From the NCBI GenBank assembly GCA_963717465.1, contig OY970340.1, positions 2,816,001 through 2,880,000 on the forward strand: 64,000 nt of DNA, read 5' to 3'. The translations under genes and the position numbers were made by a program. Positions 1 through 64,000 of the stretch are shown one piece after another (position 1 is the first letter of the stretch; the number at the start of each line of letters is the position of its first letter). Under the pieces are notes generated by a model. It was not told where the DNA came from, did not search any database, and saw only the letters and a list, made by a program, of their open reading frames with translations. The stretch is from Candidatus Bathyarchaeota archaeon. Lineage in GTDB: Archaea > Thermoproteota > Bathyarchaeia > Bathyarchaeales > Bathycorpusculaceae.

Positions 1-792
1 GCCTGCTACGGAATCAGGGCCTTGGAATCCAGGTATGCAAACATCAGTGTGATCTATAAGCAAAGCTTTGCCCTTTTCCCAGCCTTCCAAAGTTTGGCTC
101 ATCCTGTCACTTGTCTTTTGACCGTAAACTAAGCCTGGTGTATCTCCATGGTTAGTAATGAACGGTCTCTTAGCAAGCTCTTCGTATCCTCCAAGAGCTT
201 CAGCAGCCAACTCCGTATAGCAATCAATGTGGTCAATCGCATCAATATGCCAAATATGCTTGGTAGTGCATTGAATCGTACTGTTAAGATCATGAGTATC
301 CACTGGCAAGCCCGCCTCCGCCAAATCCATGGGCAAGTATATTGGACTCGTCAGATCAAACTCTGGGAAGTACTCAACAACCTTCTGCTCTTTCCAGTTG
401 TCAGCATCTACACCATCTCTGAATTCATGCTGTCGCGTAACAGGATTCCATTTTGCATACAGGGCCATGATTCCGAAGGCTCCAAAACAAGTGTGATTAC
501 TTCCAGCAGACATGGCAATGTCGTTCTCTGGTACTCTGCCAGGCAAAATTTGTTGGGTCGGTATCTCATTCGTAGCTTGCAAGGCAAGTCTTCCAGGAAT
601 CTTTACAGTTCCCTTCTTCTCGTCAGCAATAGTACATCCTAAATCTTTAAAGGTTTTTTGAAGTTTTGGAGTGACACCTCCAATTCCCACATTCTCTAAC
701 AGATAAGTTGCTGCTTGACAGATTGTCATAAGCTCCTCTTTTGTCGCTACAGGAGGAGACCATCTTCTTGCAGTCGATATTCCGTATCTCAA
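1..792 (-). CDS. MttB-superfamily (trimethylamine methyltransferase-like) corrinoid methyltransferase, runs off the window edge; absent from the ORF track
   Basis: Manually translated open frame from TTG at 792, RBS GGAGG: MRYGISTARR...YLLENVGI...VKIPGRL...LPGRVPEND...TTKH...ELAAEALGGYEELAKRPF...GFQGPDSVAG, which matches the MttB-family pattern. Confidence 0.75.
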   Translation of the reverse strand, partial: MRYGISTARRWSPPVATKEELMTICQAATYLLENVGIGGVTPKLQKTFKDLGCTIADEKKGTVKIPGRLALQATNEIPTQQILPGRVPENDIAMSAGSNHTCFGAFGIMALYAKWNPVTRQHEFRDGVDADNWKEQKVVEYFPEFDLTSPIYLPMDLAEAGLPVDTHDLNSTIQCTTKHIWHIDAIDHIDCYTELAAEALGGYEELAKRPFITNHGDTPGLVYGQKTSDRMSQTLEGWEKGKALLIDHTDVCIPGFQGPDSVAG

Positions 793-830
793 TTTTTTAT
801 CCTCCGATTTCCCATTTGGAGGGAATCTGT

Positions 831-910
831 TATTTAAGGTAAATCAGATTATGATTTCAGCTTCCCGCCACAAAATACGCTCTGTTTCTAAACTATTTTC
901 AACAATTGTT
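831..910 (-). promoter_or_regulatory. Conserved promoter/operator, copy A (upstream of the MttB-like gene)
   Basis: 831-874 matches 15799-15842 at 41/44 nt; includes TATA-like CTTAAATA on the minus strand and palindrome AACAATTGTT at 901-910. Confidence 0.8.
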
Positions 911-1418
911 TACAAAACATCCTTTAAACGGCACAACGGCAACCGACGTCACAAACCACGCCCTTTTCAACACGCGAACGCTTTGTGCCCTCTTTGAGTA
1001 CAGATTTGATTTTCTTTTTGTTTCACTTTGCATATAAGAAATGAGAAAATGATCGGGAAAAAGTGACTTTAACGATAACCTTACAGCGCGTGCTTTTATA
1101 AACATACGACCAGGATTTAGGCTTATTTGGGCTTTTTTGGCAACTCTAATTTAGGACGTACTGCTCCTCCGAAAGTTATGGATCGATTTTTATCATTTTT
1201 TTAAGCATTCAAACTAAGTCATTTTACTGATATCAAGTAATAACAGGGGCAGGGTTTAGAATCTTGTTCTACCAAGTTCTTACACAATGTGTTGATTAAG
1301 TTGTGCATTATTTTTCCTTTTAAACAGTTGAGCCATTTTTGTGGTCTTCATGGTTTTATTTGATAACTAGTCCAAAATCGTGCGAGTAAGTTGTTTTTAA
1401 AAACCAGCTTACAATGCA

Positions 1419-1497
1419 GTAATTGTTTAATGTTTAGGTCTAGGTGTAATGTTTTTGTTGCGGAAAGCTGAAACTATCTTAGGATTTATCTTAAATA
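1419..1497 (+). promoter_or_regulatory. Conserved promoter/operator, copy E (upstream of the Lrp regulator)
   Basis: TTTGTTGCGGAAAGCTGAAAC...GATTTATCTTAAATA, the same motif in the opposite orientation. Confidence 0.7.
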
Positions 1498-1601
1498 GAA
1501 ATTAGACCTTTAGTTGGCACTAGCGTGAACGTAGTCCTTCTGGTCCTGAGTGAGCCATGTAACCTCTATAATAAGATAATAAAAGAGTTCAAAATAGGAG
1601 T

Positions 1602-2210
1602 TTGACTATCTTGGGTTTAGTAAAAAGTCTTCCGTTAAGAACATTAAAGCAAAATAAATTAGAAAACAGAACACAAGAAAATCTAAAGGTGCTATTTGCC
1701 CTGATGGCACAAGGAGTAAGAAGTGATAAATCTGTTGCTAAAGCTTTGAATGTAAGCAATGCAACGATTTTTAGAAGAAAAAAAATGCTTGAGCAAGAAG
1801 GTTTTATAAAAGAATACACCATACTACCTGATTTTTTCAAAATAGGAATAGAGTTTATTGTAGTTACAATTGTATCAGTTGAGAGTGAGACTATGGGGCG
1901 TATGGCACAAAGTCAAATTAAAGAAGTGCAAGGAATGCTTTGGAAATTTCCAGAAATACTTTGGATCATGATGGACCGAGGCATGGGAGCAACAAATTTT
2001 GTTATTATTTCCGCACATAGGAATTATCAAGAATACTTGAAATTATCCGCGAAGATCAGAGAGGATTACGCGCCTATGTTACAAAATATTAAAACGCAAA
2101 GTTACATGTTCTATACTGGCGATGGATTGAGCACTGTTAAGCCTCTCTCGTTTCGAAACTTGAAATTCTTGCTATCTCAACCCCTAAAAAATGATATATC
2201 GGTAAATTAA
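1602..2210 (+). CDS. Lrp/AsnC-family transcriptional regulator
   Basis: HTH SDKSVAKALNVSNATIFRRKKMLEQEGFIKEYTILPD plus a C-terminal RAM-like domain. Confidence 0.85.
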   Translation: MTILGLVKSLPLRTLKQNKLENRTQENLKVLFALMAQGVRSDKSVAKALNVSNATIFRRKKMLEQEGFIKEYTILPDFFKIGIEFIVVTIVSVESETMGRMAQSQIKEVQGMLWKFPEILWIMMDRGMGATNFVIISAHRNYQEYLKLSAKIREDYAPMLQNIKTQSYMFYTGDGLSTVKPLSFRNLKFLLSQPLKNDISVN

Positions 2211-2370
2211 ATACACTCCATAGACAATAACTAGTTTGAGTGCAGGTAAAGAGTTATTATCGTATCTACATTAATGAGCAGTATTGTAATTGATTTTAGT
2301 TAGCGTACGTTTAAACAACCTAAATCCGATAGAGCGAGACAACAACGAGAATATAAAACACAAATGAATT

Positions 2371-3152
2371 TTAAAATAATTTTTCTATTCCTTTAAAATT
2401 CCAATCCTCGTTAGAGTATTTCTCCTTATATAGGACTTGAGCTGATTCCCACTCATTTATAGTTAGCTCTCCCCCACAAGTTTAATATTCAGAGTTCGCT
2501 CATAACTCTTTTTTAAAACGTCTTTGACTTCTTCCATTTCAATCTCTCTTCCAAGCTCTTTTCTTAGAGTAGTTACACAATGCTTGAAGCCTGTCAATTG
2601 ACCATATTCACCTTTTGGAGGTCTTAGAACTTTACTAAGCATCGACAAATCTACGTCAACCATTAAAGTTCCATGATGTAAAATTTTGCCCCACCGCAAA
2701 CGCTTCTGAGCGTTCCCTGAAATCTTCATTCCATTTACGAACACATGGTTTGGCGGGATTAACTTTGCAGCGAGCCCGAGACTTTGCAACCCCTCAATCA
2801 AGCCTCTGCAGAGAACTTCACAGGATTCTAGGAAATCATGTGGGATAAACGGATGACGATTCCCGTTTACAAATAGCGAGTAATTAAGATTTTTAATATC
2901 GTGATAAACTGCTCCTCCTCCTGAAGGCCTCCTTACGATTGCTATCTTATTCGCCTTGCACTCACGAACATATACGACTTTATTCACTTTTTCGTGATAC
3001 CCAAGGACAACTGCATTTCGGTTCGTCCAAAACCGAAAAGTATTAGGAACTTGATCAACTGCGTGAGCTTGTGAAATTGCCTCCTCGATCGCCAGGTTCA
3101 TGTATGGGTCATCTGGAATATCAACATCAAGCAGTCTCCATTCCTGCGCCAT
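2371..3152 (-). CDS. lplA: Lipoate-protein ligase A family; C-terminus frameshifted in a G-run near 2471
   Basis: RRPSGGGAVYHD, KISGNAQ and HHGT motifs; the shifted frame continues ELTINEWESAQVLYKEKYSNEDWNFKG. Confidence 0.9.
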
Positions 3153-3196
3153 CTCACTTCTCCCTTGAAATTTATATAAATCATTTTTTAGTAATT

Positions 3197-4931
3197 TTAC
3201 ATGTGTATTTTTCTTTTTTCTAAGGGCATTAAGTTTTTGAGGTATTCTTCAGCTTTTGGCACCATTTCACGCTCGAGTTTGGCTTTCTTTTCCTCTGTTA
3301 ACTGCTCTTTCTTTTTCCTTTTAGTCTTCTTTGAAGCTATAAGCCGATCAATGCGTAATATGCAATTTGCCGCCTCGGTTGCTGATTTTAACGCTTGGAT
3401 CTTAACGCCTGCAGGTTCATATACACCTAACAAAAACATATTTCCAACGCATGTATTAAGAACGTCGATGCCTGACCACAAATTGCCTTCGCTATGAAGC
3501 GCCCGCAACTCAGTCAAGACATCAATGGGATGCAAACCCGCACTACTGGCTAGTACTTCTGGAATTACTTCTAATGCCTCTGCAAAGGCCTGGATGGCCA
3601 ACTGCTCTCGCCCTTGAATAGTTCTTGCGTAGCTGTTAAGTTGGCGAGCTATTTCCATCTCCGCTGACCCACCACCAGCAATAATTGCGCCATCTTCCCG
3701 AGCCCTTCTAATGACTTGAAAGGCATCCTGAAGTGCGTGACCAGCTTCATCAATAGCAATTTCAGTGGCACCTCGAATCATCACATTCACAACATTCGAT
3801 TTTCCAGTCGAATTAACAAACATGTATTCTTTACTGCCAATCTTCTCATAGTGCACGAGGTCAGCTCTACCCAAAGCTTCTGGATTTAAATCCTCTAAAT
3901 CTAAGACAAGTCGTGCACCGGTTGCTCCTGCAATTCCGTCGATATCAGGCTGAAGAACTCTCTTGCAACACAGTATTCCCTCTTTTGCGAGAAATGTATC
4001 AAAATTATCACTGACACCCCTGCCACAGATGATCACGTTAGCTCCAGACTTTTTTATTTTCTCTGCAATTTCGCGTTCTAAATTTTTTTCTTCGTTAACG
4101 AATTCTTTTATTTGATTTAGCCCAGAAATTTGGATTTTAGTGTCGAGAAATGAGGTGGAATATTTTGCAATAGGCATTACCTCAAGGGGGAACATTAGAA
4201 TTGCGATTTTTGCGTTCGAAATGAATTTCGGCATATCGTCTCTAAAGTATGGATAGCCCACTATGGCACCATTAAACAGGTAACTATCCGATAAAGAGCC
4301 TCCTACTTGCTTAATTATCTTGATTTCATTGATATCGATGTAATGTTTTTCAGTTTTCTCTTCAGCAACAGTTGATATGGCGTTAACTGCAATTTCGGCT
4401 AACATTCTTTTAACGTCGCTGAACATGTTGCCACTCATAGCGGTCAGGGCAACTTTTAACAAAACTTCTTTACTGTCTTCTGGATTTATTGGAACAGAAA
4501 TTTTTCCGAGCGCTTCAATAGCGAGCGACATCGCTTTTTCATATCCATTAACGATTGTGATTGGATGCACACCCTTGTCAACTAAACGTTGGGCTTTTTC
4601 TAAAAACTCATTTGCCAACACTACCGCTGTTGTTGTGCCGTCACCTACCTCCTCATTTACAGCCTTTGCAACTTCAACCATTATTTTGATAACAGGATGA
4701 GAAACATGTATGTTTTTTAGTATAGTTACACAATCGTTTGTAACGATGATCTCGTCCTTTCTGGAGAGCATTTTATCCATACCCATCGGACCTAGCGAAT
4801 GACTTAACGACTTCGGCGACAAGTTTAGCTACCATGATGTTATTGTTTAAAACATCTTTCCCTTTTGCTCTTTTTGCGCCTTTCATAGCTTTTGTTTGAT
4901 CTGCCAGATGATTATTTGAAGGCTTATGCAT
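3197..4931 (-). CDS. Thermosome (group II chaperonin) subunit paralogue; 1-nt frameshift near 4799
   Basis: SLGPMGMDKML, GDGTTT and ILRID motifs; the upstream frame from ATG 4931 supplies the N-terminus (...GKDVLNNNIMVAKLVAEVVKS). Confidence 0.9.
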
Positions 4932-4975
4932 TAATGACACCTTATCTGCTGCATATCTGGAATGAAAATTGCCTC

Positions 4976-6880
4976 CTATGTGTGAGAGAGTTTTTCGTTA
5001 AAATATTTTTTTACCGTTAGATATTTCTCAAGGTTTCTATGTGGCAAGTCGATGGAGTAGGCAAATTCTTTCTTGAAATTCTCTGCGACTGTAAGTTCTA
5101 AATATCCCGCTTGATTTGAAATTTTGCTCATCGTATCCCTAGCTTCTTTGGATATTAGTGCAGATTTAGCGCCGGACAAAGCTGTGTTGCCAACAAACTC
5201 AACCTTTTCTAACGGTATATCAGGTATAAGTCCGATGAAGAGCGCACTCTCAGCGCGAATATGACTTCCAAAAGCTCCAGCTATACAGAATCTATTTATG
5301 TCTGCATCATCGATATGCTTAGCCTTCATGAGAATTGAGGTGCCAGCATGCATTGCTGCTTTGGCCAATTGAACCTCCTTAATATCCCGTTGTGTTATCG
5401 TTATGTCATCGGCTATTCCTGTTTCATTGCTCCAAGCCACCACGAACTGCGGCTCTTCATCAATCATTTTTAATCTAGGAGTAGAAAGTTGCATAAATCG
5501 GCCCCTATTATCAATTATTTCTGCTTTGAGTAACTCAGCTATAAGATCAATAATACCTGACCCACAAATTCCAGTAGGGGAGTCACCGCCAATTGTCTCA
5601 TATTTAACTTCATATGTTTTAGGGTCAATGTGAACACTTTCGATAGCACCTGTATAGGCTTTCATTCCATGCTTTATGTGTGCTCCTTCGAATGCTGGTC
5701 CAGCTGCACAAGAGCAAGATAACAAGCCCATATTATCAGAAACAAAGACTTCACCATTAGTCCCAATATCTGCAACTATTTCCACAGCATTTGAGTTGAG
5801 AATTCCAGTTGAATAAACGTCTCCAATGGCATCAGCTCCCACGTATCCAGCTATGACAGGCAAAACATGAATATTTCCGCCCATGTTCATTTTTAATCCG
5901 GTTAATTCATTATTCTTCAACTCTCTTGATTGCTTTATTACCGGCGGAAATGGACTCAAGGACAGATATTTTGAATGTAATCCTAAAAAGAAATGATGCA
6001 TAACTGTGTTTCCAGTTACTGCTAATTCATATATGTAATTTGGATTAACTCCCGAATCATTACAAGCTTGCATTATAGTTGAATTTATACCTTTAATGGA
6101 TAACCTCTGCATCGTTCCCAGAGATTCATCGCTTTCCAAAGTAAAATCAAGCCGTGTAATTATGTCCTCTCCATAGACTATCTGCGGATTTTCAACTGAT
6201 CCTTCACCGACAGTTTTACCCGTTTTGAGGTCAACTAAATATCCAGCTATTTTGGAAGTACCTATATCGACTGCAAATCCGTACATTTGCCCAGTTGTAT
6301 CACCTGGTTCAACTGCGAGTATTTGCTCATCATTCCATACGGCTACTGTTGCACTCCAGTCAGCGTCTCTTAAAATACCGGATAGTATCTTCAAGAGATC
6401 ATTTCCAATACTAAGGTTTCTGTAATCACAAACTTCCCTTAAACAATCCAGAACTCTCTCAAAATCTGACCTTACATCTTGAAGTGTTGGTTTTGGAATA
6501 ACGATATGCAATTTCTTGACTAAAGGTTCTAGACTTACAGGTCTCTCAAGTCCAAGCACTTGTATCTTTCGCACATTAACTCTACTTTCTGGAGGAATTT
6601 CTACAACGAGATTTCCAAATATTTTAGTACAACAAGCCAGTCTGTATCCTTCATTGATTTTATCTTCTGAAAAATGTTCTCTCTCACCATTTGTAGCCTT
6701 ACTTACCATAGTTTGATCTCTTAGAATTATCGTGCATTTCCTGCAGTTGCCTTTTCCGCCACATTCTGACCGCAAGCCAACTCCTTTGCATTTGGCTGCT
6801 TCTAAAATTGTAATTCCAGGACCAACAGATACTTTTCGACCTTCTGGTTCAAATTGAATAATTACTTTTTTCTCCCCCAA
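4976..6880 (-). CDS. ASKHA-domain reductive activator of corrinoid proteins (RACo/AcsV-like) with N-terminal 2Fe-2S domain
   Basis: CGGKGNCRKC and RLAC 2Fe-2S motifs; DIGTS, DIGTNGE, AAGPAFEG, GICGSG, AGAFGS, GNTAL. Confidence 0.92.
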   Translation of the reverse strand: MGEKKVIIQFEPEGRKVSVGPGITILEAAKCKGVGLRSECGGKGNCRKCTIILRDQTMVSKATNGEREHFSEDKINEGYRLACCTKIFGNLVVEIPPESRVNVRKIQVLGLERPVSLEPLVKKLHIVIPKPTLQDVRSDFERVLDCLREVCDYRNLSIGNDLLKILSGILRDADWSATVAVWNDEQILAVEPGDTTGQMYGFAVDIGTSKIAGYLVDLKTGKTVGEGSVENPQIVYGEDIITRLDFTLESDESLGTMQRLSIKGINSTIMQACNDSGVNPNYIYELAVTGNTVMHHFFLGLHSKYLSLSPFPPVIKQSRELKNNELTGLKMNMGGNIHVLPVIAGYVGADAIGDVYSTGILNSNAVEIVADIGTNGEVFVSDNMGLLSCSCAAGPAFEGAHIKHGMKAYTGAIESVHIDPKTYEVKYETIGGDSPTGICGSGIIDLIAELLKAEIIDNRGRFMQLSTPRLKMIDEEPQFVVAWSNETGIADDITITQRDIKEVQLAKAAMHAGTSILMKAKHIDDADINRFCIAGAFGSHIRAESALFIGLIPDIPLEKVEFVGNTALSGAKSALISKEARDTMSKISNQAGYLELTVAENFKKEFAYSIDLPHRNLEKYLTVKKYFNEKLSHT

Positions 6881-6986
6881 TTAATCAAATTATCCACGTC
6901 ACATTTTTTTAACGTGCGTAATCTGTGTCAATTATACTTGAAAGAAAAGAGGAAACATGGGCTATTTAACAAGATATACACTTGGT

Positions 6987-8225
6987 TTATGTTGGGTACT
7001 TGCCTACTTTCTTGCTAGTCCTTGCAGTGAACTCTAAATCATTTAATTGCGTGAATTGATCTGGGACTATCGCATAGAAAGTCTTTTTAGCTTTGAGCAA
7101 CTCCTTGAAACATGCACCAAGATCTTTTTCGATTTCTTCTTTTTTGCCTTCTAAGATAATCTTCCAGTCAGAACACATTCCCGTAATCATGTCATAATCG
7201 GTTGCGCATTTTATACACCAGTCGTATGGTTGCTCAGCATCACCCGTGCCAGCAATGTCATTAATCGAACGATCGCATGCATAGGTCTTCATGAATTCGG
7301 TGTCACCAACAGGCGGCCAACCACCCGTATACCAAGCTATCTGTAATAGCCGTGATCCAACTGCCTTCTTCACTTGCTGCGCGTATGGAACCCAGAACTG
7401 TCGCACCTCTTCCAAGGTGTGACCCATGGGACAACCTCAGCTCATCATAAAGTCTTTTCCGTCTGGTCTAGTAAAATTGTTGCAAAATAGCGCTCTGTCT
7501 ATAACACTGGTTGTTGAAGCTTGCAAAACTTTGTGGGCAAACGTTGGGTTTTTTCTAATATCCTTTACCAGGGACTTCCAGCCCCTGATCCTAAAGCTAT
7601 TCATGTAGGGCTCTTCTCAGAACGATATAACAAACGGATAATAGTCACCGATAAGCTTATTTGCCATTTTTACATGCCATGAACTTGCCCACCAAATACC
7701 ATCTGAAGCAGGATTAGGCATATTATCTATGAATGTCTGTAGATCCTCCTCTTCGTGGCCAGCCCTGATAAAGTGTTCAACCTCCATTGGCGCCGCATCA
7801 GGAAACATAGTCCATGTCCTAGTAAGTTGGTCCTCAGCATATGTATGTGCATATGTGCCGAAATAAAGGTCGTCTTCGAAGTGTACTGACCATGTCATTG
7901 CTGCAATAAGCGCTAACTGTGGATACTGCATTAAATCCGAACCATGCAACGCACCACTGAATAAGTCTAAAGCATGCGCGTTAGTATTTGGAAATTGACC
8001 TAGAAAACTTGGGACTCTGTCGTGCGGTTCTCCCTTGGTCATTGCTAGCCATCTTTCCATAGGTGTAAATTTCCCGTTCTTCGGAATCTCATGTAGCTTT
8101 TCTGCTAGCCTCTCAATCATTCGCTCCTCAGGTGCAGTAATAGCGAAATTATAGTTTGGCCCCATATTATTGTAGTCAGGCAACATTCCCGAAACTTCTT
8201 TAGGATTTAATTTCAAACCTGGCAT
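6987..8225 (-). CDS. URO-D/MtaA-fold protein, 412 aa, with two in-frame TGA codons (putative Sec203 and Sec263)
   Basis: ORFs 7617-8225 and 6987-7427 share a frame and are joined by an open segment interrupted only by TGA at 7617-7619 and 7437-7439; URO-D-family features FTPMERW..GEPHDRVP, RGWKSLVKDIRKNPTFAHKVL, EEVRQFWVPY. Confidence 0.8.
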
Positions 8226-8244
8226 TTCTCATTTCACCTCCTCT

Positions 8245-8982
8245 TTATTTTTTGGCTCGTTCTTCTTTTAGGATTCTCATTAGTTCTTCGGTCTTCTTCA
8301 AGCCGTCGAGTGCGTCTAAACCAAATGCCCATCCGCGATGTTGACAGTATTCCTCTGTCATGCCCCAGCCTCCGCCTATCAGCTTCACATTATCTAAAAT
8401 GCCCCTTTCCTTTAGCCCTTCTTTGATGGGTTCTATCTGAGCTTTAGCGGCACCTAAACAAGCTGAAGCTGCCACTATATCTGCATTCGCAGCTGCATCA
8501 ACAAATTTTTTTGCTGGAACATTAACACCGAGATCGTTGACTGCAAAACCAGCACTCTGAAACATTGCAATAACTATATTCTTGCCTATGTCATGAACAT
8601 CTCCTTCAACAGTTCCAATTATGACATTTCCAGTTCCAGACTTTCCAGCTTTTATGAGCGGTTTAACTACCTCCATTACGCTTGAAGCTGCATCAGCTGC
8701 CAAAATAAGGTCCGCTGTCATGTATACACCATGACCTGCAGCGAATAGTTCACCAACAGCCCGCAAACCAGGAGTCAAACCTTTCAGCAGTATTTCAGGC
8801 GCTTCTACGTTAGCGTCTAGCAGAGCCTTGACAGCTTTCACCGCAGCCGTATCGTTACATTCGATAATTGCAAGTGCTACATCAAGAAACTTTGGTTCAA
8901 CTGTGCGCTTAATGTCTGCTATAACCTCCTCTTTCGATTTCGACTTCATATCCCATATTTTCTCTCTACCTTCAAATGTCAT
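8245..8982 (-). CDS. Corrinoid (B12-binding) methyl-carrier protein, MtaC/MttC family
   Basis: B12-cap domain plus EGDVHDIGKNIV (DxHxxG), DLGVNVP and GG motifs. Confidence 0.95.
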   Translation of the reverse strand: MTFEGREKIWDMKSKSKEEVIADIKRTVEPKFLDVALAIIECNDTAAVKAVKALLDANVEAPEILLKGLTPGLRAVGELFAAGHGVYMTADLILAADAASSVMEVVKPLIKAGKSGTGNVIIGTVEGDVHDIGKNIVIAMFQSAGFAVNDLGVNVPAKKFVDAAANADIVAASACLGAAKAQIEPIKEGLKERGILDNVKLIGGGWGMTEEYCQHRGWAFGLDALDGLKKTEELMRILKEERAKK

Positions 8983-9074
8983 ACACTTATTCTCCGCGAC
9001 AAAGCATGCACGCACTTTTTGCTTAATCTTTAATGCTTAGTGAGTGCACTTTCAAAAAAAACTTGTTTTTCCAG

Positions 9075-9124
9075 ATTTAAGTTCTCGCTCCAAAATATTC
9101 ATGGAAAACAAAAATCTTCATTCA
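9075..9124 (-). promoter_or_regulatory. Second-type promoter upstream of the corrinoid operon
   Basis: Exact 15-mer ATTTAAGTTCTCGCT shared with 10902-10916 (reads AGCGAGAA-CTTAAAT, BRE-TATA-like); CATTCA at a similar offset in both. Confidence 0.6.
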
Positions 9125-9216
9125 AAATACAGCAGTGGACAAAAATTTCATTCATGAATGATGCCTTTATCGAAAAAAAATTTTGGTTAAAGAATTCTTA
9201 TGGCAACTAATCAGAA

Positions 9217-9766
9217 TTAGCGAGTGTGCTTTGAAGGAAATGATTCTGGAACCCTATACAATTTAATTACATGAACACGAAGTAAGGATCGTGTATTTGG
9301 CGGATTTGAAACAAGCTCTAATCCAACCGCTTTCCAACCGACTAATGTTGTATCGTGTGTGACTATGCGCGTTCCAGACCTCAACTCTTTTACTAACTTC
9401 GGACCAAGCTCGTTTGCTAGTATAGAATTCAGAAATAAAATTATTACATTAGCCTTTGAAACGTTATGCTTAAAGAAGTCACCATGAATGAATTTAATTT
9501 TGCCATCTAATCTAGCCCTCCGAAACCCTCTTCTTTGATAACTCAAAGAGATCTTCTTCTTTTTCGATTCCAACAGCATTTGCTCCGAAAGCCTTCGCTG
9601 CAACTAACAAAGTTGTTCCGTTGCCCGAACCCAAGTCATAGACGACTTCATTGGATTTGATTTCGGCGATTTCCAACATCTTTCTAACAACTGACTCAGG
9701 TGTGAAAATAGAGCATGGGTATTTTCCGAGTACTTGGTCCGATGTGTCCGTAACGTTTGCCTCCAC
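9217..9766 (-). CDS. Class I SAM-dependent methyltransferase, split by a frameshift near 9524
   Basis: VVYDLGSGNG and GIE in one frame; IHGDFF...KELRSGTRIVTH in the next. Confidence 0.85.
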
Positions 9767-9852
9767 ATAAGAATTATTGATTTTAAGTTAAACGTAAAAA
9801 AGAGTTGAGAAAGGGCTTATGGCTAAGGCTTAACAAGTGCTTAATTTCTGTC

Positions 9853-10311
9853 CTAGAAGAATTGTTCTTTTTCTTCATATTGCTCTTTGAACCAAGCCAG
9901 CGCTGGTTCACCCTTTAGAAGATTTTTAACTTCGGCGTCGAGGTTTGACGGCTTAATTAGCAGCATCCAATATTTTCCATAAGGATCCGTTTGAATAAGT
10001 CTTACGCCTGGAGGTTTAGTTGTATCCCAATTAACTTCTACGATTGAACCAGAAACAGGAGCAATCAGATCTTCTACTACTTTTTTGGACATCAGCACAC
10101 CCATCTTTTTTCCTTGCTCTACATTTTCGCCCTCGGCTGGAAGTGTTACTTTGTATATACCAGTAATGTATGCTTTCTTACCCGCAGAAGCTCTTGCAAA
10201 GATTTCGTCAATTCCGACTCTCACCTTCCCGTCCGCCTCTACTTTTACCCACATGTGTTCTTTCGTGTAGTATATTTCTTCTTTAAAGTCTACTTTTCCG
10301 AGCTTAACCAT
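9853..10311 (-). CDS. Glycine cleavage H-like lipoyl-carrier protein
   Basis: YYTKEHMWVK, VRVGID, MSKKVVEDLIAPVSGSIVEVN (Lys at the lipoyl position), DPYG..W. Confidence 0.9.
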   Translation of the reverse strand: MVKLGKVDFKEEIYYTKEHMWVKVEADGKVRVGIDEIFARASAGKKAYITGIYKVTLPAEGENVEQGKKMGVLMSKKVVEDLIAPVSGSIVEVNWDTTKPPGVRLIQTDPYGKYWMLLIKPSNLDAEVKNLLKGEPALAWFKEQYEEKEQFF

Positions 10312-10331
10312 ACAAGCAACTCCATTTTAAA

Positions 10332-10673
10332 TTAAAATATAACCTGTAACTTTGCTAACTCCATCAATGGACCATCAATCGTAACCTTGCCCATTTGTGC
10401 TGCTGCAATAGGCGTTAATTTTCCATCGAATATATCTTTTAAGGTGTCTGTCGATTGAGTGAGGGTAACGATGGCATCCTCCTTCCTAATAGCCTTCTCT
10501 ACTTTTCCGACCTCGCCCTTCATAGTTATTGTAAATAAGTATCCGACGTTTATGTCCGAGAACACCAATTGAAAAGTTTTACCCCAATTCTCTAACATTT
10601 CGGCATTTTCATTAATTCTTTTTGTCATCTCTTTTACCAGGTCTTCAGCTAGTTTTTCCTTATTTTCTGACAT
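10332..10673 (-). CDS. SCP2 sterol/lipid-binding domain protein
   Basis: DTLKDIFDGKLTPIAAAQMGKVTIDG pattern. Confidence 0.85.
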   Translation of the reverse strand: MSENKEKLAEDLVKEMTKRINENAEMLENWGKTFQLVFSDINVGYLFTITMKGEVGKVEKAIRKEDAIVTLTQSTDTLKDIFDGKLTPIAAAQMGKVTIDGPLMELAKLQVIF

Positions 10674-10901
10674 ATTTTCACCAATATCAAATTTTTCTTA
10701 ATGCATAATAGGCGCATGAGCTAAATCGATATTTTTCCAGGATTTTTTCTGGTTACTGGCAACGCCATTATCGTTACATTCAATTGAGTTACTATGAACC
10801 ATCCTCATCTTCGGGTGTGTCAATATCAGATTTTTCAATGTTTGTCGTCCTTTCTGCTTAATTAGCGCACGCTACCATTCGAGAAAAATATTTCATTCGA
10901 A

Positions 10902-10950
10902 ATTTAAGTTCTCGCTTAAAATTTAACAGAGAAATGATAAGTTCCATTCA
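10902..10950 (-). promoter_or_regulatory. Second-type promoter upstream of SCP2-gcvH
   Basis: Same 15-mer as 9075-9089. Confidence 0.6.
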
Positions 10951-11362
10951 GAAACAAGGTTTTTATCAAAATATTGTTCACAAGCTGTGATTAGTCTGAA
11001 AAATAATTTAAACCAATATACAATATCGCTTGTCAATACTAAATATAATTTTGCGCATACGCACAAAATACTGCATAGCAAAATTCAAAGATTAAAACTA
11101 AAAACCTTTGAATAAACTTCAATTTTTCATTTTCATCAATTTACGAAGAAGCCTCAAATAAATTCGATTCATTTGATTGAAAAAACGAAAAATTTTTGAT
11201 TTTTACTCGCCCGAGTTTTGAGAATACGCTCTATTAGTCATCTCTGGCGCACTATTCCACTTATCATGCAATTCGGATACGAATTAGCACACATGCTTAG
11301 CTTTTGCATTTCGTTATGCAAAATTATTCACGAGTTTAGGTTCAAACGGTTGTGAGTTCTTT

Positions 11363-13555
11363 TTAAATATTCAATTTTTTATAGCGCGCTATTAAAATTT
11401 CTTCGCTTTCTTTGACCACTTCTTCAAATTCAACTATAACGTCTCCTCCACCAGTGCCCGCGTACGCTTTAATTAAACCCTTAACATTTGACTTAGAAAA
11501 AACCTGTTTTCCAACGAATCTGGAAGCACTTCCATCATTATTGAAGAACCCATTTACAATGTAAGTTTTGTTTTCCAGTTTTGATTTTACATTGCCAGAT
11601 TTTGTTTTATTCAACATAAATTGATGTTCAGAATTTAATTCAGTAACTATGCCTGCGCCAATCAGTCTAAAATCCTTAGAATCAAGCCTGTTGTTGAATA
11701 AAAGGACAGTGCCGCCTATTTCCACTGGAACTGGCATCTTGAACTTAATATAAGCCATACATGTTTCTCCTGCTCTAACCGACGGTTTTAATACAAATTT
11801 GTCATTTTCGATGACGTATGGAAATAAGGTGGCAGGTACCTCGAAAAGTCCAACGAACGCGTTTATTTTGCTTTTTGGAATAATCGTGTGCCAGTACCAT
11901 CTTTCCATATTTAGTTCTATAAGCACTCGGTTTGTAGATTTAATCGAGCTAGGTGCGCAAGCTACGAAACCCTGATGAGCATTCTCGGGTCTAACATTTT
12001 TGAAAGCCAACCCAACTCTGTCTCCAGCCGTGGCTTCCTCTGCATCCTCTCCAAAATTCCATAAGGATTGCACATGTCCGTATTCGCCATTTGGCTGAAT
12101 CTCAACTATATCCTTAAGTTTGACTTTTCCTCGTTGAATTGTTCCGGTTAAAACTGTACCGATGCCAGCGACTATAAGCGAATGATCGATAGGCATCTTA
12201 AACTGCCCCGTCAATTGCTTAATAGCGGGTTTAACCGATGCCTGTATTTCATTCTTTAACTCCTCGATGCCATCTCTTTTTACACTTGACACGTTAACTA
12301 TCTTGGCATTCTCATATCTTGTTCCTTTTAGCATTAATGTGATTTTCTTTCTCACTTCTTCTACTCTTTCCGGAGAAGCTGCATCGATCTTACTCAACAC
12401 AACAACAAGTTTGTCGATTCCCAGATTTTTAATAACGGAAAAGTGTTCAACGCTCTGAATTTGCAGACCTAAATCAGCTGCAACAACCAGAATAGCCATG
12501 TCGGTCATGTTCGCTCCTACAACTGCATGTTTTATCAAATTATAATTCCCGGGCATTTCAACCAAAGTAATGGCATTCTTATTTAACCTAAATGGGTAAA
12601 ATTCCATGTCAAAAAGTCTGCTAAGCGGAGCTGTATATGATTTGTCGAGAGCAGAAATTGATGATTTACCTGTTAACTGCCGAGCAAGCATAGTTTTTCC
12701 ATGTTTGCAATGTCCGAATAGTCCCACGTGGAATTCTGGACCCATTTCTTTAGTATTTGAAATATCAAATTCGGTGGCAATCTTGTTAGCTTGTTCAAGG
12801 AATTCTCTAATAACAATATCTGCTTGTAAGCCTTCTATCAGTGCTTTCTTGATGGTTTCGTTTCTTAGAATAGGAAGAGAAATAGCTAAGTCAGCATTTT
12901 TATATCGCGTCGCGACTTCCGCCATTATCTTTCTGGTTTCGCGTTCAATTTTTCTAATCTTCAGCTTTTTTTCATCCTCGATAATGTTAATCGGTTTACT
13001 CCTTATTGGGCTTGCCAACCCTTCAAGCACTGCCTTTACAATGATGCCTGCAATTTGCTCTAAATCTTGTTTGCTAGGGTCTATAACTGCTATTGGTTTA
13101 TCCCACCTAAATTCGCCGCCTGGGCGATCAAATTTTTGGTTGATTTCTTCAATGATTGACGACGCGATAGGTACACTTCGTTCCTTGTTCCATTTAATTG
13201 CAACTTCAAGAGAGGTATCTACGAGCACAATATTGTAGTCTGCGTTGGCTTTTCTTGCGATTCCCCGCAGTGTTCGCCTCATTGATTTAAAATAGTTTGA
13301 ATCATCGTTTATTACTAGAAAACCTTTTTCTAGGGCTAACTCAACGGTATTAACAAAAACAGCTTTAACTGAGGTTTCTCTTTCAGGCTTAAATCCCTGG
13401 TAAGAAAAAGAAGCCATTTTCTTAAAATCTTCTGAACTGATAATAATTGTTGAAATGTTATGTTTAGTCTCAAGAATCTCGGCAACTTTTTTTGCAATTG
13501 TTGTTTTGCCTGAAGAGGGTAATCCGCATATAACAAGCAGATACGGATAGCCCAT
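11363..13555 (-). CDS. pstK-selB: Fusion of O-phosphoseryl-tRNA(Sec) kinase (PSTK, N-terminal) and Sec-specific elongation factor SelB (C-terminal)
   Basis: N-terminus GLPSSGKT, DDSNYFKSMRR, WNKER, KFDRPG..RWDKP (PSTK/KTI12 family); C-terminus VGLFGHCKHGKT..SISALDK, MPIDHS..GIGTVLTGT, GDRVGL, RLD..FRLIGAG (archaeal SelB); adjacent to a tRNA with UCA anticodon. Confidence 0.88.
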   Translation of the reverse strand: MGYPYLLVICGLPSSGKTTIAKKVAEILETKHNISTIIISSEDFKKMASFSYQGFKPERETSVKAVFVNTVELALEKGFLVINDDSNYFKSMRRTLRGIARKANADYNIVLVDTSLEVAIKWNKERSVPIASSIIEEINQKFDRPGGEFRWDKPIAVIDPSKQDLEQIAGIIVKAVLEGLASPIRSKPINIIEDEKKLKIRKIERETRKIMAEVATRYKNADLAISLPILRNETIKKALIEGLQADIVIREFLEQANKIATEFDISNTKEMGPEFHVGLFGHCKHGKTMLARQLTGKSSISALDKSYTAPLSRLFDMEFYPFRLNKNAITLVEMPGNYNLIKHAVVGANMTDMAILVVAADLGLQIQSVEHFSVIKNLGIDKLVVVLSKIDAASPERVEEVRKKITLMLKGTRYENAKIVNVSSVKRDGIEELKNEIQASVKPAIKQLTGQFKMPIDHSLIVAGIGTVLTGTIQRGKVKLKDIVEIQPNGEYGHVQSLWNFGEDAEEATAGDRVGLAFKNVRPENAHQGFVACAPSSIKSTNRVLIELNMERWYWHTIIPKSKINAFVGLFEVPATLFPYVIENDKFVLKPSVRAGETCMAYIKFKMPVPVEIGGTVLLFNNRLDSKDFRLIGAGIVTELNSEHQFMLNKTKSGNVKSKLENKTYIVNGFFNNDGSASRFVGKQVFSKSNVKGLIKAYAGTGGGDVIVEFEEVVKESEEILIARYKKLNI

Positions 13556-13633
13556 TAACGAAGCACCTGGCTTTCTTGCGATAAATCAGCAAAACAGCGA
13601 ATATTGCAAAAACGCTTGAGTGCGAGAGCGAAA

Positions 13634-13725
13634 TGGCGGCTCCCAAGGGGAATCGAACCCCGAGACCTTACCAGACTCATCGGATTTGAAGTCCGATGCC
13701 AGGACCACCTTAGCTGTAGGAAGCC
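13634..13725 (-). tRNA. selC: tRNA-Sec (anticodon UCA)
   Basis: 92 nt; 9-bp acceptor (one U-U), 4-bp T-stem GGGG/CCCC with TTCGATT loop, long D-stem with 4-nt loop, 6-bp anticodon stem ATCGGA/TCCGAT, loop CTTCAAA, long variable arm, discriminator G, encoded CCA. Confidence 0.93.
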
Positions 13726-13755
13726 ATAAGCTTTCCTTCATGCATGTCATCAATA

Positions 13756-14298
13756 TCATCCTATCGGCATTTTTGCAAATTCTGAGAGCATGTGCTTGGG
13801 ATACTCGTTATGTTGAGTTCTAAACAACCAATCTTTTTTGGCTAAGTCGTAGTCCCAGACCTTAATTCCTCTTCGGAAGCGTCTTTCAAAGCGGATCCAC
13901 ATGTACCTGTTTAACTTTTCACTTGCATCTATTTGACTTCTGGAAGGGGCAGAGTCTAAAATTATTTGCCCAGTTTTCATTTGACTAAAAACTTTGCATC
14001 CTGTTGAAAATTTTTCGGATTCATAAGGAAAGGCTTGGCATATCAAAGGTCTTTTGCTATATATCAGGCAATCATTTTTATCGTCTACATAAGGACAAAT
14101 AACCGTGTTCAATTGATAGAAAATAATTACATCGGGTTTGCTCATTCCAATTGCAACAGAAGGAGAAACAATATCTCTTGGAAATAGTTTGACTTCTTTC
14201 TCTGTAATAACCAGCCCCTTTTTGACGCCTCTAATGTCTTCCCAAAGATTTCGACAACAGGTACCACATTTCTTGCATTGAAATACTTTGCTCATCAC
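13756..14298 (-). CDS. YkgJ/FliB-family cysteine-cluster protein
   Basis: FQCKKCGTCC...CPY...C.IY..RPLICQAFPY. Confidence 0.85.
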   Translation of the reverse strand: MMSKVFQCKKCGTCCRNLWEDIRGVKKGLVITEKEVKLFPRDIVSPSVAIGMSKPDVIIFYQLNTVICPYVDDKNDCLIYSKRPLICQAFPYESEKFSTGCKVFSQMKTGQIILDSAPSRSQIDASEKLNRYMWIRFERRFRRGIKVWDYDLAKKDWLFRTQHNEYPKHMLSEFAKMPIG

Positions 14299-14324
14299 TT
14301 TTCAAACCAGAGTAAGTACGCTGA

Positions 14325-15212
14325 CTAGCTAACTTTTTTTATGACTGGTGTCACATCCACTTGATGGTATTCAAAGCCAAGTTCTTTTATTGGAAACCCC
14401 ATCGCAATGCCTAACAGTTGCTGGTAGTAAAGTACAGGCATGTTCAGGTTTTCGCCAAACTTTTCGTTTATGTAGGGTTGTATTACATCGTATTGATAGA
14501 AACAGGATGGACAAAGAAGTACAATGCAATCCGCTCCAGCTTGTTGAATTTGTACTAGTTTTTCTCTGGCCATGCTCAAGGCTGAGTTCTCATCAGCACT
14601 GGCAATCCCAGCTCCACAACAAAGCAATTTCGATTTATACTGAACAGTTTCCGCTCCGGTAGCCTCAGTTATTCTATCCAAAATCAAAGGTTTTTTTGAA
14701 TTATCAACACACAAAAGTTCGCTAGGTCTAAGAATATGGCAACCGTAATGGACTGCGACTTTTAAGCCATTTAATGGTTTAATCACGCTGTCTTTAATCT
14801 TATCAGCGCCGATATCCTCTGAAAAAACTTGGAGGACGTGCTTAATTTCAATATTACCCTTGAATTCCTTCCCTACTGAAGATAATATATTGTTTGCTTG
14901 CCTCCTAAGTTTTTCATGTTTCTTTAAATTAGTGTTTGTAGTCTTTAATGTTTCAAAGCAACCGTTACATACAGTCAATATATCTGTCCCCATGCTCTCA
15001 GCTATACAGATGTTTCTTGCAGCAAGTGAGAGATATGTCGTATAATCTATAGAAGGAATACTGAACGGGTTTGGACAACATCCAGCACCTTTTAGAGGCA
15101 ATAGCTCCACTCCAAACTTGCTCATTTGTTTTCTAGTTATGGCCTCCACGCAAATATGAGGAAGTGTAGATGACATCAAACATCCAGGGAAGAACGCATA
15201 CTTAGATGCCAC
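14325..15212 (-). CDS. hdrB: Heterodisulfide reductase subunit B
   Basis: Two CCG domains: FPGC, GCCP, CNGC, HYGCH, CCGAG, CPSC. Confidence 0.93.
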   Translation of the reverse strand: MASKYAFFPGCLMSSTLPHICVEAITRKQMSKFGVELLPLKGAGCCPNPFSIPSIDYTTYLSLAARNICIAESMGTDILTVCNGCFETLKTTNTNLKKHEKLRRQANNILSSVGKEFKGNIEIKHVLQVFSEDIGADKIKDSVIKPLNGLKVAVHYGCHILRPSELLCVDNSKKPLILDRITEATGAETVQYKSKLLCCGAGIASADENSALSMAREKLVQIQQAGADCIVLLCPSCFYQYDVIQPYINEKFGENLNMPVLYYQQLLGIAMGFPIKELGFEYHQVDVTPVIKKVS

Positions 15213-15214
15213 AA

Positions 15215-15736
15215 TTAACCCTCCTTTATTTCATAGCCGACAAGTCGATCAAACCCAGTGGTCCTCAAAATCTTTCGAATTTCCACTACATTGGGAGTTA
15301 GAGGCTCTGGTAAACACAATTCAGACCGTATTTTCATTGTTGCAGGGGATGGTTTTACTATAAGACCACTTTCAATTAGAGTAACTGCCTCAGCCTTTGG
15401 ACCATCAGGAATGTTCTTTAAAGATTTAACTGCTCTATTCTTAAACGCTTCAAGAATAGTTGGCACATCGACTTTTTTTGGGCACCCCTCTGAACAATTA
15501 TAACACGACATACAGAACCAAATTTTTTCGTTTTTTATCGTCAGCTTTTCGAAACCTAAATATGCGTCCTCAAGAAATTTTGTGGGATTAAACCCTTCAA
15601 TTAACTTAGCTGAAGGACAACCACGTGTACAAGCTCCACATTTGCTGCATAAGATCAGTGTTTCTCCTCCAGGAAATTTATCTAAATACAATTTAAATTC
15701 TGGATTGATCTTCTTTACGATTTCTTCCTTGACCAT
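15215..15736 (-). CDS. hdrC: Heterodisulfide reductase subunit C
   Basis: Two CxxCxxCxxxCP motifs; directly upstream of hdrB. Confidence 0.9.
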   Translation of the reverse strand: MVKEEIVKKINPEFKLYLDKFPGGETLILCSKCGACTRGCPSAKLIEGFNPTKFLEDAYLGFEKLTIKNEKIWFCMSCYNCSEGCPKKVDVPTILEAFKNRAVKSLKNIPDGPKAEAVTLIESGLIVKPSPATMKIRSELCLPEPLTPNVVEIRKILRTTGFDRLVGYEIKEG

Positions 15737-15798
15737 AATATTCCTCAAGCAATTATAGCAATCTTAAACTAACGCGCTATAACATGCCTTTCAAAGAA

Positions 15799-15877
15799 TA
15801 TTTAAGATAAATCAGATTCTAATTTCAGCTTCCCGCCACAAATCAGTCTCTATTTTTTATTATTTCTGACAATTGTC
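15799..15877 (-). promoter_or_regulatory. Conserved promoter/operator, copy B (upstream of hdrC-hdrB-ykgJ-selC-pstK/selB)
   Basis: 41/44 identity to 831-874; palindrome GACAATTGTC at 15868-15877. Confidence 0.8.
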
Positions 15878-16281
15878 TATGAAAGTAATTTCTTAAATAG
15901 CAATCTGTTAACCAAAAGATTCAGTGGAAAAAAGTCTGAAATTGATTAATAAATTAAAGAAAAAGGGCATGTGTACATTTGACATTTATTTTTACCCTTC
16001 ATTTTATTTATAGGACTAATTTCAGGTTACAAACCTCTGAGATTCCATTTGTCTTAGCACTTCCTGACTTTCGCTTAGATCCAGCATAAGGAAATATAAG
16101 ATCGAATTAAAGATTCTGAGCGCATTGCTTCTTAATTCCTCAGATGCAAATCTGTATCAAGCTAAAGAGGCATGTCTTTAGATCAATGTTTGGGTTGACG
16201 GTGTACAGACGTGTACACAATGAAAACTAATTATACAATCATCAAAAAATAAAATTAATAGTACTTATTATTATTTTAGCA

Positions 16282-17272
16282 TTATTCTCGCGGTGTTGCG
16301 CGTACTTTTATGACCTCCATTGTGGACCAACTCTTGACAGGCTTAGGACCCCCGCCCTCGGATACAATTCCGTGTAACCAATCAATCGCCATAGAAACTG
16401 CTCCTCCAGCTGCATTATATTGGCCTTCATATTTGAAGGTACGACCTCCAAATTTTAGGGTAGCAGCTTGCGGTTTACTGTTGTAATCTTTCTTAGCCCA
16501 TTCAACGGAAGCCTTTACATCATCGTTAATAGCAATTATTGGACGCTCACCTTGGCGGTGGAATGTTGCCAAAGCAAAATTTCCCGCACCTAGCATTGCA
16601 TTTCCACTCTCCCAGCGTCCATCGCTTAGGATTGAACCCCATACAAACCAATAATGCTCAAGGAGAGCTATCTTGGAGAAAAAGGAGCTTAACCAGGGTA
16701 AGCAGTACATACGATCGAGCCCGCCATAACCTCCGGTAATCTTGCTTCCGTTAATGCTGCCTGCCACAGTGCACCCAGAACTTGTATAGCCTACATCGTC
16801 AGGTAATCCTGGAACATAAATTGTTGTTACATTTTGTGGTAGAGGGGTTAATACCACGTCAATGTAATTATTGTCCTCTTTCCACAGATATTGCTTAGGA
16901 CCAAGAGAGATCTCAAGGCTGTGATTCAAAGCAAAGCTAGTCTGGACTAGCTGTATGGACCCCATCATTGTTTTGCCACATGATCGCACCCCAGTACAAA
17001 TCATTTTCGCCAGGAAATTTCACTGCTGCGGGATCAGCCCATATGTCCTTTGGACATTCAATGACCATGAAATCGAAAGCAACATTTTTCGTGAAAGCTC
17101 GATATAACTCATAACGTTTACCATCTTCCGTATCAGCCATAGCATAAATAAACGAAGAATCGTTGTAAATCCCTGGAAACTGTGAGTCGTGCGAAGAATA
17201 ATCTTGTAAACTTGCATCCGATAAATGTACATAGGGGATTATATTTATTTTGGATGTATCAAAAATAGCCAT
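16282..17272 (-). CDS. Hypothetical protein (~330 aa) split by a frameshift near 16960
   Basis: Overlapping ORFs 16937-17272 and 16282-17004; RBS AGGTGA; aromatic/Gly-rich; no family recognised. Confidence 0.7.
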
Positions 17273-17333
17273 TTTTTTGTCACCTTTTAACTATAATTCA
17301 TATATTAAGCGAAAATGTTTTGGCTATATGATA

Positions 17334-17412
17334 TATTTAAGATAAATCCTAAGTCGGGTTCAACTTTAAGCCACAAAACAAACTCTGTGTCTCATTATTT
17401 TCCACAATCGTT
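17334..17412 (-). promoter_or_regulatory. Conserved promoter/operator, copy C
   Basis: TATTTAAGATAAATC...GCCACAAAA...CACAATCGTT with the same spacing as copies A and B. Confidence 0.7.
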
Positions 17413-17518
17413 TCTAAAAGTATTTTTTAAACTGCACAATCAACTCAAAGTGCTTACCAACTATTTGAAACAAAAAAAGATTTGAAAGCGGATTAACTAG
17501 AAATGTACTTGGTATGTT

Positions 17519-17902
17519 TTAGTATTCAACATCTTTAAGTTCTTTCGAAGTTACCAGTAAACGTCCCAAAGCTTTTTGATTCTTCATTGCTTTCATCATG
17601 TTAAGTTTTAATTTGCTTTTCTGCACGTTTATCTCACCTTTGGCAACGCCTGCATGCATAGCATAGGTGGCAGTTCGACCGAATTCAACTTGATCAAGTT
17701 CTGAAGCTTTAGCCTCTCTAACTTCCGTATTCTTACCGTTTTCAGTCCTTATAAAGAAAGCTTTGGGCGATCCGTCGGGATTAAGCACATCAGTAAAGAT
17801 GTACAAGGAAGTCATACTTATGCCTGATTTAGTAAATTCCTCATCTTTGTTTAATGCATCTGACCATAGTTTATAATACTCCAAAGTTCCAAATTTAACC
17901 AA
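17519..17902 (-). CDS. SCP2-like protein (second copy)
   Basis: RBS GGAGGTGA then TTG; KFGTLEYYKLWSDALNKD, ATYAMH..VAKGEIN..KLKLNMMKAMK. Confidence 0.65.
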   Translation of the reverse strand: MVKFGTLEYYKLWSDALNKDEEFTKSGISMTSLYIFTDVLNPDGSPKAFFIRTENGKNTEVREAKASELDQVEFGRTATYAMHAGVAKGEINVQKSKLKLNMMKAMKNQKALGRLLVTSKELKDVEY

Positions 17903-18010
17903 ACTATTCACCTCCCAAAGGTGCAAATTGAAGCATACTTTTTCCCTGTCCTGATTTTACCATTCGTCTATGTTGATTTTTCTAAGTAAGAAAGTTAGCT
18001 CCTTGATGAA

Positions 18011-18090
18011 TATTTAAACTAAATCCAAAGCGGATTATAACTTTGAGGCACAAAATAAAACGATATTTCAAACAATCATTGACAATTGTT
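18011..18090 (-). promoter_or_regulatory. Conserved promoter/operator, copy D
   Basis: TATTTAAACTAAATC...GGCACAAAA...GACAATTGTT with the same spacing. Confidence 0.65.
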
Positions 18091-18615
18091 GCATCATGGA
18101 CGATGCTTCGGCATAATGTGTGTGCTGACCTTATTTCATCAGCGCGCTTGAAGCATCTCGACGCGCAAATTGAACAATGAATTTTCACACGGTCTCGACA
18201 AGCCAGCGCGCTAACGGACTCAAATAGTTGAACAAAAACAATTTCTGCTCTCAAGCCAAAGCAAACAAATGATCCATTTTTGTTTTGAAGCCAAAGGTCT
18301 CTCTTTGCCTTTGCTAATTCTTCAGCTAAATCTTTGATAATTCCTTCTAACGCGTTAAATGGGCCGTTAAATTTGGGATCTAGACATACTATCTCTCTGG
18401 TGCTTCCATTTTTTCATCAAACTTGACATCTCTAATTCCCAAATTTTTCAACTTGCTATTTACTGCAACGGATATGCTTTCTAAGTATCTAGCTTCTAAC
18501 ACTTTTTTGTCTTCAAGAGTTTCAGCATCTTCACACATCTTTCTTGCCCCCAAGTTCTCGTTAGCAGTTAAGTTCTTAATTTTTTCTCCACTAAAATAGT
18601 TGAACAGAAGCTCTC

Positions 18616-18756
18616 ATGATTTATAGCGCACAAGGAAACGACCAATTCATTGTTAAAGTCGCTGACAACTTAGACGATGCAATTAAGCTGATGGAAGTCG
18701 GGTTTGAGTATCACGCTGAAGTGGAAGGTCATAAACTCTTTAGGAAGCGAAAATAA
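18616..18756 (+). pseudogene. C-terminal remnant of a tyrosine recombinase/integrase
   Basis: Translates to ...DQFIVKVADNLDDAIKLMEVGFEYHAEVEGHKLFRKRK*, resembling the tail I recall from Bathyarchaeia integrases; no catalytic domain upstream. Confidence 0.65.
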
Positions 18757-18787
18757 TGACAAGAAACACAACGGATTATTTCTATAT

Positions 18788-19918
18788 TCAAGGGATTATT
18801 TCGCACCCGTTATACTTGATGTAATTAAAATCGCTTAAACTGACTTTGCCTTTTCTTATCAAATTCTTGATCCGTGGAATTTGTTCTGTCACGTCATCTA
18901 CGAGAGATTTAACCGTGCAACAGACGTCCGAGTATGCTTTGTTGTCCCATCTTTGCGTTAGATTTGTGTATAGGCATCTGCCGCCGCAGACGTTAAGAAT
19001 TGCGCATTTACTGCATGGAGGCTGATTAACAAACACTTTCTTTAGCTTAAGCGGATCAGCGTTGCCTATGTGACCTAAATAATGGTCTTTCATCCCCCAC
19101 ATTGTTGGACAAGCAATAATGTAACCGTCTGTTTGAATAGCATAGTTTATCCAGCCGCCGCCACAACGTAACAAGCATTCTTTTTCATCGTTTAAAAGCG
19201 AGTTCGCAATGCCAAGTATGGGGTAAAGCTTCAACACAACGCCTTTCTGCTCTATCATGTCCACCCAGAAACCAACGAGCTTTTTTACTCCCGGCATGTA
19301 GCTTTTCTCTGTCCAATCCTTAAAATTTCGTTTTGCGTAATCGTTTGACCAAAAACCTGCGTTCAGCTGCCAATGAACCGAGGAAAACTTGAACTCCTCA
19401 TTCTCAAACAGCCATCTGATTTGCGTGTGGATGTCTGTTTGCTCCATCACAGTCATTCGTGCAATCAATTCACCCATAAAACCATTCTTTCTAACCAGCT
19501 TCAGGTTATCGATGACTTTGCGAAAAGTGCCCTTACCTCGGTAATAATCCGTTAAAGCCTCATCACCGTCGATGGAGACAAGCATAGTGTGGAAGCGGTC
19601 TACATACTCTGGCTCCAACTTGTCAAGCAGCAAACCGTTAGTTTGAATCATAAAATGCTTAGGCTTAACACAATCCATAATCCGCTTAATCTCAGAAATG
19701 CACATTAAGGGTTCGCCGCCGTAAAAAGTCACCACGCAATCTGGGTCCCTGCGGCAGAAATTCGCGAGCAAATCTAAATCATAATTGATCTTTTTAGGTA
19801 AAGAGTAATCTACTTCAATTTGGTCGCCAAAATCCTCGTCAAAATCATCAAGGCTCTCGCCAAAACAGTACCTACACTGCAAATTGCACTGCGACGTCAG
19901 GATCACATGAAAGAACAT
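18788..19918 (-). CDS. Radical SAM/SPASM-domain protein (TIGR04084-like)
   Basis: CNLQCRYC, YGGEPL, SPASM cysteines CSKC..LNVCGGRC, C-terminal GCEIIP. Confidence 0.9.
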   Translation of the reverse strand: MFFHVILTSQCNLQCRYCFGESLDDFDEDFGDQIEVDYSLPKKINYDLDLLANFCRRDPDCVVTFYGGEPLMCISEIKRIMDCVKPKHFMIQTNGLLLDKLEPEYVDRFHTMLVSIDGDEALTDYYRGKGTFRKVIDNLKLVRKNGFMGELIARMTVMEQTDIHTQIRWLFENEEFKFSSVHWQLNAGFWSNDYAKRNFKDWTEKSYMPGVKKLVGFWVDMIEQKGVVLKLYPILGIANSLLNDEKECLLRCGGGWINYAIQTDGYIIACPTMWGMKDHYLGHIGNADPLKLKKVFVNQPPCSKCAILNVCGGRCLYTNLTQRWDNKAYSDVCCTVKSLVDDVTEQIPRIKNLIRKGKVSLSDFNYIKYNGCEIIP

Positions 19919-19942
19919 GCGTAAAATGTACATAATGCTTGT

Positions 19943-21314
19943 TTAATAGTATTTTTCCGCCAACTCCTGCGCTTCAACAAACTCTTCCTGATCTTGTTCG
20001 TTTTCTCCGTCTTGTTCTTTCTCTTTTTTCTTCGTTTTGTTCTTTGGTTTCTTCTTGTGTTTCCTTTGTCTCTTTTTTCTGGTTTTTCTCGTATTCTTTT
20101 TGCACAATTTTTTGTGCTTTTTCAAGGTAACTTTTCAAGTCTCTATCCTTCATAGCTTTCTCAGGCAAAGTTTCAGGAGCAACAAAAAGAGGCAAAACAG
20201 CAACAAACAAGAAGAAGACTGTGAAAGAGAAAAGCGCAGAAGTCGAAATCAAGTTTGTCAAATAGTTATTTGCTAAAACTTCTAAGAATTGTGAGACAAA
20301 AAAAGGGGTTACACCAAGAGCATAGAATTTATTGCTTTGATAGTTACCGCTTAAATCTCCCCAGATTGTTAAAATGAAAATTGTGTAGAAAAATCCCCAA
20401 GCGATGGCGGTTGCGATAACAGATAAGTACACAGCTATGGGAGTTGAAGGGAAAGCTGCTAAAATCGCTGTTCCGATTCCAATTGATACGAACCCAGCGA
20501 GGGCGATTTTCCTACGTCCCATAAAATCAATCAGAAACCCTCCAATAATTGAACATATTCCCATCAGTATATTCTGGATCAGAATAAGTTGCGTTACAGC
20601 CTGTTGTCCCCCTAGTAAGCTTGATTGAATCGGCGGAGTCAAATAATTCGCAAAACAAAACATAACCCACGGAATAAAGTACAATATAAAAGATCTTTCT
20701 TTCAGAATAGCTTTGTAAGATGTTAAGGATTCTTTGTGTATCTCTACTTTTTTTTGGGATTGACTGACATTAAAAACAAAGAGACTCGATAATCTAAATG
20801 CTGCAAGAATGATACCGACTACAAAGGCGTCATACGGAACAAGGAGCATCAAAGCAAATCCAATTGTGAAAAATAAAAAAATACATCCGCTTACTCTTCC
20901 TCGTTTTTCAATCGGTATAGAATTAGTAAAATACCCCATGCATGCTGGCATTCCAACACCCAATGAAATGCCCAAAAACAGCGAAATCAGACTTAATATG
21001 AATAAGTTACCGCTATAAATAAAAAAAATTGATAAAGATGACGCAACTCCCAATAACATCCAGATTGATAAAAATCTATTTTGGTCAATTCTTTTAAAGA
21101 ACACAGCTCCAACTATTGCTGAAATTATTATTCCCAAAAAATGAACCCCCCAAATAATTATCGCTATGTTGGGGTCTTGTGACATTTTAGCTATGGCTTC
21201 TTGCAACATTACATTTACTGTATAATACCAAATAAGCGGATTAGCCACTACAAAAATGACTGCTAAAGTGGATTTTACCCTAACTTCTGGATTAAATAGC
21301 CATTTTTTAAGCAT
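19943..21314 (-). CDS. MFS transporter; tail frameshifted in the A-run near 20026
   Basis: About 12 TM segments, GFLIDFMGRR motif A, APETLPEK; the alternative frame ends EAQELAEKYY. Confidence 0.88.
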
Positions 21315-21502
21315 GCGTTCAAAAATTAATAAGAAGAAATCAAGAAATAAGGATTGATAATTCTAAAACAGTATTCAAAATAAGCGTTTTTGGCGGGAGC
21401 TGCCCTTTTAGGGCGTAATACTTATAAGGCAGTTAAGCGCTCAATCGGAAGTTTTTTAAAGCAGTTGTGTCGAACATATATACATAAAGGAGAAGGTCAA
21501 AA

Positions 21503-21547
21503 ATGAAATATAATAAACCAGTTAGAATAGCAGGCGGATGGGCATAA
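21503..21547 (+). CDS. 14-aa micro-ORF MKYNKPVRIAGGWA, candidate modified-peptide precursor
   Basis: Strong RBS AAGGAGAAGGT, upstream TTTTAAA, ATG...TAA, followed by an inverted repeat. Confidence 0.6.
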   Translation: MKYNKPVRIAGGWA

Positions 21548-21549
21548 AT

Positions 21550-21579
21550 AAACAAGATTTTTATGAATAGTTCTTGTTT
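21550..21579. terminator. Inverted repeat between the convergent micro-ORF and prenyltransferase gene
   Basis: AAACAAGA...TCTTGTTT flanked by A/T runs. Confidence 0.5.
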
Positions 21580-21583
21580 TATT

Positions 21584-22564
21584 TTACAACCCTTCTGAAA
21601 CCCCACATATTATTTGATTTAATAAATCTTGCTTATACTTTAAGTTATTTATTGAAAGGAGTTCCTGTAAAGTAAATTCTCTGATTTTCTGCTTCAGCAT
21701 TAAAGTTTCCGTTGAATTCAAAACATCATCAAGTATTTTCTCTATTATTTTTTCATTTAACTTCCTTTTAAGCAAACGAATAATTTCTTCTTTTCTATCG
21801 ACACTTGCAAACGTAAGCAATATGGGCAAAGGAAGGTATTCTTTTTCAAACCTGTTCTTAAGCTCGTCTGGTTCAAACATGTCAACAAACTCATCGCGCA
21901 AAGTCATAAGAACCCCGAATGTTTTTGCATAATGTCCTAAAATCTCAACCTCTTTTTTAGTGCCATTGCCTAAAATTGCTCCTATTTTTGCTGAAGCTTC
22001 GCCTGCAGCGACTTTATTGTTTACAAGCTCAAAATACTCTTTCTCTGAAATGTCAAATCTTCCTCGAAACTCTCTTTCCTGCGCTTCCGCACTGCTAACT
22101 TCCAAAAAAGCCTGTTCAACTATTTTTAGGATTTCATGGCGTTTGCTCTCAACAAGTTTTTGGCAAGCATCATGTAAAACATAAGCACCTTTTTGAAGTA
22201 AAACATCACCTGCAAGTACAGCTATGTCGACACCATATTTTCCATAAACAGTTGGTTTTGAAGACTTGGTTTTTGACTGGTCAATAATGTCGTCATGTAC
22301 ATCCGCGGCTCCCGCAAGAAGCACTAAAGCAGCGCTAAGCTCAGTTGCGATATCTGGGTTTCCGCCTACAGCCTCGCAGGCAAGAGCAACTAAAGCAGGA
22401 TGCAAAACATCTTCCCAATTATCCATAAAGTATTCAAGTGCTTCTTTAAGAGGCTTAAACCCCACTTTTTCTTGCCTTACGATTTGTCTAGCAAGGTCTA
22501 AGGATTTTTGTCCTTTTTTGTAAAATAACCTGATAACGTCTTCCATCTTTGCCTCTTCAGCCAT
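21584..22564 (-). CDS. Polyprenyl synthetase-family protein with degenerate motifs
   Basis: First motif HDDIID intact, but no RRG after it (QSKTKSSKPT); second motif reads RDEFVD. Confidence 0.85.
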   Translation of the reverse strand: MAEEAKMEDVIRLFYKKGQKSLDLARQIVRQEKVGFKPLKEALEYFMDNWEDVLHPALVALACEAVGGNPDIATELSAALVLLAGAADVHDDIIDQSKTKSSKPTVYGKYGVDIAVLAGDVLLQKGAYVLHDACQKLVESKRHEILKIVEQAFLEVSSAEAQEREFRGRFDISEKEYFELVNNKVAAGEASAKIGAILGNGTKKEVEILGHYAKTFGVLMTLRDEFVDMFEPDELKNRFEKEYLPLPILLTFASVDRKEEIIRLLKRKLNEKIIEKILDDVLNSTETLMLKQKIREFTLQELLSINNLKYKQDLLNQIICGVSEGL

Positions 22565-22665
22565 AATATTACAAGTCCTTACCATCATGTTGACTTTTAG
22601 GGTTTAAATATTCTCACATACTAAGCAAAACTCTTAATAGGTTTAGACTTAATCAGTCAAGTTTT

Positions 22666-25548
22666 ATGAGCCTGACTAAGCAAATCGAAGAGAAATGGCA
22701 AGCCAAATGGGAAATCTCACGCGTTTTCGAAGCTGATCCAGATCCTACACGTCAAAAAATTATGGTTACTTTTCCATATCCGTACATGAATGGCCCTTTG
22801 CATGTGGGACATACGTTTACTGCTTCCCGTGTTGACGCTTATGCCCGATTCAAGCGGATGCAGGGCTACAATGTGCTTTGGCCGTGGGGTTGGCATTGGA
22901 CTGGTCAACCGCTACTGGGCGCTAGTCAACGCGTAGCGCGAAATGATGAAGTGTACATACGTGTTTTACGCGAAGTTGATGGGGTGCCAGATGCTGAACT
23001 TAAGAAATTTGTTGACCCGCTTTACATGGCTCAGTACTACACCAACGAAGGAAGGTTGGCAGCTAAACGCATTGGTTTCTCTGTTGATTGGCGCAGGGAA
23101 TTCACTACTATTTTGCCGACTTATCAGAAATTTATTGAGTGGCAGTACAAGAACCTACAAGAGAAAGGCTATGTAACCCGTGGAACTCATCCGGTGGTGT
23201 GGTGTCCTAAAGATCAAAGTCCGACTGGCGACCATGATCGTCAAGTAGGCGAAGGCGTAACGCCTGAAGAGTACACGCTAATAAAGTACAGGCTTGATGA
23301 AAACACTATTTTGCCAGCGGCAACTTTTCGGCCTGAAACAGTCTATGGCATAACAAACATTTGGGTTAACCCTGATGCAACTTACGTTGAAGCACAAGTC
23401 AACAAGGAAAACTGGATTATAAGCCAAGAAGCTTCTGAAAAACTTAAAGAACAACAAAAAACCGTTCAAGTAAAACGCACTTTCAAGGGTCGGGAATTAA
23501 TCGGGAAAACCTTTGAAAACCCCGTAACAAAAAAGGAATTTCCGATCTTACCCGGATGGTTCGTTGATCCAAAGCAAGCTACGGGCATTGTCTACAGTGT
23601 TCCAGCTCATGCACCCTACGATTGGCTGGCACTAAAAGACCTAAAAGAGAAACCGGAAGTCTTGAAAGATTTTGGTGTTGACCCAGAAGTCGTTAAGAAA
23701 ATTAATCCGATCTCAATCATTAAAGTTGAAGGGTTCGGCGAGTTTCCAGCTGTGGAAATTGTGCAGCAGATGGGAATAAAAGACCAGCACGACCCAAGGG
23801 CTGACCAAGCAACTAAAGAGCTGTATAAAAAAGAGTTTCACGGTGGGAAACTTAAGCAGAATTGCGGTGTCTATGCTGGGAAAAGTGTTCGCGAAGTCAA
23901 GGATACGCTTATTGGTGATTTTCGCAAACTGGGCGTTGCTGACAGCATGTACGATTTGCCTGAACCAGTGATTTGCCGTTGCATGACCCAATGCATAGTT
24001 AAAATCTTGTCTAACCAGTGGTTCCTCAATTATTCTGATCCCCAATGGAAAGCGAAAGCAAAAGAAGTTGTCGCCCAAATGACTGTTTATCCTGACTCGG
24101 CTAAACCATGGTTTAACACGGTAATTGATTGGTTAAGAGAGTGGGCATGTGCGAGGACAACTGGTTTTGGCACGCCTTTGCCGTGGGAGAAAGGCTGGAT
24201 AATTGAAACCTTAAGTGATTCAACGGTTTACATGGCGTTTTACACGATAAACAAGCTTATCAAGCAGCATAACGTTAAGCCTGAAGCGTTAACTCCTGAA
24301 GTTTTCGACTACGTTTTCTACGATAAAGGCGAGGCAGCAAAACTTGAGGCTAAGACAGGTTTAAAAGTTGAAATTTTAAACGCAATGCAGAGCGAGTTCA
24401 AGTACTGGTACCCGTTTGACCTTCGAGTTTCAGCAAAGGAACTTGTTCCAAACCACCTGAGCTTCTGCATCTTCCACCACGCAGCCCTGTTTCCACAAAA
24501 TTATTGGCCAAGAGGCATTGGCGTCAATGGCATGCTTATGGTTGAAGGCAAACAAATGCATAAATCAAAAGGCAACTTCGTGACAATGAAGGGGGCAGTA
24601 GACAAGTACGGAGCAGACGCAACAAGATGCGCGCTTCTATTGGGCGCTGAAGGCATGGATGACCCGGACTGGCGAAGCGAAAGTGCCGCTGACATTCAGG
24701 GTAAAATTGAATCATTCTATAATTTTGCATTAAGCATAATTGAAAAAACTAAATGCGATGATTTTGGGCATTTAGAAAAATGGTTACTCAGCAGGCTTCA
24801 ACACCGTATAAGCGAAGTCACAAAAGGTCTTGACGAGTTAAAAACTAGAACTGCTTTGGAAGTAGCATTCTTTGAAACCTGGAATGATTTTCGCTGGTAC
24901 ACACGCAGAAAAGGAAGAACTGACACTAAAGCAGTTCAAGAAGCATTGGAAATTTGGGTTAGACTAGTCGCACCTTTTGCGCCTCATATAAGCGAAGAAT
25001 TATGGAGCAAAGCTGGAAAAGACGATTTCATAAGCAGAGCAGCTTGGCCAACAGTTGACGAAAATAAACTGGATTGGTCTGCTGAAGAAGAAGAGAATTT
25101 TCTAATTGACCTAATCGAGGACACTCTGAACGTTTTAAAAGCCACCAAGATAACTCCTAAAAAAATATGCTATTACACTGCTGCAGCGTGGAAAACAAAA
25201 ATTTACACCATCATCCTTGAAAAATCCCTCGAAGGAGAAGCAAAAATCAACGATGTCATGAAAAACGCTTCAAATGAACCTGAATTAAAACAGTATATGA
25301 AGCAAATTGCGGCTTTAGTTCCTAAAATACTTAAAACAATAAGTAAGCTGCCGACTGAAAGAAAAAAACGTTTAGCAAAAACTTACGTTCGCGATGAGAA
25401 AGAAGCAATTTCAGCTAGTCTGGATTTTCTAAAGACACGGTTTGAAGCGGACGTCGCAGTTTATAGTGAGGAAGATGCGACGCGTTATGATCCTCGGCAA
25501 CGAGCAACGATGGCTGTGCCAAGACAACCTGCGATATTCATAGAATAA
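22666..25548 (+). CDS. leuS: Leucyl-tRNA synthetase (archaeal type)
   Basis: FPYPYMNGPLHVGH, ATFRPET, QMHKSKGN. Confidence 0.97.
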   Translation: MSLTKQIEEKWQAKWEISRVFEADPDPTRQKIMVTFPYPYMNGPLHVGHTFTASRVDAYARFKRMQGYNVLWPWGWHWTGQPLLGASQRVARNDEVYIRVLREVDGVPDAELKKFVDPLYMAQYYTNEGRLAAKRIGFSVDWRREFTTILPTYQKFIEWQYKNLQEKGYVTRGTHPVVWCPKDQSPTGDHDRQVGEGVTPEEYTLIKYRLDENTILPAATFRPETVYGITNIWVNPDATYVEAQVNKENWIISQEASEKLKEQQKTVQVKRTFKGRELIGKTFENPVTKKEFPILPGWFVDPKQATGIVYSVPAHAPYDWLALKDLKEKPEVLKDFGVDPEVVKKINPISIIKVEGFGEFPAVEIVQQMGIKDQHDPRADQATKELYKKEFHGGKLKQNCGVYAGKSVREVKDTLIGDFRKLGVADSMYDLPEPVICRCMTQCIVKILSNQWFLNYSDPQWKAKAKEVVAQMTVYPDSAKPWFNTVIDWLREWACARTTGFGTPLPWEKGWIIETLSDSTVYMAFYTINKLIKQHNVKPEALTPEVFDYVFYDKGEAAKLEAKTGLKVEILNAMQSEFKYWYPFDLRVSAKELVPNHLSFCIFHHAALFPQNYWPRGIGVNGMLMVEGKQMHKSKGNFVTMKGAVDKYGADATRCALLLGAEGMDDPDWRSESAADIQGKIESFYNFALSIIEKTKCDDFGHLEKWLLSRLQHRISEVTKGLDELKTRTALEVAFFETWNDFRWYTRRKGRTDTKAVQEALEIWVRLVAPFAPHISEELWSKAGKDDFISRAAWPTVDENKLDWSAEEEENFLIDLIEDTLNVLKATKITPKKICYYTAAAWKTKIYTIILEKSLEGEAKINDVMKNASNEPELKQYMKQIAALVPKILKTISKLPTERKKRLAKTYVRDEKEAISASLDFLKTRFEADVAVYSEEDATRYDPRQRATMAVPRQPAIFIE

Positions 25549-25588
25549 AAATTTCTGCTTAATTTAGAGTCTGCTACTTTTTGTTTTT

Positions 25589-25981
25589 TTAAGCTTCGAC
25601 TTTTTCTTCTTTATTTTTTAGTTTCTCGTCAAGAAGTGCTAAAAGCTCTTGCGGTTTGACTGGTTTAACTAAGTAAGCGTCTGCGCCCTCGTCAAGTGCT
25701 TTAACACCAGTTTCCAAGGATGGGAAACCTGTAATCATTATTTTTATGGTATTCTGGAGCTGTTTTTTGAGTTTAGCGAGTAGTTCTGTTCCATCCATGT
25801 CGGGAAGCCTAATATCAACTAAAGCTAAATCGTATTGGCGTCCTTCAACTTTTTCTATGGCTTCTTTTCCGGTTTCTGCTACATCAATTTCGTAACCGAC
25901 TTTTTGTAGTATGCGGGTAAAAGTTCGAAGTATTGATTTGTCGTCGTCGATAACAATAATTTTTTTCTTAGATATTGACAT
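25589..25981 (-). CDS. Single-domain response regulator
   Basis: IDDD, VDIRLPDMDG, KP. Confidence 0.93.
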   Translation of the reverse strand: MSISKKKIIVIDDDKSILRTFTRILQKVGYEIDVAETGKEAIEKVEGRQYDLALVDIRLPDMDGTELLAKLKKQLQNTIKIMITGFPSLETGVKALDEGADAYLVKPVKPQELLALLDEKLKNKEEKVEA

Positions 25982-26287
25982 TTTCCGATTTTCCCTTCAT
26001 TTGATTTTAGGTGTTTATTTTATTATTCTAAAGTTACACAATAAAAGTCGCCCCAATCGTTTGCACGCCAAACCAATTATTAAGCTTTGATTTGATAGGC
26101 AAAGATTAACTTCACGACTCTTGTAATTAACCAATGTTTTCACAGATTAATAAACGCTATCCTAAACGAAAAACTGCCACTTTAAGGTGTAATTAGCAAA
26201 TTTCTCTGAAAATTTACGCACATTTAACTATCAAAACCATATTTATATAAATGAAAGTATCATTAATAATGTGTAAAGCTTATTTTA

Positions 26288-28006
26288 TTGCAGGCGGCAT
26301 GCTTAGACTTGAGCGAAAAAGACGTAACAAGATTTCTACAAATTCTGGGCTTATCCAAAAGAGAAATTCAAGTATACATGTTCTTAGCGAAAAGCGGCGT
26401 TCAATCAACCAGCTTTGTTGCTAAAAGATTAAAGATGGAACGAGTACAAGCTTACCGCACCTTCAAGAAATTGCAGGAGAAAGGTTTCATTGAAGCCACT
26501 CTTGAAAGACCAACCCGTTTCACTATAGTTCCTTTCGAAACTTTAGTTGACACATTTATCAATACGAAAAAGAACGAAGTAGCTAACCTGAATGAGCAAA
26601 AACAGAATCTCTTGTCCGCGTGGTCTTCGATAAGTGCACCTGAGTCAGAATATCCAGTAGCTAAATTCTCCATTATCACCGGCAAGAAAAAAATTTATGC
26701 AAAAATGCTGAGCATGATTGAAGAATCAAGAAAAGACGTCTTAATTTTAACAACTGCTCTTGGGATAATTCAGGAGGATATTGCTGGAATATTTGACTCA
26801 ACTGTAGGTCCAGCAAAAGATCGTAATGTAAAGTTTCAGATAATAACAGAGATTTCATCTGAAAATCTAAAGATTGTTGATCGGATTGACAAGAATATTT
26901 CTGAAGAGAAATTAAACATTAAGCTTCACCATTTGAGCATGAACTCAAAGTTTTTCCCACGATTCTTGATAAAAGATGATGAAGAGGCTATTTTGTACGC
27001 GCCAACAGCTAATGAAGCTTCAGTTCTAAACCTTGAAGATGAAGGGTTGTGGATAAACGATAAAATGTTCATTTCAGTGTTGAAAGCCTTTTTCGTCCAG
27101 ATGTGGCAAACAGGAATTTCAGCTTCAAGAAGAATTGAAGAGCTAAAAAGCGGGATTCCAATAGGCGAAACGCTAGTAATCAAAGGGAACGAAGAAGCGT
27201 GGAGCAAAGTCACTAAAGTTTTAGAATCAGCCAGGAACGACATTGTCATAATCACTTCTTCGCAGAGCATTAATCGACTTGCGAAAGGTGACCCTATAAC
27301 CAAATATCTAAAAAAAGGCTTGAATATCCGCATAATGGCGTCCATTGATCTTGATAATCTTGAGCCAGCACAGAAGCTCTCGGCGAATTACGAAGTTAAG
27401 CATGTACCAATCAGCTACTTGACGATGATGCTTGTGGATTCTAAACATCTTTTCATGTTTAAAATGCCCCCGCTTGGTGATGTGGGAAAAGATGCAGTTT
27501 TCTACTTTGCAGACACGTTTTACTCAACCGACCCAAGCCAGATTGAAAGAGTTAGCGAAATGCTAAATGACATATGGAAGAGAGGCATTGACATTGCTGA
27601 TATCAGCAAACAAGCTGGAATGAAGCTGCCAGTAGTTGAAATATCTCAGTTTGAAACCGTTGCTAAACTTGTTGATGTGATGATGAAAAATGGTGCAACA
27701 TCGGTTCTCATAACAAATTACAATAAACCTGTTGGCGTGATAAATGATAGGGATCTGTTAAAGGAAATAGTTGAAGGACGAAAGGACCCTGATAGGACCC
27801 TTACGCGAGACATCAATTTTACCCCGCTTGTTATTCTTGACAGAAACGAGTCAATCGTTAAAGCCATGAAGGTTATGCGGGAAAAAAGGGTTACAAGGAT
27901 AGCCGTTGTTAAAGATGGGCAGTTGGTTGCTATGTTGACTGATAGTGCAGCTGAAAAAGAAAACAGCTCTGCCCCTGAAAGCGCCAGCATCCTAAATTTT
28001 CTTTAA
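26288..28006 (+). CDS. TrmB-family regulator with tandem effector domains and C-terminal CBS pair
   Basis: TrmB HTH (YRTFKKLQEKGFIEATLERPTRF); CBS motif PVGVINDRDL. Confidence 0.85.
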   Translation: MQAACLDLSEKDVTRFLQILGLSKREIQVYMFLAKSGVQSTSFVAKRLKMERVQAYRTFKKLQEKGFIEATLERPTRFTIVPFETLVDTFINTKKNEVANLNEQKQNLLSAWSSISAPESEYPVAKFSIITGKKKIYAKMLSMIEESRKDVLILTTALGIIQEDIAGIFDSTVGPAKDRNVKFQIITEISSENLKIVDRIDKNISEEKLNIKLHHLSMNSKFFPRFLIKDDEEAILYAPTANEASVLNLEDEGLWINDKMFISVLKAFFVQMWQTGISASRRIEELKSGIPIGETLVIKGNEEAWSKVTKVLESARNDIVIITSSQSINRLAKGDPITKYLKKGLNIRIMASIDLDNLEPAQKLSANYEVKHVPISYLTMMLVDSKHLFMFKMPPLGDVGKDAVFYFADTFYSTDPSQIERVSEMLNDIWKRGIDIADISKQAGMKLPVVEISQFETVAKLVDVMMKNGATSVLITNYNKPVGVINDRDLLKEIVEGRKDPDRTLTRDINFTPLVILDRNESIVKAMKVMREKRVTRIAVVKDGQLVAMLTDSAAEKENSSAPESASILNFL

Positions 28007-28064
28007 AATTATATTCAGAAAAGCAGTTAATTTTTTGTGGGAGAGATAATATTAATATTACTAG

Positions 28065-28778
<714 letters not shown>

Positions 28779-28790
28779 GAGTGAACTAAA

Positions 28791-29672
28791 TTGAAAGTTG
28801 AACCTGAATGCGCGTCATGCTTACTTTCTAGAGCAACCGCTGAAACTTACCAAGCAACTACTAATCCAGCGTTAAGATTTAGGTGTTTAGCGGAAGTTGT
28901 TAAACTCTTAAATCGTGAGTTTAAATCGACTACTGTTCCCGCTGACATAGGAACTAAAAGAGATCGAATAATCAAGACATTAACTGGTAACGATGATCCA
29001 TATAAACACAGTAAGAAATTGAGCAACGAGAAAGCATTGAAACTGCTTCCAAGTGCAAAAAAATTTGTGGCAACGGGTGGAAATCAGCAGGAGAGATTCA
29101 AGAAGGCTTGTCTTTGCGCGATCGTGGGAAACATAATGGAATTTGATATTCCCGGCCATAAATTTGCGTTAAATGACCTTTCGAAAATTTTACGAACCGC
29201 AGCTCGAGATTTAGTTATTGATGATACGGATAAGGCTTACGAGTTAGCAAAGAAGGCTCAAAGTGTTCTTTATTTGGCTGATAATGCTGGAGAAATCGTT
29301 TTTGATACTCTACTTGTTGAACAATTGAAAAATATGGGTTTAAAAGTAACTTATGTCGTTAAGGGTGGACCAATCATTAACGATGCAACACTGGAAGATG
29401 TTGAAATTTCAGGCATGGACAAAATTGCAGATGAGATATCAACAACTGGGACTGATGCAGTCGGATTCTTAAAAGGTGAAGTCTCCCGTGAATTTGTAGA
29501 GTCGTACGATAAAGCTGAATTAGTTTTCGCAAAGGGCATGGGATACGCAGAAACGCTTACTGAATTCAAACTCTCAAAGCCTAATTTCTTATTGTTCAGG
29601 ACTAAGTGTGTTCCAGTAGCAAATTATTTTGCTGCTCCAAGAGAAAAGAACATTGCTAAGCTGATGACTTGA
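28791..29672 (+). CDS. DUF89/ARMT1-like metal-dependent phosphatase
   Basis: ECASCL, DNAGEIVFD, INDAT, KGMGY.E. Confidence 0.9.
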   Translation: MKVEPECASCLLSRATAETYQATTNPALRFRCLAEVVKLLNREFKSTTVPADIGTKRDRIIKTLTGNDDPYKHSKKLSNEKALKLLPSAKKFVATGGNQQERFKKACLCAIVGNIMEFDIPGHKFALNDLSKILRTAARDLVIDDTDKAYELAKKAQSVLYLADNAGEIVFDTLLVEQLKNMGLKVTYVVKGGPIINDATLEDVEISGMDKIADEISTTGTDAVGFLKGEVSREFVESYDKAELVFAKGMGYAETLTEFKLSKPNFLLFRTKCVPVANYFAAPREKNIAKLMT

Positions 29673-29675
29673 CAA

Positions 29676-31742
29676 ATGAATTTGCCAAACCTTGCTTTCA
29701 CTAAGGAAGCTTTTTCGAGTTTCGATGAAGTGGTCAGCAAGGAATGGCTAATAACTAACGGCCTTGGCAGCTACGCCTCATCGACCGTTTTGGGTTTGAA
29801 CACGAGGAAGTATCATGGTTTACTGGTTGCAGCATTAAATCCGCCGGGTGAACGCACTGTATGCTTATCCAAGCTGGACGAAGACATCCTGTTAGATGAT
29901 AAAGTTTTCAGGCTAGGAACCAATGAGTTTCAAGATGCAATTTACCCCCAAGGTTATAAAATGTTAAGCGAATTCTCGATAGCGCCTTTCCCAACTTACA
30001 CTTACAACGCTGAAGACATCAACGTTAAGAAAACAATTTTTATGCAAAGAAACAAGAACTCTGTTTCAGTAATTTACAAAATCATCAACAAAAACAGTTC
30101 AGAAGCGGCAGTTAGAATTTACCCGGTTTTTACCTGCAGGCACTTCCATAGCGTTATTAACCGCTGGAATAACCATTTGGATTTTACGCAGGCAAGCAAG
30201 GAAAAAGAGGTTCAAGTTATTTTTCATCCACACGAAACAGCCGTTTTATGCCATGCAACTGACGGCAATTTTGTCGAAAAAATTAACCCTGTAGAAAAAT
30301 TAGTTTATCGCTTTGAAGCTCAGAGGGGTGAAGCAAGCGTTGATAATTGTTTTCAGCCAGGTTATTTCGAACTTGACATTGCTGCAAAAACTGAAAAAGA
30401 ATTCGCGGTAGTGGCAACGGCGAATCGTTCAAGTCAAGAGGCTCGAGTAATTATTGACGCTTTTGGCAATACGTTTGAGAATGTCCAGGATTCGCTTAAA
30501 CGTGAACTGCAACTACAAGAGAATTTGCTTACTACTTTTTACAGTTCTCATTCTCAAGTGCCTGTTAGCGACTGGTTAAACTGGATTCTATTAGCAGCAG
30601 ACTCATTCATAGTTAAAAGCATCAGTGGCAAGCCAGCAGTTATAGCTGGATATCAATGGTTCGAGCCGTGGGGTAGGGATACTTTCATTTCCTTACCTGG
30701 CCTTCTGTTGGTTACGGGAAGATTCCAGACTGCGAAGAATATTCTTTCAAACTATGTTCAATACTGCAAAGATGGGCTTATCCCGAACTTCATATCTGAT
30801 AGGTCTGGAGAACCAGCGTACAACACTGTCGACGCCACGCTATGGTACATAAACGCTGTTTTCCAATACCTAAAATATACTGGGAACTTTAAATTCGTCA
30901 AAGAAGAATTATGGGAAAAACTGAAGGCAATAATTGCTTGCCACGAGAAAGGAACATTGTTTAATATTCACGTGGATACTGACGGTTTATTGATGCATGG
31001 TCCACGTCTTACATGGATGGATGCTTTTGTTGACAGTGAAGCAATAACGCCTAGAAGCGGAAAAGCTGTTGATATTCAAGCATTATGGTACAATGCTCTA
31101 CGGATAATGGAGTTTCTTGCCGCCAAGTTTTCTGAGCCAAATTTAGCTAAAAAATATGCTGAAATGGCCGATAAAACTCGCGAGAATTTTAACAGCAAAT
31201 TTTGGAATGCCCAAAAAAAATGCTTATTTGATGTTCTTGAGGAGAGTGGGGTTGACGATTCGATTCGTCCTAACCAGATTTTCTCTCTGTCTTTAGATTT
31301 TCCGGTGCTTGACATAGAAAAGGGCAGGCAGGTTGTTAATCTGGTCAAGCGTGAACTTGTAACGGTTTACGGCTTGCGAACTCTGGCTACAAGCGACAGG
31401 AAGTTTGTAGGCAAGTACGCTGGAGACAGGCGAAGCAGGGATACTGCTTACCATAACGGTACAATTTGGCCTTGGCTTATAGGTCCTTTTGTTTCAGCTT
31501 TCTTTAAAGTTAAAGGGCACGAAAAGTCAACACGAAAATTTGCTTGTGAAAATTTTTTGTTGCCTTTGTTTAATGCAACTGTTCATCAGGGGGGTTTAGG
31601 AACGATAAATGAAATTTACGATGGCTCGGCACCGTATAATCCTCAGGGTTGCATTGCGCAAGCTTGGAGCGTGGCTGAACCGCTACGTGCATATTTGGAG
31701 GGCGTGCTTGAAGTTAAACCTGAATTTTCGAAGATGTTTTAG
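29676..31742 (+). CDS. Glycogen debranching enzyme (amylo-alpha-1,6-glucosidase)
   Basis: EWLITNGLG, WGRDTFISLPG, TWMDA, YHNGTIWPW, QAWSVAE. Confidence 0.93.
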   Translation: MNLPNLAFTKEAFSSFDEVVSKEWLITNGLGSYASSTVLGLNTRKYHGLLVAALNPPGERTVCLSKLDEDILLDDKVFRLGTNEFQDAIYPQGYKMLSEFSIAPFPTYTYNAEDINVKKTIFMQRNKNSVSVIYKIINKNSSEAAVRIYPVFTCRHFHSVINRWNNHLDFTQASKEKEVQVIFHPHETAVLCHATDGNFVEKINPVEKLVYRFEAQRGEASVDNCFQPGYFELDIAAKTEKEFAVVATANRSSQEARVIIDAFGNTFENVQDSLKRELQLQENLLTTFYSSHSQVPVSDWLNWILLAADSFIVKSISGKPAVIAGYQWFEPWGRDTFISLPGLLLVTGRFQTAKNILSNYVQYCKDGLIPNFISDRSGEPAYNTVDATLWYINAVFQYLKYTGNFKFVKEELWEKLKAIIACHEKGTLFNIHVDTDGLLMHGPRLTWMDAFVDSEAITPRSGKAVDIQALWYNALRIMEFLAAKFSEPNLAKKYAEMADKTRENFNSKFWNAQKKCLFDVLEESGVDDSIRPNQIFSLSLDFPVLDIEKGRQVVNLVKRELVTVYGLRTLATSDRKFVGKYAGDRRSRDTAYHNGTIWPWLIGPFVSAFFKVKGHEKSTRKFACENFLLPLFNATVHQGGLGTINEIYDGSAPYNPQGCIAQAWSVAEPLRAYLEGVLEVKPEFSKMF

Positions 31743-31743
31743 T

Positions 31744-32790
31744 TCAAGTTTGAAGTTTGATTGCTTTTTTTAGTTCGGCAGCTGCTGTTTCAGGAGTTAT
31801 CGTGTTAATGTATACGCCTGTTGATTTTTCGAAGCCTGCCCAAATTGACAGTTTAGGGTAAACCTCAAGGTGCCAGTGATAGCTGTCTTGTGCAGATTTA
31901 TCTAGTGCTAAATGAAAGCCATAGTTGTAAGGTGGATCATTCACTAAATCTTTTAGTGCTTTGAGGGTTGCCTTCAGAGTTTGCGCGAAGGCAGACACTT
32001 CTGCCTGCTTCAGGTTCAGGATGTTTGAAGCGTGTTTTTTAGGTATTATCCAAAACTCCATTGGGTTCATGCTTGCATAGGGAGCTAAAACTTGAAAGTT
32101 TTTGTTATTAATCACGGCTCTTGGGCTGTTAGATTCTCGTTCAATTATGTCGCAGAAAGCGCACTTCTTTTTTTCTTTGAAGAATTTTTTGCTTGCTGCC
32201 ATCTCTTCTTGGATTGTGACTGGAACCATCGGCATGGCGATTATTTGGCTGTGTGCGTGAGATAATGATGCACCTGCATCTTGACCATGATTTCGGAAGA
32301 TTGAAACGTACTTAATGTAAGGTTTCGTGCTTAATGCGTTTAGCCTGTCAATGTAGGCTTTAATTAAAAGTTCCAGTTGAGGCAGTCTTGCATCGGCAAT
32401 ATGTTCATCATGATTTGGAGATTCAGCAATAACTTCATGACCGCCTATTGCGTACCCAAAAGTCTCATTTTTAATGATTTGCTTTTCGTCAGCTTGCTCT
32501 TTTGGCGGAGAGAAAGCGGGGTAAAGGTTTGGAAAAGCGCGAATAAGCCAGTTCTTGGGACGTTCACCCTGCAAAGGATCCGCAGATTTAATTATGTCAC
32601 CATTTTTTTCTAAATAAAGCATCGAGGCAACTGGGGTCATCTGCTCATTGCCTACGCACATGGGGCAGTTGCTGCTTTTTGCTGCGTCAGGTTTGGGTTT
32701 AGCAAAATCAGTGGGCCTGCGACCACGTGCAGTGGCAATTACAACCCAGCGGTTTAACAAGTAATCTTTTCTAAATTCGTTATATGACAT
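31744..32790 (-). CDS. galT: Galactose-1-phosphate uridylyltransferase
   Basis: GASLSHAHSQ, CPMC, WAGFE. Confidence 0.93.
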   Translation of the reverse strand: MSYNEFRKDYLLNRWVVIATARGRRPTDFAKPKPDAAKSSNCPMCVGNEQMTPVASMLYLEKNGDIIKSADPLQGERPKNWLIRAFPNLYPAFSPPKEQADEKQIIKNETFGYAIGGHEVIAESPNHDEHIADARLPQLELLIKAYIDRLNALSTKPYIKYVSIFRNHGQDAGASLSHAHSQIIAMPMVPVTIQEEMAASKKFFKEKKKCAFCDIIERESNSPRAVINNKNFQVLAPYASMNPMEFWIIPKKHASNILNLKQAEVSAFAQTLKATLKALKDLVNDPPYNYGFHLALDKSAQDSYHWHLEVYPKLSIWAGFEKSTGVYINTITPETAAAELKKAIKLQT

Positions 32791-32899
32791 ATCTTCACTA
32801 AGAGAAGATAATAATGCCAAACATTTTAGCGTTTCCTATAGATACAAGTTTTTAAAGAATCAACAGTAAAATTTTGCTGAGAATAATTGAAGAAAAGAA

Positions 32900-33172
32900 T
32901 TAGTCTTCTGATATTTTTCTCTTTTTAACTTTTAAGGCGTTCTCTTGGTCGCTTATGACCCTAAATGTGTCGGTTAATTCTTGGGCGTGCAGAAACTTTT
33001 TGATTGTAACTCGTAAGTATTTCTTGGAGACTGCTTCTCCTTCACCCTTAATTGTTAAAGTTTTTGAATCTGTTGTGACTTCTGCTCCTGTTTTATCTTT
33101 TAGGAAACTGGAGAATTTTGCTATAATGTCGCCATCTTTAAGTTCAGATGCATTAATTTTTATTTCAACCAT
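32900..33172 (-). CDS. rpl22e: Ribosomal protein L22e
   Basis: FLKDK..SKKYLRVTIKKFLH..LTDTFRVIS. Confidence 0.8.
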   Translation of the reverse strand: MVEIKINASELKDGDIIAKFSSFLKDKTGAEVTTDSKTLTIKGEGEAVSKKYLRVTIKKFLHAQELTDTFRVISDQENALKVKKRKISED

Positions 33173-33317
33173 TTTTTGTTCACCTTGACCATGCATTAGT
33201 TTTAGATGCTTTTCATAGCTACTGTATTGACAAGATATATGCTTTTAGTATGCCGGCATGTTTGTTGGTTGCTCCATTTGCATGTTTTTGTTTCTGCTTT
33301 TGGTATTAGTCTTTGTT

Positions 33318-34424
33318 CTATGTTTTTTGGTCGAGAATTGCTGCGGTTATTGCGGTAGTGGTAGGTGCTGGAGTGCCTGCTGGGAAAGTCATTTTATCGT
33401 ATCTCTTGTGTTTGTAGTAACCCATGGAAACGGTCCAGGCAATGATGAAGGTTGCGATGATTGTGTAGCCTATTATTCCGAAATCAAGGTTTTGGAGTGT
33501 GTACCAGACGCCTGTTGTTAAGCCTATTTGTGATGAAACCACTTGAGTAATCTCGATGCCGCCTATAATGAAGGCAACCATGACTGAGATTATGGTGATT
33601 GTCAGGTTGTAGTAGATTTTACGTATTGGCTTGAGGAATGCCCAGCCGTATGCGCATCTCATTAGTACGCCGTCTGTCGTGTCGATTGTAACCATGCCCA
33701 CAGTGAACAGTAGCGGACAAACGAGGAAGTAAACCATGGGAACATTGCTAACAGCAAGGGAGGCGCCGATCGCGAATAGAGCAATCTGTGTTGCTGTATC
33801 GAAACCTAACCCGAAAAGTACGCCTATTGGGTAAATTTGCCATGGTTCATTGATTATTCTGAATAGTTTTCCGAAGGCTCTGCCCGTGAAACTATTTTTG
33901 TTAATAGTTTCATCTATTTCATCCCCTTTGATTCGGCCTTTCTTTAAGTCCTTGAATGTCCTGTACACACCTAGCACTATGAGAACGTTGATGAATCCAA
34001 TAAGGAACAGGAATGTCCCGCTGATTAACGAGCCGATGATGTTGCCACCTGTCTGTAGTCCAGGTATAGCACCTTGGATTGCTTTGGTTGCGATTACTAA
34101 GGCTACAAATAGAGCCATTACGATTGTTGAATGCCCCAGGGAAAACCATGTGCCTACTGTTGAAGCCCGCTTTTTTTGCTGCAATAGCTTTCGAGTGGTG
34201 TTATCAATTGCAGCAATGTGGTCAGCGTCAACTGCGTGTTGCAAACCATACACGTAAGATACTAGGCCTAATCCTGCAAGGAGTGCATACTTGTATCCGA
34301 TGAAGAATGCAGAAATGATAAGTATAACTGTTATTGCGGCTAAAACGCCATAAATGCTGCCTATTTTTATTTTCTCTTTAACAGTCAATCCCAGTCTATC
34401 GCACTTTTCGTTTTCTTCGCCCAT
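33318..34424 (-). CDS. HoxN/HupN/NixA nickel/cobalt permease
   Basis: HAVDADHIAAID, FSLGHSTIV, GLGFDTA. Confidence 0.95.
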   Translation of the reverse strand: MGEENEKCDRLGLTVKEKIKIGSIYGVLAAITVILIISAFFIGYKYALLAGLGLVSYVYGLQHAVDADHIAAIDNTTRKLLQQKKRASTVGTWFSLGHSTIVMALFVALVIATKAIQGAIPGLQTGGNIIGSLISGTFLFLIGFINVLIVLGVYRTFKDLKKGRIKGDEIDETINKNSFTGRAFGKLFRIINEPWQIYPIGVLFGLGFDTATQIALFAIGASLAVSNVPMVYFLVCPLLFTVGMVTIDTTDGVLMRCAYGWAFLKPIRKIYYNLTITIISVMVAFIIGGIEITQVVSSQIGLTTGVWYTLQNLDFGIIGYTIIATFIIAWTVSMGYYKHKRYDKMTFPAGTPAPTTTAITAAILDQKT

Positions 34425-34434
34425 TCTAAGCCCA

Positions 34435-34462
34435 GTAATACTTTTATCATAAATCGTGTTAC
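34435..34462. promoter_or_regulatory. Candidate NikR operator
   Basis: 28-bp imperfect palindrome GTAATAC-N14-GTGTTAC between the TATA box (34467-34474) and the permease start. Confidence 0.55.
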
Positions 34463-34572
34463 GCACATATAAAAACATTTAGCTTTCATTTGTTTGCCAA
34501 TTCTGAATGCCTTAGTTCACCCTTTATCTTGGAGATCAATAAGAATTCGTGCGCATGCGTCATTCAAAGTTT

Positions 34573-35472
34573 TTAAGCACGCACAGACGTCACATTTTCT
34601 GCTGCCTTATTCCATAAGCCTTCAAAGAAGCTTTGAAATATTTCTACGCACCCAGGATGATTAACGTACAAAAATGAATCTTTCTCAGGTCCTGAAATTT
34701 TCGAGAGATTAACCCAGACTTCTTTCTCATCATGCATCGCTAATTGTACTTCTGGCACAAAACTAATGTATTTCATATTGAAATTAGGTTCGGTAATTAA
34801 TCTTTTAAGGTTCTCTTGTTTCCATTCCATGTTTAATTCAGATACGATAACTCGGTACGTTACACCTCTCTTCATAGCCGCAATATGATCATCTGCATTC
34901 CCAAGCGTAGTTGTGAAAAATGTTTTATTATTAATCAAAATATCACAGCTTTCTTTAAGGTTAGCACAAAATCGACTTATTTCTCTAAAGGTTTTTTCTT
35001 TACTTGGCGAATTTAATATTTTAAAGCTGTAGTTGTCTTTTTCAGTCGTTGCATTCTTCACACGAGCCATTTGCAGTAGACCATTCAAATCAGATTGAAT
35101 CTTATTATATTCTTCTTTTTTGCATTCCAACAAAATAGAAAGCGCTTCCTGCAGCGGCACCGCTTCCCAAATAATTGGTGTCCCTAAAATCTGTTCAACT
35201 AACCCTATTTTATGCAATTGTGAGATTGCTTGGTAAACATTGGAACGATCCGTATTCAATTTATTTGCTATGAAGCTTCCAGTTTGTTTTCCTGTTTGAA
35301 CCAAAAATAGGTATACAGTGGCCTGAAGAGTTGTCAACCCTGCATTCCTCAAGGGTTGTACAACTTTTTCTGAAAGTCGCAATTCTTTACCCTCAAACCT
35401 GAAAACCACTAATTTAAAATTTAAGATTTTCGGAAGTCTTTCGTAAATTATTTCTTGTTGTAGTGTATTCAT
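34573..35472 (-). CDS. TrmB-family regulator (true start probably ~30 codons downstream)
   Basis: GLTTLQATVYLFL..DRSNVYQAISQLHKIGLVE. Confidence 0.85.
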   Translation of the reverse strand: MNTLQQEIIYERLPKILNFKLVVFRFEGKELRLSEKVVQPLRNAGLTTLQATVYLFLVQTGKQTGSFIANKLNTDRSNVYQAISQLHKIGLVEQILGTPIIWEAVPLQEALSILLECKKEEYNKIQSDLNGLLQMARVKNATTEKDNYSFKILNSPSKEKTFREISRFCANLKESCDILINNKTFFTTTLGNADDHIAAMKRGVTYRVIVSELNMEWKQENLKRLITEPNFNMKYISFVPEVQLAMHDEKEVWVNLSKISGPEKDSFLYVNHPGCVEIFQSFFEGLWNKAAENVTSVRA

Positions 35473-35583
35473 AACACCACAAAAGCTTAAGAGTTTATTT
35501 AAGACTTCAAAAATCTCAATTTAAAAAGTGGGATAGTCAATTTGGTCAGGGGTTGCTGACTTTCAAAAGCAGGTGTATGGATA

Positions 35584-37578
35584 ATGGTAAGCAAATACGA
35601 TAAACTTTTTGAGCCTGTTAATATTGGAAAGCTTCAATTAAAAAACCGTTTTGCGATGGCTCCGATGGCTATAGCCCGTTCGACAGGTGATTGGACATAC
35701 GCTAAAGAAGCGCAAGATTACTATATTGAAAGAGCCAAAGGCGGCATAGGCCTTATTATTACAGGCGCCAACTTTGTTGATAATACAGTTGAAAAACACA
35801 TTAATGGCATGTTTCCCTGCCCAACTGAAAGCCCCATGAACTATATACAAGCGTTAAAATTCATGGCGGACAAAATCCATTCATACGGCTCAAAACTTTT
35901 CGTGCAATTGACAGCAGGTCTTGGGCGTTCAGCTATTCCGCAAGTAATTGAAGATGAATCGTACGTGGCACCTTCTCCAACAACTAATAGGTGGGACAAT
36001 AGAATTGCACATAGAGCATTGAAAACTGAAGAAATTTATACCATAATTAAAAAATTTGCTGAAAGTGCCAAAATCGTTCAACAGGGTGGAGCTGATGGCG
36101 TAGAGGTTCATGCGGTGCATGAAGGCTATCTTATGGATATCTTCACTATGGCGTATTTTAATCATAGAACTGATGAATTTGGCGGTGATATGATGGGAAG
36201 GCTAAAGTTTCCAATAGAAACCTTGAAAGCCGTAAAGACCGCTTGTGGAAAAGACTTCCCTGTGTCACTTAGATTCAGCGTTAAAAGTTACATTAAAGAA
36301 GAACGTCATGGAGGTCTTCCTGGCGAAACTTTCAAAGAGATCGGCAGAGATGTTGATGAGGGCTTAAAGTTTGCGAAAATTCTAGAAGATGCTGGTTACG
36401 ACGCTTTGAATGTCGATGCCGGTTCATATGATGCTTGGTACTGGGCTCATCCGCCGATGTTTTTTGAAAAAGGAGTTTACTTAAAATTCGGCAAAATGGT
36501 AAAGGAAACAGTGAAAATTCCAGTTCTTGTAGCGGGCAGGTTGGGTTATCCTGATTTAGACATTGAAGCTGTAGAAGAAGGCTTCACGGATATTGTTGAA
36601 CTTGGGCGACCTCTTCTCGCTGATCCATTTTACGTAAATAAACTAAAACAAGGAGATATTGATGACATAAGACCTTGTCTTTCATGTCATGATGGCTGTG
36701 TTGAACGGGGTTTTCAAATGCGTGAGCCTTCCTGCGCCATTAATCCAACAGTTAACAGGGAAGAGGAAGCGAAATTTGGCAAAGCTGATACTGTTAAGAG
36801 AGCCATCGTTGTCGGCGATGGTCCAGCAGGCATGGAATCGGCAAGAGTATTAGCATTGCGCGGTCACAAAGTTAAGCTTTATGAGAAAGATAATACGTTA
36901 GGTGGAACTTACCGTTTTGCTGCTGTACCAGAGTTTAAAGATGACAGTAAGCTTCTCATCGAATGGTATAAGCGTCAGCTTAGCAAGTTAGGCGTGGCTG
37001 TCTTCTTAAACCATGAAATAACTGAAAATGATGAGGAGTTGAAAAATGCCGATGTAGTCATTACTGCCACTGGATCGTCAGAGATTATTCCCAAGATTGA
37101 AGGCGTAAATAAGGCCACCACAGCTATCAATGTGCTTAGCGGCAAAATCAAAGTCAACGATAAATGCACTATCGTTGGCGCTGGACAGGTGGGTTGCGAG
37201 ACGGCGATTTGGCTTAGCCAGCATGGCAAAAGAGTTACCTTAATTGAAATGGCGGATTGCCTGATGCCAAGAGGCGGCGTCGCCCCTATGAATGAGCAGA
37301 TGATCGTGGAGCTTTTAGAACACTTCAACGTTCAGATACACTTGAACTCAAAGCTCTTATCAATAGATGACTCAGGCATCGTGATAAACAAGAATGGCGT
37401 TCAGGAGAGAATTGAAAGCGGGCAGGTTATTCTATCCCTTGGTTACCGGTCCAATCCTGGATTGTTCAATAAACTTTGCAAGAATATACCAGGAATCTAT
37501 AATTTAGGTGATTCAAAATCTGTTGCTAATATCATGGAAGCTATTTGGGACGCATACGAAGTCTGCAGTCACTTATAA
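35584..37578 (+). CDS. Old-yellow-enzyme family NADH:flavin oxidoreductase (enoate/dienoyl-CoA reductase type, Fe-S/FAD)
   Basis: HAVHEGYL, RTDEFGG, CLSCHDGC..CAINP, GDGPAG. Confidence 0.92.
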   Translation: MVSKYDKLFEPVNIGKLQLKNRFAMAPMAIARSTGDWTYAKEAQDYYIERAKGGIGLIITGANFVDNTVEKHINGMFPCPTESPMNYIQALKFMADKIHSYGSKLFVQLTAGLGRSAIPQVIEDESYVAPSPTTNRWDNRIAHRALKTEEIYTIIKKFAESAKIVQQGGADGVEVHAVHEGYLMDIFTMAYFNHRTDEFGGDMMGRLKFPIETLKAVKTACGKDFPVSLRFSVKSYIKEERHGGLPGETFKEIGRDVDEGLKFAKILEDAGYDALNVDAGSYDAWYWAHPPMFFEKGVYLKFGKMVKETVKIPVLVAGRLGYPDLDIEAVEEGFTDIVELGRPLLADPFYVNKLKQGDIDDIRPCLSCHDGCVERGFQMREPSCAINPTVNREEEAKFGKADTVKRAIVVGDGPAGMESARVLALRGHKVKLYEKDNTLGGTYRFAAVPEFKDDSKLLIEWYKRQLSKLGVAVFLNHEITENDEELKNADVVITATGSSEIIPKIEGVNKATTAINVLSGKIKVNDKCTIVGAGQVGCETAIWLSQHGKRVTLIEMADCLMPRGGVAPMNEQMIVELLEHFNVQIHLNSKLLSIDDSGIVINKNGVQERIESGQVILSLGYRSNPGLFNKLCKNIPGIYNLGDSKSVANIMEAIWDAYEVCSHL

Positions 37579-37720
37579 AAAAATTATCCGCATGGCAGAA
37601 TGGCAGCAAAGCCCAAACACTATAAAAATCAGTAGCATTCTTTTTGAAGGCGTAGCAGACGAATTTTTGGCAATGTAAAACTTTAAAGGTTAAATCAAAG
37701 CAATAACGAAAGAGGGAAAA

Positions 37721-38137
37721 ATGACCAAAATTACTAGAGCAGGCGTAACCTTTCCACCAGAGCTTCTCAAAGACTTCGATGAAATAATAGGCAAAATGGG
37801 GTATGAGAACCGCAGCAAAGCCATTCAAGATGCCGTGCGACTATTCGTCTCTGAGAGAAAATGGATTCAGCAAGAGGAAAACACTCAGCAAACAGGCATG
37901 ATAATAATGGTTTACGACCACGAAACCAGAGGCCTAGAAGAAGAACTAACTGAAATACAACATCAACATAAACGAATAGTCACATCAACCATGCACGTTC
38001 ACATTAGCGAAAGAGACTGCCTTGAAGGAATAGCAGTAAAAGGCAGAGTCTCCGAAATCCGAAAACTAGGCGATGAACTGAGAACGCGCAGAGGAGTAAA
38101 AATTCTAAAAATAGTAGTTGCAACAGAAGCAGAATAG
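37721..38137 (+). CDS. nikR: Nickel-responsive regulator
   Basis: RHH NRSKAI, YDH, IQH, HVHI..C.E. Confidence 0.93.
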   Translation: MTKITRAGVTFPPELLKDFDEIIGKMGYENRSKAIQDAVRLFVSERKWIQQEENTQQTGMIIMVYDHETRGLEEELTEIQHQHKRIVTSTMHVHISERDCLEGIAVKGRVSEIRKLGDELRTRRGVKILKIVVATEAE

Positions 38138-38493
38138 CATCCCACGAAAATTAAGATAAACTTGTTCTTAGGTTAAACTGAATTTCAAGTTCGTAGAACT
38201 TACCTGTGCGAATGCTATTAGCAATTTTGTTCCAGAAGACATCGTGGAAAGGTCAAATAACTTGGAAAGCTAATTATGGATAATACGCTTTTCAATTCAG
38301 CGTATAACTGAACATTGGGTAATCCTTCATTTGTTTACGGTCATACAGAAATATACTGGCATGAAATTGATTATTTTCTAAGTACAACCTGCAATAATTT
38401 AAGTTAAGATGTCGTGACTAAAAACGAAATATTTTTAATAGGCAAATGTGGAAAAAGGGAAATGCACTCTTAGAATTTAAGAGAATTATAAAG

Positions 38494-41400
38494 TTATTTC
38501 TCTAGTCTAAACTTGTCTTGCGGTATTTCTATTGTAAATTTGGCGCCGGAACCTAGTTTGCCGTTTTCTTCTATGCTCCAGCCGTAGGCTTCAATTATGC
38601 GTTTTATCATGTAAAGGCCAAACCCAGTTCCTTTGCCAAAGCCTTTCTCAAAAAGATGAGATCTAACCTCATCGGTCATTCCCACTCCATTATCCTCGTA
38701 GATGAGAAGAAGGGACTTCTCGCTTCTTTGGAAATGAAGAGTGATTAGAGTAGTTTTTTCTCCGTATTTTAATGTATTATCCATTAAGTTATACAATAAT
38801 TGGCGCAATAGAGAATCGGCTAGCACTTCTAATCCTTCGCAGTTGCATTGTGTTTTTATGCCTTTAAAGTCGGATACCAGCGAAGAGGCTTCAGCGAAAT
38901 ATTTTTCAACAGTCACATAAGCCAAATTTTCTGAATTGATTTGCTCGTATATTCTTTCAAATTCTAAAATAGCCAACAACTGCTTTGATGCTTCATCCAT
39001 TTTAGCCAAATGATTAATTGCGACTTCATTACCTGAAATTTGCTTTTTGAGCAGGTACATGTAACCATTTAAAACACCAAGCTTATTTCTGACATCGTGT
39101 CTTGTTAAACTTGCAATTACTCGAAGTTTCTCATTCAACTCCTTTATCTTCTCAGTTGCCGTAGCATATTCCGCAACATAACCTTGGAGTTCAAGTTCCA
39201 CACTTTTTTGATCAGTTATATCAGTGTAGGTACTTATCGAGCCGAAGTACTCTCCGCTCTTGTCAAAGACGGGGTTAAGCGTGACAATTACGGGAACCGT
39301 CTCTTCATGACGATTTTTTATTTGAATTTCAGCAGACCAGCTTTCGCCTGAAAGGAACCGGTCCAAGGCTATAGTTATCTGTTTTTTAATTACCTCAGTC
39401 GTTAAAAATTCATCAACATTTTTTCCCAGAACCTCTTCTGCGGTCCACCCGTAAAGATTTTCAGCTCCTTTATTCCAGTAACGAATAACATTGTCTTTAT
39501 CTGTCGCAATTAAGGCTTGCCCGACAGCTTCAAGCAGTTGACTTTGAAAAACAAAAGTTTCAGTCATCCTTTTCTGCTCAGTAATATCGGTAACAATACC
39601 TCTTAATCCAACAGTCTTGTCGCCAAATTTAATTGGCACCGTTTTTACAATCGCGTTAAATCTAGTCCCATCTTTTTTCTTAAATACGTATTCATTGATT
39701 ATGGTTGAAGAAGATTCAATTGCATGTTTAAAGTCATTTCCAGCTTTTTCTAAATATTCTGGAGCAATAAACTTTTGAAAATCTTGGTATCCATTGCTGA
39801 TTTCCCCCAGGGTGTAACCAGTAGTTTCAAATGCAAGTTGATTTATGAAAGTTGCTTTTCCATTCAAGTCTATTTCAAAAATTATCTCAGGCAAAGAATT
39901 AGATAGATCTGCAAAACGTGCAACAGTATTCTTTAGAACTTCTTCAACGTTTTTACGTTCAGTTACATTCTCGAATATTGCAACAAAGTAACCTTTCTTT
40001 GGACTGTAAACTGACAAATTCAGCCACATGTTAAGGGGCTTAAAGAATAATTCGAACTTTTCGGGTTTTCCTGTTAGTGTAACTCTGCCATAAATTTCAA
40101 ATAATTCAGGATGTTCTTGCTTTATCCCTGGAATTGCTTCGGTGACTTTCTTTCCAAGCACATCAGATTTTTTTATCCCAGTGAGATTTGAAAAAGCATT
40201 GTTAACATGAAGATACACAAAGTCAATCGGTTTACCCTCGTGATCAAAAATCATTTTACAATAAGCGAACCCATCAAACATGTTTTCAAACAGACTACGG
40301 AATTTTAGCGATCTCAGCTCCTCATTTGTTGCATGCTCACGCTCAGCTAGTAAGCGATAGTGCGCTTCATTCTCTTGCAGAGCCTCTTCCATCTTTTTGC
40401 GCTCACCGATGTCAATCATCAACCCTCTAAGCCCAACCACTCTGTTGTCACAAACAATCCTAGAAGTCCTAACTAAGACAGTAAAAGGGGTTCCGTCTTT
40501 CCTGAAAAGCCTATACTCATTAAGACCAACATCTTTGCCAGCTAAAGATATTTTAGAGTTCTCAATAGCTCTTTCGCGATCGTCTGGCACAAGAAACTGC
40601 ATGATGTTTCTTCCTAATATCTCCTCACGTGAAAAGCCTGAAAAATCAATCGTCTTTTGATTAATGAAAGTAACTCTTCCAGTTACGTCGAATTCAAAAA
40701 CCATTTCCGGAAGCAAGTTTGCAAGATCTATAAGCCGCTCCTCACTTGCTCTTAGAGCCTGATTGGCCTTCTTGCTTTCGTCAATATCTAAGAACATGCC
40801 CAATACTGCCAGTTGCCCATCGTATTCGATTGGATTTGAAAAGGCTTCTACCCAAAAAATCGAGCCATTCTTACGAACTACCCTGAATTCGAGACCTCTC
40901 TTTACAGTTTCTCCTTCAAACCTATTTTGCAACCGTTCAAAAAGCAAGGTTCGATCATCTTGGAAAACAAGTTCCATAATCGCTTCTGGTGACAGCGAAA
41001 GCATTTCTTCACTGGAATAGCCCAAGTTTTCACACAAAGGCGTATTTGCATAAACAACCTTAATCGGATCGGCCAAAATAATAACGATTCCTTGAGATGA
41101 TTTTTCTACGACCGTTCGATACTTCATCTCAGACTCGATTAACAATTGCTTGGCTTTCTTGCTTTCTGCAACCTGAGTAATTGCGTTTTCAAGTTCACGA
41201 TAAACTATTTCAGGCGAACCGTTCTTGTTAATATACCTATCTGCTCCTAAATTTAGAGCATTGACTATCACTTCTTCCCTGCCTTTTCCTGTGAAAAGAA
41301 TAAAAGGAGTATCTATTTTGTTAAGTCTGAGCTCCTTTAGTAAATCTAACCCGTTTTTCGAAGGCATTTCATAATCTGAAATAACTACATCGTAAGTTTG

Positions 41401-41619
41401 TTTCTTCAGTTTTTCTAATGCAGTATCGGCTGATTCAGCAGTGTCAACGTCAAGACCTTCTTCCGTTGATAATATTTGACTTGAGACTTCCAAAAAATTT
41501 CGGTCATCGTCAACGTGCAAAATCTTCAAATGCCTTTTTTTGCGCGAATTTGTTAAATCTATCGTTGAATAAGCCGTTTCAAATTCTTGAACATTAGATC
41601 TCTGCAGCACGTTTCTCAT
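38494..41619 (-). CDS. Hybrid receiver-multiPAS histidine kinase
   Basis: Receiver (HVDDD, SDYEMP), several PAS domains, RHDVRN H-box, DNG.G, GTGFGL. Confidence 0.93.
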   Translation of the reverse strand: MRNVLQRSNVQEFETAYSTIDLTNSRKKRHLKILHVDDDRNFLEVSSQILSTEEGLDVDTAESADTALEKLKKQTYDVVISDYEMPSKNGLDLLKELRLNKIDTPFILFTGKGREEVIVNALNLGADRYINKNGSPEIVYRELENAITQVAESKKAKQLLIESEMKYRTVVEKSSQGIVIILADPIKVVYANTPLCENLGYSSEEMLSLSPEAIMELVFQDDRTLLFERLQNRFEGETVKRGLEFRVVRKNGSIFWVEAFSNPIEYDGQLAVLGMFLDIDESKKANQALRASEERLIDLANLLPEMVFEFDVTGRVTFINQKTIDFSGFSREEILGRNIMQFLVPDDRERAIENSKISLAGKDVGLNEYRLFRKDGTPFTVLVRTSRIVCDNRVVGLRGLMIDIGERKKMEEALQENEAHYRLLAEREHATNEELRSLKFRSLFENMFDGFAYCKMIFDHEGKPIDFVYLHVNNAFSNLTGIKKSDVLGKKVTEAIPGIKQEHPELFEIYGRVTLTGKPEKFELFFKPLNMWLNLSVYSPKKGYFVAIFENVTERKNVEEVLKNTVARFADLSNSLPEIIFEIDLNGKATFINQLAFETTGYTLGEISNGYQDFQKFIAPEYLEKAGNDFKHAIESSSTIINEYVFKKKDGTRFNAIVKTVPIKFGDKTVGLRGIVTDITEQKRMTETFVFQSQLLEAVGQALIATDKDNVIRYWNKGAENLYGWTAEEVLGKNVDEFLTTEVIKKQITIALDRFLSGESWSAEIQIKNRHEETVPVIVTLNPVFDKSGEYFGSISTYTDITDQKSVELELQGYVAEYATATEKIKELNEKLRVIASLTRHDVRNKLGVLNGYMYLLKKQISGNEVAINHLAKMDEASKQLLAILEFERIYEQINSENLAYVTVEKYFAEASSLVSDFKGIKTQCNCEGLEVLADSLLRQLLYNLMDNTLKYGEKTTLITLHFQRSEKSLLLIYEDNGVGMTDEVRSHLFEKGFGKGTGFGLYMIKRIIEAYGWSIEENGKLGSGAKFTIEIPQDKFRLEK

Positions 41620-41935
41620 GAATTCAAATAGTGAGGAAGTAAAATAAGGATTGTTAAGCCAAAGTATTGATTATTATGTATTTCTCTTGAAAAAAAAGTA
41701 TCTTACCTCTAACCTTTCCAGAAAAGAACTAGCTATAGTGATGAATGAAAAGAGCCTAATTCTTTAGCCCTTGAAATCAAAACGCACTGTTTGAGTTTCA
41801 CAGTTAACCTAAAAGCTTAAAATCGATAAAAAAAGAAAAATGATTAAACGATTATTATTTTTTGTAAAAAAATTTTACCGTTGTATTAAAATCAATAATA
41901 TAGCACGAGCTATGTTGATGTAATACAGATTTTGT

Positions 41936-42000
41936 TTGTCAGTTCGCCCGTCGAGTCAATATCACCGCGGTTGCTCTGTGACTCTAAAGCTCATCATCCA
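41936..42000 (-). ncRNA. Box C/D sRNA, predicted guide for 16S rRNA Cm1402 (E. coli numbering)
   Basis: Minus strand: box C ATGATGA, D' CAGA, C'-like GTGATA, box D CTGA; guide CGACGGGCG is complementary to the conserved 16S CGCCCGUC(G). Confidence 0.65.
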
Positions 42001-42075
42001 AAAAAGAATACTGCAAACAAAACATAAGACTTTTACGGATAAAGCTGCTTTAGGCAAATTAGGTGTGATAAAATC

Positions 42076-42609
42076 TTGGATGTCTTTGAAGCAATTAAAG
42101 GAAGAAGAAGCATACGAAGCTACAAAAAACAGGACGTGCCAGACGACATTGTCAGGAAATTGGTTGAAGCAGCAATATTGGCGCCCTCTGCTGGAAACAT
42201 TCAACCCTACCAGCTTGTAATAGTCCGATCAGAAAAAACTCGGCAGCAACTTTCGAAGGCAGCATTTAACCAAAAAACACTGTTGGAAGCTAATGTGGTA
42301 ATCGTGGTTTGCGTAGATGAAAAACAGGCTTCAACAAAATATGGCGAAAGAGGCAAAAAACTATACTGCATCCAAGATACCGCTGCCGCCACTCAAAACA
42401 TTTTGTTGGCGGCTTATTCTTTGGGTTTAGGCACTTGCTGGATCGGCGCATTTAACGAAGACGACGTAAAGAAAGCGGTAAACGCTCCAAAAGAAATGCA
42501 CCCTGTAACCATGATTCCAATTGGATACCCAAACGAATCGCCTGAACAAAGGAGCAGACGCTCATTCGATGAAGTTGCTCTAAAAGAATCCTTTAAAGGC
42601 ACTTCCTAA
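42076..42609 (+). CDS. Nitroreductase family protein
   Basis: RRSIRSY, APSAGNIQP, GLGTCWIG. Confidence 0.93.
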   Translation: MDVFEAIKGRRSIRSYKKQDVPDDIVRKLVEAAILAPSAGNIQPYQLVIVRSEKTRQQLSKAAFNQKTLLEANVVIVVCVDEKQASTKYGERGKKLYCIQDTAAATQNILLAAYSLGLGTCWIGAFNEDDVKKAVNAPKEMHPVTMIPIGYPNESPEQRSRRSFDEVALKESFKGTS

Positions 42610-42895
42610 GAATTATTAGTTTCAGTTTAAATTTATCGGCTAACCCAGGCTAGCCTGCTATTACAGAGCAATGCATCGAAAAGAAATCCAAAAGCAACTA
42701 TCACAAGCTAGAAAAGCAAGCGCTAAAATCATCCCCTAAATCTGTTCCTTGTTTGGATAAATAATTAGATAATTAATTAGGGTTGTCGAGAACGAAAGAA
42801 CGGAATTATTCACCTTAATTATGCTTCAGTGTAAAAAAAGTTAACATGTGGCGGTTTTTGCAGGACTGTTAAAGGAATTTGGATTTAGATCGTGA

Positions 42896-43320
42896 TTAGC
42901 CGAATTTAATTTTCTCTTTTGGCTTAAGGTTCGATTCAAACGTCCAAAAGTATGCTTCACCCTTTCCTAATCTGAAGATAAATAATCCCGGGCTTTCAGC
43001 ATTATAACCCATGTCCTTCAAGAAGGGCCAATCCTTAACAAGCTGCCTCTTCAAGTTAACGTCGTTGATGAATTCAATCGACCCAGCAATTCGCAACATC
43101 TTCATTTCTCGAGAACTCATTGTTTAAAAAGCAGACTTCAATCTTCGGGTTTGCTTTTAACTGCTTAGGAATTTTTTTTGTCTGTTGTACCAAAATAAAA
43201 GCCTGTTTTATCCGCACGCCATATTCCAACTGCCCTAACCCGTGGTTGATCTCCTTCCACAGTTGCAAGATAGCAGGTTGAGTTTTCAGTTGCAAATTTA
43301 ACACAGTCATCAAAATCCAT
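42896..43320 (-). CDS. Pyridoxamine 5'-phosphate oxidase-like FMN-binding protein with two frameshifts
   Basis: MDFDDCVKFA..YLATVEGDQPRVR / QLKANPKIEVCF / MLRIAG..AYFWT across three frames. Confidence 0.75.
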
Positions 43321-43844
43321 AATTCCATCACACAAGATGACTCAATTCGACAAAAATTTAAGTTTTTAGGTAACAAGCCAGATAAAAAGAAGGATAGCTC
43401 AAACTATGGAGCAACATCTAAAAAAGGTTGCAATATTATGCATTAATCGTTATTGCATGCTAATTGAAAAGACCATTCACCCCTTGGTAAACAGGACCTT
43501 TTTCCAACCGCATTGACTGCAACTAAAAATCTTGGTTTTTAAATCTACACTTAACTTACTTTCACACGATGGACATTTCAAGTTTAATTCCTTCGTTAAT
43601 TAATTATTGACTTTTAAACGAATACTTTGTTTTTGATTAAGAGACTTATGAATTAGAAATCCAGATTTCCAACCCGCTAAGCCTTCAATTGGCATCTCAG
43701 CCAGAAATTGGAAGATATCAACCAACAAAAGCATGCACTAAAAGAAGAACTACTTGCTGGACGATACAAGGGATAATCCGAAGAATGGCATATTCATCGA
43801 CAGCTACAGTGATAAAAGGAACACCCCAAGTTTTGTGCCGAGTT

Positions 43845-44927
43845 CTAAAAGAGAGTTTTTTGTTTTTCTCCTGAAACCAAACTTGAAACGCGTATGCCTA
43901 AGAGACGAACTTTTCTATCTTTTCTTAGGTTTGTCTTTAGGAGTTCAGTGGCGGTTTTTTTCAAGTCTTGAATTCGGTTTGTTATAAAAGGCAAAGTTTT
44001 GCTTCGGGTATGTGTTTCAAAGTTTTCGTAACGAATTTTTAAAGTGACAGTTTTGAAGAATAGATTTTGGCTGACTGTTTCTTTTTGAACCTCGTTTGAA
44101 AGGGAATTCAAAGCTTCAAAAATTAGATTTTGGTCAGAAGAGTCTTCTTCAAAAGTGATTTCGTGACTAACGCTTTTAACACCTACTCTGGGCTCAACTT
44201 CACTTCTATCGATGCCCTTTGCCATCAAGTACATTTGTGTGCCCATAACACCGAATCTTTCAGCTAAGACTGAAGGATCAAAATGCGCCAGGTCGCCGAT
44301 TGTGTTAATGCCTAACTCTTTTAGCCTAGCTTCTGTTTTGCGTCCGACCCACAGAAGTTTTCGCACTGGAAGAGGTGCAAGAAAATTTTCTGCTTCCTCG
44401 TCTCTCACCAAAGTCAAACCGTCAGGCTTCTGAATGTCGCTGGCTATCTTAGCAATGAGTTTATTAGGTCCAATTCCAATGGAACAGGTCAATTTCTCTT
44501 TTTGTTTTATTTCTTGCTTAATCAGCTTCGCGTAGGCTTCGGCTTCTGAAGGAGTTTTGGCTTTGCTGGTTACATCCAAGAATGCTTCATCTACACCCCA
44601 CTGCTCAAACTGGTCAGCATATTTTCTAACGATATCCATTATTTCTTTTGAAACCTTGATGTACAGATGAAAATTCGGAGGCAAATAAACCGCTTCTGGA
44701 CAGAGTTTCCACGCTTGTGAAATAGGCATGCCTGACTTGACTCCAGCTTTTCTTGCTTCATAATTGCTTGTGCTAACTACTCCTCTACCCTTGCCTTCCT
44801 TAGGGTTGGCGCCAACGATTACGGGTCTACCCTTGATTTCTGGGCGTTCGCGTTCCTCAACCGCTGTGTAAAAGTGATCCATATCCAAATGGAAAATAAC
44901 ACGCTTAATCCTATCTTGGAAGCCCAT
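43845..44927 (-). CDS. dinB: DNA polymerase IV (Y family)
   Basis: HLDMDHFY, SNYEAR, VDEAFLD, KPDG. Confidence 0.95.
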   Translation of the reverse strand: MGFQDRIKRVIFHLDMDHFYTAVEERERPEIKGRPVIVGANPKEGKGRGVVSTSNYEARKAGVKSGMPISQAWKLCPEAVYLPPNFHLYIKVSKEIMDIVRKYADQFEQWGVDEAFLDVTSKAKTPSEAEAYAKLIKQEIKQKEKLTCSIGIGPNKLIAKIASDIQKPDGLTLVRDEEAENFLAPLPVRKLLWVGRKTEARLKELGINTIGDLAHFDPSVLAERFGVMGTQMYLMAKGIDRSEVEPRVGVKSVSHEITFEEDSSDQNLIFEALNSLSNEVQKETVSQNLFFKTVTLKIRYENFETHTRSKTLPFITNRIQDLKKTATELLKTNLRKDRKVRLLGIRVSSLVSGEKQKTLF

Positions 44928-45295
44928 AAGGAAAAGTAACAGAGATTTTACTATTGAGCCTTTCCAACACAACCCGATAATAGAAAAAGCAAATTTTTGT
45001 TCGAGCAAAGAAGATGATAACAGTAACGACTAAACTTTACTTGTTAAAGACCCATTTTAAATGCAACTCGTTTAAAACCAACATTTATTAAAGCATTTTA
45101 CTTCTTATGGTAATTGTGGTTGCTTAGTCACGTGTTCTTCGCTTGAATAGCTACCATCTTAATACAAGTCTTTGCTTGAAATGCCTTTTTCAGAATAAAA
45201 GTGCAAAAATTAAAGCCTAAATAATCAAGCAAAAAGTCTGAAAATATAAAATTTATATGCAAGAGATTCTAATGAACGTTCAAAAGGTCTGACTT

Positions 45296-46528
45296 ATGAA
45301 AGTCGGGATTTTAACAGGTGGAGGAGATGCGCCGGGATTAAACGCGGTCATTTATGGTGCACTATTGCGAGCTTTTATGGAATGCCATGACAAAAAGACA
45401 TGCGAAGACATCGAGGTCGTCGGTATAAAAAAGGGTTGGATGGTTTTTGCTATGCCTGCAGAAGAGATGACGCCTGAAATCATCCAAAAATTTACAGTAA
45501 CATTGAATATCAGCAGTTTAGACGACCTTCACACGAAAGGAGGCACAGTGATATTCTCCTCCAGAACAAATCCCTACAAGGGTGTTGAGAAACTTGAGAC
45601 GGAGGAAGAAAAAACTGCCTTCCGTGAGAAAGTAGGTCGAGACTTAGCTGAGAAAATTAAGATTCTTGGGCTTGATGCTCTCATCGCCGTCGGAGGAGAT
45701 GACACCTGCGGAGTGGCGGCTGCAATGTATAAATTTGCCAACGCCAAAGTTGTCGCGTGCCCAAAAACAGTTGATAACGATTTAGCAGGGACAGATTATA
45801 CTTTTGGTTTTTTAAGTGGAGCCCAAGCGGCAAGCGACAGCTTAGAAGCGCTTACTACTACAGCGTATTCTCACCAGCGAATATTCGTGGTGGAAGTTAT
45901 GGGGCGAGATGCTGGCTGGCTAACATTGTACAGCGGCTTGTCCGCAGGATGCGACGTGATTTTGTTACCCGAAACCCCTTTCAATTTTGAAAAACACGTG
46001 GTAGATCAATTACGAAAGCGATCCAAAGCTGGATACAAGTATCACATGATTGCGTGTTCTGAAGGCGCCTATCCAACCAAGGAATCCCTTGACAAGGACT
46101 TTAAAACTTTTAGCCAGAAAGACATCGATAATCTGCCCAAAGACTCTTTTGGGAATCCGAAACTGAATCAATTGAACATGGCTTCCATTATTGAAAGAGA
46201 ATTAAAGCTAAGAGATGATTTGAAAGAAGAATTTGCAAGAAATGATGGCGAATATGAAATCCGCTCTGTAGTCTTAGGCCACACAATCCGTGGAGGGCAC
46301 CCGAATGTGTTTGACCGTATCTTAGGCTTACGATTTGGCTGGCATGCGATGGGTTATGTCATCAATAAAGAATTTGGAAAAATGACTTCTTTACAAGGAA
46401 CCGAGATTGTGCCCGTTGACATCATAAAAGGGTCAAGAAAGAAAGTGATAAATCCAAATTCCGACCTTGTAGAAATTCGAAATGCCATGACCTGCATCAA
46501 ACATAAAGCCAAGAATAACAATTGTTAA
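45296..46528 (+). CDS. pfk: PfkA-family 6-phosphofructokinase, probably PPi-dependent
   Basis: TGGGDAPG, GGDDT, PKTVDND, MGRDAG. Confidence 0.92.
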   Translation: MKVGILTGGGDAPGLNAVIYGALLRAFMECHDKKTCEDIEVVGIKKGWMVFAMPAEEMTPEIIQKFTVTLNISSLDDLHTKGGTVIFSSRTNPYKGVEKLETEEEKTAFREKVGRDLAEKIKILGLDALIAVGGDDTCGVAAAMYKFANAKVVACPKTVDNDLAGTDYTFGFLSGAQAASDSLEALTTTAYSHQRIFVVEVMGRDAGWLTLYSGLSAGCDVILLPETPFNFEKHVVDQLRKRSKAGYKYHMIACSEGAYPTKESLDKDFKTFSQKDIDNLPKDSFGNPKLNQLNMASIIERELKLRDDLKEEFARNDGEYEIRSVVLGHTIRGGHPNVFDRILGLRFGWHAMGYVINKEFGKMTSLQGTEIVPVDIIKGSRKKVINPNSDLVEIRNAMTCIKHKAKNNNC

Positions 46529-46802
46529 AAGAGTTTCAAGCTTAAAGTCTAATCCAAGTTTTCGTTCGTTTAATTAACAAAATGACCGCCACTCTTTTGA
46601 AGAATATATAGCTAAGCATGAAAAACGTTTACTTCCAAAGAGTAATGTATCATTAACATTTGCAAAACAGTTAACCAATCATATTGTTCAGCTTAAATTT
46701 GCATTTAAGCCGTGTAATCAGTGTGGATTTGGAATTTTTATTCCAATTTCATAACAGCTTAAAATCATCATTGCATTATTAAATTCAATTGCGAGGCCGA
46801 AC

Positions 46803-47033
46803 TTGATGCGACAACTATCAAAAGAATCAGCTAGCACTATAGCCGTAGAATTCTTGAAAAGACAAAAGAACACCCAAAAAATCGACGTTGCAATGGTTGA
46901 AGAAAGCAAAGACGGATGGGTCGTCAGAGGAACCTGCCCAATAGACCTTGCGGGTCACCAGTGGGCTGAAAAATTCACTGTTATTATTGACTGGAAGGGC
47001 AAAGTGAAATCAACCGACTACGAGCTACTTTAA
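46803..47033 (+). CDS. Hypothetical protein
   Basis: Open frame with natural composition. Confidence 0.65.
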   Translation: MMRQLSKESASTIAVEFLKRQKNTQKIDVAMVEESKDGWVVRGTCPIDLAGHQWAEKFTVIIDWKGKVKSTDYELL

Positions 47034-47064
47034 TTTCTCAGTTAACAGTTTGATTTTTAAGTTA

Positions 47065-47415
47065 TCAGTTTGTTGCTTTTCCTCGAGGCTTGCGGGATTT
47101 TCTTAGCATCTCTCCGCATTCCGGACAATAACGATTGCCTTTTGCTAAGGGAATTAGTGTTCCAGGCGACCAATGATGCCCATATGGACAGTGATGAGCA
47201 TAAGGAAACGATTGGTGCTGATAATCCTGAGGATTCGTTATTACATCCTCTTCAGTGCTTGAATTACTGGGTTGAATATTAACTCGCGGGTAGCTTCTTG
47301 CTTCCAAATTTACTGTTGAGAGTTTCTTATACTTAATGCTCGCAGGGGTGCCACATCTATCACATTTCTCTGCTTCTCCAAGTAAGCTTCTACCACATTT
47401 TCTGCAGAAACGCAT
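47065..47415 (-). CDS. Zinc-ribbon protein
   Basis: CRKCG..CDRCG and CPECG motifs. Confidence 0.7.
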   Translation of the reverse strand: MRFCRKCGRSLLGEAEKCDRCGTPASIKYKKLSTVNLEARSYPRVNIQPSNSSTEEDVITNPQDYQHQSFPYAHHCPYGHHWSPGTLIPLAKGNRYCPECGEMLRKSRKPRGKATN

Positions 47416-47617
47416 CACCCTGACCCCTAAAATATTCAAGCTATCTGCAACTCACGACTATTTATTTACTTACCATAATCTTTTTTAGAATTACAACACT
47501 TCTTTGCACAAAGTGAACTCAAATTTTTTTAGCAAGTTAGCAATTTTTCCCTGTCACGTAACGCGTCTTTTTTGCAAGGCTTATAGGCGGCAATCAGGAC
47601 ATTAAACAGGATAACTA

Positions 47618-48910
47618 TTGGGTGTAAATTCTGAACCTCGAAAACTGAAAAGAACGCTGGGACTATGGAGTTCCGTAGCCATAAATATCGGAGCAATTAT
47701 CGGCGGCGGAATATTCGTAGTAATCGGAATAGTAGCCGGTTTGGCGGGTTCTGCACTTATCATTTCAATGGTAATCGCTGGCGTAATTGCTTTTTTAACA
47801 GCTTTAGCATTTGCTGAATTAACCGCTTGGAAACCTCTTGAAGGGAGCGTTTACGAGTATGGGAGACAATTAATTTCTCCTACAGCAGGTTTTCTTTCTG
47901 GTTGGATGTGGATGTGCTCAAATACCTTTAGCGGAGCGGCGGTCGCTTTAGGGTTTGGGTATTATTTGACAGCTGCTGTTCCAAGCTTGCCAAGCAATAT
48001 TGTTGCAGCCGGTGTATGCGTAGTTTTCATGATCATAAACTTAATCGGAGTACGAGAATCAGCTACAGTAAATAACATTCTTGTCTCCATCAAATTGGCT
48101 GTTCTGGGATTGTTCGTGGTTTACGGGGCATTATTCTTTAAATCCACAAATTTTACACCGTTTAGTCCTCTCTCAAGCGGCGTTCTTTACGGAGCTTTTT
48201 ACATTTTTTTCGCTTATGGCGGATTTGCAAGGATCGCAGTTGCAGCTGAGGAAGTTAAAGATGCTAAACGAACAGTACCGCGAGCAATGTTACTTTCCTT
48301 AGGAATCTCGATGGCATTGTATATTTTGGTAGGTATCGTAGCAATCGGATTATTAAAGCCTACATCTCTTGCTGCCTCTAACTCGCCCTTAACAGACGCT
48401 ATGGCAGTCACTGGAAACAGTGTAGCGGCACAAATTGTTTCTGTCGGTGGACTGGTAGCCACAGCAAGCGTGTTGTTGACATCGATCTTGGGAGTTTCAC
48501 GCATGGCTTTTTCGATGTCTAGAAACTCTGATTTGCCATCTTGGCTGTCAAAATTGCACGAAAAATTTGACACTCCGTATTATGCAATTATTGCTTCTGG
48601 AATAATAATGTCAGCACTGGTTTTGTTTGTGCCATTGGAGAATGTTGTGGCCGTTAGCACGTTCTCTTTATTGTTTTATTATTCAACGACGAACATTGCA
48701 GCTTTTAAGCTTAAAACGGGCCATAGGCGATATCATAAATTTATACATGTAATTGGATTAGCAACGTGTCTTTTGTTATTCTCTTTAGTTGTGTTTGCCT
48801 CATTTGATTCGGTTATAATCGGATTAATTTTCCTTTGTGCTGGCTTCGTGTTCTATCAAGCTTGGAAAAGATTGGCAAAAAGACCAAACGTTTCAAAAAA
48901 TGATCAATAA
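47618..48910 (+). CDS. APC-family amino acid permease
   Basis: IIGGGIF, FFAYGGF..AEEVKD, about 12 TM segments. Confidence 0.93.
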   Translation: MGVNSEPRKLKRTLGLWSSVAINIGAIIGGGIFVVIGIVAGLAGSALIISMVIAGVIAFLTALAFAELTAWKPLEGSVYEYGRQLISPTAGFLSGWMWMCSNTFSGAAVALGFGYYLTAAVPSLPSNIVAAGVCVVFMIINLIGVRESATVNNILVSIKLAVLGLFVVYGALFFKSTNFTPFSPLSSGVLYGAFYIFFAYGGFARIAVAAEEVKDAKRTVPRAMLLSLGISMALYILVGIVAIGLLKPTSLAASNSPLTDAMAVTGNSVAAQIVSVGGLVATASVLLTSILGVSRMAFSMSRNSDLPSWLSKLHEKFDTPYYAIIASGIIMSALVLFVPLENVVAVSTFSLLFYYSTTNIAAFKLKTGHRRYHKFIHVIGLATCLLLFSLVVFASFDSVIIGLIFLCAGFVFYQAWKRLAKRPNVSKNDQ

Positions 48911-49113
48911 GCCACCTTGAAAATAGATTGACAGTTTCTGAATATCTTTTTTAATCGGTCTTACTCATTGGTTGGTAGATTTGCTTTAGTTACTAAATGG
49001 TAAGTCTTTCCTGTTTGGACGAAAGTTTTTTATTTGATGTTTATGATTGACTTTATGTTTCATAAAATATTGCCACAAGTATTATAATAAAAAGTTGTAA
49101 TTCAGGTGCAAAA

Positions 49114-49416
49114 ATGAACCTTCAATTGTATGCACTTCGAAGCTGGAATCAACATCGTCCAACAAAAAATCAGGTTCAACTTGTAGTTATAGACCTCGAC
49201 AAATCCACTAAATATCCACAAAACTTCGTTTGCGTCTTTCCGAAATATTTTCGTTTCATAGAAAAAAGACCGAGCCAATTCGTCAACATTTTCGGAGCAA
49301 AAAGTCTGCAAGTAGCAAAGAAACTTTTGATAGAAGCTTCTCGCAACGAAAAAGACCCAGAAGTCCGCCAAATCCTAAAAAATCGAATCAGGGAAACCGT
49401 ATTCCAAATAGAATAA
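49114..49416 (+). CDS. Hypothetical protein
   Basis: RBS AGGTG; open frame. Confidence 0.65.
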   Translation: MNLQLYALRSWNQHRPTKNQVQLVVIDLDKSTKYPQNFVCVFPKYFRFIEKRPSQFVNIFGAKSLQVAKKLLIEASRNEKDPEVRQILKNRIRETVFQIE

Positions 49417-49720
49417 TAAGAGATTAATTGGTTTTTGAATTTGCCATTTACCCTGGATTTACGAGAATTAATCCTTCTTTTCCAGGAATAATGCTCATGA
49501 AATAACTTTGCTCTAATGATATATAACATAGACAAGTGCGATCATTATGTGTTTCAATTACTAGAAAGATGTCAAATAACAGTTTAATTTCCCAGATTTC
49601 AGGAAATATTCAATAATTTACGCTGGAAAAAACGAACAAGTTAAATCAAGATACTTAATCAAACAGGCTATTAACCAGTACCCCTAAATTATTTGTTTAA
49701 GCGCGTGGTTTAGGGCAACG

Positions 49721-50975
49721 ATGAAAAAGAAAGAAAAGATTGAGATAGCAAAAACACGGCTTGTAGTTCTTGATGTGGAAGGAGTACTAGTTCCCAAAAA
49801 ACCGCTTCATATTTGATGTTGGAAAAAAAATAGGCTTTTCTAAACTTATTAGCTTCATTATTTTCGGGTTTCTTTATGAAATAGGTATGCTTTCTTTGGA
49901 ATCAACATTGAAAAGAGTTTACAAGAACTTACACGGCGTAACAATAGAGACCCTCTTGAGCATTTTTGAGAAAATTCCGGCGACCCCTCAGTTTAATTCT
50001 TTTTTTGAGGAATTAAAATCGCGTAAATGCAAAATTGCATTGATAAGCTCAGGATTGCCCACTATTGTTGTTAATAAGTTGGGTTCGAAAATCGGCGCTG
50101 ATTATTGTTTTGGAATAGAAGCAGGATTAGCTAATGGCAAATTGACGGGCGAAATTGGCGGCGAAGTTATACGAAAAAATGGAAAATTGGTTCTTTTAAA
50201 TCAAATTTTGCGAAACGAACAGTTAAGCCAGCGTGAATGCGCTATCGTGGCTGATGATAGGAATAACAGTTGTCTTTTTCTACCCGAAGTGAAAAAAATA
50301 GGTTACAATCCTGATTTCATCTTAAGGGTTAAAGCTGACTATGTGGTTTCAGGCAGTATTTCGAATATTTTGCCTATAATCGATGGGAATTCCGTTAAAC
50401 GTTCATTTCCGTCTACAAATGATTTTGTAAGAGAAAATATTCATGCCTCTGCCTTGTTTATTCCAATAGTCGCAGGTTTAGTTGGTGCACCAATCGTAAT
50501 CACCTTTATTTGTTTAATTGCTGCAGTCTATGCTATTTCTGAACTTCTTCGTTTAAACGGAATAAAGCTACCCATCATTTCGGCAATTACGAATCACGCA
50601 GCATCCCAGTCTGAACTCTTCGGCTTTGCTGCTGCACCATTGTATTATGCTCTCGGCATAGTACTTGCACTTCTATTTCCTACACCCGCAAGCAGCGCTG
50701 CCATAGCAATGTTTGCTTTAGGCGATAGTGCAGCCTCAATTTTCGGAGGCCTTTTCCATTTCTCGATACGCTTGCCATTCAACAAAGGCAAAACTCTGGA
50801 AGGCTCCTTAGCTGGGTTCTTTTTCGCTTTCCTCGCAGGCACCATCTTTTTGCCACCGCAAATAGCATTAATTGGAGCGGCAATTGCAATGACAATTGAG
50901 TATCTTCCCTTACCCATAAACGATAACGTAACAATACCTGTACTCACAGCTTTAGCATTAACACTAATCATATAA
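49721..50975 (+). CDS. HAD (SerB-like) phosphatase fused to dolichol kinase/CTP-transferase-like membrane domain; frameshift in the A-run near 49798
   Basis: LDVEGVL in the upstream frame, SSG, K, ADD..N; C-terminal GDSAASIFG..KTLEGS..DN. Confidence 0.8.
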
Positions 50976-51066
50976 TAATAACTATAAGGTCTTCCACATC
51001 CGGTTTGAACATTTTTAAGGCTCGTTAAGTGTGAAAATGTTAGACTTGAATTAGCAAAACCTCAGT

Positions 51067-51118
51067 GGTTCACAGGCTTCTCCAAATCTTTAGGTTCACA
51101 GGCTTCTCCAAATCTTTA
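51067..51118. repeat. Perfect tandem repeat, 26 bp x2
   Basis: GGTTCACAGGCTTCTCCAAATCTTTA twice. Confidence 0.95.
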
Positions 51119-51212
51119 AACCCTAAGAATTAACAGAATCGTTCTAACAAAGTTTATATGTATGGCCAACCAACTTAAATTGGATGGATTATCCAACCAT
51201 CAGAAAACCAGC

Positions 51213-51250
51213 AGGGTTTGCCGTCTCTCCTGATCTCAGCGGCAAACCCT
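51213..51250. repeat. GC-rich inverted repeat/hairpin
   Basis: AGGGTTTGCCG / CGGCAAACCCT, perfect 11-bp stem. Confidence 0.85.
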
Positions 51251-51623
51251 TGGTTTAAATATCCAATGATGCACAAGCCGATTAAGTCGAAAATCAAGTC
51301 CTTCAGTGAATGGTTAGCTTCTGAAAAATAGAAGTTTAAAGAGTCCGTCAATCGCTCTTAGCTTAGCCCTAATAATGCAGCTGTACAAGCGCCAAAATAG
51401 TTATCTAAGTTTTTAGCACATATTTTGGTGTTTGCTGAGAAAACGCCTAATCGTTTGAAAGAAACAAACTTTCCGCTCGGCAGACCCACGACAACATGCC
51501 AACCTTGGTAAAAAGTTTATTCTAAAAGGAGATAATCAAATAAGATTACTTAACGGCAACCAAACAACTCTAACAACCTAAAATGCAAAATGCTTAAGCG
51601 GTGCTTAACTTTTTCACCAAAAA

Positions 51624-52490
51624 TCATCCTTTTGCTCGAACGTCGATGAACGGTTTCTTGTTATTGTATCCAAATTTTATTTCTATGTACCCATCATTTT
51701 TAGTTGTCAAGCATTTTCTTTTTTCGCGTTCATGTTCAGTGTCTCTGTAATGCATAAGCCAACCTTGTGATAGCTTACTGTAATTGTCTACGGCGGTAGT
51801 ATCACAAAATCTTCCATCAGATATAATGGTTAAATAGGGTGTAAAATGTTCAAATAATTCTTTGCAAATTCCAGATTTCTTACCGTGATTAGGTGCGAGC
51901 AGTATATCTGCGTCTTTTATAGCATTAACAAATTCTTTATTGTCTAGTAGTTTTGTCCAAGATGGAACTTCGTTATCCCCGGGAATAATCATCTTGCTGT
52001 CAGCGTATGATACGATTGTGACCAAACTGCAATTATTTATGTTTGAATCAGTTGATGAGCCTGGATAGAAAGTTTGAATATTAACGCCTCCAGTATTGCT
52101 CGGAATACGCGTACTAATTTCCTTTGTTAACGGTGTGTCGTATTTACTACTAATTTCAAAATATTTTTCAAAAATTCTTTTATCTACGTCTCGAACGTCC
52201 TTCATAATTTCTTGTTTTGAAAGTGACTTTGGTCTTGAGAGGATTTTAGGATTTAGCTTTTGGAAATTTAGAATATCATTAATGTGATCTTTGTGAGGAT
52301 GTGTTATTATCACTTGGTCTAATTGGTTTACAGCATATTTTTCTTTGAGATGCAGAAGAGGACTAAACGTGTCGTCAGAAGATTCGTATGAGCCTACACC
52401 TAAATCAACAAGAATGTGTTTCTCATTAGGCGTCTTAATGTATGTTGAATTTCCATGTTTAACGTCCCAAACTACAATCTCAAGTGACAC
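51624..52490 (-). CDS. ComEC/Rec2-like metallo-beta-lactamase-fold hydrolase
   Basis: DVKHG, THPHKDHI, PGD, APNHG. Confidence 0.85.
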   Translation of the reverse strand: MSLEIVVWDVKHGNSTYIKTPNEKHILVDLGVGSYESSDDTFSPLLHLKEKYAVNQLDQVIITHPHKDHINDILNFQKLNPKILSRPKSLSKQEIMKDVRDVDKRIFEKYFEISSKYDTPLTKEISTRIPSNTGGVNIQTFYPGSSTDSNINNCSLVTIVSYADSKMIIPGDNEVPSWTKLLDNKEFVNAIKDADILLAPNHGKKSGICKELFEHFTPYLTIISDGRFCDTTAVDNYSKLSQGWLMHYRDTEHEREKRKCLTTKNDGYIEIKFGYNNKKPFIDVRAKG

Positions 52491-52589
52491 AGTATAGATT
52501 CACCGTTTAAACCGCACGCTAAATTGATCTTATTTTAAAAATTGATTCATTACTTAGATGTATATTAAATGTGCGAAAACTCGATTTAG

Positions 52590-53093
52590 CTCTTAGCGAC
52601 AAGCTAAATATTCTGCGGGCACTATCGACTTCTGGTAGTCTTTAACTAAGTATTTTTTCCCTTTCTTAATTACAGCGTGACCTTCTTGTTCCAGAAACTT
52701 TTTTTGAGCCTCCGCTCCACCAGGATACTTCTCGTTCAAAACACCTCCCTGTTTTTAAAGTTCTCCAGTAAGGGGTAACGTCAGTTTTCCCGCTTGCCTT
52801 TGTTCCTCAGCTGCGCGAGCGGCAATTGAAGCGAACAGTCCAGTAGTCAAAGAGCAACCAATCGTTGCATTATGCTTTGTTGCGAGAAAAGCTCAAATTT
52901 CATTTGCAGTTGTGAGTTTCCCTTTTGGAACTTTCTTCATTATTTGATCTACTTCTATCGGGGCTGGAATCACAATTGTTCCTTCACCCCATTTCTTGCT
53001 CATTCTGATAGATAGTTTTTCAACTCGCGGCAAGTCTTTGCTATAGTTAAGCTTTTCCTGCCACGTTAGCTTTCTGCCCACTAAATTCACCAA
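52590..53093 (-). CDS. MGMT/Atl-like alkylated-DNA binding protein, frameshifted
   Basis: VPKGKLTT, GCSLTTG, TPYWRTLK, LNEKYPGG..LEQEG across frames. Confidence 0.7.
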
Positions 53094-53118
53094 TAATAAA
53101 ACATCTTCTACTTTTTGC

Positions 53119-53385
53119 CTAAAAATTATTTTCTGTCTTGTTTTGCGAGTTAATTAGTTTGAGTTTTTGCTTGTGGGATAATTTCTTTATCTGTAACTCC
53201 CTTTTCATTGCTTTTCCACGAGAATCAAAACATTCAATATAAACGACTTTTTTTGGCTTGTGCGATTTAGTGTATTTTGCACCGTTGCCATTTGAATGGA
53301 GTTTTGTTCTTAAATCAACATTTTTTGTGTAACCCGTGTAGAAGGTTCCGTCAAAGCATAGCAGGATGTAAACGTAAAAGCTCAT
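53119..53385 (-). CDS. GIY-YIG nuclease (UPF0213)
   Basis: YVYIL..YTGYT..GAKYT..E.QIK. Confidence 0.9.
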   Translation of the reverse strand: MSFYVYILLCFDGTFYTGYTKNVDLRTKLHSNGNGAKYTKSHKPKKVVYIECFDSRGKAMKRELQIKKLSHKQKLKLINSQNKTENNF

Positions 53386-53392
53386 TTCGTAT

Positions 53393-54076
53393 TTATTGCT
53401 CCCGAGTTTCTTCTGGCAAGTAGTAGTTGTAAACTACGCCTTTTTGCATCGCTCGTTGAAGGTAAGATTCAGGGTCAATTTCTTGAACCTTTGCTTTGTC
53501 AACATCTATGATGTAGATATCCTGTATACGAGCGTTCTGAATATCCCCCAATGACACAGGGGGCTTGCTGTAGTATCTATCGCAGAGTTTCTTGATCTGC
53601 ACTATATCTTCTGAAGTTCTTCGTCTTGGCTGTTTTGCCAACGCGGATGGAAAAGGCAATATGTAGTGAGGGGGAACACCTAGAGCAAATTTTCCTGCAA
53701 AACTGCTATACCGAATTATTTTGCTTGCCAACCGTGCGGAAGTATAAGTTAACGGCGTCAACGCGTATTCCGGCGGGATAAATCCTGTTTCCACTTCAAC
53801 TATCAAGTTTCCGTAGCCTTTAACAGCGTACAAATCGCAAGTCAAAATCTCGTTAAGAGCGTGTTCAAGTTGCACCTCGTATTCCTTTAAAATTAAAAAT
53901 TTAGCGCAAACAAGCTCCATCACTGAATGATTAATTTTAACCACGTTCTCATTACGAAGAGTGACCAAACTGTCTTTAAGCAAATTCAATTTGTTCTCTA
54001 CATCTTTACCAGTATCGTGCGTGAGCCTGGACAATAGAACAATTAAATCATGCTCAAATCTTTCTTTACTACTCAT
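53393..54076 (-). CDS. Conserved archaeal hypothetical protein (PD-(D/E)xK-like)
   Basis: CDLYA..VEVETG. Confidence 0.7.
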   Translation of the reverse strand: MSSKERFEHDLIVLLSRLTHDTGKDVENKLNLLKDSLVTLRNENVVKINHSVMELVCAKFLILKEYEVQLEHALNEILTCDLYAVKGYGNLIVEVETGFIPPEYALTPLTYTSARLASKIIRYSSFAGKFALGVPPHYILPFPSALAKQPRRRTSEDIVQIKKLCDRYYSKPPVSLGDIQNARIQDIYIIDVDKAKVQEIDPESYLQRAMQKGVVYNYYLPEETREQ

Positions 54077-54303
54077 TCAACAGCTCCTTTCTCACAATAA
54101 ATATTATTTTACTTGGCATATTAGCCTTCAGCTAACTCACCTGTTAATAAAAAAGAATCAATCTGATCCGATTAATACAATCAAACTAGGAAACTATAAA
54201 GAATTAATGCCCATCCAGAACTTACTAGATATTGAAGAATTAGCAAATGTAAACTTTTTTCTCAGAGTCAGACCCAACTCGATTATTTCATGTTTTGATT
54301 GGA

Positions 54304-54483
54304 TTAAAATTTTGCAAGAATTAGTTTTTCTGAGTTGACATCAACTTCGGATATTTTGCAGCCTTTAAATTCTTTGGTTTCACCGAGAATGCTTTTCACA
54401 ATTACTTTGTCTCCATCGTTTTTAGCGTAAACTGCATCTTTGAATACTGACTTTCCGTTAAGAATTACATTAAATTCGCACAT
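54304..54483 (-). CDS. CooT-family nickel-binding protein
   Basis: MCEF start, SILGETK, I.EVD. Confidence 0.8.
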   Translation of the reverse strand: MCEFNVILNGKSVFKDAVYAKNDGDKVIVKSILGETKEFKGCKISEVDVNSEKLILAKF

Positions 54484-54730
54484 AACGATTCCCTGATTTT
54501 GAAGAGCGTTTTCCGGGTAATAAGTTCTTTGATGATACTTAGACCTTATTGCGCTCAAACTTCAGCAGCAATAATTCGTTAAACCACTACTAAACAAGTA
54601 CTTTTTTTGGGTTGATTGTAATTGTAACGAAGCTACTGCAAAAGCTTTTACGAAGTTTTTTCACTATTTTATTGTGCTTAATTTACAGGGTTTTTTTAAC
54701 TTTAAAATATTATAGTTATAGAGGTCTGTT

Positions 54731-55081
54731 ATGATTTCAGTTGAAGGTCTAAAAGTAAAGGCTAAACGCATTCCCAAGAAACAGCTTGTCTCAGCTTGGA
54801 AAACTCTGACTAAACAACCGTTCCCCAACATTAGAGCAGTAAAGCTAAGCGATGAAGATTTTGACAAGATCATGCAGCAAAAACGTTGCTTTGAAGATAG
54901 TTTAAGAGAGATACAGGAATGGGGACGAATATTGCCAACTAAAGTCACCGATGCTTGCGTATTTAACGCTGATGAAAAATCTGGCGTAAACTTTATTATA
55001 CTTATTCGGGAAAACCCGTATCATAGCTTAGAAGAAATAATCTTACACGAATTGACTCATATAGCCAGAGGAGACCTTTAA
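54731..55081 (+). CDS. Hypothetical protein with HExxH motif
   Basis: ILHELTH. Confidence 0.65.
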   Translation: MISVEGLKVKAKRIPKKQLVSAWKTLTKQPFPNIRAVKLSDEDFDKIMQQKRCFEDSLREIQEWGRILPTKVTDACVFNADEKSGVNFIILIRENPYHSLEEIILHELTHIARGDL

Positions 55082-55106
55082 TTTTCCAGCAAAGCGTTCT
55101 ATTAGT

Positions 55107-55484
55107 TTACAGTTGGCCTACGTTATTTGTTTCAGTAAAAAGTTGGCCTGCACTCTTTTTTTCAGGAACAGGTCGAAAATGCATAGTTTTAGAAATTCGA
55201 CGCTTATCCAACCAGCCCATCCGAGAAAGCTGATTCAAATAGTTACTTTCAATTGCTCGGCAACGGCCAGTGAATACTGAGACCGTTGTAGCATTACACT
55301 CACCTTTCGATGCAACAGTCATGTAAGTTTTCCTAAGATGATCTGGTAACGAAAGCAATTGGACTCCGGGGATTTCAATCGGCTGGGCATTCCAGTTTGA
55401 AAAATTTTTTTCTAGGTCTTCTAGTCTATGACGGATAGTCATCATTTCATGAAAAATTTTATCAAGCACTGATCTCTTTACCAC
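55107..55484 (-). CDS. Winged-helix protein
   Basis: LPDHLRKT..TGRCRAIESNYLNQL. Confidence 0.75.
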   Translation of the reverse strand: MVKRSVLDKIFHEMMTIRHRLEDLEKNFSNWNAQPIEIPGVQLLSLPDHLRKTYMTVASKGECNATTVSVFTGRCRAIESNYLNQLSRMGWLDKRRISKTMHFRPVPEKKSAGQLFTETNNVGQL

Positions 55485-55670
55485 TTTATCTTTCCTTCTT
55501 AATTTTTGTTTAATGTTTTCCTTATGAATAGCTTAATCTAATTTGAATTTTTTTATCAATTGAATTTCATCGGTTTGTTGACTGGAGTAAAAACAAGCAA
55601 AGGCTACTTATCAAAAACTGAGAAGTTTAGTTCTCAGAACAATATTCTAGAAATAAAACTAATTTTTAGT

Positions 55671-55710
55671 GCCTGAGCCATTATGTTTACGCCTGAGTCA
55701 TTATGTTTAC
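55671..55710. repeat. Tandem repeat, 20 bp x2 (one mismatch)
   Basis: GCCTGAGCCATTATGTTTAC GCCTGAGTCATTATGTTTAC. Confidence 0.9.
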
Positions 55711-55829
55711 ACTAAGGATTCATGCCTGTCTCAAACTATTCAACAAGATATTTCCTTGTTTAGCTAAGATAGTTAATTATAATTCATGATTATTATTACG
55801 TTTCGAAGCCATTAATAAGTTGGATTTAA

Positions 55830-56255
55830 ATGCCTGAGAAAAATGCTTCGCCCATTGACATATTCAGTCTATTAACGGACGATTCTGATAAGTCTAAAAA
55901 GAAGCGTAGAGAAGAACTTTTGGCGCCAACGGGTATTATGGAGTTTTTCAAGGAAGGAAAAATCAAAATAAACACACATACCTGCCATGGAGTCGAATGC
56001 AAAAAATGCGTTAAGGTCTGCCTTACTAACGCTTTATTTTGGAGCAAAGGTCGGGTTGAAATAATAGAGGATTTATGCGTTTATTGTGGGGCTTGCGTTT
56101 TAAGTTGCATGGTTGATGATTGCATAATGATTGAACGAAAAAGAGAGACAGGGCAAGTTGAACGATTCAGCAAGCCGAAAGATGTCATAAGATTAATGGA
56201 GAAAATTAACAGCCGAAAACGTCATGAAAGAATTAACGATTTTTTCAGCAAATAG
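55830..56255 (+). CDS. 4Fe-4S dicluster protein
   Basis: CHGVECKKCVKVC and CVYCGACVLSC. Confidence 0.85.
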   Translation: MPEKNASPIDIFSLLTDDSDKSKKKRREELLAPTGIMEFFKEGKIKINTHTCHGVECKKCVKVCLTNALFWSKGRVEIIEDLCVYCGACVLSCMVDDCIMIERKRETGQVERFSKPKDVIRLMEKINSRKRHERINDFFSK

Positions 56256-56445
56256 CACACATTCAAATGCAGGGTAAGGATTACAAACAGCTGGCTGTTT
56301 ACAGTGACAATTCATTTATAACTTTTCAGAATGCATGAAAGAGTTGAAAAAAGGCTACATTATTTCCTAATTTTTGTTGCTTGCTTGGATTAGTTTTATA
56401 TTTGCCACATGTTATATGGCTAACATAGTTGAAGGGAGGAAAAAA

Positions 56446-56601
56446 ATGAAACTTGTAACAGTACTCTTGCCAGAAGCTTACCTTGAAGGCTTAGATGAAC
56501 TCGTAAGAGCTAACATGTACCCGAGCAGAAGTTCTGTAATACGGTCCGCAGTACGTGACCTGCTAAAAAAAGAACTTTGGGAAAACAAACGTGGAAGATA
56601 A
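56446..56601 (+). CDS. CopG/ribbon-helix-helix regulator (CdrS-like)
   Basis: MKLVTVLLPEAYLEGLDELV..YPSRSSVIRSAVRDLL. Confidence 0.85.
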   Translation: MKLVTVLLPEAYLEGLDELVRANMYPSRSSVIRSAVRDLLKKELWENKRGR

Positions 56602-56718
56602 AATAAAGCTGCACACAGAAACTTTTCTTTCATATTTTTAACTCACACTTTTATTAGTAATCAACCAATTGAACGATAAATACTGGCCTAATGAGATTAA
56701 AGGAAAGCATAAGAGGGT

Positions 56719-57165
56719 TTGAGTCGAAAAGAGGATTCCGCTTCTAACGCGGAAGAACTTAGCAAAAAGCTTGATCAAATAATTCATAGGCTGGACCTTC
56801 TTGAGAAATTAATTGCAGAGAAACCGGAATACGAAGGATTATCCGCCGCATTAGGACTCACACGCATGGGCATAGGAATGTACGGTGAACCATTGAAGAT
56901 TGTTTCACGTTTGAAGAATGCTGAAAAATACCTGCGGCAAAAACCAATCGTGCAAGATGAAATTTCAAGATGCGTTATCCAGGCTTTAGCTGTCAAAGGA
57001 GCGCTGAACATTTCTGCAATTACCCGGCAAGTAACAGCGATGCGTGGAAAAGCAAGCAGGCGAATAATACGCGAGAGGGTGAAAAAACTTCAAAGTCAAG
57101 GTATCTTGTTGCAGAGAGAAGGGAAACTACCCACTTACGAGTTGGTGGAACAGGCTGACCACTAA
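56719..57165 (+). CDS. Winged-helix putative regulator
   Basis: [22 protein letters not shown]. Confidence 0.7.
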
Positions 57166-57251
57166 CTGGTCACAATTGCGCAGAAAATACAAATCAACTG
57201 ATCACCTTTTATTATTTCAAAGTTAGAAAAAAATATAATTGCAGAGTTGGT

Positions 57252-57773
57252 TTGATGTCAAATATTTGGTTTAGAATGATGGCGTTCGAGTTCAAAATAA
57301 GGGATTTTTTCCATCCACGCCAAGAAATTGTAAGTGAGATAGAGCTAAGAAGTGGGTTTCAAGTGTTGGACTATGGCTGCGGACCAGGTGGTTATGTGTT
57401 TCCTGTTGCTAAAGCCATAGGACCCTCAGGCACATTGTATGCATTGGATGCTATGCCGCTTGCCATTGAGATGGTTAAGAAGACTGCAGCAAAAAAGGGA
57501 TTGAAAAACGTGAAAACGATTCTTTCCGAATGCAATACTGGTCTTCTACATCAAGAATTAGATGTTGTTTTGCTTTACGATGTTTTCCACGATTTAATCG
57601 ACAAGAAGGCAGTGTTGAGTGAACTTAACAGAGTACTTAAGCCAAATGGATTATTATCATTCAGCGATCATCATATGAAAGAGAAGGATATAATCGAAAA
57701 AATAACAGATACAGGATTGTTTAGATTTCAAAATAAGAATAAACATACCTACAGCTTTACTAGAAAAAATTAG
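57252..57773 (+). CDS. Class I SAM methyltransferase
   Basis: VLDYGCGPG, RVLKPNG. Confidence 0.9.
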   Translation: MMSNIWFRMMAFEFKIRDFFHPRQEIVSEIELRSGFQVLDYGCGPGGYVFPVAKAIGPSGTLYALDAMPLAIEMVKKTAAKKGLKNVKTILSECNTGLLHQELDVVLLYDVFHDLIDKKAVLSELNRVLKPNGLLSFSDHHMKEKDIIEKITDTGLFRFQNKNKHTYSFTRKN

Positions 57774-58043
57774 TTTTTCACCTTTTTTGTCATCAAACCT
57801 GATATTATTTAATTTTTTAATGCGCATTAAGACACCTAAAATTCAAAAAGTAGAAAGTGGCAACCCGCTGTTATTTGTCCTATAATTAGCAATCATGTAA
57901 ATTTTAAAAAGAATAAAAGTGAATGATAAGGGCTTCCTGAAGGATTGCGGCTTACAGGCTGAGTGATTAACACAAATGGTCAGAGGTTGGTCACTTTTGC
58001 ACAGAACACCTAACTACAGTGACCAGACTATATTGTTTTCAGG

Positions 58044-58439
58044 GTGAAAAATATGGCACATGAAGAAAGAAAAGATAAGATGATAGAGTCAGAAAATCTT
58101 AAGGAAATACTCGGCGTTGTCTCCACAGAAATACCAACAATGATAAAGACTATTTTGTCTTCAGTTTTTTCTGAAGAAGCTGGAAAAAATATGGGCAAGG
58201 CTGCAGCAGCATACTACAAAGAATTGAAAAATGGTGGGCTACCTGAAGCGGTAGCAGTGAAAATGACGGAAGATTACATGAAAACTTTCACAAGCATCGG
58301 CGACATGCTCAAGACTGCTGGCAGAGGTAATTGGGGTCATCATGGTCACGGTGAAGATGACGAGATGAGTAAACAAATCCATAAACATATCCAAGAGAGA
58401 CTCCAGAAAAGCGCAGACAAAGAAGGGGAAGACGAATAA
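58044..58439 (+). CDS. Hypothetical protein
   Basis: Open frame with GKAAAAYYKELK.GG. Confidence 0.75.
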   Translation: MKNMAHEERKDKMIESENLKEILGVVSTEIPTMIKTILSSVFSEEAGKNMGKAAAAYYKELKNGGLPEAVAVKMTEDYMKTFTSIGDMLKTAGRGNWGHHGHGEDDEMSKQIHKHIQERLQKSADKEGEDE

Positions 58440-58467
58440 GCTTCCCTCTTCTAACCATGCAAGAGAA

Positions 58468-58734
58468 GTGATTGCTGTGAGTGCTACTTCCACCGTGACT
58501 ACAGCGATAAAAGCGTCGCCACAAATAACTCTAATGTCTCTTAACATCCTCTGGACATATTGGACTCTTGGCAGAAGAGTTAATAAGACCAGAAAGGCCT
58601 TCGAAAGGCAACTTGTTAAGCAAGGCATGTCCAAAGAAGACGCAAAACGCCTCAGTGCTTGTTATCAAGAACTCAAAGATAACATCACACAAACGCTTAA
58701 ACAAAGCGTAATAAGCAGTCTAAGACAACAGTAA
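58468..58734 (+). CDS. Hypothetical protein
   Basis: Open frame co-oriented with the previous gene. Confidence 0.65.
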   Translation: MIAVSATSTVTTAIKASPQITLMSLNILWTYWTLGRRVNKTRKAFERQLVKQGMSKEDAKRLSACYQELKDNITQTLKQSVISSLRQQ

Positions 58735-58742
58735 ATCGATGC

Positions 58743-59513
58743 CTATTTGCATTCAGCAGTTTGCCTTGAGAGTTTAATCGCTACCTCGGCTGGATCTTGG
58801 GCAAGAGTTATTTCGCGTCCAACGATGAGGTAACTGGCACCCGCTTTTAACGCTGCTTCTACTGCTCCGCCTTGCGCGCCTATTCCTGGCGAGTAAATTG
58901 GAATTTTCTTTCCAACTATATCGTGTATTTCACGTATTTTTTCGGGCACTGTTGCTCCAACTACTAATCCGTCAGCACCCCATTTCAATGATTTACGCGC
59001 AAAAGAAACGTATTGAGCCGTTTTTTCGCCTGTTTGAGCATCGAGTACTGTTTGGCCATACCCTTCTTTTGCCCCACTGTGACTCATATACCCAAGAAGT
59101 ATCACCCCGCGATCAAGTTTTTGCGCGACTGAAAAAATGGGTTTTAAGCCTTCATCCCACCCTACGAATGGATTAGCTATTATAGCATCAAAACCTGCAG
59201 CATAATAGTATTCAGCTATCACCGTGTTAGTGGCCCCAATATCGTTAACTTTTGCATCCATGATTGCAAGCAACCCTTTCTGATGAATTAAAGAAACAAG
59301 TTTCTGCACACCATCAAAAACGCCCAGTGGAAGAACAAGATGATGATTGAATTTCACAGCACAAACATACGGATGAACAGCTTCAACAATGTTTTGCGCT
59401 TTATCAAAAAGTAACTGTTTATTCTTTGGGTTTTCAAAGGGTAAATCTAAAGCCAATATAATTTTCGAATTCCTGTTTCTTGCAGTTTCTGATATCTTAG
59501 CTTTAAACGACAC
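58743..59513 (-). CDS. pyrF: Orotidine 5'-phosphate decarboxylase
   Basis: DAKVNDIGAT, VVGAT, PGIGAQGG, VGR. Confidence 0.95.
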   Translation of the reverse strand: MSFKAKISETARNRNSKIILALDLPFENPKNKQLLFDKAQNIVEAVHPYVCAVKFNHHLVLPLGVFDGVQKLVSLIHQKGLLAIMDAKVNDIGATNTVIAEYYYAAGFDAIIANPFVGWDEGLKPIFSVAQKLDRGVILLGYMSHSGAKEGYGQTVLDAQTGEKTAQYVSFARKSLKWGADGLVVGATVPEKIREIHDIVGKKIPIYSPGIGAQGGAVEAALKAGASYLIVGREITLAQDPAEVAIKLSRQTAECK

Positions 59514-59734
59514 TGAGCACCAATCCTAATCCATATTTTCTGTTCTTACGAATAACCTTTACTGTTTAAAACTTAATTGTGAAAAATGATGCCACTCCTA
59601 ACTCTTCGGATTATCCGTTTTTGGCAGGTCAAAAATACGCTTGCTCATGAATTTGCGCAATCAATTTGTTTGAATGCTTTTTATGTGCTTATCAAGGCAC
59701 TGTCAATAGTGTCAGTTGAAATTTTTTCAGTCCA

Positions 59735-59983
59735 TCAAAGCTGGTGCCGCCTCTTTGCCCGCTTAACAGCATCTTCCAAGGCAAGTTTCTCAGATAGCGC
59801 TCTCAGTTCCTTGTGCTCCTTGCGGCTAGGTAGCCAATTCGTTGCTTCTTCCTCAGGAATCTTTGGAAGCGGTATTGTGACAAAAAACGTGCTTGACGGT
59901 ATTACTATTGCTTGCGATTTACGTAAACCCATTTCCTTTGGAATAGTCATTCTGCCTCTTTCGTCGATTTTCACCACAACCAA
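59735..59983 (-). CDS. AbrB/MazE/VapB-type antitoxin-like protein
   Basis: VKIDERGRMTIPKE. Confidence 0.75.
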   Translation of the reverse strand: MVVVKIDERGRMTIPKEMGLRKSQAIVIPSSTFFVTIPLPKIPEEEATNWLPSRKEHKELRALSEKLALEDAVKRAKRRHQL

Positions 59984-60153
59984 ACAAATTCCTCACTATA
60001 TTTAATTCGCCTGCAACTATTATATCATTCATTTAAGGTATTGTTTTTCTTTGGAAATTTAACTTTGAATTTACCTGCTTGAAAGCCCTTTAACTTATTA
60101 CTATGAATTGTCAGTTTAGTTCTATTAACATGTGCCTTCAAGAGAGGAAACAA

Positions 60154-62072
60154 ATGATTAAGAGTCTCGCGGAAAAAATCATTGCTCGACATTTAACGCA
60201 GGGCAAAATGAATGTAGGTGAAGAAATAGGCTTAAAAATTGACCATACACTAACGCAGGATTCAACTGGCACGTTGGCTTACCTTGAATTTGAAGCGATG
60301 GGGATTCCCCAAGTTAAAACGCAGCTTAGCTTGAGCTTTGTTGATCATAACATGCTTCAGAACGACTTCAGGAATCCTGATGATCACCGTTACTTGCAGG
60401 GTGTTGCTGCGAAGTATGGAATCGTGTTTTCTCGTCCGGGCAATGGGATTTGCCATCAGCTTTACCTTGAACGCTTTGCCAAGCCATCAATTACGCTTCT
60501 GGGAAGCGACAGTCATACTCCGACTGCAGGTGGCATGGGTATGATCGCAATCGGGTCAGGGGGGCTTGATGTTGCTGCGGCGATGGCTGGTGAACCCTTC
60601 TACATGGAGATGCCGAGCGTTTTGGGAGTAAAATTAATTGGAAAACTTTCGCCTTTCGTTTCAGCCAAAGATGTGATTCTCAAGGTTCTAAAGGAATTAA
60701 CTGTGAAAGGCGGAGTAGGCAAAGTCTTAGAATATTTTGGTCCAGGCGTTAAAACATTAAGCGTTCCCGAACGGGGAACAATCGCTAACATGGGAACTGA
60801 GACTGGAGCTACAACATCCATTTTCCCATCAGACCAAGTTACCCAAGCATTCCTTCACGGGCAAGGAAGAGAAAACCAGTGGATCGAGCTAAAAGCAGAC
60901 GACGAAGTAAAGTACCGTGAAGTTATTGAAATTGACCTGGGCAAAGTTGAACCATTAATAGCGTTGCCTCACAGCCCTGACAACATAAAAACCGTAACTG
61001 AAGTTGAAGGAACAATAGTCGATCAAGTTTGCATTGGAAGCTGCACAAACTCTTCCCTTCGCGATCTAAAGATTGTCAGCGCCTTGCTGAAAGACAAGAA
61101 AATCAAAGACAACGTAAGCCTCACAGTTTCACCAGGTTCCCGACAAGCCTTAGAGAACCTAGCTGCAACTGGTGAACTTATGCCGTTAATTACTGCTGGC
61201 GCTCGAATCTTGGAAAATGCTTGTGGTCCGTGTATTGGAATTGGCCAGGCACCGACAAGTGAGGGCGTATCCCTTAGAACGTTTAACCGAAACTTTAAGG
61301 GTCGCTCTGGAACCCAAGACGCAAAAGTTTACCTCGTAAGCCCAGAAACGGCAGTTGCATCTGCCATTGACGGAAAAATTACTGACCCAAGAAAACTCGG
61401 CAAATACCCCAAGATAGAGCTTCCAGAAAAATTCATAATCAGCGATAACATGTTTATTTATCCAACTAATAATTATTCCGTTCCAATTGTTATGGGCCCA
61501 AATATTAGGCCGCTTCCTGTCTTTGAGCCAATGCCAAACCAATTCACTGCTGAAGTTGTGCTAAAGTTAGGTGATAACATCACAACCGATGACATTATTC
61601 CAGGTGGCACTGAAATTATGGCTTTAAGAAGCAACATTCCTGAAATAAGCAAGTTCACTTTTTGCCGCTTAGACAAGACTTTCGCTGGTCGCGCAGCAAA
61701 AAAACTGCAGGATGCATAGTCGGCGGCGAAAATTATGGTCAAGGCTCATCAAGAGAGCACGCGGCGCTTGCGCCTAGATATCTCGGTGTGAATGCTATCC
61801 TTGCTAAATCTTTTGCCAGAATTCATTTAGCTAACTTGGTTAACTTTGGAATTTTACCCTTAACTTTTAAGGATAAAAAGGATTACGACAGCATCACGCA
61901 AGGTGACATGCTTGAATTAAATACGACCAATTTAACCAACGACCTCATAGTAAAGAATAATGCTATGGGCAAAGAAATCAAAGTATCACTGAACTTAAGC
62001 AGCATGGAAAAAGACATCATTAAAGCAGGTGGAAAATTAGCCGCTATAAAAGCCAAGCAGATTAAAAAATAG
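60154..62072 (+). CDS. Aconitate hydratase, frameshifted in an A-run near 61700
   Basis: DSHT, IGSCTN, CGPCIG, NRNF; swivel domain GENYGQGSSREHA in the next frame. Confidence 0.92.
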
Positions 62073-62120
62073 CAATCATTTAAATTATTTTTTTCCAAAA
62101 AGCGTTTTTAGCCTGCAAAC

Positions 62121-62465
62121 TCACAAAATGGTTTCAGGTCTAATGGTGTTTCTTTTCTCGCGAATAAGCATTAGTACGATGACCCCTAAAGCGATTAATG
62201 CAGCTGCTGTTCCGTAAGCGGCTTGCACAGGTGACATTGGGCATTGTGTAGTTTCAGTTATCAACGCTGAGGTTTGCGACGCGAGTAGTGATAAAGGCAA
62301 AATTGTGGATTGAGAAGTAAGTGGTTCTTTGCTTTCGACGGTTGGCACTATGCTACAAGCGATGATTGTGATGATAATGAAAATTGCGATTGAAATTGCT
62401 GTTGCTGTCTTAGTATTCGGCTTCATCATCCACGTAGACCCTTGGACACCCAGTATTGCATGCAT
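62121..62465 (-). CDS. Hypothetical membrane protein
   Basis: Two hydrophobic segments. Confidence 0.5.
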   Translation of the reverse strand: MHAILGVQGSTWMMKPNTKTATAISIAIFIIITIIACSIVPTVESKEPLTSQSTILPLSLLASQTSALITETTQCPMSPVQAAYGTAAALIALGVIVLMLIREKRNTIRPETIL

Positions 62466-62535
62466 GATATTTAAAATTAACTAAACAAAACCTGTAAATT
62501 CAGTGCATTTGATACAAAAATAAAGCCATTTATCG

Positions 62536-62988
62536 CTAACTTGCTATATAAATAGCTAATTCAGCAAGTTTAGGCAGATTATTAATTTCAATGGATTTTC
62601 CTGTTAAAAAATGTGTAATTTTAGGGTTCGCCTTTGCGCCCAGAGTAACCAGTCTATCGCCTTTATAGGATAAAGTTACCGTTATTCCAGCATCCCAAAG
62701 TTCATCAGCCGCTTCTTTTAATGTATCAAGCAAGTTTCGGACATGCTGTAATCTTCCCGTCGTTCTCCTAGTTCTCGCGGTTTTCGTTGTATTCATTTGT
62801 GTAGAGCGGTTTGATTTATTCGAGGCGTCTCGGACAGCTGAGAACATTTCTTTTACAAATTCTTTGTTAATTGCGTTTAAGTCGATTATTTTGTTTGTGG
62901 CTCTCACTTCAAGGTCTTTAGCATTATCCATATATAAGGTGACTTTTCCAGATTCTATAATCTGAGCTAATTGGGTAGTAAACCCCAT
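62536..62988 (-). CDS. Hypothetical protein
   Basis: Open frame with RBS-like upstream sequence. Confidence 0.65.
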   Translation of the reverse strand: MGFTTQLAQIIESGKVTLYMDNAKDLEVRATNKIIDLNAINKEFVKEMFSAVRDASNKSNRSTQMNTTKTARTRRTTGRLQHVRNLLDTLKEAADELWDAGITVTLSYKGDRLVTLGAKANPKITHFLTGKSIEINNLPKLAELAIYIAS

Positions 62989-63012
62989 TACTTGCCTGCC
63001 CTACGATTTTTT

Positions 63013-63231
63013 TTATTGCTGCTGTTTTGTGACTATCTCTAAAACTATTGCTCCGTTTAGTTTTACTCTGACTAAATCTGATTCAAGGGTGAGGTCTTCA
63101 AAACCAAATTTTACATTGGCTTGTTTACCCGTAAGTTTGTCGATTACTGCAAGTACAGTTGAGCTAAAGGTCTCAGCAGCATTTTGCACTTTTCTATCTA
63201 TTTCTCGACTGACATCTTCCATATTCTTCAC
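63013..63231 (-). CDS. Hypothetical protein
   Basis: Open frame co-oriented with neighbours. Confidence 0.6.
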   Translation of the reverse strand: MKNMEDVSREIDRKVQNAAETFSSTVLAVIDKLTGKQANVKFGFEDLTLESDLVRVKLNGAIVLEIVTKQQQ

Positions 63232-63377
63232 TTTACCATAGTATAGTTGGTTAATATGATATAATAAATCGGTATAAAAGCTTGTGTAAATACTGAATAT
63301 TTACTCATTTTAGTGATGAAAGATTATTTACACATTTTTGTATGCAATAATGCGCTCAATAGCCCTCATTATTTCAT

Positions 63378-63668
63378 CTAATACCTATCACTAAGTACCT
63401 CAGATAGAAGATTTTGCAGTTCAGCCTTTGTTAAGCCCTTAACAAGCACCTGTTTTTGTTTTGAAGTTAAACCCGAAACAAGATCAACCTTTGCGTGAAA
63501 AAGCTTTGTCAATTCCTTGATTAATTCTTTATTCACCTTTCCCTTCACCGGCTCCTGAGTACAGCGAACAACTATTTCGTTGTTGTCAAGCGTCAGTTGA
63601 AATTTAGGCGAGTTCGGTTTAACAAAAAGTGTAACTAATACGCCGTCTTTGGTTTCTGTAATGTTCAT
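63378..63668 (-). CDS. DUF167/YggU (UPF0235) protein
   Basis: VKPNS..PVKGKVNKEL..G.TSK.K. Confidence 0.88.
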   Translation of the reverse strand: MNITETKDGVLVTLFVKPNSPKFQLTLDNNEIVVRCTQEPVKGKVNKELIKELTKLFHAKVDLVSGLTSKQKQVLVKGLTKAELQNLLSEVLSDRY

Positions 63669-64000
63669 TGGGGTGCGCACTCAGCCTTCGCATTGTTGGT
63701 TTCCAATGCCCAGCTGAACTTGTTGCGTAACGTTTTCGGGTAGAACTTGTCGATTGAGAAATTTACTTTTTTGGCCCATTTCACGTATGCGGTGGGATCA
63801 ATGTAGGATTTCAGCGATGTGCCTAAATTATATTCTTTGGTGAGTTTTGTTAATTCAATATCCAGCTTGGCTTTTTCAATCCTCGCTGTTAATGATTCGG
63901 TTTTTTTGCCTTCAGCTTTCTTTGCTTCAAGTTGGGCTTCAAGGTTTTTGAGGTTCTCTTCTTTCTTGACTAAGCGAGCGTCAAACGTTGGTGGAATTTT
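63665..64000 (-). CDS. DNA topoisomerase IB, C-terminal part (eukaryote-like)
   Basis: Manual translation ...EYNLGTSLKSYIDP...YPKTLRNKFSWA, the catalytic-Tyr motif; stop overlaps the DUF167 ATG. Confidence 0.85.
   Translation of the reverse strand, partial: KIPPTFDARLVKKEENLKNLEAQLEAKKAEGKKTESLTARIEKAKLDIELTKLTKEYNLGTSLKSYIDPTAYVKWAKKVNFSIDKFYPKTLRNKFSWALETNNAKAECAPQ

Follow-up and report, generated by a model that had tools for sequence, protein, structure and literature searches.

Within the window, a stretch of 64,000 nucleotides from a Bathyarchaeia genome, one locus most likely represents a single intact gene for a selenoprotein with two selenocysteines (Sec). The product would be a corrinoid-dependent methyltransferase of the URO-D/MtaA superfamily, with UGA at both conserved Cys positions of its family. 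Translation of the minus strand gave one frame of 412 codons plus a terminal TAA, interrupted only by TGA at codon 203 and TGA at codon 263 and free of frameshifts, as the first-pass annotation had proposed. The frame starts with the ATG at 8225, and the assignment of a ribosome-binding site is based on GGAGGTGA before it. It ends with the TAA at 6987-6989. Mechanical ORFs within the frame cover 7617..8225 (202 aa) and 6987..7427 (146 aa). The stretch that connects them, IRGWKSLVKDIRKNPTFAHKVL, had been described as family-like and does match the family consensus xRGxxxFxxDxRKNPExAxxxL. The local motif at codon 263 is U-G-C, and the C-terminal family motif GKYP is retained. All feature coordinates are given in Table 1.

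Table 1. Features of the methyltransferase locus and its neighbourhood, with positions in the window.
Feature	Position	Strand	Basis or remark
Lipoate-protein ligase (LplA catalytic domain)	2463..3152	-	recurs in same neighbourhood elsewhere
RACo/AcsV-type reductive activase	4976..6880	-	RACo_C_ter 4.1e-92; AcsV 1.4e-142, below cut-off
URO-D/MtaA-fold methyltransferase gene	6987..8225	-	frame, ribosome-binding site, fold
Nested hairpin CCCA...UGGG enclosing GUC-CACCUU-GGAA-GAGGUG-GAC	7391..7430	-	candidate recoding signal; RNA folding
UGA codon 263, FMMS-U-GC-PMG	7437..7439	-	read as Sec; aligns with family WCD Cys
10-bp hairpin AUCAGGGGCU-GGA-AGUCCCUGGU	7567..7589	-	candidate recoding signal; RNA folding
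UGA codon 203, FVISF-U-EEPY	7617..7619	-	read as Sec; aligns with family GSxC Cys
Cognate corrinoid (B12-binding) protein gene	8245..9015	-	PF02310, PF02607; TIGR02370 4.8e-38, below cut-off
GcvH-like lipoyl-carrier protein	9853..10311	-	recurs beside Cys homologues of methyltransferase
Fused PSTK-SelB gene, 730 aa	11363..13555	-	one of two in genome
tRNA-Sec, anticodon TCA	13638..13725	-	Rfam tRNA-Sec 61.8 bits (gathering score 47); one of two in genome

Alignment of homologues had been suggested as a check for Cys at both codons. Cys was found at the codon-203 column in 18 of 19 homologues and at the codon-263 column in 16 of 19, and all six same-genome paralogs carry it at both (6/6 each). 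At the other seven Cys columns of the query, no conservation was seen in the alignment with homologues. Well-conserved Cys columns number only two in this small URO-D/MtaA-fold family, whose proteins are 412-454 aa long, and the TGAs occupy both. Both in-frame UGAs align with conserved Cys of homologues, the Sec/Cys pairing that marks a selenoprotein. Identity to the nearest same-genome paralogs is only 25-31%. The gene has therefore long diverged from them, yet its frame is whole.

The coding signal was scored per codon along the frame. Scores were 0.185 before TGA-203 and 0.185 after TGA-263, with a lower value of 0.091 in the middle segment between the TGAs (n = 59). For reference, off-frames gave -0.60 to -0.75, and 1032 long ORFs had a mean of 0.219 (SD 0.044). 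By score, the frame 3' of the TGAs looks still coding. Behind the second TGA, 149 codons follow without a stop, a run expected by chance with a probability of 2.4e-4.

These data bear on the possibility that a Cys-type paralog was recently inactivated by two independent TGY to TGA mutations, leaving a pseudogene whose translation ends at codon 203. We consider this unlikely. Both stops are TGA, and two random nonsense mutations would hit precisely the two conserved Cys columns with a chance of ~1 in 1081, an estimate in which 47 codons lie one substitution from TGA and both sites are counted as former TGY. The 412 codons contain no further stops or frameshifts, the coding score does not drop behind the second TGA, divergence from the paralogs is long, and RNA structure in excess is found specifically 3' of both TGAs. 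What speaks for a pseudogene is that other copies of the family have decayed in this genome, one being truncated (~235 aa) and another containing two TGA, two TAG and one TAA, that no orthologue which could show conserved TGAs was found in relatives, class genomes and representatives, and that searches for known SECIS gave none.

The archaeal Sec system of the genome is complete. Synthesis and decoding are covered by two tRNA-Sec, two PSTK-SelB, SepSecS (6.2e-120) and SelD. A tRNA(UCA) had been noted at ~6 kb; it is a tRNA-Sec, 5.4 kb upstream of the methyltransferase gene on the same strand. The bacterial SelB winged-helix domain PF09107 was not found. UGA is also placed at Sec positions of other intact selenoprotein genes: SelD carries U18, an HdrA-FlpD fusion carries two U, and 11 molybdopterin-oxidoreductase paralogs carry U. 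In the 151 Bathyarchaeia genomes sampled, tRNA-Sec was present in three, and in 60 relatives no tRNA-Sec scored over the cut-off, with one borderline exception. TGA also serves as an ordinary final stop in this genome. Several other TGA-bridged ORF pairs were rejected as selenoproteins because each consists of two adjacent genes, among them ARMT1-like + GDE (window 28791-31742), aminotransferase + DUF1015 and two ABC permeases.

RNA folding revealed a candidate recoding signal behind each UGA. The 10-bp hairpin spans 30-52 nt past the U of UGA-203, and the nested hairpin begins 9 nt past the U of UGA-263. The 66 nt past the TGAs folded with -16.7 and -20.3 kcal/mol, compared to -8.6 to -15.9 kcal/mol at the 12 corresponding Cys sites in the paralogs. 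Synonymous-codon resamples were equally stable in 12 of 1000 cases after UGA-203 and in 35 of 1000 after UGA-263. Along the gene (n = 34 windows), only the windows from codons 205 and 265 fell below 0.05. This level was reached at one of the 12 Cys-paralog sites and at five of seven other Sec sites tested in the genome. The Sec sites of HdrA, FlpD and the molybdopterin enzymes likewise have a hairpin that begins 9 nt past the U. The UGA-203 hairpin is modest and lies far from its codon, ranking at the 9.6th percentile of Cys-codon controls and 36 of 391 gene windows. No excess structure was detected at the SelD Sec site of this genome (278 of 500 resamples), thus the hairpins are not universal here. 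In two further genomes of the class with tRNA-Sec, the pattern was not replicated; HdrA-FlpD homologues (in one genome) lack TGA, and SelD has one TGA in both.

In archaea, a SECIS in the 3' UTR is held to be the rule. Rfam SECIS models gave no match, at gathering score or at E<=10, around the methyltransferase gene and four other selenoprotein loci. With our own pattern scan, no eukaryote-like AUGA..GA element was found in the 3' UTR of the methyltransferase gene; two weak matches lie 1.5 and 2.4 kb downstream, within other genes. Scanning the 3' regions of the molybdopterin enzymes together with the methyltransferase gene for eukaryote-like SECIS did not reveal a recurrent element. A 3'-UTR hairpin of ordinary stability at ~6887-6926 was rejected as a SECIS of known type (z -0.72, internal loop CG/GA, neither GAA_A nor AUGA_GA). 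Oligo-T tracts follow close behind the stops in the 3' regions. We suggest that the archaeal Sec machinery would decode both UGAs, and that the hairpins inside the ORF just past each UGA, not a recognisable 3'-UTR SECIS, would help decoding. The eukaryotic Sec redefinition element (SRE) is a stem-loop inside the ORF shortly past UGA. Bacterial SECIS and SRE resemble the candidate signals in this placement (9 nt at U263). Differences are that the host here is an archaeon, that PF09107 was not found and no Rfam SECIS matched, and that the U203 hairpin starts at +30.

Hairpins that follow a stop codon can generally favour read-through. Together with the lack of a recognised SECIS, this would be consistent with UGA read-through by a near-cognate tRNA that inserts a standard residue (Cys or Trp), or with a regulatory mix of truncated and full-length protein. 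Such decoding is unlikely in a genome with a full Sec system and UGA at the classic Sec positions of HdrA, FlpD, SelD and the molybdopterin enzymes. Most of those sites share this type of hairpin downstream, and the use of TGA as an ordinary stop also argues against it.

Searches for orthologues of the two-Sec gene were carried out at several levels. Querying a word index with the read-through protein yielded 1395 candidate homologues, none of them significant, and above 33% identity only the gene's own three pieces were recovered from 1.84 billion representatives. No orthologue was found in the 60 relatives at E<=1e-20 or in 400 other genomes of the class at E<=1e-25. The sole outside match at E<=1e-25 was a homologue free of TGA (Cys paralog) with 32% identity over residues 4-242. 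In metagenomes, a peptide-pattern scan for an orthologue gave 19 pattern matches, of which none was confirmed, and a degenerate DNA pattern across UGA-203 gave no match. Two public runs contain 0.10 and 0.08 of the gene's sampled words, with one 151-base contig each. These contigs map to 7205-7355 and 7921-8071, and neither spans a TGA. No RNA runs were among the public runs containing the sampled words. A 63-aa piece that ends exactly at residue 202 is recorded from another source on a separate 919-base contig, which may stem from the same sample as the assembly.

Only one assembly is known to contain the gene, and the matched public contigs miss both TGAs, which would leave room for an assembly or sequencing error that turned the TGC or TGT codons of an ordinary Cys paralog into TGA. 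Such an error is very improbable, and two identical ones at two functionally equivalent codons are unlikely. The 63-aa piece ends where the first TGA would stop translation, although it is maybe from the same sample, and local hairpins would not be expected for a Cys paralog.

We examined the family assignment by profile and structure comparisons. Pfam URO-D (PF01208) matched the query with 15.7 bits (E 0.0077), where the gathering score of 23.9 was not reached, and matched 13 of the 20 aligned family members at E<=0.1 (best 4.3e-38). No NCBIfam family matched the query, TIGR01463 and NF040654 included. TIGR01463 (mtaA_cmuA) matched nine of 20 family members (best 1.4e-28). In the ESM Atlas, the Cys paralog P0005 is found in generic URO-D clusters only. 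Searched against the PDB, the family profile matched MtaA (4ay7) with an E of 1.6e-21. An AF2 model of the protein had a pLDDT of 81.5 and a pTM of 0.85, and its top Foldseek matches in the PDB were all UROD or MtaA (probability 1.0, target-normalised TM 0.61-0.72). These results support a predicted URO-D-type (beta/alpha)8 barrel, in agreement with the fold first assigned to the protein. The model also places U203 and U263 at the C-terminal ends of the adjacent barrel strands 198-204 and 258-264, the strand-end position that had been claimed for both UGAs.

Methylcobamide:coenzyme M methyltransferase MtaA of Methanosarcina mazei (PDB 4ay7/4ay8) has the same URO-D-type barrel (Foldseek probability 1.0, target-normalised TM 0.70-0.72) and is likewise encoded beside a corrinoid protein gene. 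The query exceeds MtaA by ~70 residues, has an N-terminal extension and matches no MtaA model. In contrast to MtaA, the family lacks the His-x-Cys...Cys zinc site. The MtaA zinc strand LHICGN corresponds to query residues 293-300, LLQIAWYT, which contain no His or Cys, so that the reported absence of the motif, with WYT in its place, is upheld. Opposite the Cys of the C-terminal GCG of MtaA stands an Asp, which all of the closer homologues share (D401 of A2). In MtaA, the two Cys/Sec columns of the family are occupied by Met (GGMEGP) and Ala (IAIAD). The Sec pair would lie on the catalytic face of the barrel, where the family has Cys-Cys, and would replace the zinc site of MtaA. Most likely, U203, U263 and Cys265 would together form a substrate-activating site. 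This could be a metal site with soft ligands, at which a thiol, selenol or ether would be activated as substrate. A second option would be a redox-active selenenyl pair. The roles proposed for Sec in the first-pass annotation, metal ligand or methyl-accepting nucleophile, are likewise putative.

The corrinoid protein gene is located upstream, with 19 nt between its end and the methyltransferase start, and the RACo-type activase gene lies 106 nt downstream of the methyltransferase gene. The position between these two genes bears out the corrinoid methyltransferase operon that had been proposed. Pairing with a corrinoid protein was seen in five of five homologue loci with the upstream gene scanned (L002, L003, L033, L035, L038). 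Genes around the Cys homologues of the family encode GcvH, lipoate ligase and radical-SAM proteins. From gene order and family knowledge, the methyltransferase would pair with the corrinoid protein encoded upstream, with the methyl group moving to or from cobalt, and the activase encoded downstream would re-reduce oxidised corrinoid.

The same two-Sec gene could alternatively belong to a selenium-scavenging operon, similar to SdmABC or type 1 mlp, in which methyl selenides are demethylated and the Sec/Cys site binds the selenium substrate or product, not a metal. In the available text of two reports, URO-D-type methyltransferases together with corrinoid protein and activase are associated with the use of methyl selenides in Methanococcus and, in many anaerobes, with Sec genes (PMC11097638, PMC10418091). 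Compared by description, SdmABC and the type 1 mlp clusters have the same make-up as the locus described here. As here, they are tied physically or by regulation to selenium metabolism (PMC11097638, PMC10418091), our operon lying about 3-5 kb from the tRNA-Sec and the PSTK-SelB gene. Sec in the SdmABC or mlp enzymes themselves is not reported in the text available, versus two predicted Sec here. Mlps were defined by an identity of >25% to CoM methyltransferases that have been characterised. A scavenging role appears doubtful, as the Cys homologues of the family sit with the GcvH, lipoate ligase and radical-SAM genes. Moreover, the 60 relatives without tRNA-Sec over the cut-off (one borderline) are also without a close homologue of the query, and the proximity to Sec genes may therefore be chance. 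A tentative wider reading, to which we give somewhat more credit, is that of a Bathyarchaeia member with a duplicated archaeal Sec system that recodes by hairpins inside the ORF, a few nucleotides past the UGA as in bacteria or with eukaryotic SREs, and with no 3'-UTR SECIS. The gene would then encode a new corrinoid methyltransferase with a Se,Se(,S) site. Its substrate would possibly be a thiol or selenol, for instance the dihydrolipoyl arm carried by the GcvH-like protein.

Other methyltransferases were compared as well. Methyltransferase I of MtvB/MtoB-type O-demethylases is likened to the query by size and operon type alone, being similar in size and having corrinoid protein and activase genes alongside; MtoB1/2 have 48 and 47 kDa according to the text accessible for that study (PMC8630106). 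'Bacterial-type MT1' genes are listed for 31 of 297 Bathyarchaeia MAGs in the accessible part of another study (PMC10989822). The same part describes the Bathyarchaeia-specific MtgB as ~300 aa long and without homology to known methyltransferases (PMC10989822). MtgB was rejected as the identity of the family, since a protein of that size and description is a different one.

Known archaeal selenoproteins (SelD, HdrA, FrhD/VhuD, FrhA/VhuU, Prx-like, AhpF-N, DsbA-like) likewise have Sec in place of a conserved Cys and share the PSTK/SepSecS/SelB machinery. Those of methanogens also include FdhA, FwdB and HesB-like proteins. Two Sec per polypeptide also occur in the HdrA-FlpD fusion of this genome. 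In the text available, neither the seven Asgard selenoprotein families (PMC11227280) nor the family table of a 2026 review (PMC13188914) contain a URO-D/MtaA-type methyltransferase. The selenoprotein literature searched contained no such selenoprotein in its available text, in line with the first-pass annotation, which did not count the family among the described archaeal ones. The same literature, as far as its text was available, describes Sec use for methanogens and Asgard archaea, not for Bathyarchaeia.

Selenoproteins are few and nearly all of them are redox enzymes. If the two-Sec reading is true, the gene would found a new selenoprotein family, a corrinoid-dependent methyltransferase with two active-site Sec, and would bring Sec chemistry into methyl transfer or zinc-type substrate activation. 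Alongside the six Cys paralogs of its cell, it would also offer a natural Sec/Cys pair for asking what benefit selenium brings. The Sec codons of this genome, with hairpins inside the ORF and without a recognisable 3'-UTR SECIS, make the way in which archaeal SelB finds its codon directly testable. Gene callers split the gene into three pieces, and similar hidden selenoproteins have therefore probably been missed in archaeal MAGs.

The two mechanical ORFs of the methyltransferase gene were translated together as a single minus-strand frame of 412 codons with TAA at its end. Its only internal stops were two TGAs, one at codon 203 (FVISF-U-EEPY) and one at codon 263 (FMMS-U-GC-PMG), as proposed in the first-pass annotation, whose description of the gene was right on every checkable point. 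The start codon, ATG at 8225, has a strong ribosome-binding site (GGAGGTGA) 8 nt ahead of it, and the upstream gene stops 19 nt before this start. Coding potential was measured by segment as codon-usage log-odds per codon. Codons 1-202 scored 0.185, codons 204-262 scored 0.091 and codons 264-412 scored 0.185. In the other two frames the segments gave -0.60 to -0.75, and 1032 long ORFs of the genome had a mean of 0.219 (SD 0.044). A pseudogene decaying past the first TGA had been named as the opposing reading, but the score after the second TGA is the same as that before the first. A run of 149 codons without a stop has a chance of 2.4e-4 at the given base composition, and family motifs are kept as far as the C-terminal GKYP. 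With its closest paralog the read-through protein shares only about 30% identity, which argues for a long independent evolution, so that a whole frame would not be expected had translation ended at codon 203. Judged from the sequence, the frame past this codon appears to have been kept whole during this separate evolution. Two decayed copies in the same genome (L007 and L008) show the form that true pseudogenes of the family take there: one breaks off at about 235 aa, and the second contains two TGA, two TAG and one TAA inside the match. The two-TGA gene is known from a single assembly, whose genome is one contig of 3,053,889 bases, estimated to be 88% complete and 1% contaminated. Elsewhere in the window, the ORFs of an ARMT1-like phosphatase and of a glycogen-debranching enzyme share a frame with one TGA between them. 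This candidate selenoprotein was rejected, since the domains are complete on both sides of the TGA and it looks like two adjacent genes.

Coordinates of the features discussed; window positions unless marked as genome or locus, minus-strand window features in the direction of transcription
Feature	Position	Strand	Detail
HdrC and HdrB	15748-14325	-	
CxxCxxCC protein	14298-13756	-	
tRNA-Sec	13725-13638	-	ARAGORN and Rfam, 61.8 bits, gathering score 47
PSTK + archaeal SelB fusion	13555-11363	-	730 aa; KTI12, TIGR03574; GTP_EFTU, aSelB_III, TIGR00475
SCP2 protein	10673-10332	-	
GcvH-like protein	10311-9853	-	
Corrinoid (B12-binding) protein	9015-8245	-	
Two-TGA gene	8225-6987	-	mechanical ORFs 7617..8225 (202 aa) and 6987..7427 (146 aa)
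RACo/AcsV-type corrinoid activase	6880-4976	-	
Thermosome subunit	4822-3197	-	
Lipoate-protein ligase	3152-2463	-	
ARMT1-like phosphatase and glycogen-debranching-enzyme ORFs	28791-31742	+	rejected
Second tRNA-Sec	genome 845693-845779	+	
Other PSTK-SelB copy	genome 952706-954940	+	
Decayed family copy	genome 1126743-1127450	+	
Decayed family copy	genome 1359169-1359876	-	
Locus with conserved +9 hairpin	L009:778-3093	-	
Locus with conserved +9 hairpin	L011:721-3051	+	
Locus with conserved +9 hairpin	L010:921-3485	-	

When 1.84 billion representative proteins were scanned exhaustively with HMMER for matches to the read-through protein, a small family emerged, with only 38 matches at E<=0.001. 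The top three were pieces of the gene itself as cut by gene callers (146, 63 and 55 aa, 100% identical). All remaining matches had at most 39% local identity and the full-length ones 24-33%, so that no orthologue was found among these representatives. Nine matches, the query counted, lie in its own genome, including six intact or nearly intact paralogs that are 24-31% identical over the matched parts. Cysteine had been expected in homologues at both TGA codons, and the alignment bore this out. All six paralogs carry Cys at both positions. Among 19 homologues from the scan, the U203 column holds Cys in 18 and Ala in one, and the U263 column holds Cys in 16, Ala in two and Pro in one. No conservation was seen at the other seven cysteines of the query in this alignment; thus the family has just two Cys columns that are well conserved, and the TGAs occupy both. 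With 47 codons one step away from TGA, two random nonsense changes would fall on both columns with a chance of about 1 in 1081.

The URO-D/MtaA fold was corroborated by profile and structure comparisons. Pfam URO-D matches the query only below threshold (15.7 bits, cut-off 23.9) and no NCBIfam model matches it; 13 of the 20 family members match URO-D and nine match the NCBIfam MtaA/CmuA model. Searched against the PDB, the family profile found MtaA of Methanosarcina mazei (4ay7) with an E value of 1.6e-21. An AlphaFold2 model from the 20-sequence alignment reached a mean pLDDT of 81.5 and a pTM of 0.85, with low confidence only at residues 301-330, an insertion peculiar to the query. The best PDB neighbours of this model were uroporphyrinogen decarboxylases and MtaA. 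The predicted model has U203 and U263 in the penultimate positions of the consecutive barrel strands 198-204 and 258-264, at their C-terminal ends; a location at strand ends had been anticipated. The C-terminal strand ends of such barrels are the place of active sites. The zinc ligands of MtaA are not carried over, in agreement with the motif loss noted before: the LHICGN strand of MtaA is replaced by LLQIAWYT (293-300) in the query. The two family cysteines align instead with Met and Ala of MtaA, and the position of the third ligand is Asp in the family, invariant among the closer homologues. In most homologues the second Cys is followed by Asp (WCD), whereas the query has Gly and a Cys two residues on, giving U-G-C.

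As far as genes can show, the host cell uses Sec. The tRNA(UCA) reported near the two-TGA gene was called as tRNA-Sec by both programs and lies on the same strand. Two genes for tRNA-Sec are present in the genome (71.8 and 61.8 bits); they differ by a compensated acceptor-stem pair, by one additional base and by a small number of substitutions. The SepSecS gene directly adjoins the first of them; the other, the window copy, adjoins the second PSTK-SelB. There are likewise two PSTK-SelB fusions, single ORFs of 730-744 aa that are 54% identical, and the paired genes look like a duplicated Sec decoding set. The GTPase motifs of the window fusion are altered, with GHCKHGKT for the GHVDHGKT of the other copy and EMPGN for its DLPGH, and the protein may not act as a normal GTPase. 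No bacterial SelB winged-helix domain was found in the genome. Further in-frame TGAs occur in SelD (U at residue 18), in an HdrA-FlpD fusion at its two classic sites, DCSIU and CNWU, and at about residue 150 of eleven molybdopterin oxidoreductase paralogs, each about 770 aa long; TGA is also used as an ordinary stop. A tRNA-Sec over the Rfam cut-off is rare in the host's class, the Bathyarchaeia, being detected in three of 151 sampled genomes. Among 61 relatives including the host it was found in two, the host and a borderline case (47.2 bits), and the 36 further genomes of the same genus had none over the cut-off. In both other carriers of the class, a SelD gene with a single in-frame TGA lies near the tRNA-Sec gene.

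No Rfam SECIS reached the gathering score in the whole window, nor E<=10 around the two-TGA gene and four other selenoprotein loci. Our own scans gave no recurrent Asgard/eukaryote-like AUGA...GA element 3' of the molybdopterin-enzyme genes or the two-TGA gene, and the fold of the 3'-UTR of the latter is no more stable than that of shuffled sequence (z -0.72). Oligo-T tracts follow within about 20-35 nt of the stops of selenoprotein genes. At the HdrA, FlpD and molybdopterin-enzyme sites, a hairpin inside the ORF begins 9 nt from the U of UGA. Its consensus over the 11 molybdopterin paralogs comprises 11 pairs, with compensatory double changes at four of them. Fold energies were calculated for the 66 nt following each UGA or control codon. 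The 13 HdrA, FlpD and molybdopterin UGAs gave -17.1 to -27.4 kcal/mol, compared with a mean of -9.7 (SD 4.1, 5th percentile -16.8) for random genome windows and -11.7 for 167 Cys codons of the same genes (Mann-Whitney p 1.2e-8, the paralogs not being independent). The SelD site is an exception at -9.2 kcal/mol. After U203 and U263 of the query we obtained -16.7 and -20.3 kcal/mol, and all 12 homologous Cys codons of the six paralogs were weaker than both (-8.6 to -15.9).

As a control, synonymous codons were redrawn from the usage of the genome with the amino-acid sequence fixed. Only 12 of 1000 redraws were as stable as the native sequence after U203, and 35 of 1000 after U263. When 34 windows were placed every ten codons along the query, the fraction fell below 0.05 only at codons 205 (0.005) and 265 (0.02) and was 0.115 or above in the other 32. 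One of 12 Cys-paralog sites was below 0.05, as were five of the seven other Sec sites tested: HdrA (0/500), FlpD (2/500) and three molybdopterin genes (1, 8 and 17 of 500). One molybdopterin gene (91/500) and SelD (278/500) were not. Together with the controls, this argues for RNA-level selection for structure after both query UGAs, as at most Sec codons of this genome, and the in-ORF hairpins are candidates for its recoding signal. After U263, CCCA/UGGG pairs from +9, the offset of the known sites, and encloses GUC-CACCUU-GGAA-GAGGUG-GAC. The hairpin after U203 (AUCAGGGGCU-GGA-AGUCCCUGGU) is the weaker case, modest and distant, as it begins only at +30. Apical loops are GGA and GGAA in the query and (U)AGGA(U) in the molybdopterin-enzyme hairpins. 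A UUAGGAU string also follows U203, in a reading frame unlike that of the molybdopterin genes, and may occur there by chance.

The methyltransferase family had been thought absent from the described archaeal selenoproteins, and this held within the main texts searched. The main text on the Asgard selenoproteome lists seven families and no methyltransferase (PMC11227280). The terms 'uroporphyrinogen', 'MtaA' and 'PF01208' are absent from the available text of the 2026 prokaryotic selenoproteome review, which places archaeal SECIS elements in 3' UTRs (PMC13188914). No URO-D-type selenoprotein was found in the BSepDB main text, and the listed papers and examined passages that combine selenoproteins or selenocysteine with uroporphyrinogen decarboxylase, corrinoid or MtaA describe no URO-D or MtaA protein that contains Sec. 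By title or abstract, no paper on Sec use in Bathyarchaeia was found. The two-TGA methyltransferase most likely represents a selenoprotein family not described before, recognised by the classic pairing of Sec with Cys. The in-ORF hairpins, seen here in an archaeon, may prove the more unusual feature.

The genes around the two-TGA gene are those of a corrinoid methyltransferase operon, as first suggested, with the corrinoid protein gene upstream and the activase gene downstream. A B12-binding protein gene is directly upstream in all five annotated homologue loci. Genes for GcvH-like, lipoate-ligase, radical-SAM, TrmB-regulator and thermosome proteins recur around homologues in the own genome and on Candidatus Bathyarchaeia contigs. 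One of the MAGs with such contigs is assigned to the genus of the host, which places the host in the Bathyarchaeia. Around the Cys homologues (MAG contigs L033, L035 and L038; own-genome loci L002, L003 and L006) the recurring set comprises a TrmB-type regulator, a corrinoid protein, a URO-D-like methyltransferase, a GcvH-like protein and a lipoate ligase, together with one or two proteins of the radical-SAM type, one of them bearing a BATS domain; a thermosome subunit is present in some cases. Such a neighbourhood hints at a lipoyl-protein partner for the family. By analogy with MtaABC, Mto and Sdm, as outlined in the texts available (PMC8065059, PMC8630106, PMC10989822, PMC11097638), the methyltransferase would dock on the corrinoid protein and transfer methyl between cobalt and a heteroatom, either of a small molecule or bound to a protein, and RACo would bring back Co(I). 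From their position, Sec203, Sec263 and perhaps Cys265 could form the substrate-activating site, either as a soft metal site with a role analogous to the Zn sites of MtaA/MtaB-type enzymes or as a redox-active selenenyl pair. Candidate substrates are methoxylated aromatics (MT1-like) and methyl-sulfur or methyl-selenium compounds (Sdm/Mlp-like), the latter considered because Sec genes lie 3-5 kb away. A third candidate is the dihydrolipoyl arm of the GcvH-like protein that accompanies the family, serving as a CoM-like thiol; GcvH was proposed as HdrB disulfide carrier in archaea without CoM/CoB (available text of PMC9723716). The HdrC, HdrB and CxxCxxCC-domain genes lie directly upstream of the window tRNA-Sec and share their strand with the GcvH-like and lipoate-ligase genes, an arrangement compatible with a lipoyl-disulfide/Hdr-type redox module.

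What the first reader, a model, noticed from the sequence alone, without database searches (positions are those of the whole stretch)
11363..13555. PSTK-SelB single-polypeptide fusion whose GTPase motifs are degenerate
Seen: an uninterrupted 730-aa frame. G1 reads GHCKHGKT (normally GHIDHGKT), the switch-I RGITID motif is replaced by RLFDMEF, and G3 reads EMPGN (normally DxPGH, so the catalytic His is lost). The PSTK motifs look intact. Inference: either the fusion channels tRNA-Sec from kinase to elongation factor, or the SelB part is a GTPase-dead tRNA-binding scaffold and a canonical SelB exists elsewhere.
Basis: partly seen in the sequence, partly recalled or inferred. Interest (0 to 1): 0.75.

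Follow-up and report, generated by a model that had tools for sequence, protein, structure and literature searches.

The report
GTPase-disabled second PSTK-SelB copy
This archaeon carries a normal selenocysteine kinase/elongation-factor fusion elsewhere and, here, a fast-evolving second copy next to a second selenocysteine tRNA gene, in which the GTP-hydrolysis machinery has been replaced while the rest looks intact.

Summary
Window 11363..13555 (-) is one 730-aa frame: PSTK kinase + archaeal SelB (G domain, domains II-IV). It reads GHCKHGKT, has no switch-I Thr, EMPGN and SKID.

The fusion itself is not new. It was published for Bathyarchaeota and one Archaeoglobus (PMC8762117).

What is new is the copy:
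- The genome holds a second, canonical fusion (GHVDHGKT/RGMTLD/DLPGH/NKID, 54% identical) just downstream of a Sec-containing selD.
- It also holds two tRNA-Sec genes. One sits by SepSecS, the other 82 nt upstream of this gene.
- Of 87 aligned fusions, only this one has multi-motif changes.
- No closer relative than 59% identity was found in the protein, genome or metagenome searches.

The frame is kept by selection: 0 of 300 neutral simulations stayed stop-free, and dS is saturated at dN 0.35. Excess divergence is concentrated in the P-loop-to-switch-II segment and domain II. The kinase core, Sec pocket and domain IV are kept.

Best reading (about 0.5): a hydrolysis-deficient tRNA-Sec kinase/holder, recapitulating how aSelBL arose. 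Rivals are a decaying duplicate or a non-canonical elongation factor. No reads or RNA data were available. It is a new variant of a known kind, of moderate interest.

The parts
11363..13555 (-). Whole ORF of the degenerate PSTK-aSelB paralogue (730 aa + stop), protein P0001
12776..13555 (-). PSTK part (about residues 1-260). Holds P-loop G11-LPSSGKT-18, E42 at the Walker-B Asp position, D84-D85-x-N87-Y88, W122 and R126
   Evidence: Pfam KTI12 6-221. Matches M. jannaschii PSTK 3A4L at E 7e-32. Residue roles are from PMC2275090. Conservation
12221..12739 (-). G domain (residues 273-445) with altered nucleotide-switch machinery
   Evidence: 13 of 40 family-invariant columns are lost, all within residues 283-350
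12692..12715 (-). G1/P-loop GHCKHGKT (residues 281-288); Val to Cys and Asp to Lys
12599..12625 (-). Switch I remnant LSRL-FDMEF (residues 311-319). The Thr is missing; the Phe319 'lid' is kept
   Evidence: Phe51 lid of M. maripaludis aSelB from PMC3037878 section 6, mapped
12545..12559 (-). G3 EMPGN (residues 333-337); Asp to Glu, catalytic His to Asn
12383..12394 (-). G4 SKID (residues 388-391)
   Evidence: Thr at this position occurs in 8 of the 87 aligned fusions (P0080-P0081, P0085, P0087-P0089 and others read TKxD)
11936..12220 (-). Domain II (residues 446-540). Aminoacyl pocket D457, H458 and R513 are kept. R446K, W448L, F460L, K491E, R496Q and R528Q are changed
11366..11935 (-). Domains III and IV (residues 541-730). 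Domain IV is conserved as well as in the canonical paralogue
   Evidence: Pfam aSelB_III and RIBIOP_C. The alignment to 4AC9 runs to residue 726. Divergence ratio for domain IV is 1.07
13638..13725 (-). Second tRNA-Sec gene (anticodon TCA), 82 nt upstream of the ORF's ATG
   Evidence: ARAGORN. Rfam RF01852, 61.8 bits. Compared with the other copy

Best explanation
SHOWN. This gene is a paralogue of the organism's own canonical PSTK-aSelB fusion.
- It has been kept as an open frame by selection.
- It has evolved more than twice as fast as the canonical copy.
- The excess change is concentrated in the P-loop-to-switch-II half of the G domain and in domain II.
- Every residue class needed for gamma-phosphate/Mg sensing and ribosome-triggered GTP hydrolysis is replaced: P-loop Val-Asp, switch-I Thr, G3 Asp, catalytic His.
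- The kinase core, the aminoacyl (Sec) pocket with its Phe lid, G4/G5 and domains III-IV are retained.
- It sits directly behind a second tRNA-Sec gene. That tRNA's stem substitutions all preserve base pairing.

INFERRED mechanism. The protein still binds tRNA-Sec, probably the neighbouring isodecoder. It phosphorylates Ser-tRNA-Sec and holds the (Sep/Sec)-tRNA in an EF-like grip. It cannot run the GTP-hydrolysis-dependent release step on the ribosome. It would therefore act as a non-hydrolysing kinase/carrier: a buffer, chaperone or regulator of the charged tRNA-Sec pool. Ribosomal delivery would be done by the canonical fusion encoded next to selD. In evolutionary terms it repeats, in a young and still domain-complete form, the route proposed for the ancient aSelB-like (aSelBL) family.
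For: Canonical machinery elsewhere in the genome:
- A canonical paralogue, 54% identical over the full length, lies just downstream of a Sec-containing selD (HGUSCK).
- There is a single SepSecS, next to tRNA-Sec copy 1.
- There are two tRNA-Sec genes.

Uniqueness of the motif changes:
- This is 1 of 87 aligned fusions with multi-motif changes.
- The 5 further fusion-type representatives P0126-P0130 raised no flag in the G1/G3 regex.
- 8 of 8 metagenome relatives and 11 of 12 genome loci are canonical; the exception is G233 with NLPGH.

Targeted pattern of change:
- Family-invariant columns lost: G domain 13 of 40, all within residues 283-350 (13 of 31, against 0 of 9 in residues 351-445). Elsewhere 5 of 43 are lost. 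Fisher p = 0.03 and 0.02.
- Divergence from the family consensus, relative to the canonical copy: 4.4x in residues 273-350, 3.0x in domain II, 1.27x in the kinase core, 1.07x in domain IV.

Selection:
- dN is 0.35 against the canonical copy, with dS saturated.
- 0 of 300 neutral simulations stayed stop-free at 25, 35 or 46% amino-acid divergence.

Retained binding features:
- Sec-pocket residues D457, H458 and R513, and the lid F319, are kept.
- The AF2 model has mean pLDDT 82.4 with all domains folded. Foldseek's best hit is M. maripaludis aSelB (TM 0.80-0.84). It fits GTP-form EF-Tu (TM about 0.78) better than GDP-form (about 0.47).

tRNA copy 2:
- G4:C69 became U:A, a compensated double change.
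- U5:A68 became U.G.
- A variable-arm C-G became U.G.
- G73 is kept.

Origin: a tree holding this protein with the canonical trio (P0002, P0005, P0037) is 10.2 lnL units better than the free quick-search tree (p-AU 0.67). Both tRNA copies share a GGTAAGG variable arm that 4 aligned relatives lack.

Precedent: aSelBL is an aSelB duplicate with a disrupted GTPase and a kept aminoacyl pocket (PMC3037878, abstract and section 6 read).
Against: - No biochemical, expression or read data exist; no run was listed.
- The protein is a singleton. No orthologue was found in the 5.8-billion-cluster protein search (best 55-57% identity), in 41 + 201 related genomes (best 59%, over residues 3-546 in G204), or in the metagenome scan (52-55%). 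Conservation of the odd residues therefore cannot be tested, and a copy on its way to loss is not excluded.
- The Walker-B Asp of the kinase is Glu here. D41A inactivates M. jannaschii PSTK (PMC2275090), and D-to-E is untested.
- Domain II has lost several basic residues (K491E, R496Q, R528Q), which could weaken tRNA binding as well as ribosome binding.
- tRNA copy 2 has an extra A that bulges the D-stem and scores 10 bits lower than copy 1 (61.8 against 71.8).
- P-loop GKT and a G4 Ser (Thr is tolerated in relatives) mean nucleotide binding may persist. An Asn at the His position plus a P-loop Lys could support some hydrolysis.
- The assembly shows apparent frameshifts in neighbouring genes and is 88% 'complete' as a single contig. 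Indel errors cannot, however, create these substitutions.
Confidence: 0.5

Rival explanations
1. Redundant duplicate under relaxed selection. After duplication of a tRNA-Sec + PSTK-aSelB module, the canonical copy covers all functions. This copy, and perhaps its tRNA, is drifting towards loss. The G domain simply degraded first, and the gene has little or no function today.
For: - It is a singleton with the longest in-group branch: 0.58 in FastTree and 0.89 in IQ-TREE, against 0.08 for the canonical copy.
- It was not found in any other genome or metagenome searched.
- There are changes at otherwise invariant kinase and domain II positions.
- The tRNA copy has a bulged D-stem.
- Neighbouring genes are not conserved in the genus: 1 of 40 other genomes.
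Against: - 0 of 300 neutral simulations kept the frame open, even at 25% divergence.
- dS is saturated while dN is 0.35.
- Losses are clustered in one functional segment, while the kinase core and domain IV diverge no faster than in the canonical copy.
- All three tRNA stem changes, involving four substituted bases, preserve pairing.
- A TATA-like TTTAT and a GGTG lie upstream of the ATG (weak evidence).
Confidence: 0.22
2. Still an elongation factor, with non-canonical GTPase chemistry. It would be dedicated to the neighbouring tRNA-Sec isodecoder. Lys284 would stand in for the monovalent cation normally held by the P-loop Asp, and Asn337 would position the water. This would give a second Sec-insertion channel, for example for particular mRNAs such as the nearby gene with two in-frame TGA codons.
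For: - P-loop GKT, G4 (S/T)KxD, G5, the Sec pocket and domains II-IV are retained.
- The gene is paired with its own tRNA-Sec, which carries acceptor-stem changes unique among the aligned copies with a readable stem.
- A URO-D-like ORF 3 kb away has two in-frame TGA codons aligned to Cys in a paralogue.
- Translational GTPases are K+-dependent, and Arg/Lys fingers replace K+ in other P-loop families (PMC6310460, passages read).
Against: - Five separate elements of the catalytic and switch apparatus are changed at once: Val to Cys, Asp to Lys, Thr lost, Asp to Glu, His to Asn.
- Domain II lost conserved basic residues.
- The role of the P-loop Asp in cation binding is recalled from Kuhle & Ficner 2014, which could not be read.
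Confidence: 0.15
3. Horizontally acquired divergent module, or an assembly or consensus artefact, rather than an in-lineage paralogue.
For: - The free trees place the protein outside the canonical trio, near the base of the clade.
- Fusion genes move between genera: the G233 (same genus) copy is 91% identical to the G144 (other genus) copy but only 71% to this genome's canonical copy.
- The Sec trait is patchy: 12 of 201 family genomes.
Against: - The constrained tree with the trio is better by 10.2 lnL (p-AU 0.67).
- The two tRNA copies share a lineage-specific variable arm.
- GC content matches the surroundings.
- No integrase or transposase domain was found among the 49 larger window ORFs scanned.
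- An artefact would not give 46% coherent, frame-preserving divergence.
Confidence: 0.08

Closest known systems
PSTK-aSelB fusion proteins of Bathyarchaeota and one Archaeoglobus (Mukai et al. 2022, Front Genet, PMC8762117; reviewed in PMC9499178)
   Same: - Same single-ORF architecture, PSTK + aSelB domains I-IV, at about 730 aa.
- 52-57% identity to about 77 database members.
- A tRNA-Sec gene lies upstream on the same strand, as in relatives: 1.4-3.4 kb upstream in 5 genomes, and directly upstream in G173.
   Different: - It is the only member seen with altered G1, switch I, G3 and G4.
- It is a second copy in a genome that also has a canonical one.
- The published rationale, shielding Sep-tRNA-Sec from SepCysS, does not apply here. 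No SepRS or SepCysS above cut-off was found in this genome.
- The passages read mention no degenerate paralogue. The paper's supplements were not looked at.
aSelBL (SelB-like, 'EF-Pyl', M. mazei MM1309; Atkinson et al. 2011, PMC3037878; PDB 3WNB)
   Same: - It derives from aSelB by duplication.
- The GTPase motifs are disrupted, including loss of the G3 His.
- Aminoacyl-pocket residues (Asp191, His192, Arg247) and the Phe/Tyr lid are retained.
- It is proposed to bind aa-tRNA without acting as a classical GTPase.
   Different: - aSelBL lacks domain IV and has no PSTK. It often has P-loop deletions, and it is ancient and widespread.
- This protein keeps domain IV, the PSTK and a full-length P-loop, and is lineage-specific.
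- The genome separately encodes a true aSelBL (323 aa, G000:C1:2951707-2952678; best PDB hit 3WNB at E 5e-31).
Methanococcus maripaludis aSelB (PDB 4AC9/4ACB)
   Same: - Sequence match at E 4e-57 over residues 275-726.
- The model superposes with TM 0.80-0.84.
- The Sec pocket and domain IV are present.
   Different: - 4AC9 reads GHIDHGKT / RGITID / DAPGH; here the motifs are GHCKHGKT / SRL-FD / EMPGN.
- This protein has an N-terminal kinase.
Methanocaldococcus jannaschii PSTK (PDB 3A4L; Sherrer et al. 2008, PMC2275090)
   Same: - E 7e-32 over residues 2-258.
- P-loop Lys and Ser/Thr, DDxNY and the distal Arg of RxxxR are kept.
   Different: - The Walker-B Asp41 position is Glu in this copy.
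- The proximal Arg116 position is Trp in the whole fusion family.
Pseudo-GTPase paralogues of translational GTPases, such as yeast Ski7 versus Hbs1 (recalled from memory, not checked in any call)
   Same: A duplicate of a translational GTPase that keeps the fold and nucleotide pocket, lacks the catalytic His, and takes on a binding or adaptor role.
   Different: They belong to a different subfamily and domain of life. No tRNA-modifying enzyme is fused.

Membership tests
PSTK-aSelB fusion (Mukai et al. 2022) | PSTK and aSelB in one uninterrupted reading frame | tested here: met
   730-aa ORF with no stop. KTI12/PSTK at 6-221 and GTP_EFTU/D2/aSelB_III/RIBIOP_C at 277-728.
PSTK-aSelB fusion (Mukai et al. 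2022) | Full-length homology to other fusion proteins | tested here: met
   50-57% identity at about 73-100% coverage to P0003-P0079. It falls inside the 77-row clade, at 100* support.
Functional aSelB / translational GTPase | G1 GHxDHGK[ST] with the P-loop Val/Ile-Asp | tested here: not met
   GHCKHGKT.
Functional aSelB / translational GTPase | Switch-I RG[IM]T motif with the Mg/gamma-phosphate Thr | tested here: not met
   LSRL-FDMEF. The Thr position is a gap or Leu, depending on the aligner.
Functional aSelB / translational GTPase | G3 DxPGH with the catalytic His | tested here: not met
   EMPGN.
Functional aSelB / translational GTPase | G4 NKxD guanine-specificity motif | tested here: inconclusive
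   SKID. Relatives tolerate TKxD, so Ser may be compatible.
Functional aSelB / translational GTPase | Aminoacyl (Sec) pocket Asp-His...Arg and Phe lid (M. maripaludis D191, H192, R247, F51) | tested here: met
   D457, H458, R513 and F319, by the 4AC9 alignment with residue roles from PMC3037878.
Functional aSelB / translational GTPase | NCBIfam TIGR00475 selB score above the curated cut-off | tested here: not met
   199.4 bits against 242.25. The canonical paralogue scores 272.7.
Functional aSelB / translational GTPase | GTP binding, ribosome-stimulated hydrolysis, Sec-tRNA delivery | not testable with these tools
   Needs biochemistry.
[quoted passage not shown] | P-loop GxP(G/A)xGK(S/T) | tested here: met
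   G11-LPSSGKT-18, with Ser at the G/A position as in most of the fusion family.
[quoted passage not shown] | Invariant Walker-B Asp (M. jannaschii D41) | tested here: not met
   Glu42. Asp is present in at least 95% of 85 other fusions and in the canonical paralogue. The consequence of D-to-E is unknown.
[quoted passage not shown] | RxxxR motif, distal Arg (M. jannaschii R120) | tested here: met
   R126 is invariant. The proximal position is Trp122 in all aligned fusions.
[quoted passage not shown] | NCBIfam TIGR03574 score above the curated cut-off | tested here: not met
   130.2 bits against 290.5. The canonical paralogue is also below it, at 151.1 bits, so this reflects the family, not this copy.
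aSelBL (SelB-like) | Three-domain protein lacking the C-terminal domain IV | tested here: not met
   Domain IV is present and conserved. The protein is therefore not filed as aSelBL, though it may work like one.
tRNA-Sec (neighbouring gene) | Rfam RF01852 above gathering score, UCA anticodon, G73 | tested here: met
   61.8 bits against 47. Anticodon TCA. A G follows the acceptor stem.

The most novel reading that the evidence does not exclude
The second tRNA-Sec and the degenerate PSTK-aSelB form a co-diverged, partly orthogonal pair. The pair would work without the canonical GTPase cycle. One possibility is a separate Sec-insertion channel for particular messages, such as the nearby URO-D-like gene with two in-frame UGA codons. 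Another is a carrier that withholds Sep-/Sec-tRNA from the ribosome for regulation or for a non-ribosomal, tRNA-dependent use of selenocysteine.
Probability: 0.12. Interest if true: 0.8.

Novelty: new variant of a known kind. Interest (0 to 1): 0.5.

Why it matters
The PSTK-aSelB fusion is known only from sequence, and how archaeal SelB is coupled to Sec-tRNA synthesis and to the SECIS element remains unclear.

Here one genome carries both an intact fusion and a natural variant. In that variant the GTPase switch is selectively dismantled, while the kinase, the Sec pocket and domain IV are kept. It comes with its own tRNA-Sec copy.

- This gives a ready-made comparison pair for asking what the G domain contributes in the fusion.
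- It is a young, domain-complete analogue of the route proposed for the enigmatic aSelBL family. The same genome also has a true aSelBL.

Its weight is limited because it is so far a single-genome case, with no expression or biochemical data.

Tried and rejected
- Sequencing runs for window 11000-14000: none was listed and no RNA holder was listed. Neither the assembly nor expression could be checked.
- Genome-contig scan with the family alignment: it picked the generic patterns GHVDHGKT and GxGTV[LV]TGTI and returned mostly bacterial SelB/EF-Tu-type loci. It was of no use for this question.
- Homologue search for the two-TGA URO-D-like protein: no hit at E <= 1e-5.
- Synteny test with the YkgJ-like neighbour in the genus: only 1 of 40 other genomes has a match, at 38% identity, so no empty-site comparison was possible.
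- SECIS-like hairpins downstream of the URO-D-like ORF and of selD: folds were no better than shuffles, z = -1.08 and +1.15.
- The 690-bp gap downstream of the gene (10674-11362): AT-rich, with no ORF of 60 aa or more and no Rfam hit.
- Pairwise dN/dS: dS was saturated in every comparison involving this genome's copies and YN00 failed, so only dN and a bound are given.
- The 87-row mixture-model tree did not finish in time. FastTree on 87 rows and IQ-TREE on 27 rows were used instead.
- P0001 + P0002 as exclusive sisters: 36.3 lnL worse, p-AU 0.062. This is disfavoured but not formally rejected.
- Earlier-findings look-ups gave nothing.
- Cluster look-up gave no organism names. The genome's own taxon is not named by any search. 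Homologues are labelled Bathyarchaeota/Bathyarchaeia by their sources.
- Kuhle & Ficner 2014 could not be read.
- Complex prediction was not used, because no protein-protein binding claim is made.
Full report
**1. The observation**

Window 11363..13555 (minus strand) is one ATG-initiated frame of 730 codons with no stop.

- Pfam finds a KTI12/PSTK kinase at residues 6-221. It then finds GTP_EFTU (277-439), EF-Tu domain 2 (466-533), archaeal SelB domain III (543-640) and the Tsr1/Bms1-type C-terminal domain (584-728).
- NCBIfam's best models are selB (199.4 bits, cut-off 242.25) and the archaeal PSTK (130.2 bits, cut-off 290.5).
- Against solved structures, residues 275-726 align to Methanococcus maripaludis aSelB (4AC9, E 4e-57). 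Residues 2-258 align to Methanocaldococcus jannaschii PSTK (3A4L, E 7e-32).
In addition, G4 reads SKID.

**2. The fusion itself is known**

Two papers in the library mention it (search). Mukai et al. 2022 (PMC8762117; abstract, section 3.4.1-3.4.2 and discussion passages read) report PSTK and aSelB in one ORF in diverse Bathyarchaeota and one Archaeoglobus. They suggest the fusion shields Sep-tRNA-Sec from SepCysS. The review PMC9499178 repeats this. The passages I read mention neither a second copy nor degenerate GTPase motifs. I did not look at the supplements.

**3. What else the genome holds**

The window lies in a single 3.05-Mb contig.

- A second PSTK-aSelB fusion (732 aa, P0002) lies at C1:952742-954940. 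It has canonical GHVDHGKT, RRGMTLDMGF, DLPGH and NKID, and a selB score of 272.7 bits, above the cut-off.
- It follows directly on selD, which carries an in-frame TGA in the active-site motif (HGUSCK). The organism therefore very likely decodes UGA as Sec.
- There is one SepSecS gene, at 845784-847097.
- ARAGORN finds 38 tRNA genes, two of them tRNA-Sec. One is at 845695-845779, beside SepSecS. The other is at 2829638-2829723, which is window 13638-13723 and lies 82 nt upstream of the gene under study.
- No SepRS or SepCysS above cut-off was found, so the published rationale for the fusion does not obviously apply here.
- A separate 323-aa aSelB-like (aSelBL) gene also exists. Its best PDB hit is 3WNB at E 5e-31.

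**4. How unusual the substitutions are**

- The protein search returned 132 hits at E <= 1e-10. I aligned the 87 full-length (at least 680 aa) fusion-type proteins among P0001-P0089, dropping the two shorter pieces P0078 and P0079.
- In that alignment, 85 read GHVDHGKT (P0021 reads GHVDHPKT). 86 read D[LH]PGH. 86 have RGM[T/S] or RGIT. 85 have [NT]KxD (P0076 reads NKVA).
- Only the window protein departs in several motifs.
- The exhaustive representative search lists five more fusion-type representatives (P0126-P0130). None was flagged by the G1/G3 regex scan. That scan also flagged some non-fusion SelB-like proteins, which I did not verify.
- Eight of eight metagenome relatives are canonical. 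They were found with peptides specific to this protein.
- Eleven of twelve loci from related genomes are canonical. The exception is the same-genus genome G233, whose only fusion reads NLPGH.

**5. No orthologue**

- The best identities to the window protein are 55-57% in the protein database, up to 59% over residues 3-546 in related genomes (G204), and 52-55% in metagenomes. This is about the same as to its own genomic paralogue, at 54%.
- The fusion was found in 3 of 41 sampled relatives and in 12 of 201 genomes of the family, counts that include this genome.
- Only this genome has two separate genes. G204's two matches are adjacent pieces of one interrupted gene.

**6. Origin**

- FastTree puts the protein on a long branch (0.58) at the base of the 77-row clade, with a long-branch warning.
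- A mixture-model IQ-TREE tree of 27 rows moves it inward with weak support. Its end branch is 0.89, against 0.08 for the canonical copy.
- Holding it together with the canonical copy and that copy's two close relatives (P0005 at 90% identity, and P0037) gives a tree 10.2 lnL units better than the free quick search (p-AU 0.67).
- Exclusive sisterhood with the canonical copy alone is 36.3 units worse (p-AU 0.062).
- The two tRNA-Sec copies share a GGTAAGG variable arm. The four relatives aligned in the right orientation have GCAAGG instead; two further rows were entered in the wrong orientation and are ignored.
- The simplest reading is a duplication of a tRNA-Sec + fusion module within this lineage, probably before the split of the three canonical relatives. 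Horizontal acquisition is not excluded.
- No integrase or transposase domain was found among the 49 larger ORFs of the window that I scanned. The surroundings are housekeeping genes.

**7. Selection and pattern of change**

- dN is 0.35 to the canonical copy and 0.34-0.37 to six relatives. The canonical copy is 0.21-0.23 from those relatives. dS is saturated throughout. This implies a rate more than twice as fast on this branch, and an overall dN/dS well below 1.
- In neutral simulations starting from the canonical gene, 0 of 300 replicates stayed free of stops at 25, 35 or 46% amino-acid divergence. Mean stop counts were 10.6, 14.6 and 18.5.
- Of 83 columns invariant in the 85 other fusions, the protein loses 13 of 40 in the G domain and 5 of 43 elsewhere (Fisher p = 0.03).
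- All 13 G-domain losses lie in residues 283-350: 13 of 31 there, against 0 of 9 in residues 351-445 (p = 0.02). The canonical copy loses none.
- The lost positions are V283C, D284K, E296G, T300I, A301S, P307Y, R312S, G313R, G318E, S320Y, D333E, H337N and I350M.
- Divergence from the family consensus, relative to the canonical copy, by segment:

| Segment | Ratio |
|---|---|
| G domain, 273-350 | 4.4 |
| Domain II | 3.0 |
| Kinase C-terminal part | 1.8 |
| Domain III | 1.5 |
| G domain, 351-445 | 1.45 |
| Kinase core | 1.27 |
| Domain IV | 1.07 |

**8. What is kept**

- The alignment to 4AC9 maps the M. maripaludis pocket residues Asp191, His192 and Arg247, and the Phe51 lid (roles from PMC3037878 section 6), to D457, H458, R513 and F319. 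All are present.
- In the kinase, the P-loop Lys17/Thr18, DDxNY and the distal Arg (R126, equivalent to M. jannaschii R120) are kept. The Walker-B Asp41 position is Glu42.
- Sherrer et al. (PMC2275090; abstract and passages read) showed that K17A, S18A, D41A and R120A abolish complementation.
- The AF2 model (37-row alignment; mean pLDDT 82.4, pTM 0.60) folds all domains. Low confidence is confined to the linkers and to switch I, residues 301-314.
- Foldseek ranks M. maripaludis aSelB first (TM 0.80-0.84). GTP-form EF-Tu fits better (about 0.78) than GDP-form (about 0.47).

**9. The neighbouring tRNA**

Copy 2 differs from copy 1 at six positions:

- G4:C69 became U4:A69, which accounts for two changes and is compensatory.
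- A68 became G, giving U5.G68.
- An extra A lies in the 5' strand of the D-stem.
- A variable-arm C became U, turning C-G into U.G.
- A T-loop A became G, which is the state seen in three relatives.

The acceptor stem GGCGUCC/GGACGCC is identical in copy 1 and in the five other aligned copies with a readable stem. Copy 2 keeps G2:C71, C3:G70 and G73. The pair-preserving changes argue for a working tRNA. The D-stem bulge and the 10-bit lower Rfam score (61.8 against 71.8) argue for some change or decay.

**10. Interpretation**

The residues replaced are exactly those that, by established knowledge of translational GTPases, carry out the GTPase cycle:

- they sense the gamma-phosphate and Mg (switch-I Thr, G3 Asp);
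- they gate and perform ribosome-triggered hydrolysis (P-loop Val, catalytic His; PMC3037878 section 6);
- they hold the monovalent cation (P-loop Asp; recalled from Kuhle & Ficner 2014, not read; K+ dependence of the class is in PMC6310460).

I therefore take the protein to be hydrolysis-deficient. Because the kinase core, the aminoacyl pocket and domain IV are constrained as in canonical copies, I think it most likely still binds and phosphorylates Ser-tRNA-Sec and holds the charged tRNA. It would act as carrier, buffer or regulator, while the canonical fusion delivers Sec-tRNA to the ribosome (confidence about 0.5).

The rivals are:

- a redundant copy drifting to loss (0.22);
- a still-working elongation factor with unusual chemistry, dedicated to tRNA-Sec copy 2 (0.15);
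- foreign origin or artefact (0.08).

None can be settled without reads, expression data and assays.

**11. Comparison and novelty**

It is a member of the published PSTK-aSelB fusion family by architecture and homology. It fails three of the four sequence hallmarks of a working translational GTPase. It is not an aSelBL, because it has domain IV, a kinase and a full P-loop. It does resemble what Atkinson et al. proposed for aSelBL's origin: duplication of aSelB, a change of role, and decay of the GTPase. I rate it a new variant of a known kind. It is interesting mainly as a natural separation-of-function pair within one genome. Its weight is limited by being a single-genome case.

Noticed in passing
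window 6987..8237 (-): A URO-D/MtaA-like ORF (weak Pfam URO-D hit, E 0.008) is continuous only if two internal TGA codons are read through (U207, U267). Both align with Cys (C199, C255) in a 23%-identical paralogue near tRNA-Sec copy 1 (L028:981-2186). It is a candidate selenoprotein with two Sec residues. It sits next to a corrinoid protein (8245..9015) and a RACo activase (4976..6880).
   Followed up: partly
G000:C1:951661-952683 (L029:7661-8683), outside the window: selD carries an in-frame TGA in its active-site motif (HGUSCKLP). It lies directly upstream of the canonical PSTK-aSelB fusion.
   Followed up: yes
G000:C1:2951707-2952678 (L005:1495-2466, -), outside the window: A 323-aa aSelB-like (aSelBL) protein with a shortened P-loop region; its best PDB hit is 3WNB ('EF-Pyl'). 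A 180-aa P-loop kinase-like ORF lies next to it on the other strand. The genome therefore has three SelB-family genes.
   Followed up: partly
window 9217..9766 (-) and 16282..17272 (-): Two places where neighbouring ORFs overlap in different frames, as if one gene were frameshifted: a methyltransferase (9512..9766 + 9217..9603), and an unknown protein (16937..17272 + 16282..17004). Together with 88% 'completeness' for a single-contig genome, this hints at indel errors in the assembly or at real pseudogenes.
   Followed up: no
window 2463..3152, 9853..10311, 14325..15748, 18788..19933 (all -): HdrC-like and HdrB-like (CCG domain) genes, a GcvH-like lipoyl-carrier protein, a lipoate-protein ligase (LplA/B) and a radical-SAM gene lie close together. 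From memory, this set is reminiscent of sulfur-oxidising Hdr-like/LbpA systems. That comparison was not tested.
   Followed up: no
L016 (G233:C5:821671-823851): The only PSTK-aSelB fusion of a same-genus genome reads NLPGH instead of DLPGH in G3. It is 91% identical to the copy of a genome from another genus (G144), but only 71% to this genome's canonical copy. This suggests the Sec gene set moves between lineages. The trait is patchy, in 12 of 201 family genomes.
   Followed up: partly
L022/L027 (G204:C14:57124-59297): The fusion gene of G204 is interrupted (1 TAA) and matches as two adjacent pieces. This recalls the split PSTK/aSelB reported for some Sifarchaeia.
   Followed up: no
G000:C1:904785-904882 (-), outside the window: ARAGORN reports a 98-nt tRNA-like gene with an undetermined four-base anticodon (ccgg). 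It may be an intron-containing tRNA.
   Followed up: no
L019:1248-1331 and loci L030-L034: In relatives, the single tRNA-Sec gene sits on the same strand upstream of the fusion gene: directly upstream in G173, and 1.4-3.4 kb upstream in five others. In this genome the canonical fusion has lost that neighbour. tRNA-Sec copy 1 is 106 kb away, beside SepSecS.
   Followed up: partly

Follow-up and report, generated by a model that had tools for sequence, protein, structure and literature searches.

A micro-ORF between a degenerate prenyl synthase and a transporter gene

The window analyzed here is a stretch of 64,000 nucleotides of contig OY970340.1, from a Candidatus Bathyarchaeota archaeon. Within it, a micro-ORF encoding the peptide MKYNKPVRIAGGWA, whose C-terminus is GGWA, sits between an MFS transporter gene and a gene for a polyprenyl-synthase homolog, termed PTS (a PF00348 homolog), convergent with the latter and divergent from the former (Table 1). 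The initial annotation had described this 14-residue ORF together with a ribosome-binding site, a TATA-like box and a downstream hairpin, and all of these were confirmed in the sequence, as was the orientation of the three genes by their coordinates.

Table 1. Features of the micro-ORF locus, in positions of the window.
Feature	Position	Strand	Remarks
Radical SAM/SPASM protein	18788..19933	-	TIGR04084 family; 307 bits, cut-off 225
MFS transporter	19974..21314	-	446 aa; PF07690, 62 bits
TATA-like box	21452..21461	+	TTTTTTAAAG; putative micro-ORF promoter
TGT-N3-ACA box	21468..21476	.	TGTCGAACA; operator-like, between TATA and likely transcript start
Conserved ATACA	21480..21484	+	about 25 nt past the TATA box; putative transcript start region
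Shine-Dalgarno-like GGAG	21489..21492	+	10 nt 5' of the micro-ORF ATG
Micro-ORF	21503..21547	+	14 codons plus TAA; ATG at 21503, TAA at 21545-21547
Hairpin	21546..21584	.	lies between the two convergent stops (micro-ORF, PTS); candidate bidirectional terminator; perfect 8-bp inverted repeat 21550-21557/21572-21579, extended by 21546-21552/21578-21584
PTS	21584..22564 or 21584..22588	-	326 aa from ATG 22564; 334 aa from upstream ATG 22588

The hairpin has a minimum free energy of -10.9 kcal/mol, against -5.06 +/- 2.14 kcal/mol in shuffled sequences (z = -2.73). A scan of the locus with sigma-70 promoter and terminator models, which are unsuited to archaeal promoters, returned nothing useful. 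Within the same genome, the promoter architecture occurs at only two sites, one of them the window locus, and no second copy of the micro-ORF was found with a peptide regular expression that would miss the window peptide too, because this has only three K/R residues.

The micro-ORF is conserved together with PTS and MFS

The family sample consists of 100 non-identical PTS units from relatives, mostly Bathyarchaeia MAGs, and 96 of these contain an ORF of 12-21 codons between PTS and MFS, the calls having been made post hoc, once the data were in view. The search of homologous loci for which the initial annotation had called thus did turn up comparable micro-ORFs. First, in the main form, arrangement A (PTS forward, micro-ORF reverse, MFS forward), 89 of 91 units have the micro-ORF, with 12-20 codons and a median of 15. 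Second, the micro-ORF is also present in all seven units with a displaced or divergent MFS gene (L039, L092, L019, L100, L111, L072 and L073). Third, within 1.5 kb of two family PTS genes (L148 and L150) there is no MFS and no micro-ORF. At one locus, L013, the ORF has 35 residues, the initial 20 of which are probably not native.

A rule set post hoc, after the first loci had been seen (the final 12 residues to include [PVIA]xR and the final five a W, with at least three K/R), was satisfied on the opposite strand beside the PTS stop at 58 of 91 homologous loci, but at none of the 91 on the gene strand and in none of 39 MFS-proximal controls; shuffles (n = 200) gave a mean of 1.05 and a maximum of 4 of 91. 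When a Shine-Dalgarno motif was added to this post hoc rule, the opposite strand of the gaps yielded 2.64 ORFs per kb, whereas the gene strand yielded none and the remainder of these loci 0.066 per kb. In 15 independent pairs pre-selected for at least 60% peptide identity, the first, second and third codon positions show 50, 32 and 76 nucleotide differences, respectively; this selection also biases the synonymous to non-synonymous count of 53 versus 58. Seven loci have a conserved ACG in place of the start codon, preceded by a perfect Shine-Dalgarno motif. The 14-codon gene of the window is therefore one member of a real gene family, which would be translated. The stops of micro-ORF and PTS lie at most 10 nt apart in 45 of 91 loci and overlap in 15, and the hairpin of the window is not general across the family, since in those 45 loci the stops are too close.

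Other gene orders occur as well. Arrangement B (six loci) has MFS and micro-ORF reverse and PTS forward, and arrangement C (L149 and L152) has micro-ORF, PTS and MFS all forward. No orientation-dependent cis mechanism fits all three orders, and therefore the peptide itself is likely to be the actor. The three-gene linkage recurs in another Thermoproteota lineage (peptide MKKYNPTPVRFWVPPP), with the same promoter box (L160, L164 and L167), and the sequence KYNP recurs in the peptides of this second lineage. Two identical tandem copies of the micro-ORF are found in L157, of the second lineage, and two copies also in L051; tandem copies are typical of precursor genes. Matches in the protein atlas were confined to Bathyarchaeota polyprenyl-synthetase clusters. 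As a separate observation, hhalign found no relation (probability 0.07%) between PTS and the 319-aa ORF that precedes it in L167.

The signals seen upstream of the window micro-ORF are shared by its homologs. Among the 84 homologous micro-ORFs with a called start, a Shine-Dalgarno-like 4-mer is located at -4 to -16 in 68, and a TATA-like word, a median of 45 nt ahead of the start, in 75; 73 anchored upstream regions yield the consensus ...TTTtaaG.atAt.TGT.gAACA.a.ATACAg, in which ATACA may mark the transcript start. The PTS-MFS gaps, 91 in number, hold 113 TGT-N3-ACA boxes where about eight are expected, and 24 of 33 PadR/PadR intergenic regions, versus about three expected, contain this box too. 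In addition, a PadR regulator adjoins the module in 41 of 80 loci. The box is thus probably the site of a repressor of the PadR type, judging from its position and distribution.

Only PTS, MFS, the radical SAM gene and LeuRS recur as neighbors from the window, and no linked protease, ABC exporter or sensor kinase was found. In 91 of 103 units, MFS comes after PTS at a distance of no more than 600 nt; it has matches in 76 of 80 loci and carries a non-conserved K/E-rich tail. PTS and MFS diverge much faster (median identities of 43% and 37%, respectively) than the flanking radical SAM protein (69%) and LeuRS (72%). In arrangement A, the peptide gene and the enzyme gene are not co-transcribed.

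Features of the encoded peptides

The peptides have a polybasic N-terminus, usually with P-[IV]-R, and in the 89 peptides of arrangement A tryptophan accounts for 9.1% of the residues and K plus R for 37%. Trp is the last residue in 25 of them and the second-last in 48, together 73 of 89, and 34 peptides have two or more. Thus, of the two features that the initial annotation had expected to be conserved, the near-terminal Trp held up, whereas YxKP did not, Tyr being at position 3 in only 2 of 89 Bathyarchaeia peptides upon inspection. Likewise, YxxP, which had been compared with the leaders of lasso peptides, is not kept across the family in Bathyarchaeia.

Peptide types track PTS clades. Ten of the 89 peptides have no Trp: in one clade R-x-W-P has become R-T-L-P, and in another RLYAW has become RLYAV, while PTS at these loci still has the invariant DDxxD. 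Therefore, either Trp is not the universal acceptor, or the function has shifted at those loci, and the earlier reading of a Trp-prenylated peptide is supported in part. We also considered column 140 of the PTS alignment (L122 in the window protein), which holds Leu in 80 of 87 rows with Trp peptides and Phe or Cys in all 11 rows with Trp-less peptides. This co-variation was rejected as confounded by descent, because Phe also accompanies Trp peptides of the same clade.

PTS appears to keep the donor site and to have lost the IPP site

PTS of the window scores 88.8 bits against PF00348 and falls below the cut-offs of all NCBIfam models, its best scores being 126 bits for IdsA (cut-off 468) and 114 bits for GGPP_syn (cut-off 500); no ComQ model is among its 16 NCBIfam hits. 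Its AF2 model (pLDDT 95.1) has the all-alpha trans-isoprenyl-diphosphate-synthase fold, for which the best Foldseek match in the PDB is the GGPPS 1wy0 (TM 0.85), with Ord1 (9v4h) at rank 12 (TM 0.75). Sequence matches of the family profile in the PDB are best for GGPPS (1.2e-38), include long-chain synthases and place Ord1 sixth (5.5e-29). By sequence and fold, the nearest relatives of PTS are archaeal GGPPS, not ComQ or Ord1, the latter being no closer than ordinary GGPPS or long-chain synthases.

Inspection of the motifs bore out the initial annotation, namely, a retained first DDxxD, no RRG and an altered second motif. First, D91, D92 and D95 (FARM), K100 and T105 are invariant in 98 PTS sequences, and K184 is nearly so; the first motif of the window protein reads DDIID. 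Second, RRG is replaced by K-S-S in the window and by K-x-x in the family, and the window protein has WEDVLHP instead of GGKRxRP, the family having WxDxxHP for GKRxR. Third, the second motif of the window protein is MTLRDEFVD, with RDEFVD in place of DDxxD. In Bathyarchaeia the canonical FQxxDDxxD is degenerate and variable, reading [IL]R[DE][DE]Fx[DN] or, more loosely, [RK][DESA][ED]Fx[DN], the FQ dipeptide being gone. Relatives outside Bathyarchaeia have an intact second DDxxD (RDDxxD). Compared with the GGPPS from Pyrococcus horikoshii (1wy0), with which PTS shares the first DDxxD, K100 and K184, PTS lacks GKRxR, the second Arg of RRG, the FQ dipeptide and the second DDxxD.

In FPPS and GGPPS, IPP is bound by basic residues of GKRxR, which precedes helix C, and of RRG, which comes after the first motif. 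These motifs thus suggest that in PTS the donor site, its lysines included, has been kept and the IPP site lost. PTS does not look like an ordinary chain-elongating GGPP synthase, the possibility against which the initial annotation had asked that it be checked, because GKRxR and RRG are lost, the second Asp motif is degenerate, the NCBIfam scores are low and canonical paralogs are present in the same genome, of which four were aligned and keep GKRxR/RRG, except for RRD in one.

Comparison with bacterial tryptophan prenyltransferases

The analogy with ComQ/ComX from Bacillus (IPR033965), proposed in the initial annotation, is reasonable, but only to a certain extent. The two systems have in common a trans-IPPS fold with the first DDxxD kept and a non-canonical second motif, a small adjoining gene for a peptide with Trp near its C-terminus, and a fast, parallel divergence of enzyme and peptide. 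However, PTS is archaeal and, according to NCBIfam models and PDB profile matches, does not belong to the ComQ family; the archaeal peptides have 12-21 residues and no long leader, whereas ComX has about 55 residues; and a PadR regulator and an MFS transporter take the place of the ComP/ComA two-component pair, no sensor kinase being present. Closer precedents are PalQ and StheQ.

For these precedents the comparison draws on excerpts of the published accounts, in which trans-IDS-like prenyltransferases use the first motif and Mg2+ only, and all those characterized target Trp; in the excerpts of a 2026 review, trans-IDS-like peptide prenyltransferases are solely bacterial. PalQ from Paenibacillus alvei, an enzyme of the isoprenoid-synthase superfamily, prenylates a C-terminal Trp, which it requires, with a preference for GW or GGW, in the core peptide DNVRRFFW (excerpts of PMC10853753 and of the 2026 review), and it is intolerant of C-terminal extension (2026 review, in the same excerpts). 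This core, from PalX, resembles archaeal endings such as ...MRIFFW, ...VVRFFWR and ...RLLFW, and the Gly that PalQ favors before Trp is present in the window peptide, ending in GGWA, and in others that end in GGW. In contrast, as far as these excerpts go, a histidine kinase is linked to PalX, whose NHLP leader domain comprises about 70 residues, PalQ retains the aspartates of the second motif, and in the archaeal peptides a second-last Trp (48) outnumbers a last one (25).

The acceptor of StheQ from Sphaerobacter thermophilus, an enzyme with the all-alpha IPPS fold, is the Trp second from the C-terminus (excerpts of bioRxiv 10.64898/2026.08.29.745113), a position that Trp holds in 48 of the 89 archaeal peptides. 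The same excerpts report a single Mg2+ at the first motif and no metal at the pseudo-second motif and, for StheQ and Ord1, contacts with both donor and indole by a Gln/Asn situated one helical turn ahead of the pseudo-second motif. Unlike the archaeal precursors, StheX is bacterial and has 69 residues, and N215 and Q212 of StheQ, near the pseudo-second motif, have no counterpart in PTS, the family having Thr or hydrophobic residues where the canonical Gln/Asn would be. The pseudo-second motif of PTS, [RK][DE][DE]Fx[DN], also differs from the NDxxx that the excerpts give for ComQ and StheQ. Ord1 (PDB 9v4g-j) has the same fold and a detectable sequence relation to PTS, and is described there as an IPPS descendant that prenylates an indole, but it farnesylates free Trp and has no peptide gene. 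By analogy, then, PTS may match the bacterial trans-IDS-like Trp prenyltransferases (ComQ, PalQ and StheQ) in function, not by descent.

A prenylated peptide as the tentative explanation

We propose that the micro-ORF encodes a leaderless, or nearly leaderless, precursor peptide, in which a polybasic N-terminal part, closed by P-[IV]-R, precedes a short and variable C-terminal stretch that ends with Trp. PTS would bind an allylic prenyl diphosphate through its first DDxxD and Mg2+, its IPP binding having been lost, and would move the prenyl group onto the peptide, most likely onto the Trp in last or second-last position, in the manner of ComQ, PalQ and StheQ. MFS would then export the cationic lipopeptide, or confer immunity to it, and the product may serve in signaling or be membrane-active. 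The peptide gene would be under the control of repressors of the PadR type, via the TGT-N3-ACA boxes between TATA and transcript start. Taken as a whole, with PTS prenylating, MFS exporting and PadR regulating, this is the best explanation that we can offer, although we hold it with somewhat less than even confidence. Its weak points are the Trp-less peptides, the orphan PTS genes L148 and L150, the missing Gln/Asn, the intact second DDxxD outside Bathyarchaeia, a kinship of PTS that is closest with archaeal GGPPS, the lack of a linked protease, ABC exporter or sensor kinase, the separate transcription of peptide and enzyme genes in arrangement A, and the post hoc calling of the micro-ORFs.

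Some of these observations would be accommodated if PTS acted on a small molecule, be it an aromatic compound or free Trp, as Ord1 does, or if it were a terpene synthase derived from an IDS, with MFS exporting the product and the peptide remaining unmodified, either as a cationic, Trp-anchored membrane peptide, as a modulator of MFS, or as a ligand or partner of PadR. Trp-less peptides alongside an intact PTS, and orphan PTS genes, are what such a role predicts; PadR adjoins half of the loci, 41 of 80, and a PadR regulator with an efflux pump is a common pairing in stress or detoxification; and Ord1, with the same fold, appears among the matches of PTS both by Foldseek (rank 12) and by sequence profile (rank 6). 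What is left unexplained is a gene for a Trp-ended peptide that tracks PTS over three gene orders and two lineages, as well as the tandem copies, and a polybasic peptide of 12-20 residues is too short to span a membrane. We consider this account rather unlikely.

A cis-acting role of the reading frame is improbable. The micro-ORF could serve as a sensor of Trp codons or of the nascent peptide, as trpL and TnaC do, or encode a polybasic arrest peptide, and so set PTS or MFS expression through convergent or upstream transcription. The position of the Trp codons, the peptides with at least two of them (34 of 89), the polybasic stretch, the stops that abut or overlap that of PTS, and its place ahead of MFS or PTS, on the same strand, in arrangements B and C are all in line with this idea. 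Nevertheless, the geometry is not fixed: at 89 loci the micro-ORF faces PTS and points away from MFS, and a co-directional layout is confined to arrangements B and C. Moreover, a conserved TATA box, an operator and a Shine-Dalgarno motif belong to the micro-ORF itself, and identical tandem copies would be unexpected for a leader.

The adjacent radical SAM/SPASM enzyme might instead be the one that modifies the peptide, as happens with PqqA/PqqE or darobactin, to give a cross-linked RiPP or a peptide-derived cofactor, leaving PTS auxiliary or unrelated. Of 64 informative loci (nine others being uninformative), 51 have its gene after MFS in the same orientation, 40 nt away in the window, and the protein has remote matches to peptide maturases such as PapB (103 bits). 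The precursor is tiny and has a K-P motif, as does PqqA. However, the TIGR04084 family is widespread without the module: 132 of 301 Thermoproteota genomes, that of Sulfolobus acidocaldarius among them, have it, mostly as a single copy; it adjoins LeuRS in 7 of 30 loci without PTS and MFS, and no micro-ORF was found near it at such loci. It is absent from 13 Bathyarchaeia modules with enough flank and from all 12 PTS loci outside Bathyarchaeia, and it evolves slowly (69% identity). The radical SAM gene is thus probably a bystander, and its involvement with the peptide is quite improbable. Finally, that the ORF is untranslated, its conservation reflecting a T-rich PTS terminator (Lys codons are oligo-T on the PTS strand, and could terminate archaeal transcription) plus an MFS promoter and operator, is highly improbable, given that 96 of 100 units preserve start, Shine-Dalgarno spacing, frame, P-x-R, terminal Trp and stop despite DNA divergence, that differences are in excess at third positions, that seven loci keep an ACG start position behind a perfect Shine-Dalgarno motif, and that in arrangements B and C the ORF is not behind PTS.

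Implications for Bathyarchaeia

Returning to the prenylated peptide, to our knowledge neither ribosomal peptide prenylation nor a peptide pheromone system is known in archaea, and a literature search for archaeal cases of either found none. If our explanation is true, this would be the first prenyl-lipidated ribosomal peptide system in archaea, and PTS enzymes would be leader-independent tools for C-terminal peptide lipidation. More speculatively, and with clearly greater doubt, an enzyme that evolved independently out of archaeal GGPPS may prenylate exported peptides that are sensed via PadR, making up a species-specific circuit of self-inducing signaling (quorum sensing) or antagonism in Bathyarchaeia and at least one other Thermoproteota lineage. 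In any case, most members of an entire class retain this family of micro-proteins of 12-21 codons, which gene callers overlook. Sediments harbor few archaea more abundant than Bathyarchaeia, which have barely been cultivated, and such a module, conserved and regulated and made up of peptide, enzyme and exporter, would provide a first handle on their signaling or competition.

The locus in the window

The initial annotation had described a micro-ORF of 14 codons with upstream signals and a downstream hairpin, next to genes for an MFS transporter and a polyprenyl-synthase homologue (PTS), and all of these elements are present at the locus. The gap between MFS and PTS measures 269 nt, and the hairpin has a minimum free energy of −10.9 kcal/mol (z = −2.73 against shuffles).

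Features of the PTS-MFS locus and their positions in the window
Feature	Position	Strand	Remarks
Radical SAM/SPASM gene (rSAM)	18788-19933	-	TIGR04084, 307 bits (cut-off 225)
MFS transporter	19974-21314	-	PF07690, 62 bits
Upstream element TTTTTTAAAG	21452-21461		5' of the micro-ORF
Upstream element TGTCGAACA	21468-21476		5' of the micro-ORF
ATACA	21480-21484		5' of the micro-ORF
GGAG	21489-21492		5' of the micro-ORF
Micro-ORF MKYNKPVRIAGGWA	21503-21547	+	ATG to TAA, in the MFS-PTS gap
Hairpin	arms 21550-21557 and 21572-21579		3' of the micro-ORF
PTS	21584-22564 (to 22588 from upstream ATG)	-	PF00348, 88.8 bits
LeuRS	22666-25548		Divergent from PTS

In the region 19943-20125 (minus strand), MFS ends in a tail of ~40 residues that is rich in K, E and R and lacks conservation among relatives, whose alignments stop near residue 402. 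This tail is overlapped by a K-rich ORF of 60 codons in another frame, which ends at 19943, the left boundary of the initial annotation. The window of this Bathyarchaeia genome also holds a tRNA-Sec gene (13638-13725, minus strand; Rfam RF01852, 61.8 bits; ARAGORN anticodon TCA).

The micro-ORF is conserved beside PTS

PTS homologues were found in 29 of 41 related genomes searched, and a pattern scan with one genome per species gave 222 relatives. The best 80 of these 222 loci were analysed, 74 of them labelled Candidatus Bathyarchaeota or Bathyarchaeia. Once identical copies were dropped there were 103 PTS units, namely, three distant outgroups with 26-29% identity and long branches, and 100 family units. 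MFS lies within 600 nt downstream of PTS in 91 of the latter, and 89 of these 91 have a micro-ORF of 12-20 codons (median 15) on the opposite strand beside the PTS stop, as called by a scoring heuristic plus inspection that were set after the first loci had been seen. The two exceptions are the second unit of locus L046, with a broken copy, and that of L069, without a micro-ORF. Comparable micro-ORFs at homologous loci, which the initial annotation had proposed to look for, were found in 96 of the 100 family units overall.

Controls were as follows. First, a fixed peptide rule was passed on the opposite strand at 58 of 91 loci, on the gene strand at 0 of 91 and in MFS-proximal controls at 0 of 39, with a mean of 1.05 and a maximum of 4 (of 91 loci) on shuffles. 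Second, a rule that also required a Shine-Dalgarno (SD) word gave 2.64 ORFs per kb on the opposite strand of the gaps and none on the gene strand, vs 0.066 per kb outside the gaps of the same loci. Apart from these controls, codon positions 1, 2 and 3 showed 50, 32 and 76 nucleotide differences in 15 independent pairs, a comparison that is biased because the pairs were pre-selected for similar peptides. We consider it very probable that the micro-ORF is a genuine gene, with a function and with a link to PTS and MFS.

The main order is PTS forward, micro-ORF reverse and MFS forward. A second order (MFS reverse, micro-ORF reverse, PTS forward) occurs in a clade of six loci, whose ORFs of 20-21 codons, M(T/S)KKQN(I/V)R(A/V)KPNPTSVGMWW or MAKRAVRAKGGV(Q/D)PTVV(S/R)VWW, are preceded by GGAGGTGA. 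Eight further PTS-like matches in relatives were fetched, five of which are family members: two have a third order, with micro-ORF, PTS and MFS co-directional and the peptide MNQKRAIKAKAP(A/V)NWGGW; in another the order is the main one and the peptide, MKATKEVRKKPVRFSI, lacks Trp; and two are orphan PTS genes without MFS or micro-ORF. At L039 and L092, MFS is displaced and the micro-ORF is still kept. On the PTS tree, peptide types track the clades of the enzyme, with at least three losses of Trp. Median identities to the window are 43% for PTS and 37% for MFS vs 69% for rSAM and 72% for LeuRS, and therefore the module of micro-ORF, PTS and MFS diversifies much faster than its neighbours.

Copy number also varies. 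The PTS-MFS gap of L051 holds two different micro-ORF copies, MKREKPIRPIRKYWT and MKRTKPIRPIRMYWA, and whole units are duplicated in tandem in L046 and L069 (PTS-MFS-PTS-MFS-rSAM) and in L059 (PTS-MFS-MFS). The copy of L046 is broken by a premature stop codon and a change of reading frame.

Peptide features, start codons and regulation

Across the 89 peptides, 37% of residues are K or R and 9.1% are Trp, and a peptide has on average 0.3 acidic residues; 71 contain P-x-R. The chain ends in Trp in 25 peptides; the last Trp is the second-last residue in 48, the third-last in 2 and the fourth-last in 4, and 10 have none. It is tempting to speculate that the basic residue that follows P-[IV] almost without exception might be a recognition or cleavage site between a polybasic head and a variable tail of 3-8 residues.

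Starts as first called were ATG (68), TTG (10) and GTG (6); on re-inspection, the micro-ORF of L025 was assigned a TTG start. Seven loci (L009, L010, L011, L066, L045, L069 and L081) have no ATG, GTG or TTG; all seven have ACG at the homologous position, 5-8 nt behind an GGAGGAAAGGA-type SD, which suggests that ACG may be a conserved near-cognate initiation codon there. The 84 micro-ORFs with a called start have an SD-like word at −4 to −16 in 68 cases, a TATA-like word upstream in 75 (median 45 nt from the start) and a TGT-N3-ACA-like box in 78.

From the consensus 5' of the micro-ORF, ...TTTtaaG.atAt.TGT.gAACA.a.ATACAg, it follows that the TGT-N3-ACA box lies downstream of the TATA box and ahead of the probable transcript start. 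Such boxes number 113 in the PTS-MFS gaps vs ~8 expected, with at least one in 82 of 91 gaps. PadR-family genes lie upstream of PTS in 41 of 80 loci (e.g. L091, 5101-5937), typically as a pair, one directly 5' of PTS on the same strand and the other divergent, and 24 of 33 PadR/PadR intergenic regions contain the box vs ~3 expected. No PadR gene adjoins the window locus, and 11 lie elsewhere in its genome. We infer that PadR binds the TGT-N3-ACA box.

PTS is predicted to differ from ordinary synthases

In the genome of the window (a single contig of 3.05 Mb), six places give seven PF00348 matches in total, of which the window PTS is the weakest. In all four paralogues that were aligned, the GGKRxRP-type motif is canonical and RRG (RRD in one) comes after DDxxD; the second motif is FQxxDDxxD in three and YQLADDSKD in the fourth. 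In the PTS family, GGKRxRP is replaced by WxDxxHP, DDxxD...RRG by DDIIDxSxxK-x-x-KPT, and FQxxDDxxD by [IL]R[DE][DE]Fx[DN]. This comparison bears out the proposal of a degenerate prenyltransferase, with the first DDxxD kept, RRG lost and the second motif altered. D91, D92, D95, K100 and T105 do not vary among 98 family sequences, and K184 hardly does. Since the residues kept are those that bind the allylic diphosphate in FPPS and GGPPS structures, and those lost the IPP binders, PTS would have kept the donor site and lost the IPP site.

NCBIfam scores fall far under every equivalog cut-off (126 bits vs 468, 114 vs 500). The AF2 model (pLDDT 95.1) has the IPPS fold, with GGPPS 1wy0 as best structure match (TM 0.85) and TM 0.75 for Ord1, an indole prenyltransferase acting on free tryptophan; profile matches to the family are 1.2e-38 and 5.5e-29, respectively. 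As judged from its sequence, PTS is not an ordinary synthase.

Two adjacent PF00348 matches outside the window in the same genome (G000:C1:341892-342615) lie in different open frames, one covering positions 2-129 of the profile and the other 130-233; they look like the canonical GGPPS-like paralogue in a copy that is split or carries a frameshift. In the PTS-family alignment, column 140 (L122 of the window PTS, in GDVLL) has Leu in 80 of the 87 enzymes with a Trp-containing peptide and Phe or Cys in 11 of 11 with a Trp-less one, Phe also occurring beside some Trp peptides of the same clade. This is possibly an acceptor-pocket residue, a weak lead that is confounded by descent.

The module beyond Bathyarchaeia and the neighbouring rSAM gene

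With the PTS-family profile at E <= 1e-55, 42 of 301 sampled Thermoproteota genomes match, including families outside Bathyarchaeia, in one of which 16 of 25 genomes match. Twelve such outside loci were fetched. Their PTS lacks GKRxR and has an intact second DDxxD, and a weak MFS homologue follows it in seven. ORFs on the opposite strand beside the PTS stop encode MKKYNPTPIRLWAPLP, MKKYNPTPIRIWVPPLP and MKKYNPTPVRFWVPPP; the ORF for MKKYNPTPVRFWVPPP has TGTAGAACA and ATACAG ahead of it. In L157 the ORF, MKSYNPTPVRLWVPG, occurs twice in tandem (3448-3580, minus strand); the two copies are identical, and an SD stands before each. These predicted peptides plainly resemble the MKYNKPVR...W of the window, and the module extends past Bathyarchaeia.

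The rSAM gene follows MFS in 51 loci, while 13 loci with sufficient flanking sequence lack it; 9 more gave no verdict. Its TIGR04084 family occurs in 132 of the 301 Thermoproteota genomes, nearly always as a single copy, and also in Sulfolobus acidocaldarius. It adjoins LeuRS in 7 of 30 loci without PTS or MFS (L118 and L124-L129, from Thermoproteota outside Bathyarchaeia); no micro-ORF was found at such rSAM-LeuRS loci, and rSAM is missing from all twelve PTS loci outside Bathyarchaeia. We take the rSAM-LeuRS neighbourhood to be an old synteny, with the module located next to it. Participation of rSAM in the module is possible but unlikely, because it is widespread, stands beside LeuRS without the module and is missing from those twelve loci.

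At rSAM-less loci, a convergent ParA/MinD-like ATPase (AAA_31) follows MFS (L091, 8450-10052; L167, 4717-5460; both minus strand), in basal Bathyarchaeia clades as well as in a second lineage; in the Bathyarchaeia loci, two small winged-helix genes lie behind it.

Relation to known peptide prenyltransferases

According to the cited accounts, ComQ, PalQ, StheQ and the ChrPC P domain belong to the IPPS superfamily, prenylate Trp in the peptide of a neighbouring gene and bind Mg2+ at the first motif only (PMC10853753; StheQ preprint, bioRxiv 10.64898/2026.08.29.745113; PMC13290415). PalQ is described there as requiring a C-terminal Trp, with GW or GGW favoured (PMC10853753; PMC13290415), and the target of StheQ as the second-last residue (bioRxiv 10.64898/2026.08.29.745113). 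The enzymes of these types described in the three sources are bacterial without exception, and in the literature searched neither a counterpart from archaea nor any of the peptide words turned up.

The archaeal module differs from these systems in several respects. Judged from its matches in NCBIfam and the PDB, PTS has no specific kinship to ComQ, PalQ or StheQ and descends from archaeal GGPPS; its pseudo-second motif differs from that of the bacterial enzymes, Gln or Asn being absent. The peptide lacks the long leader of ComQ/PalQ/StheQ-type systems, and the module lacks the sensor kinase of bacterial trans-IDS-like systems. Prenylation of the peptide by PTS is open to doubt because clades with Trp-less peptides keep an intact PTS, because orphan PTS genes exist, and because the Trp-positioning residue of the bacterial enzymes is absent. 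We would place slightly below an even chance the proposal that PTS prenylates the micro-ORF peptide, in an archaeal module that is like the ComQ, PalQ and StheQ systems on every feature readable from sequence.
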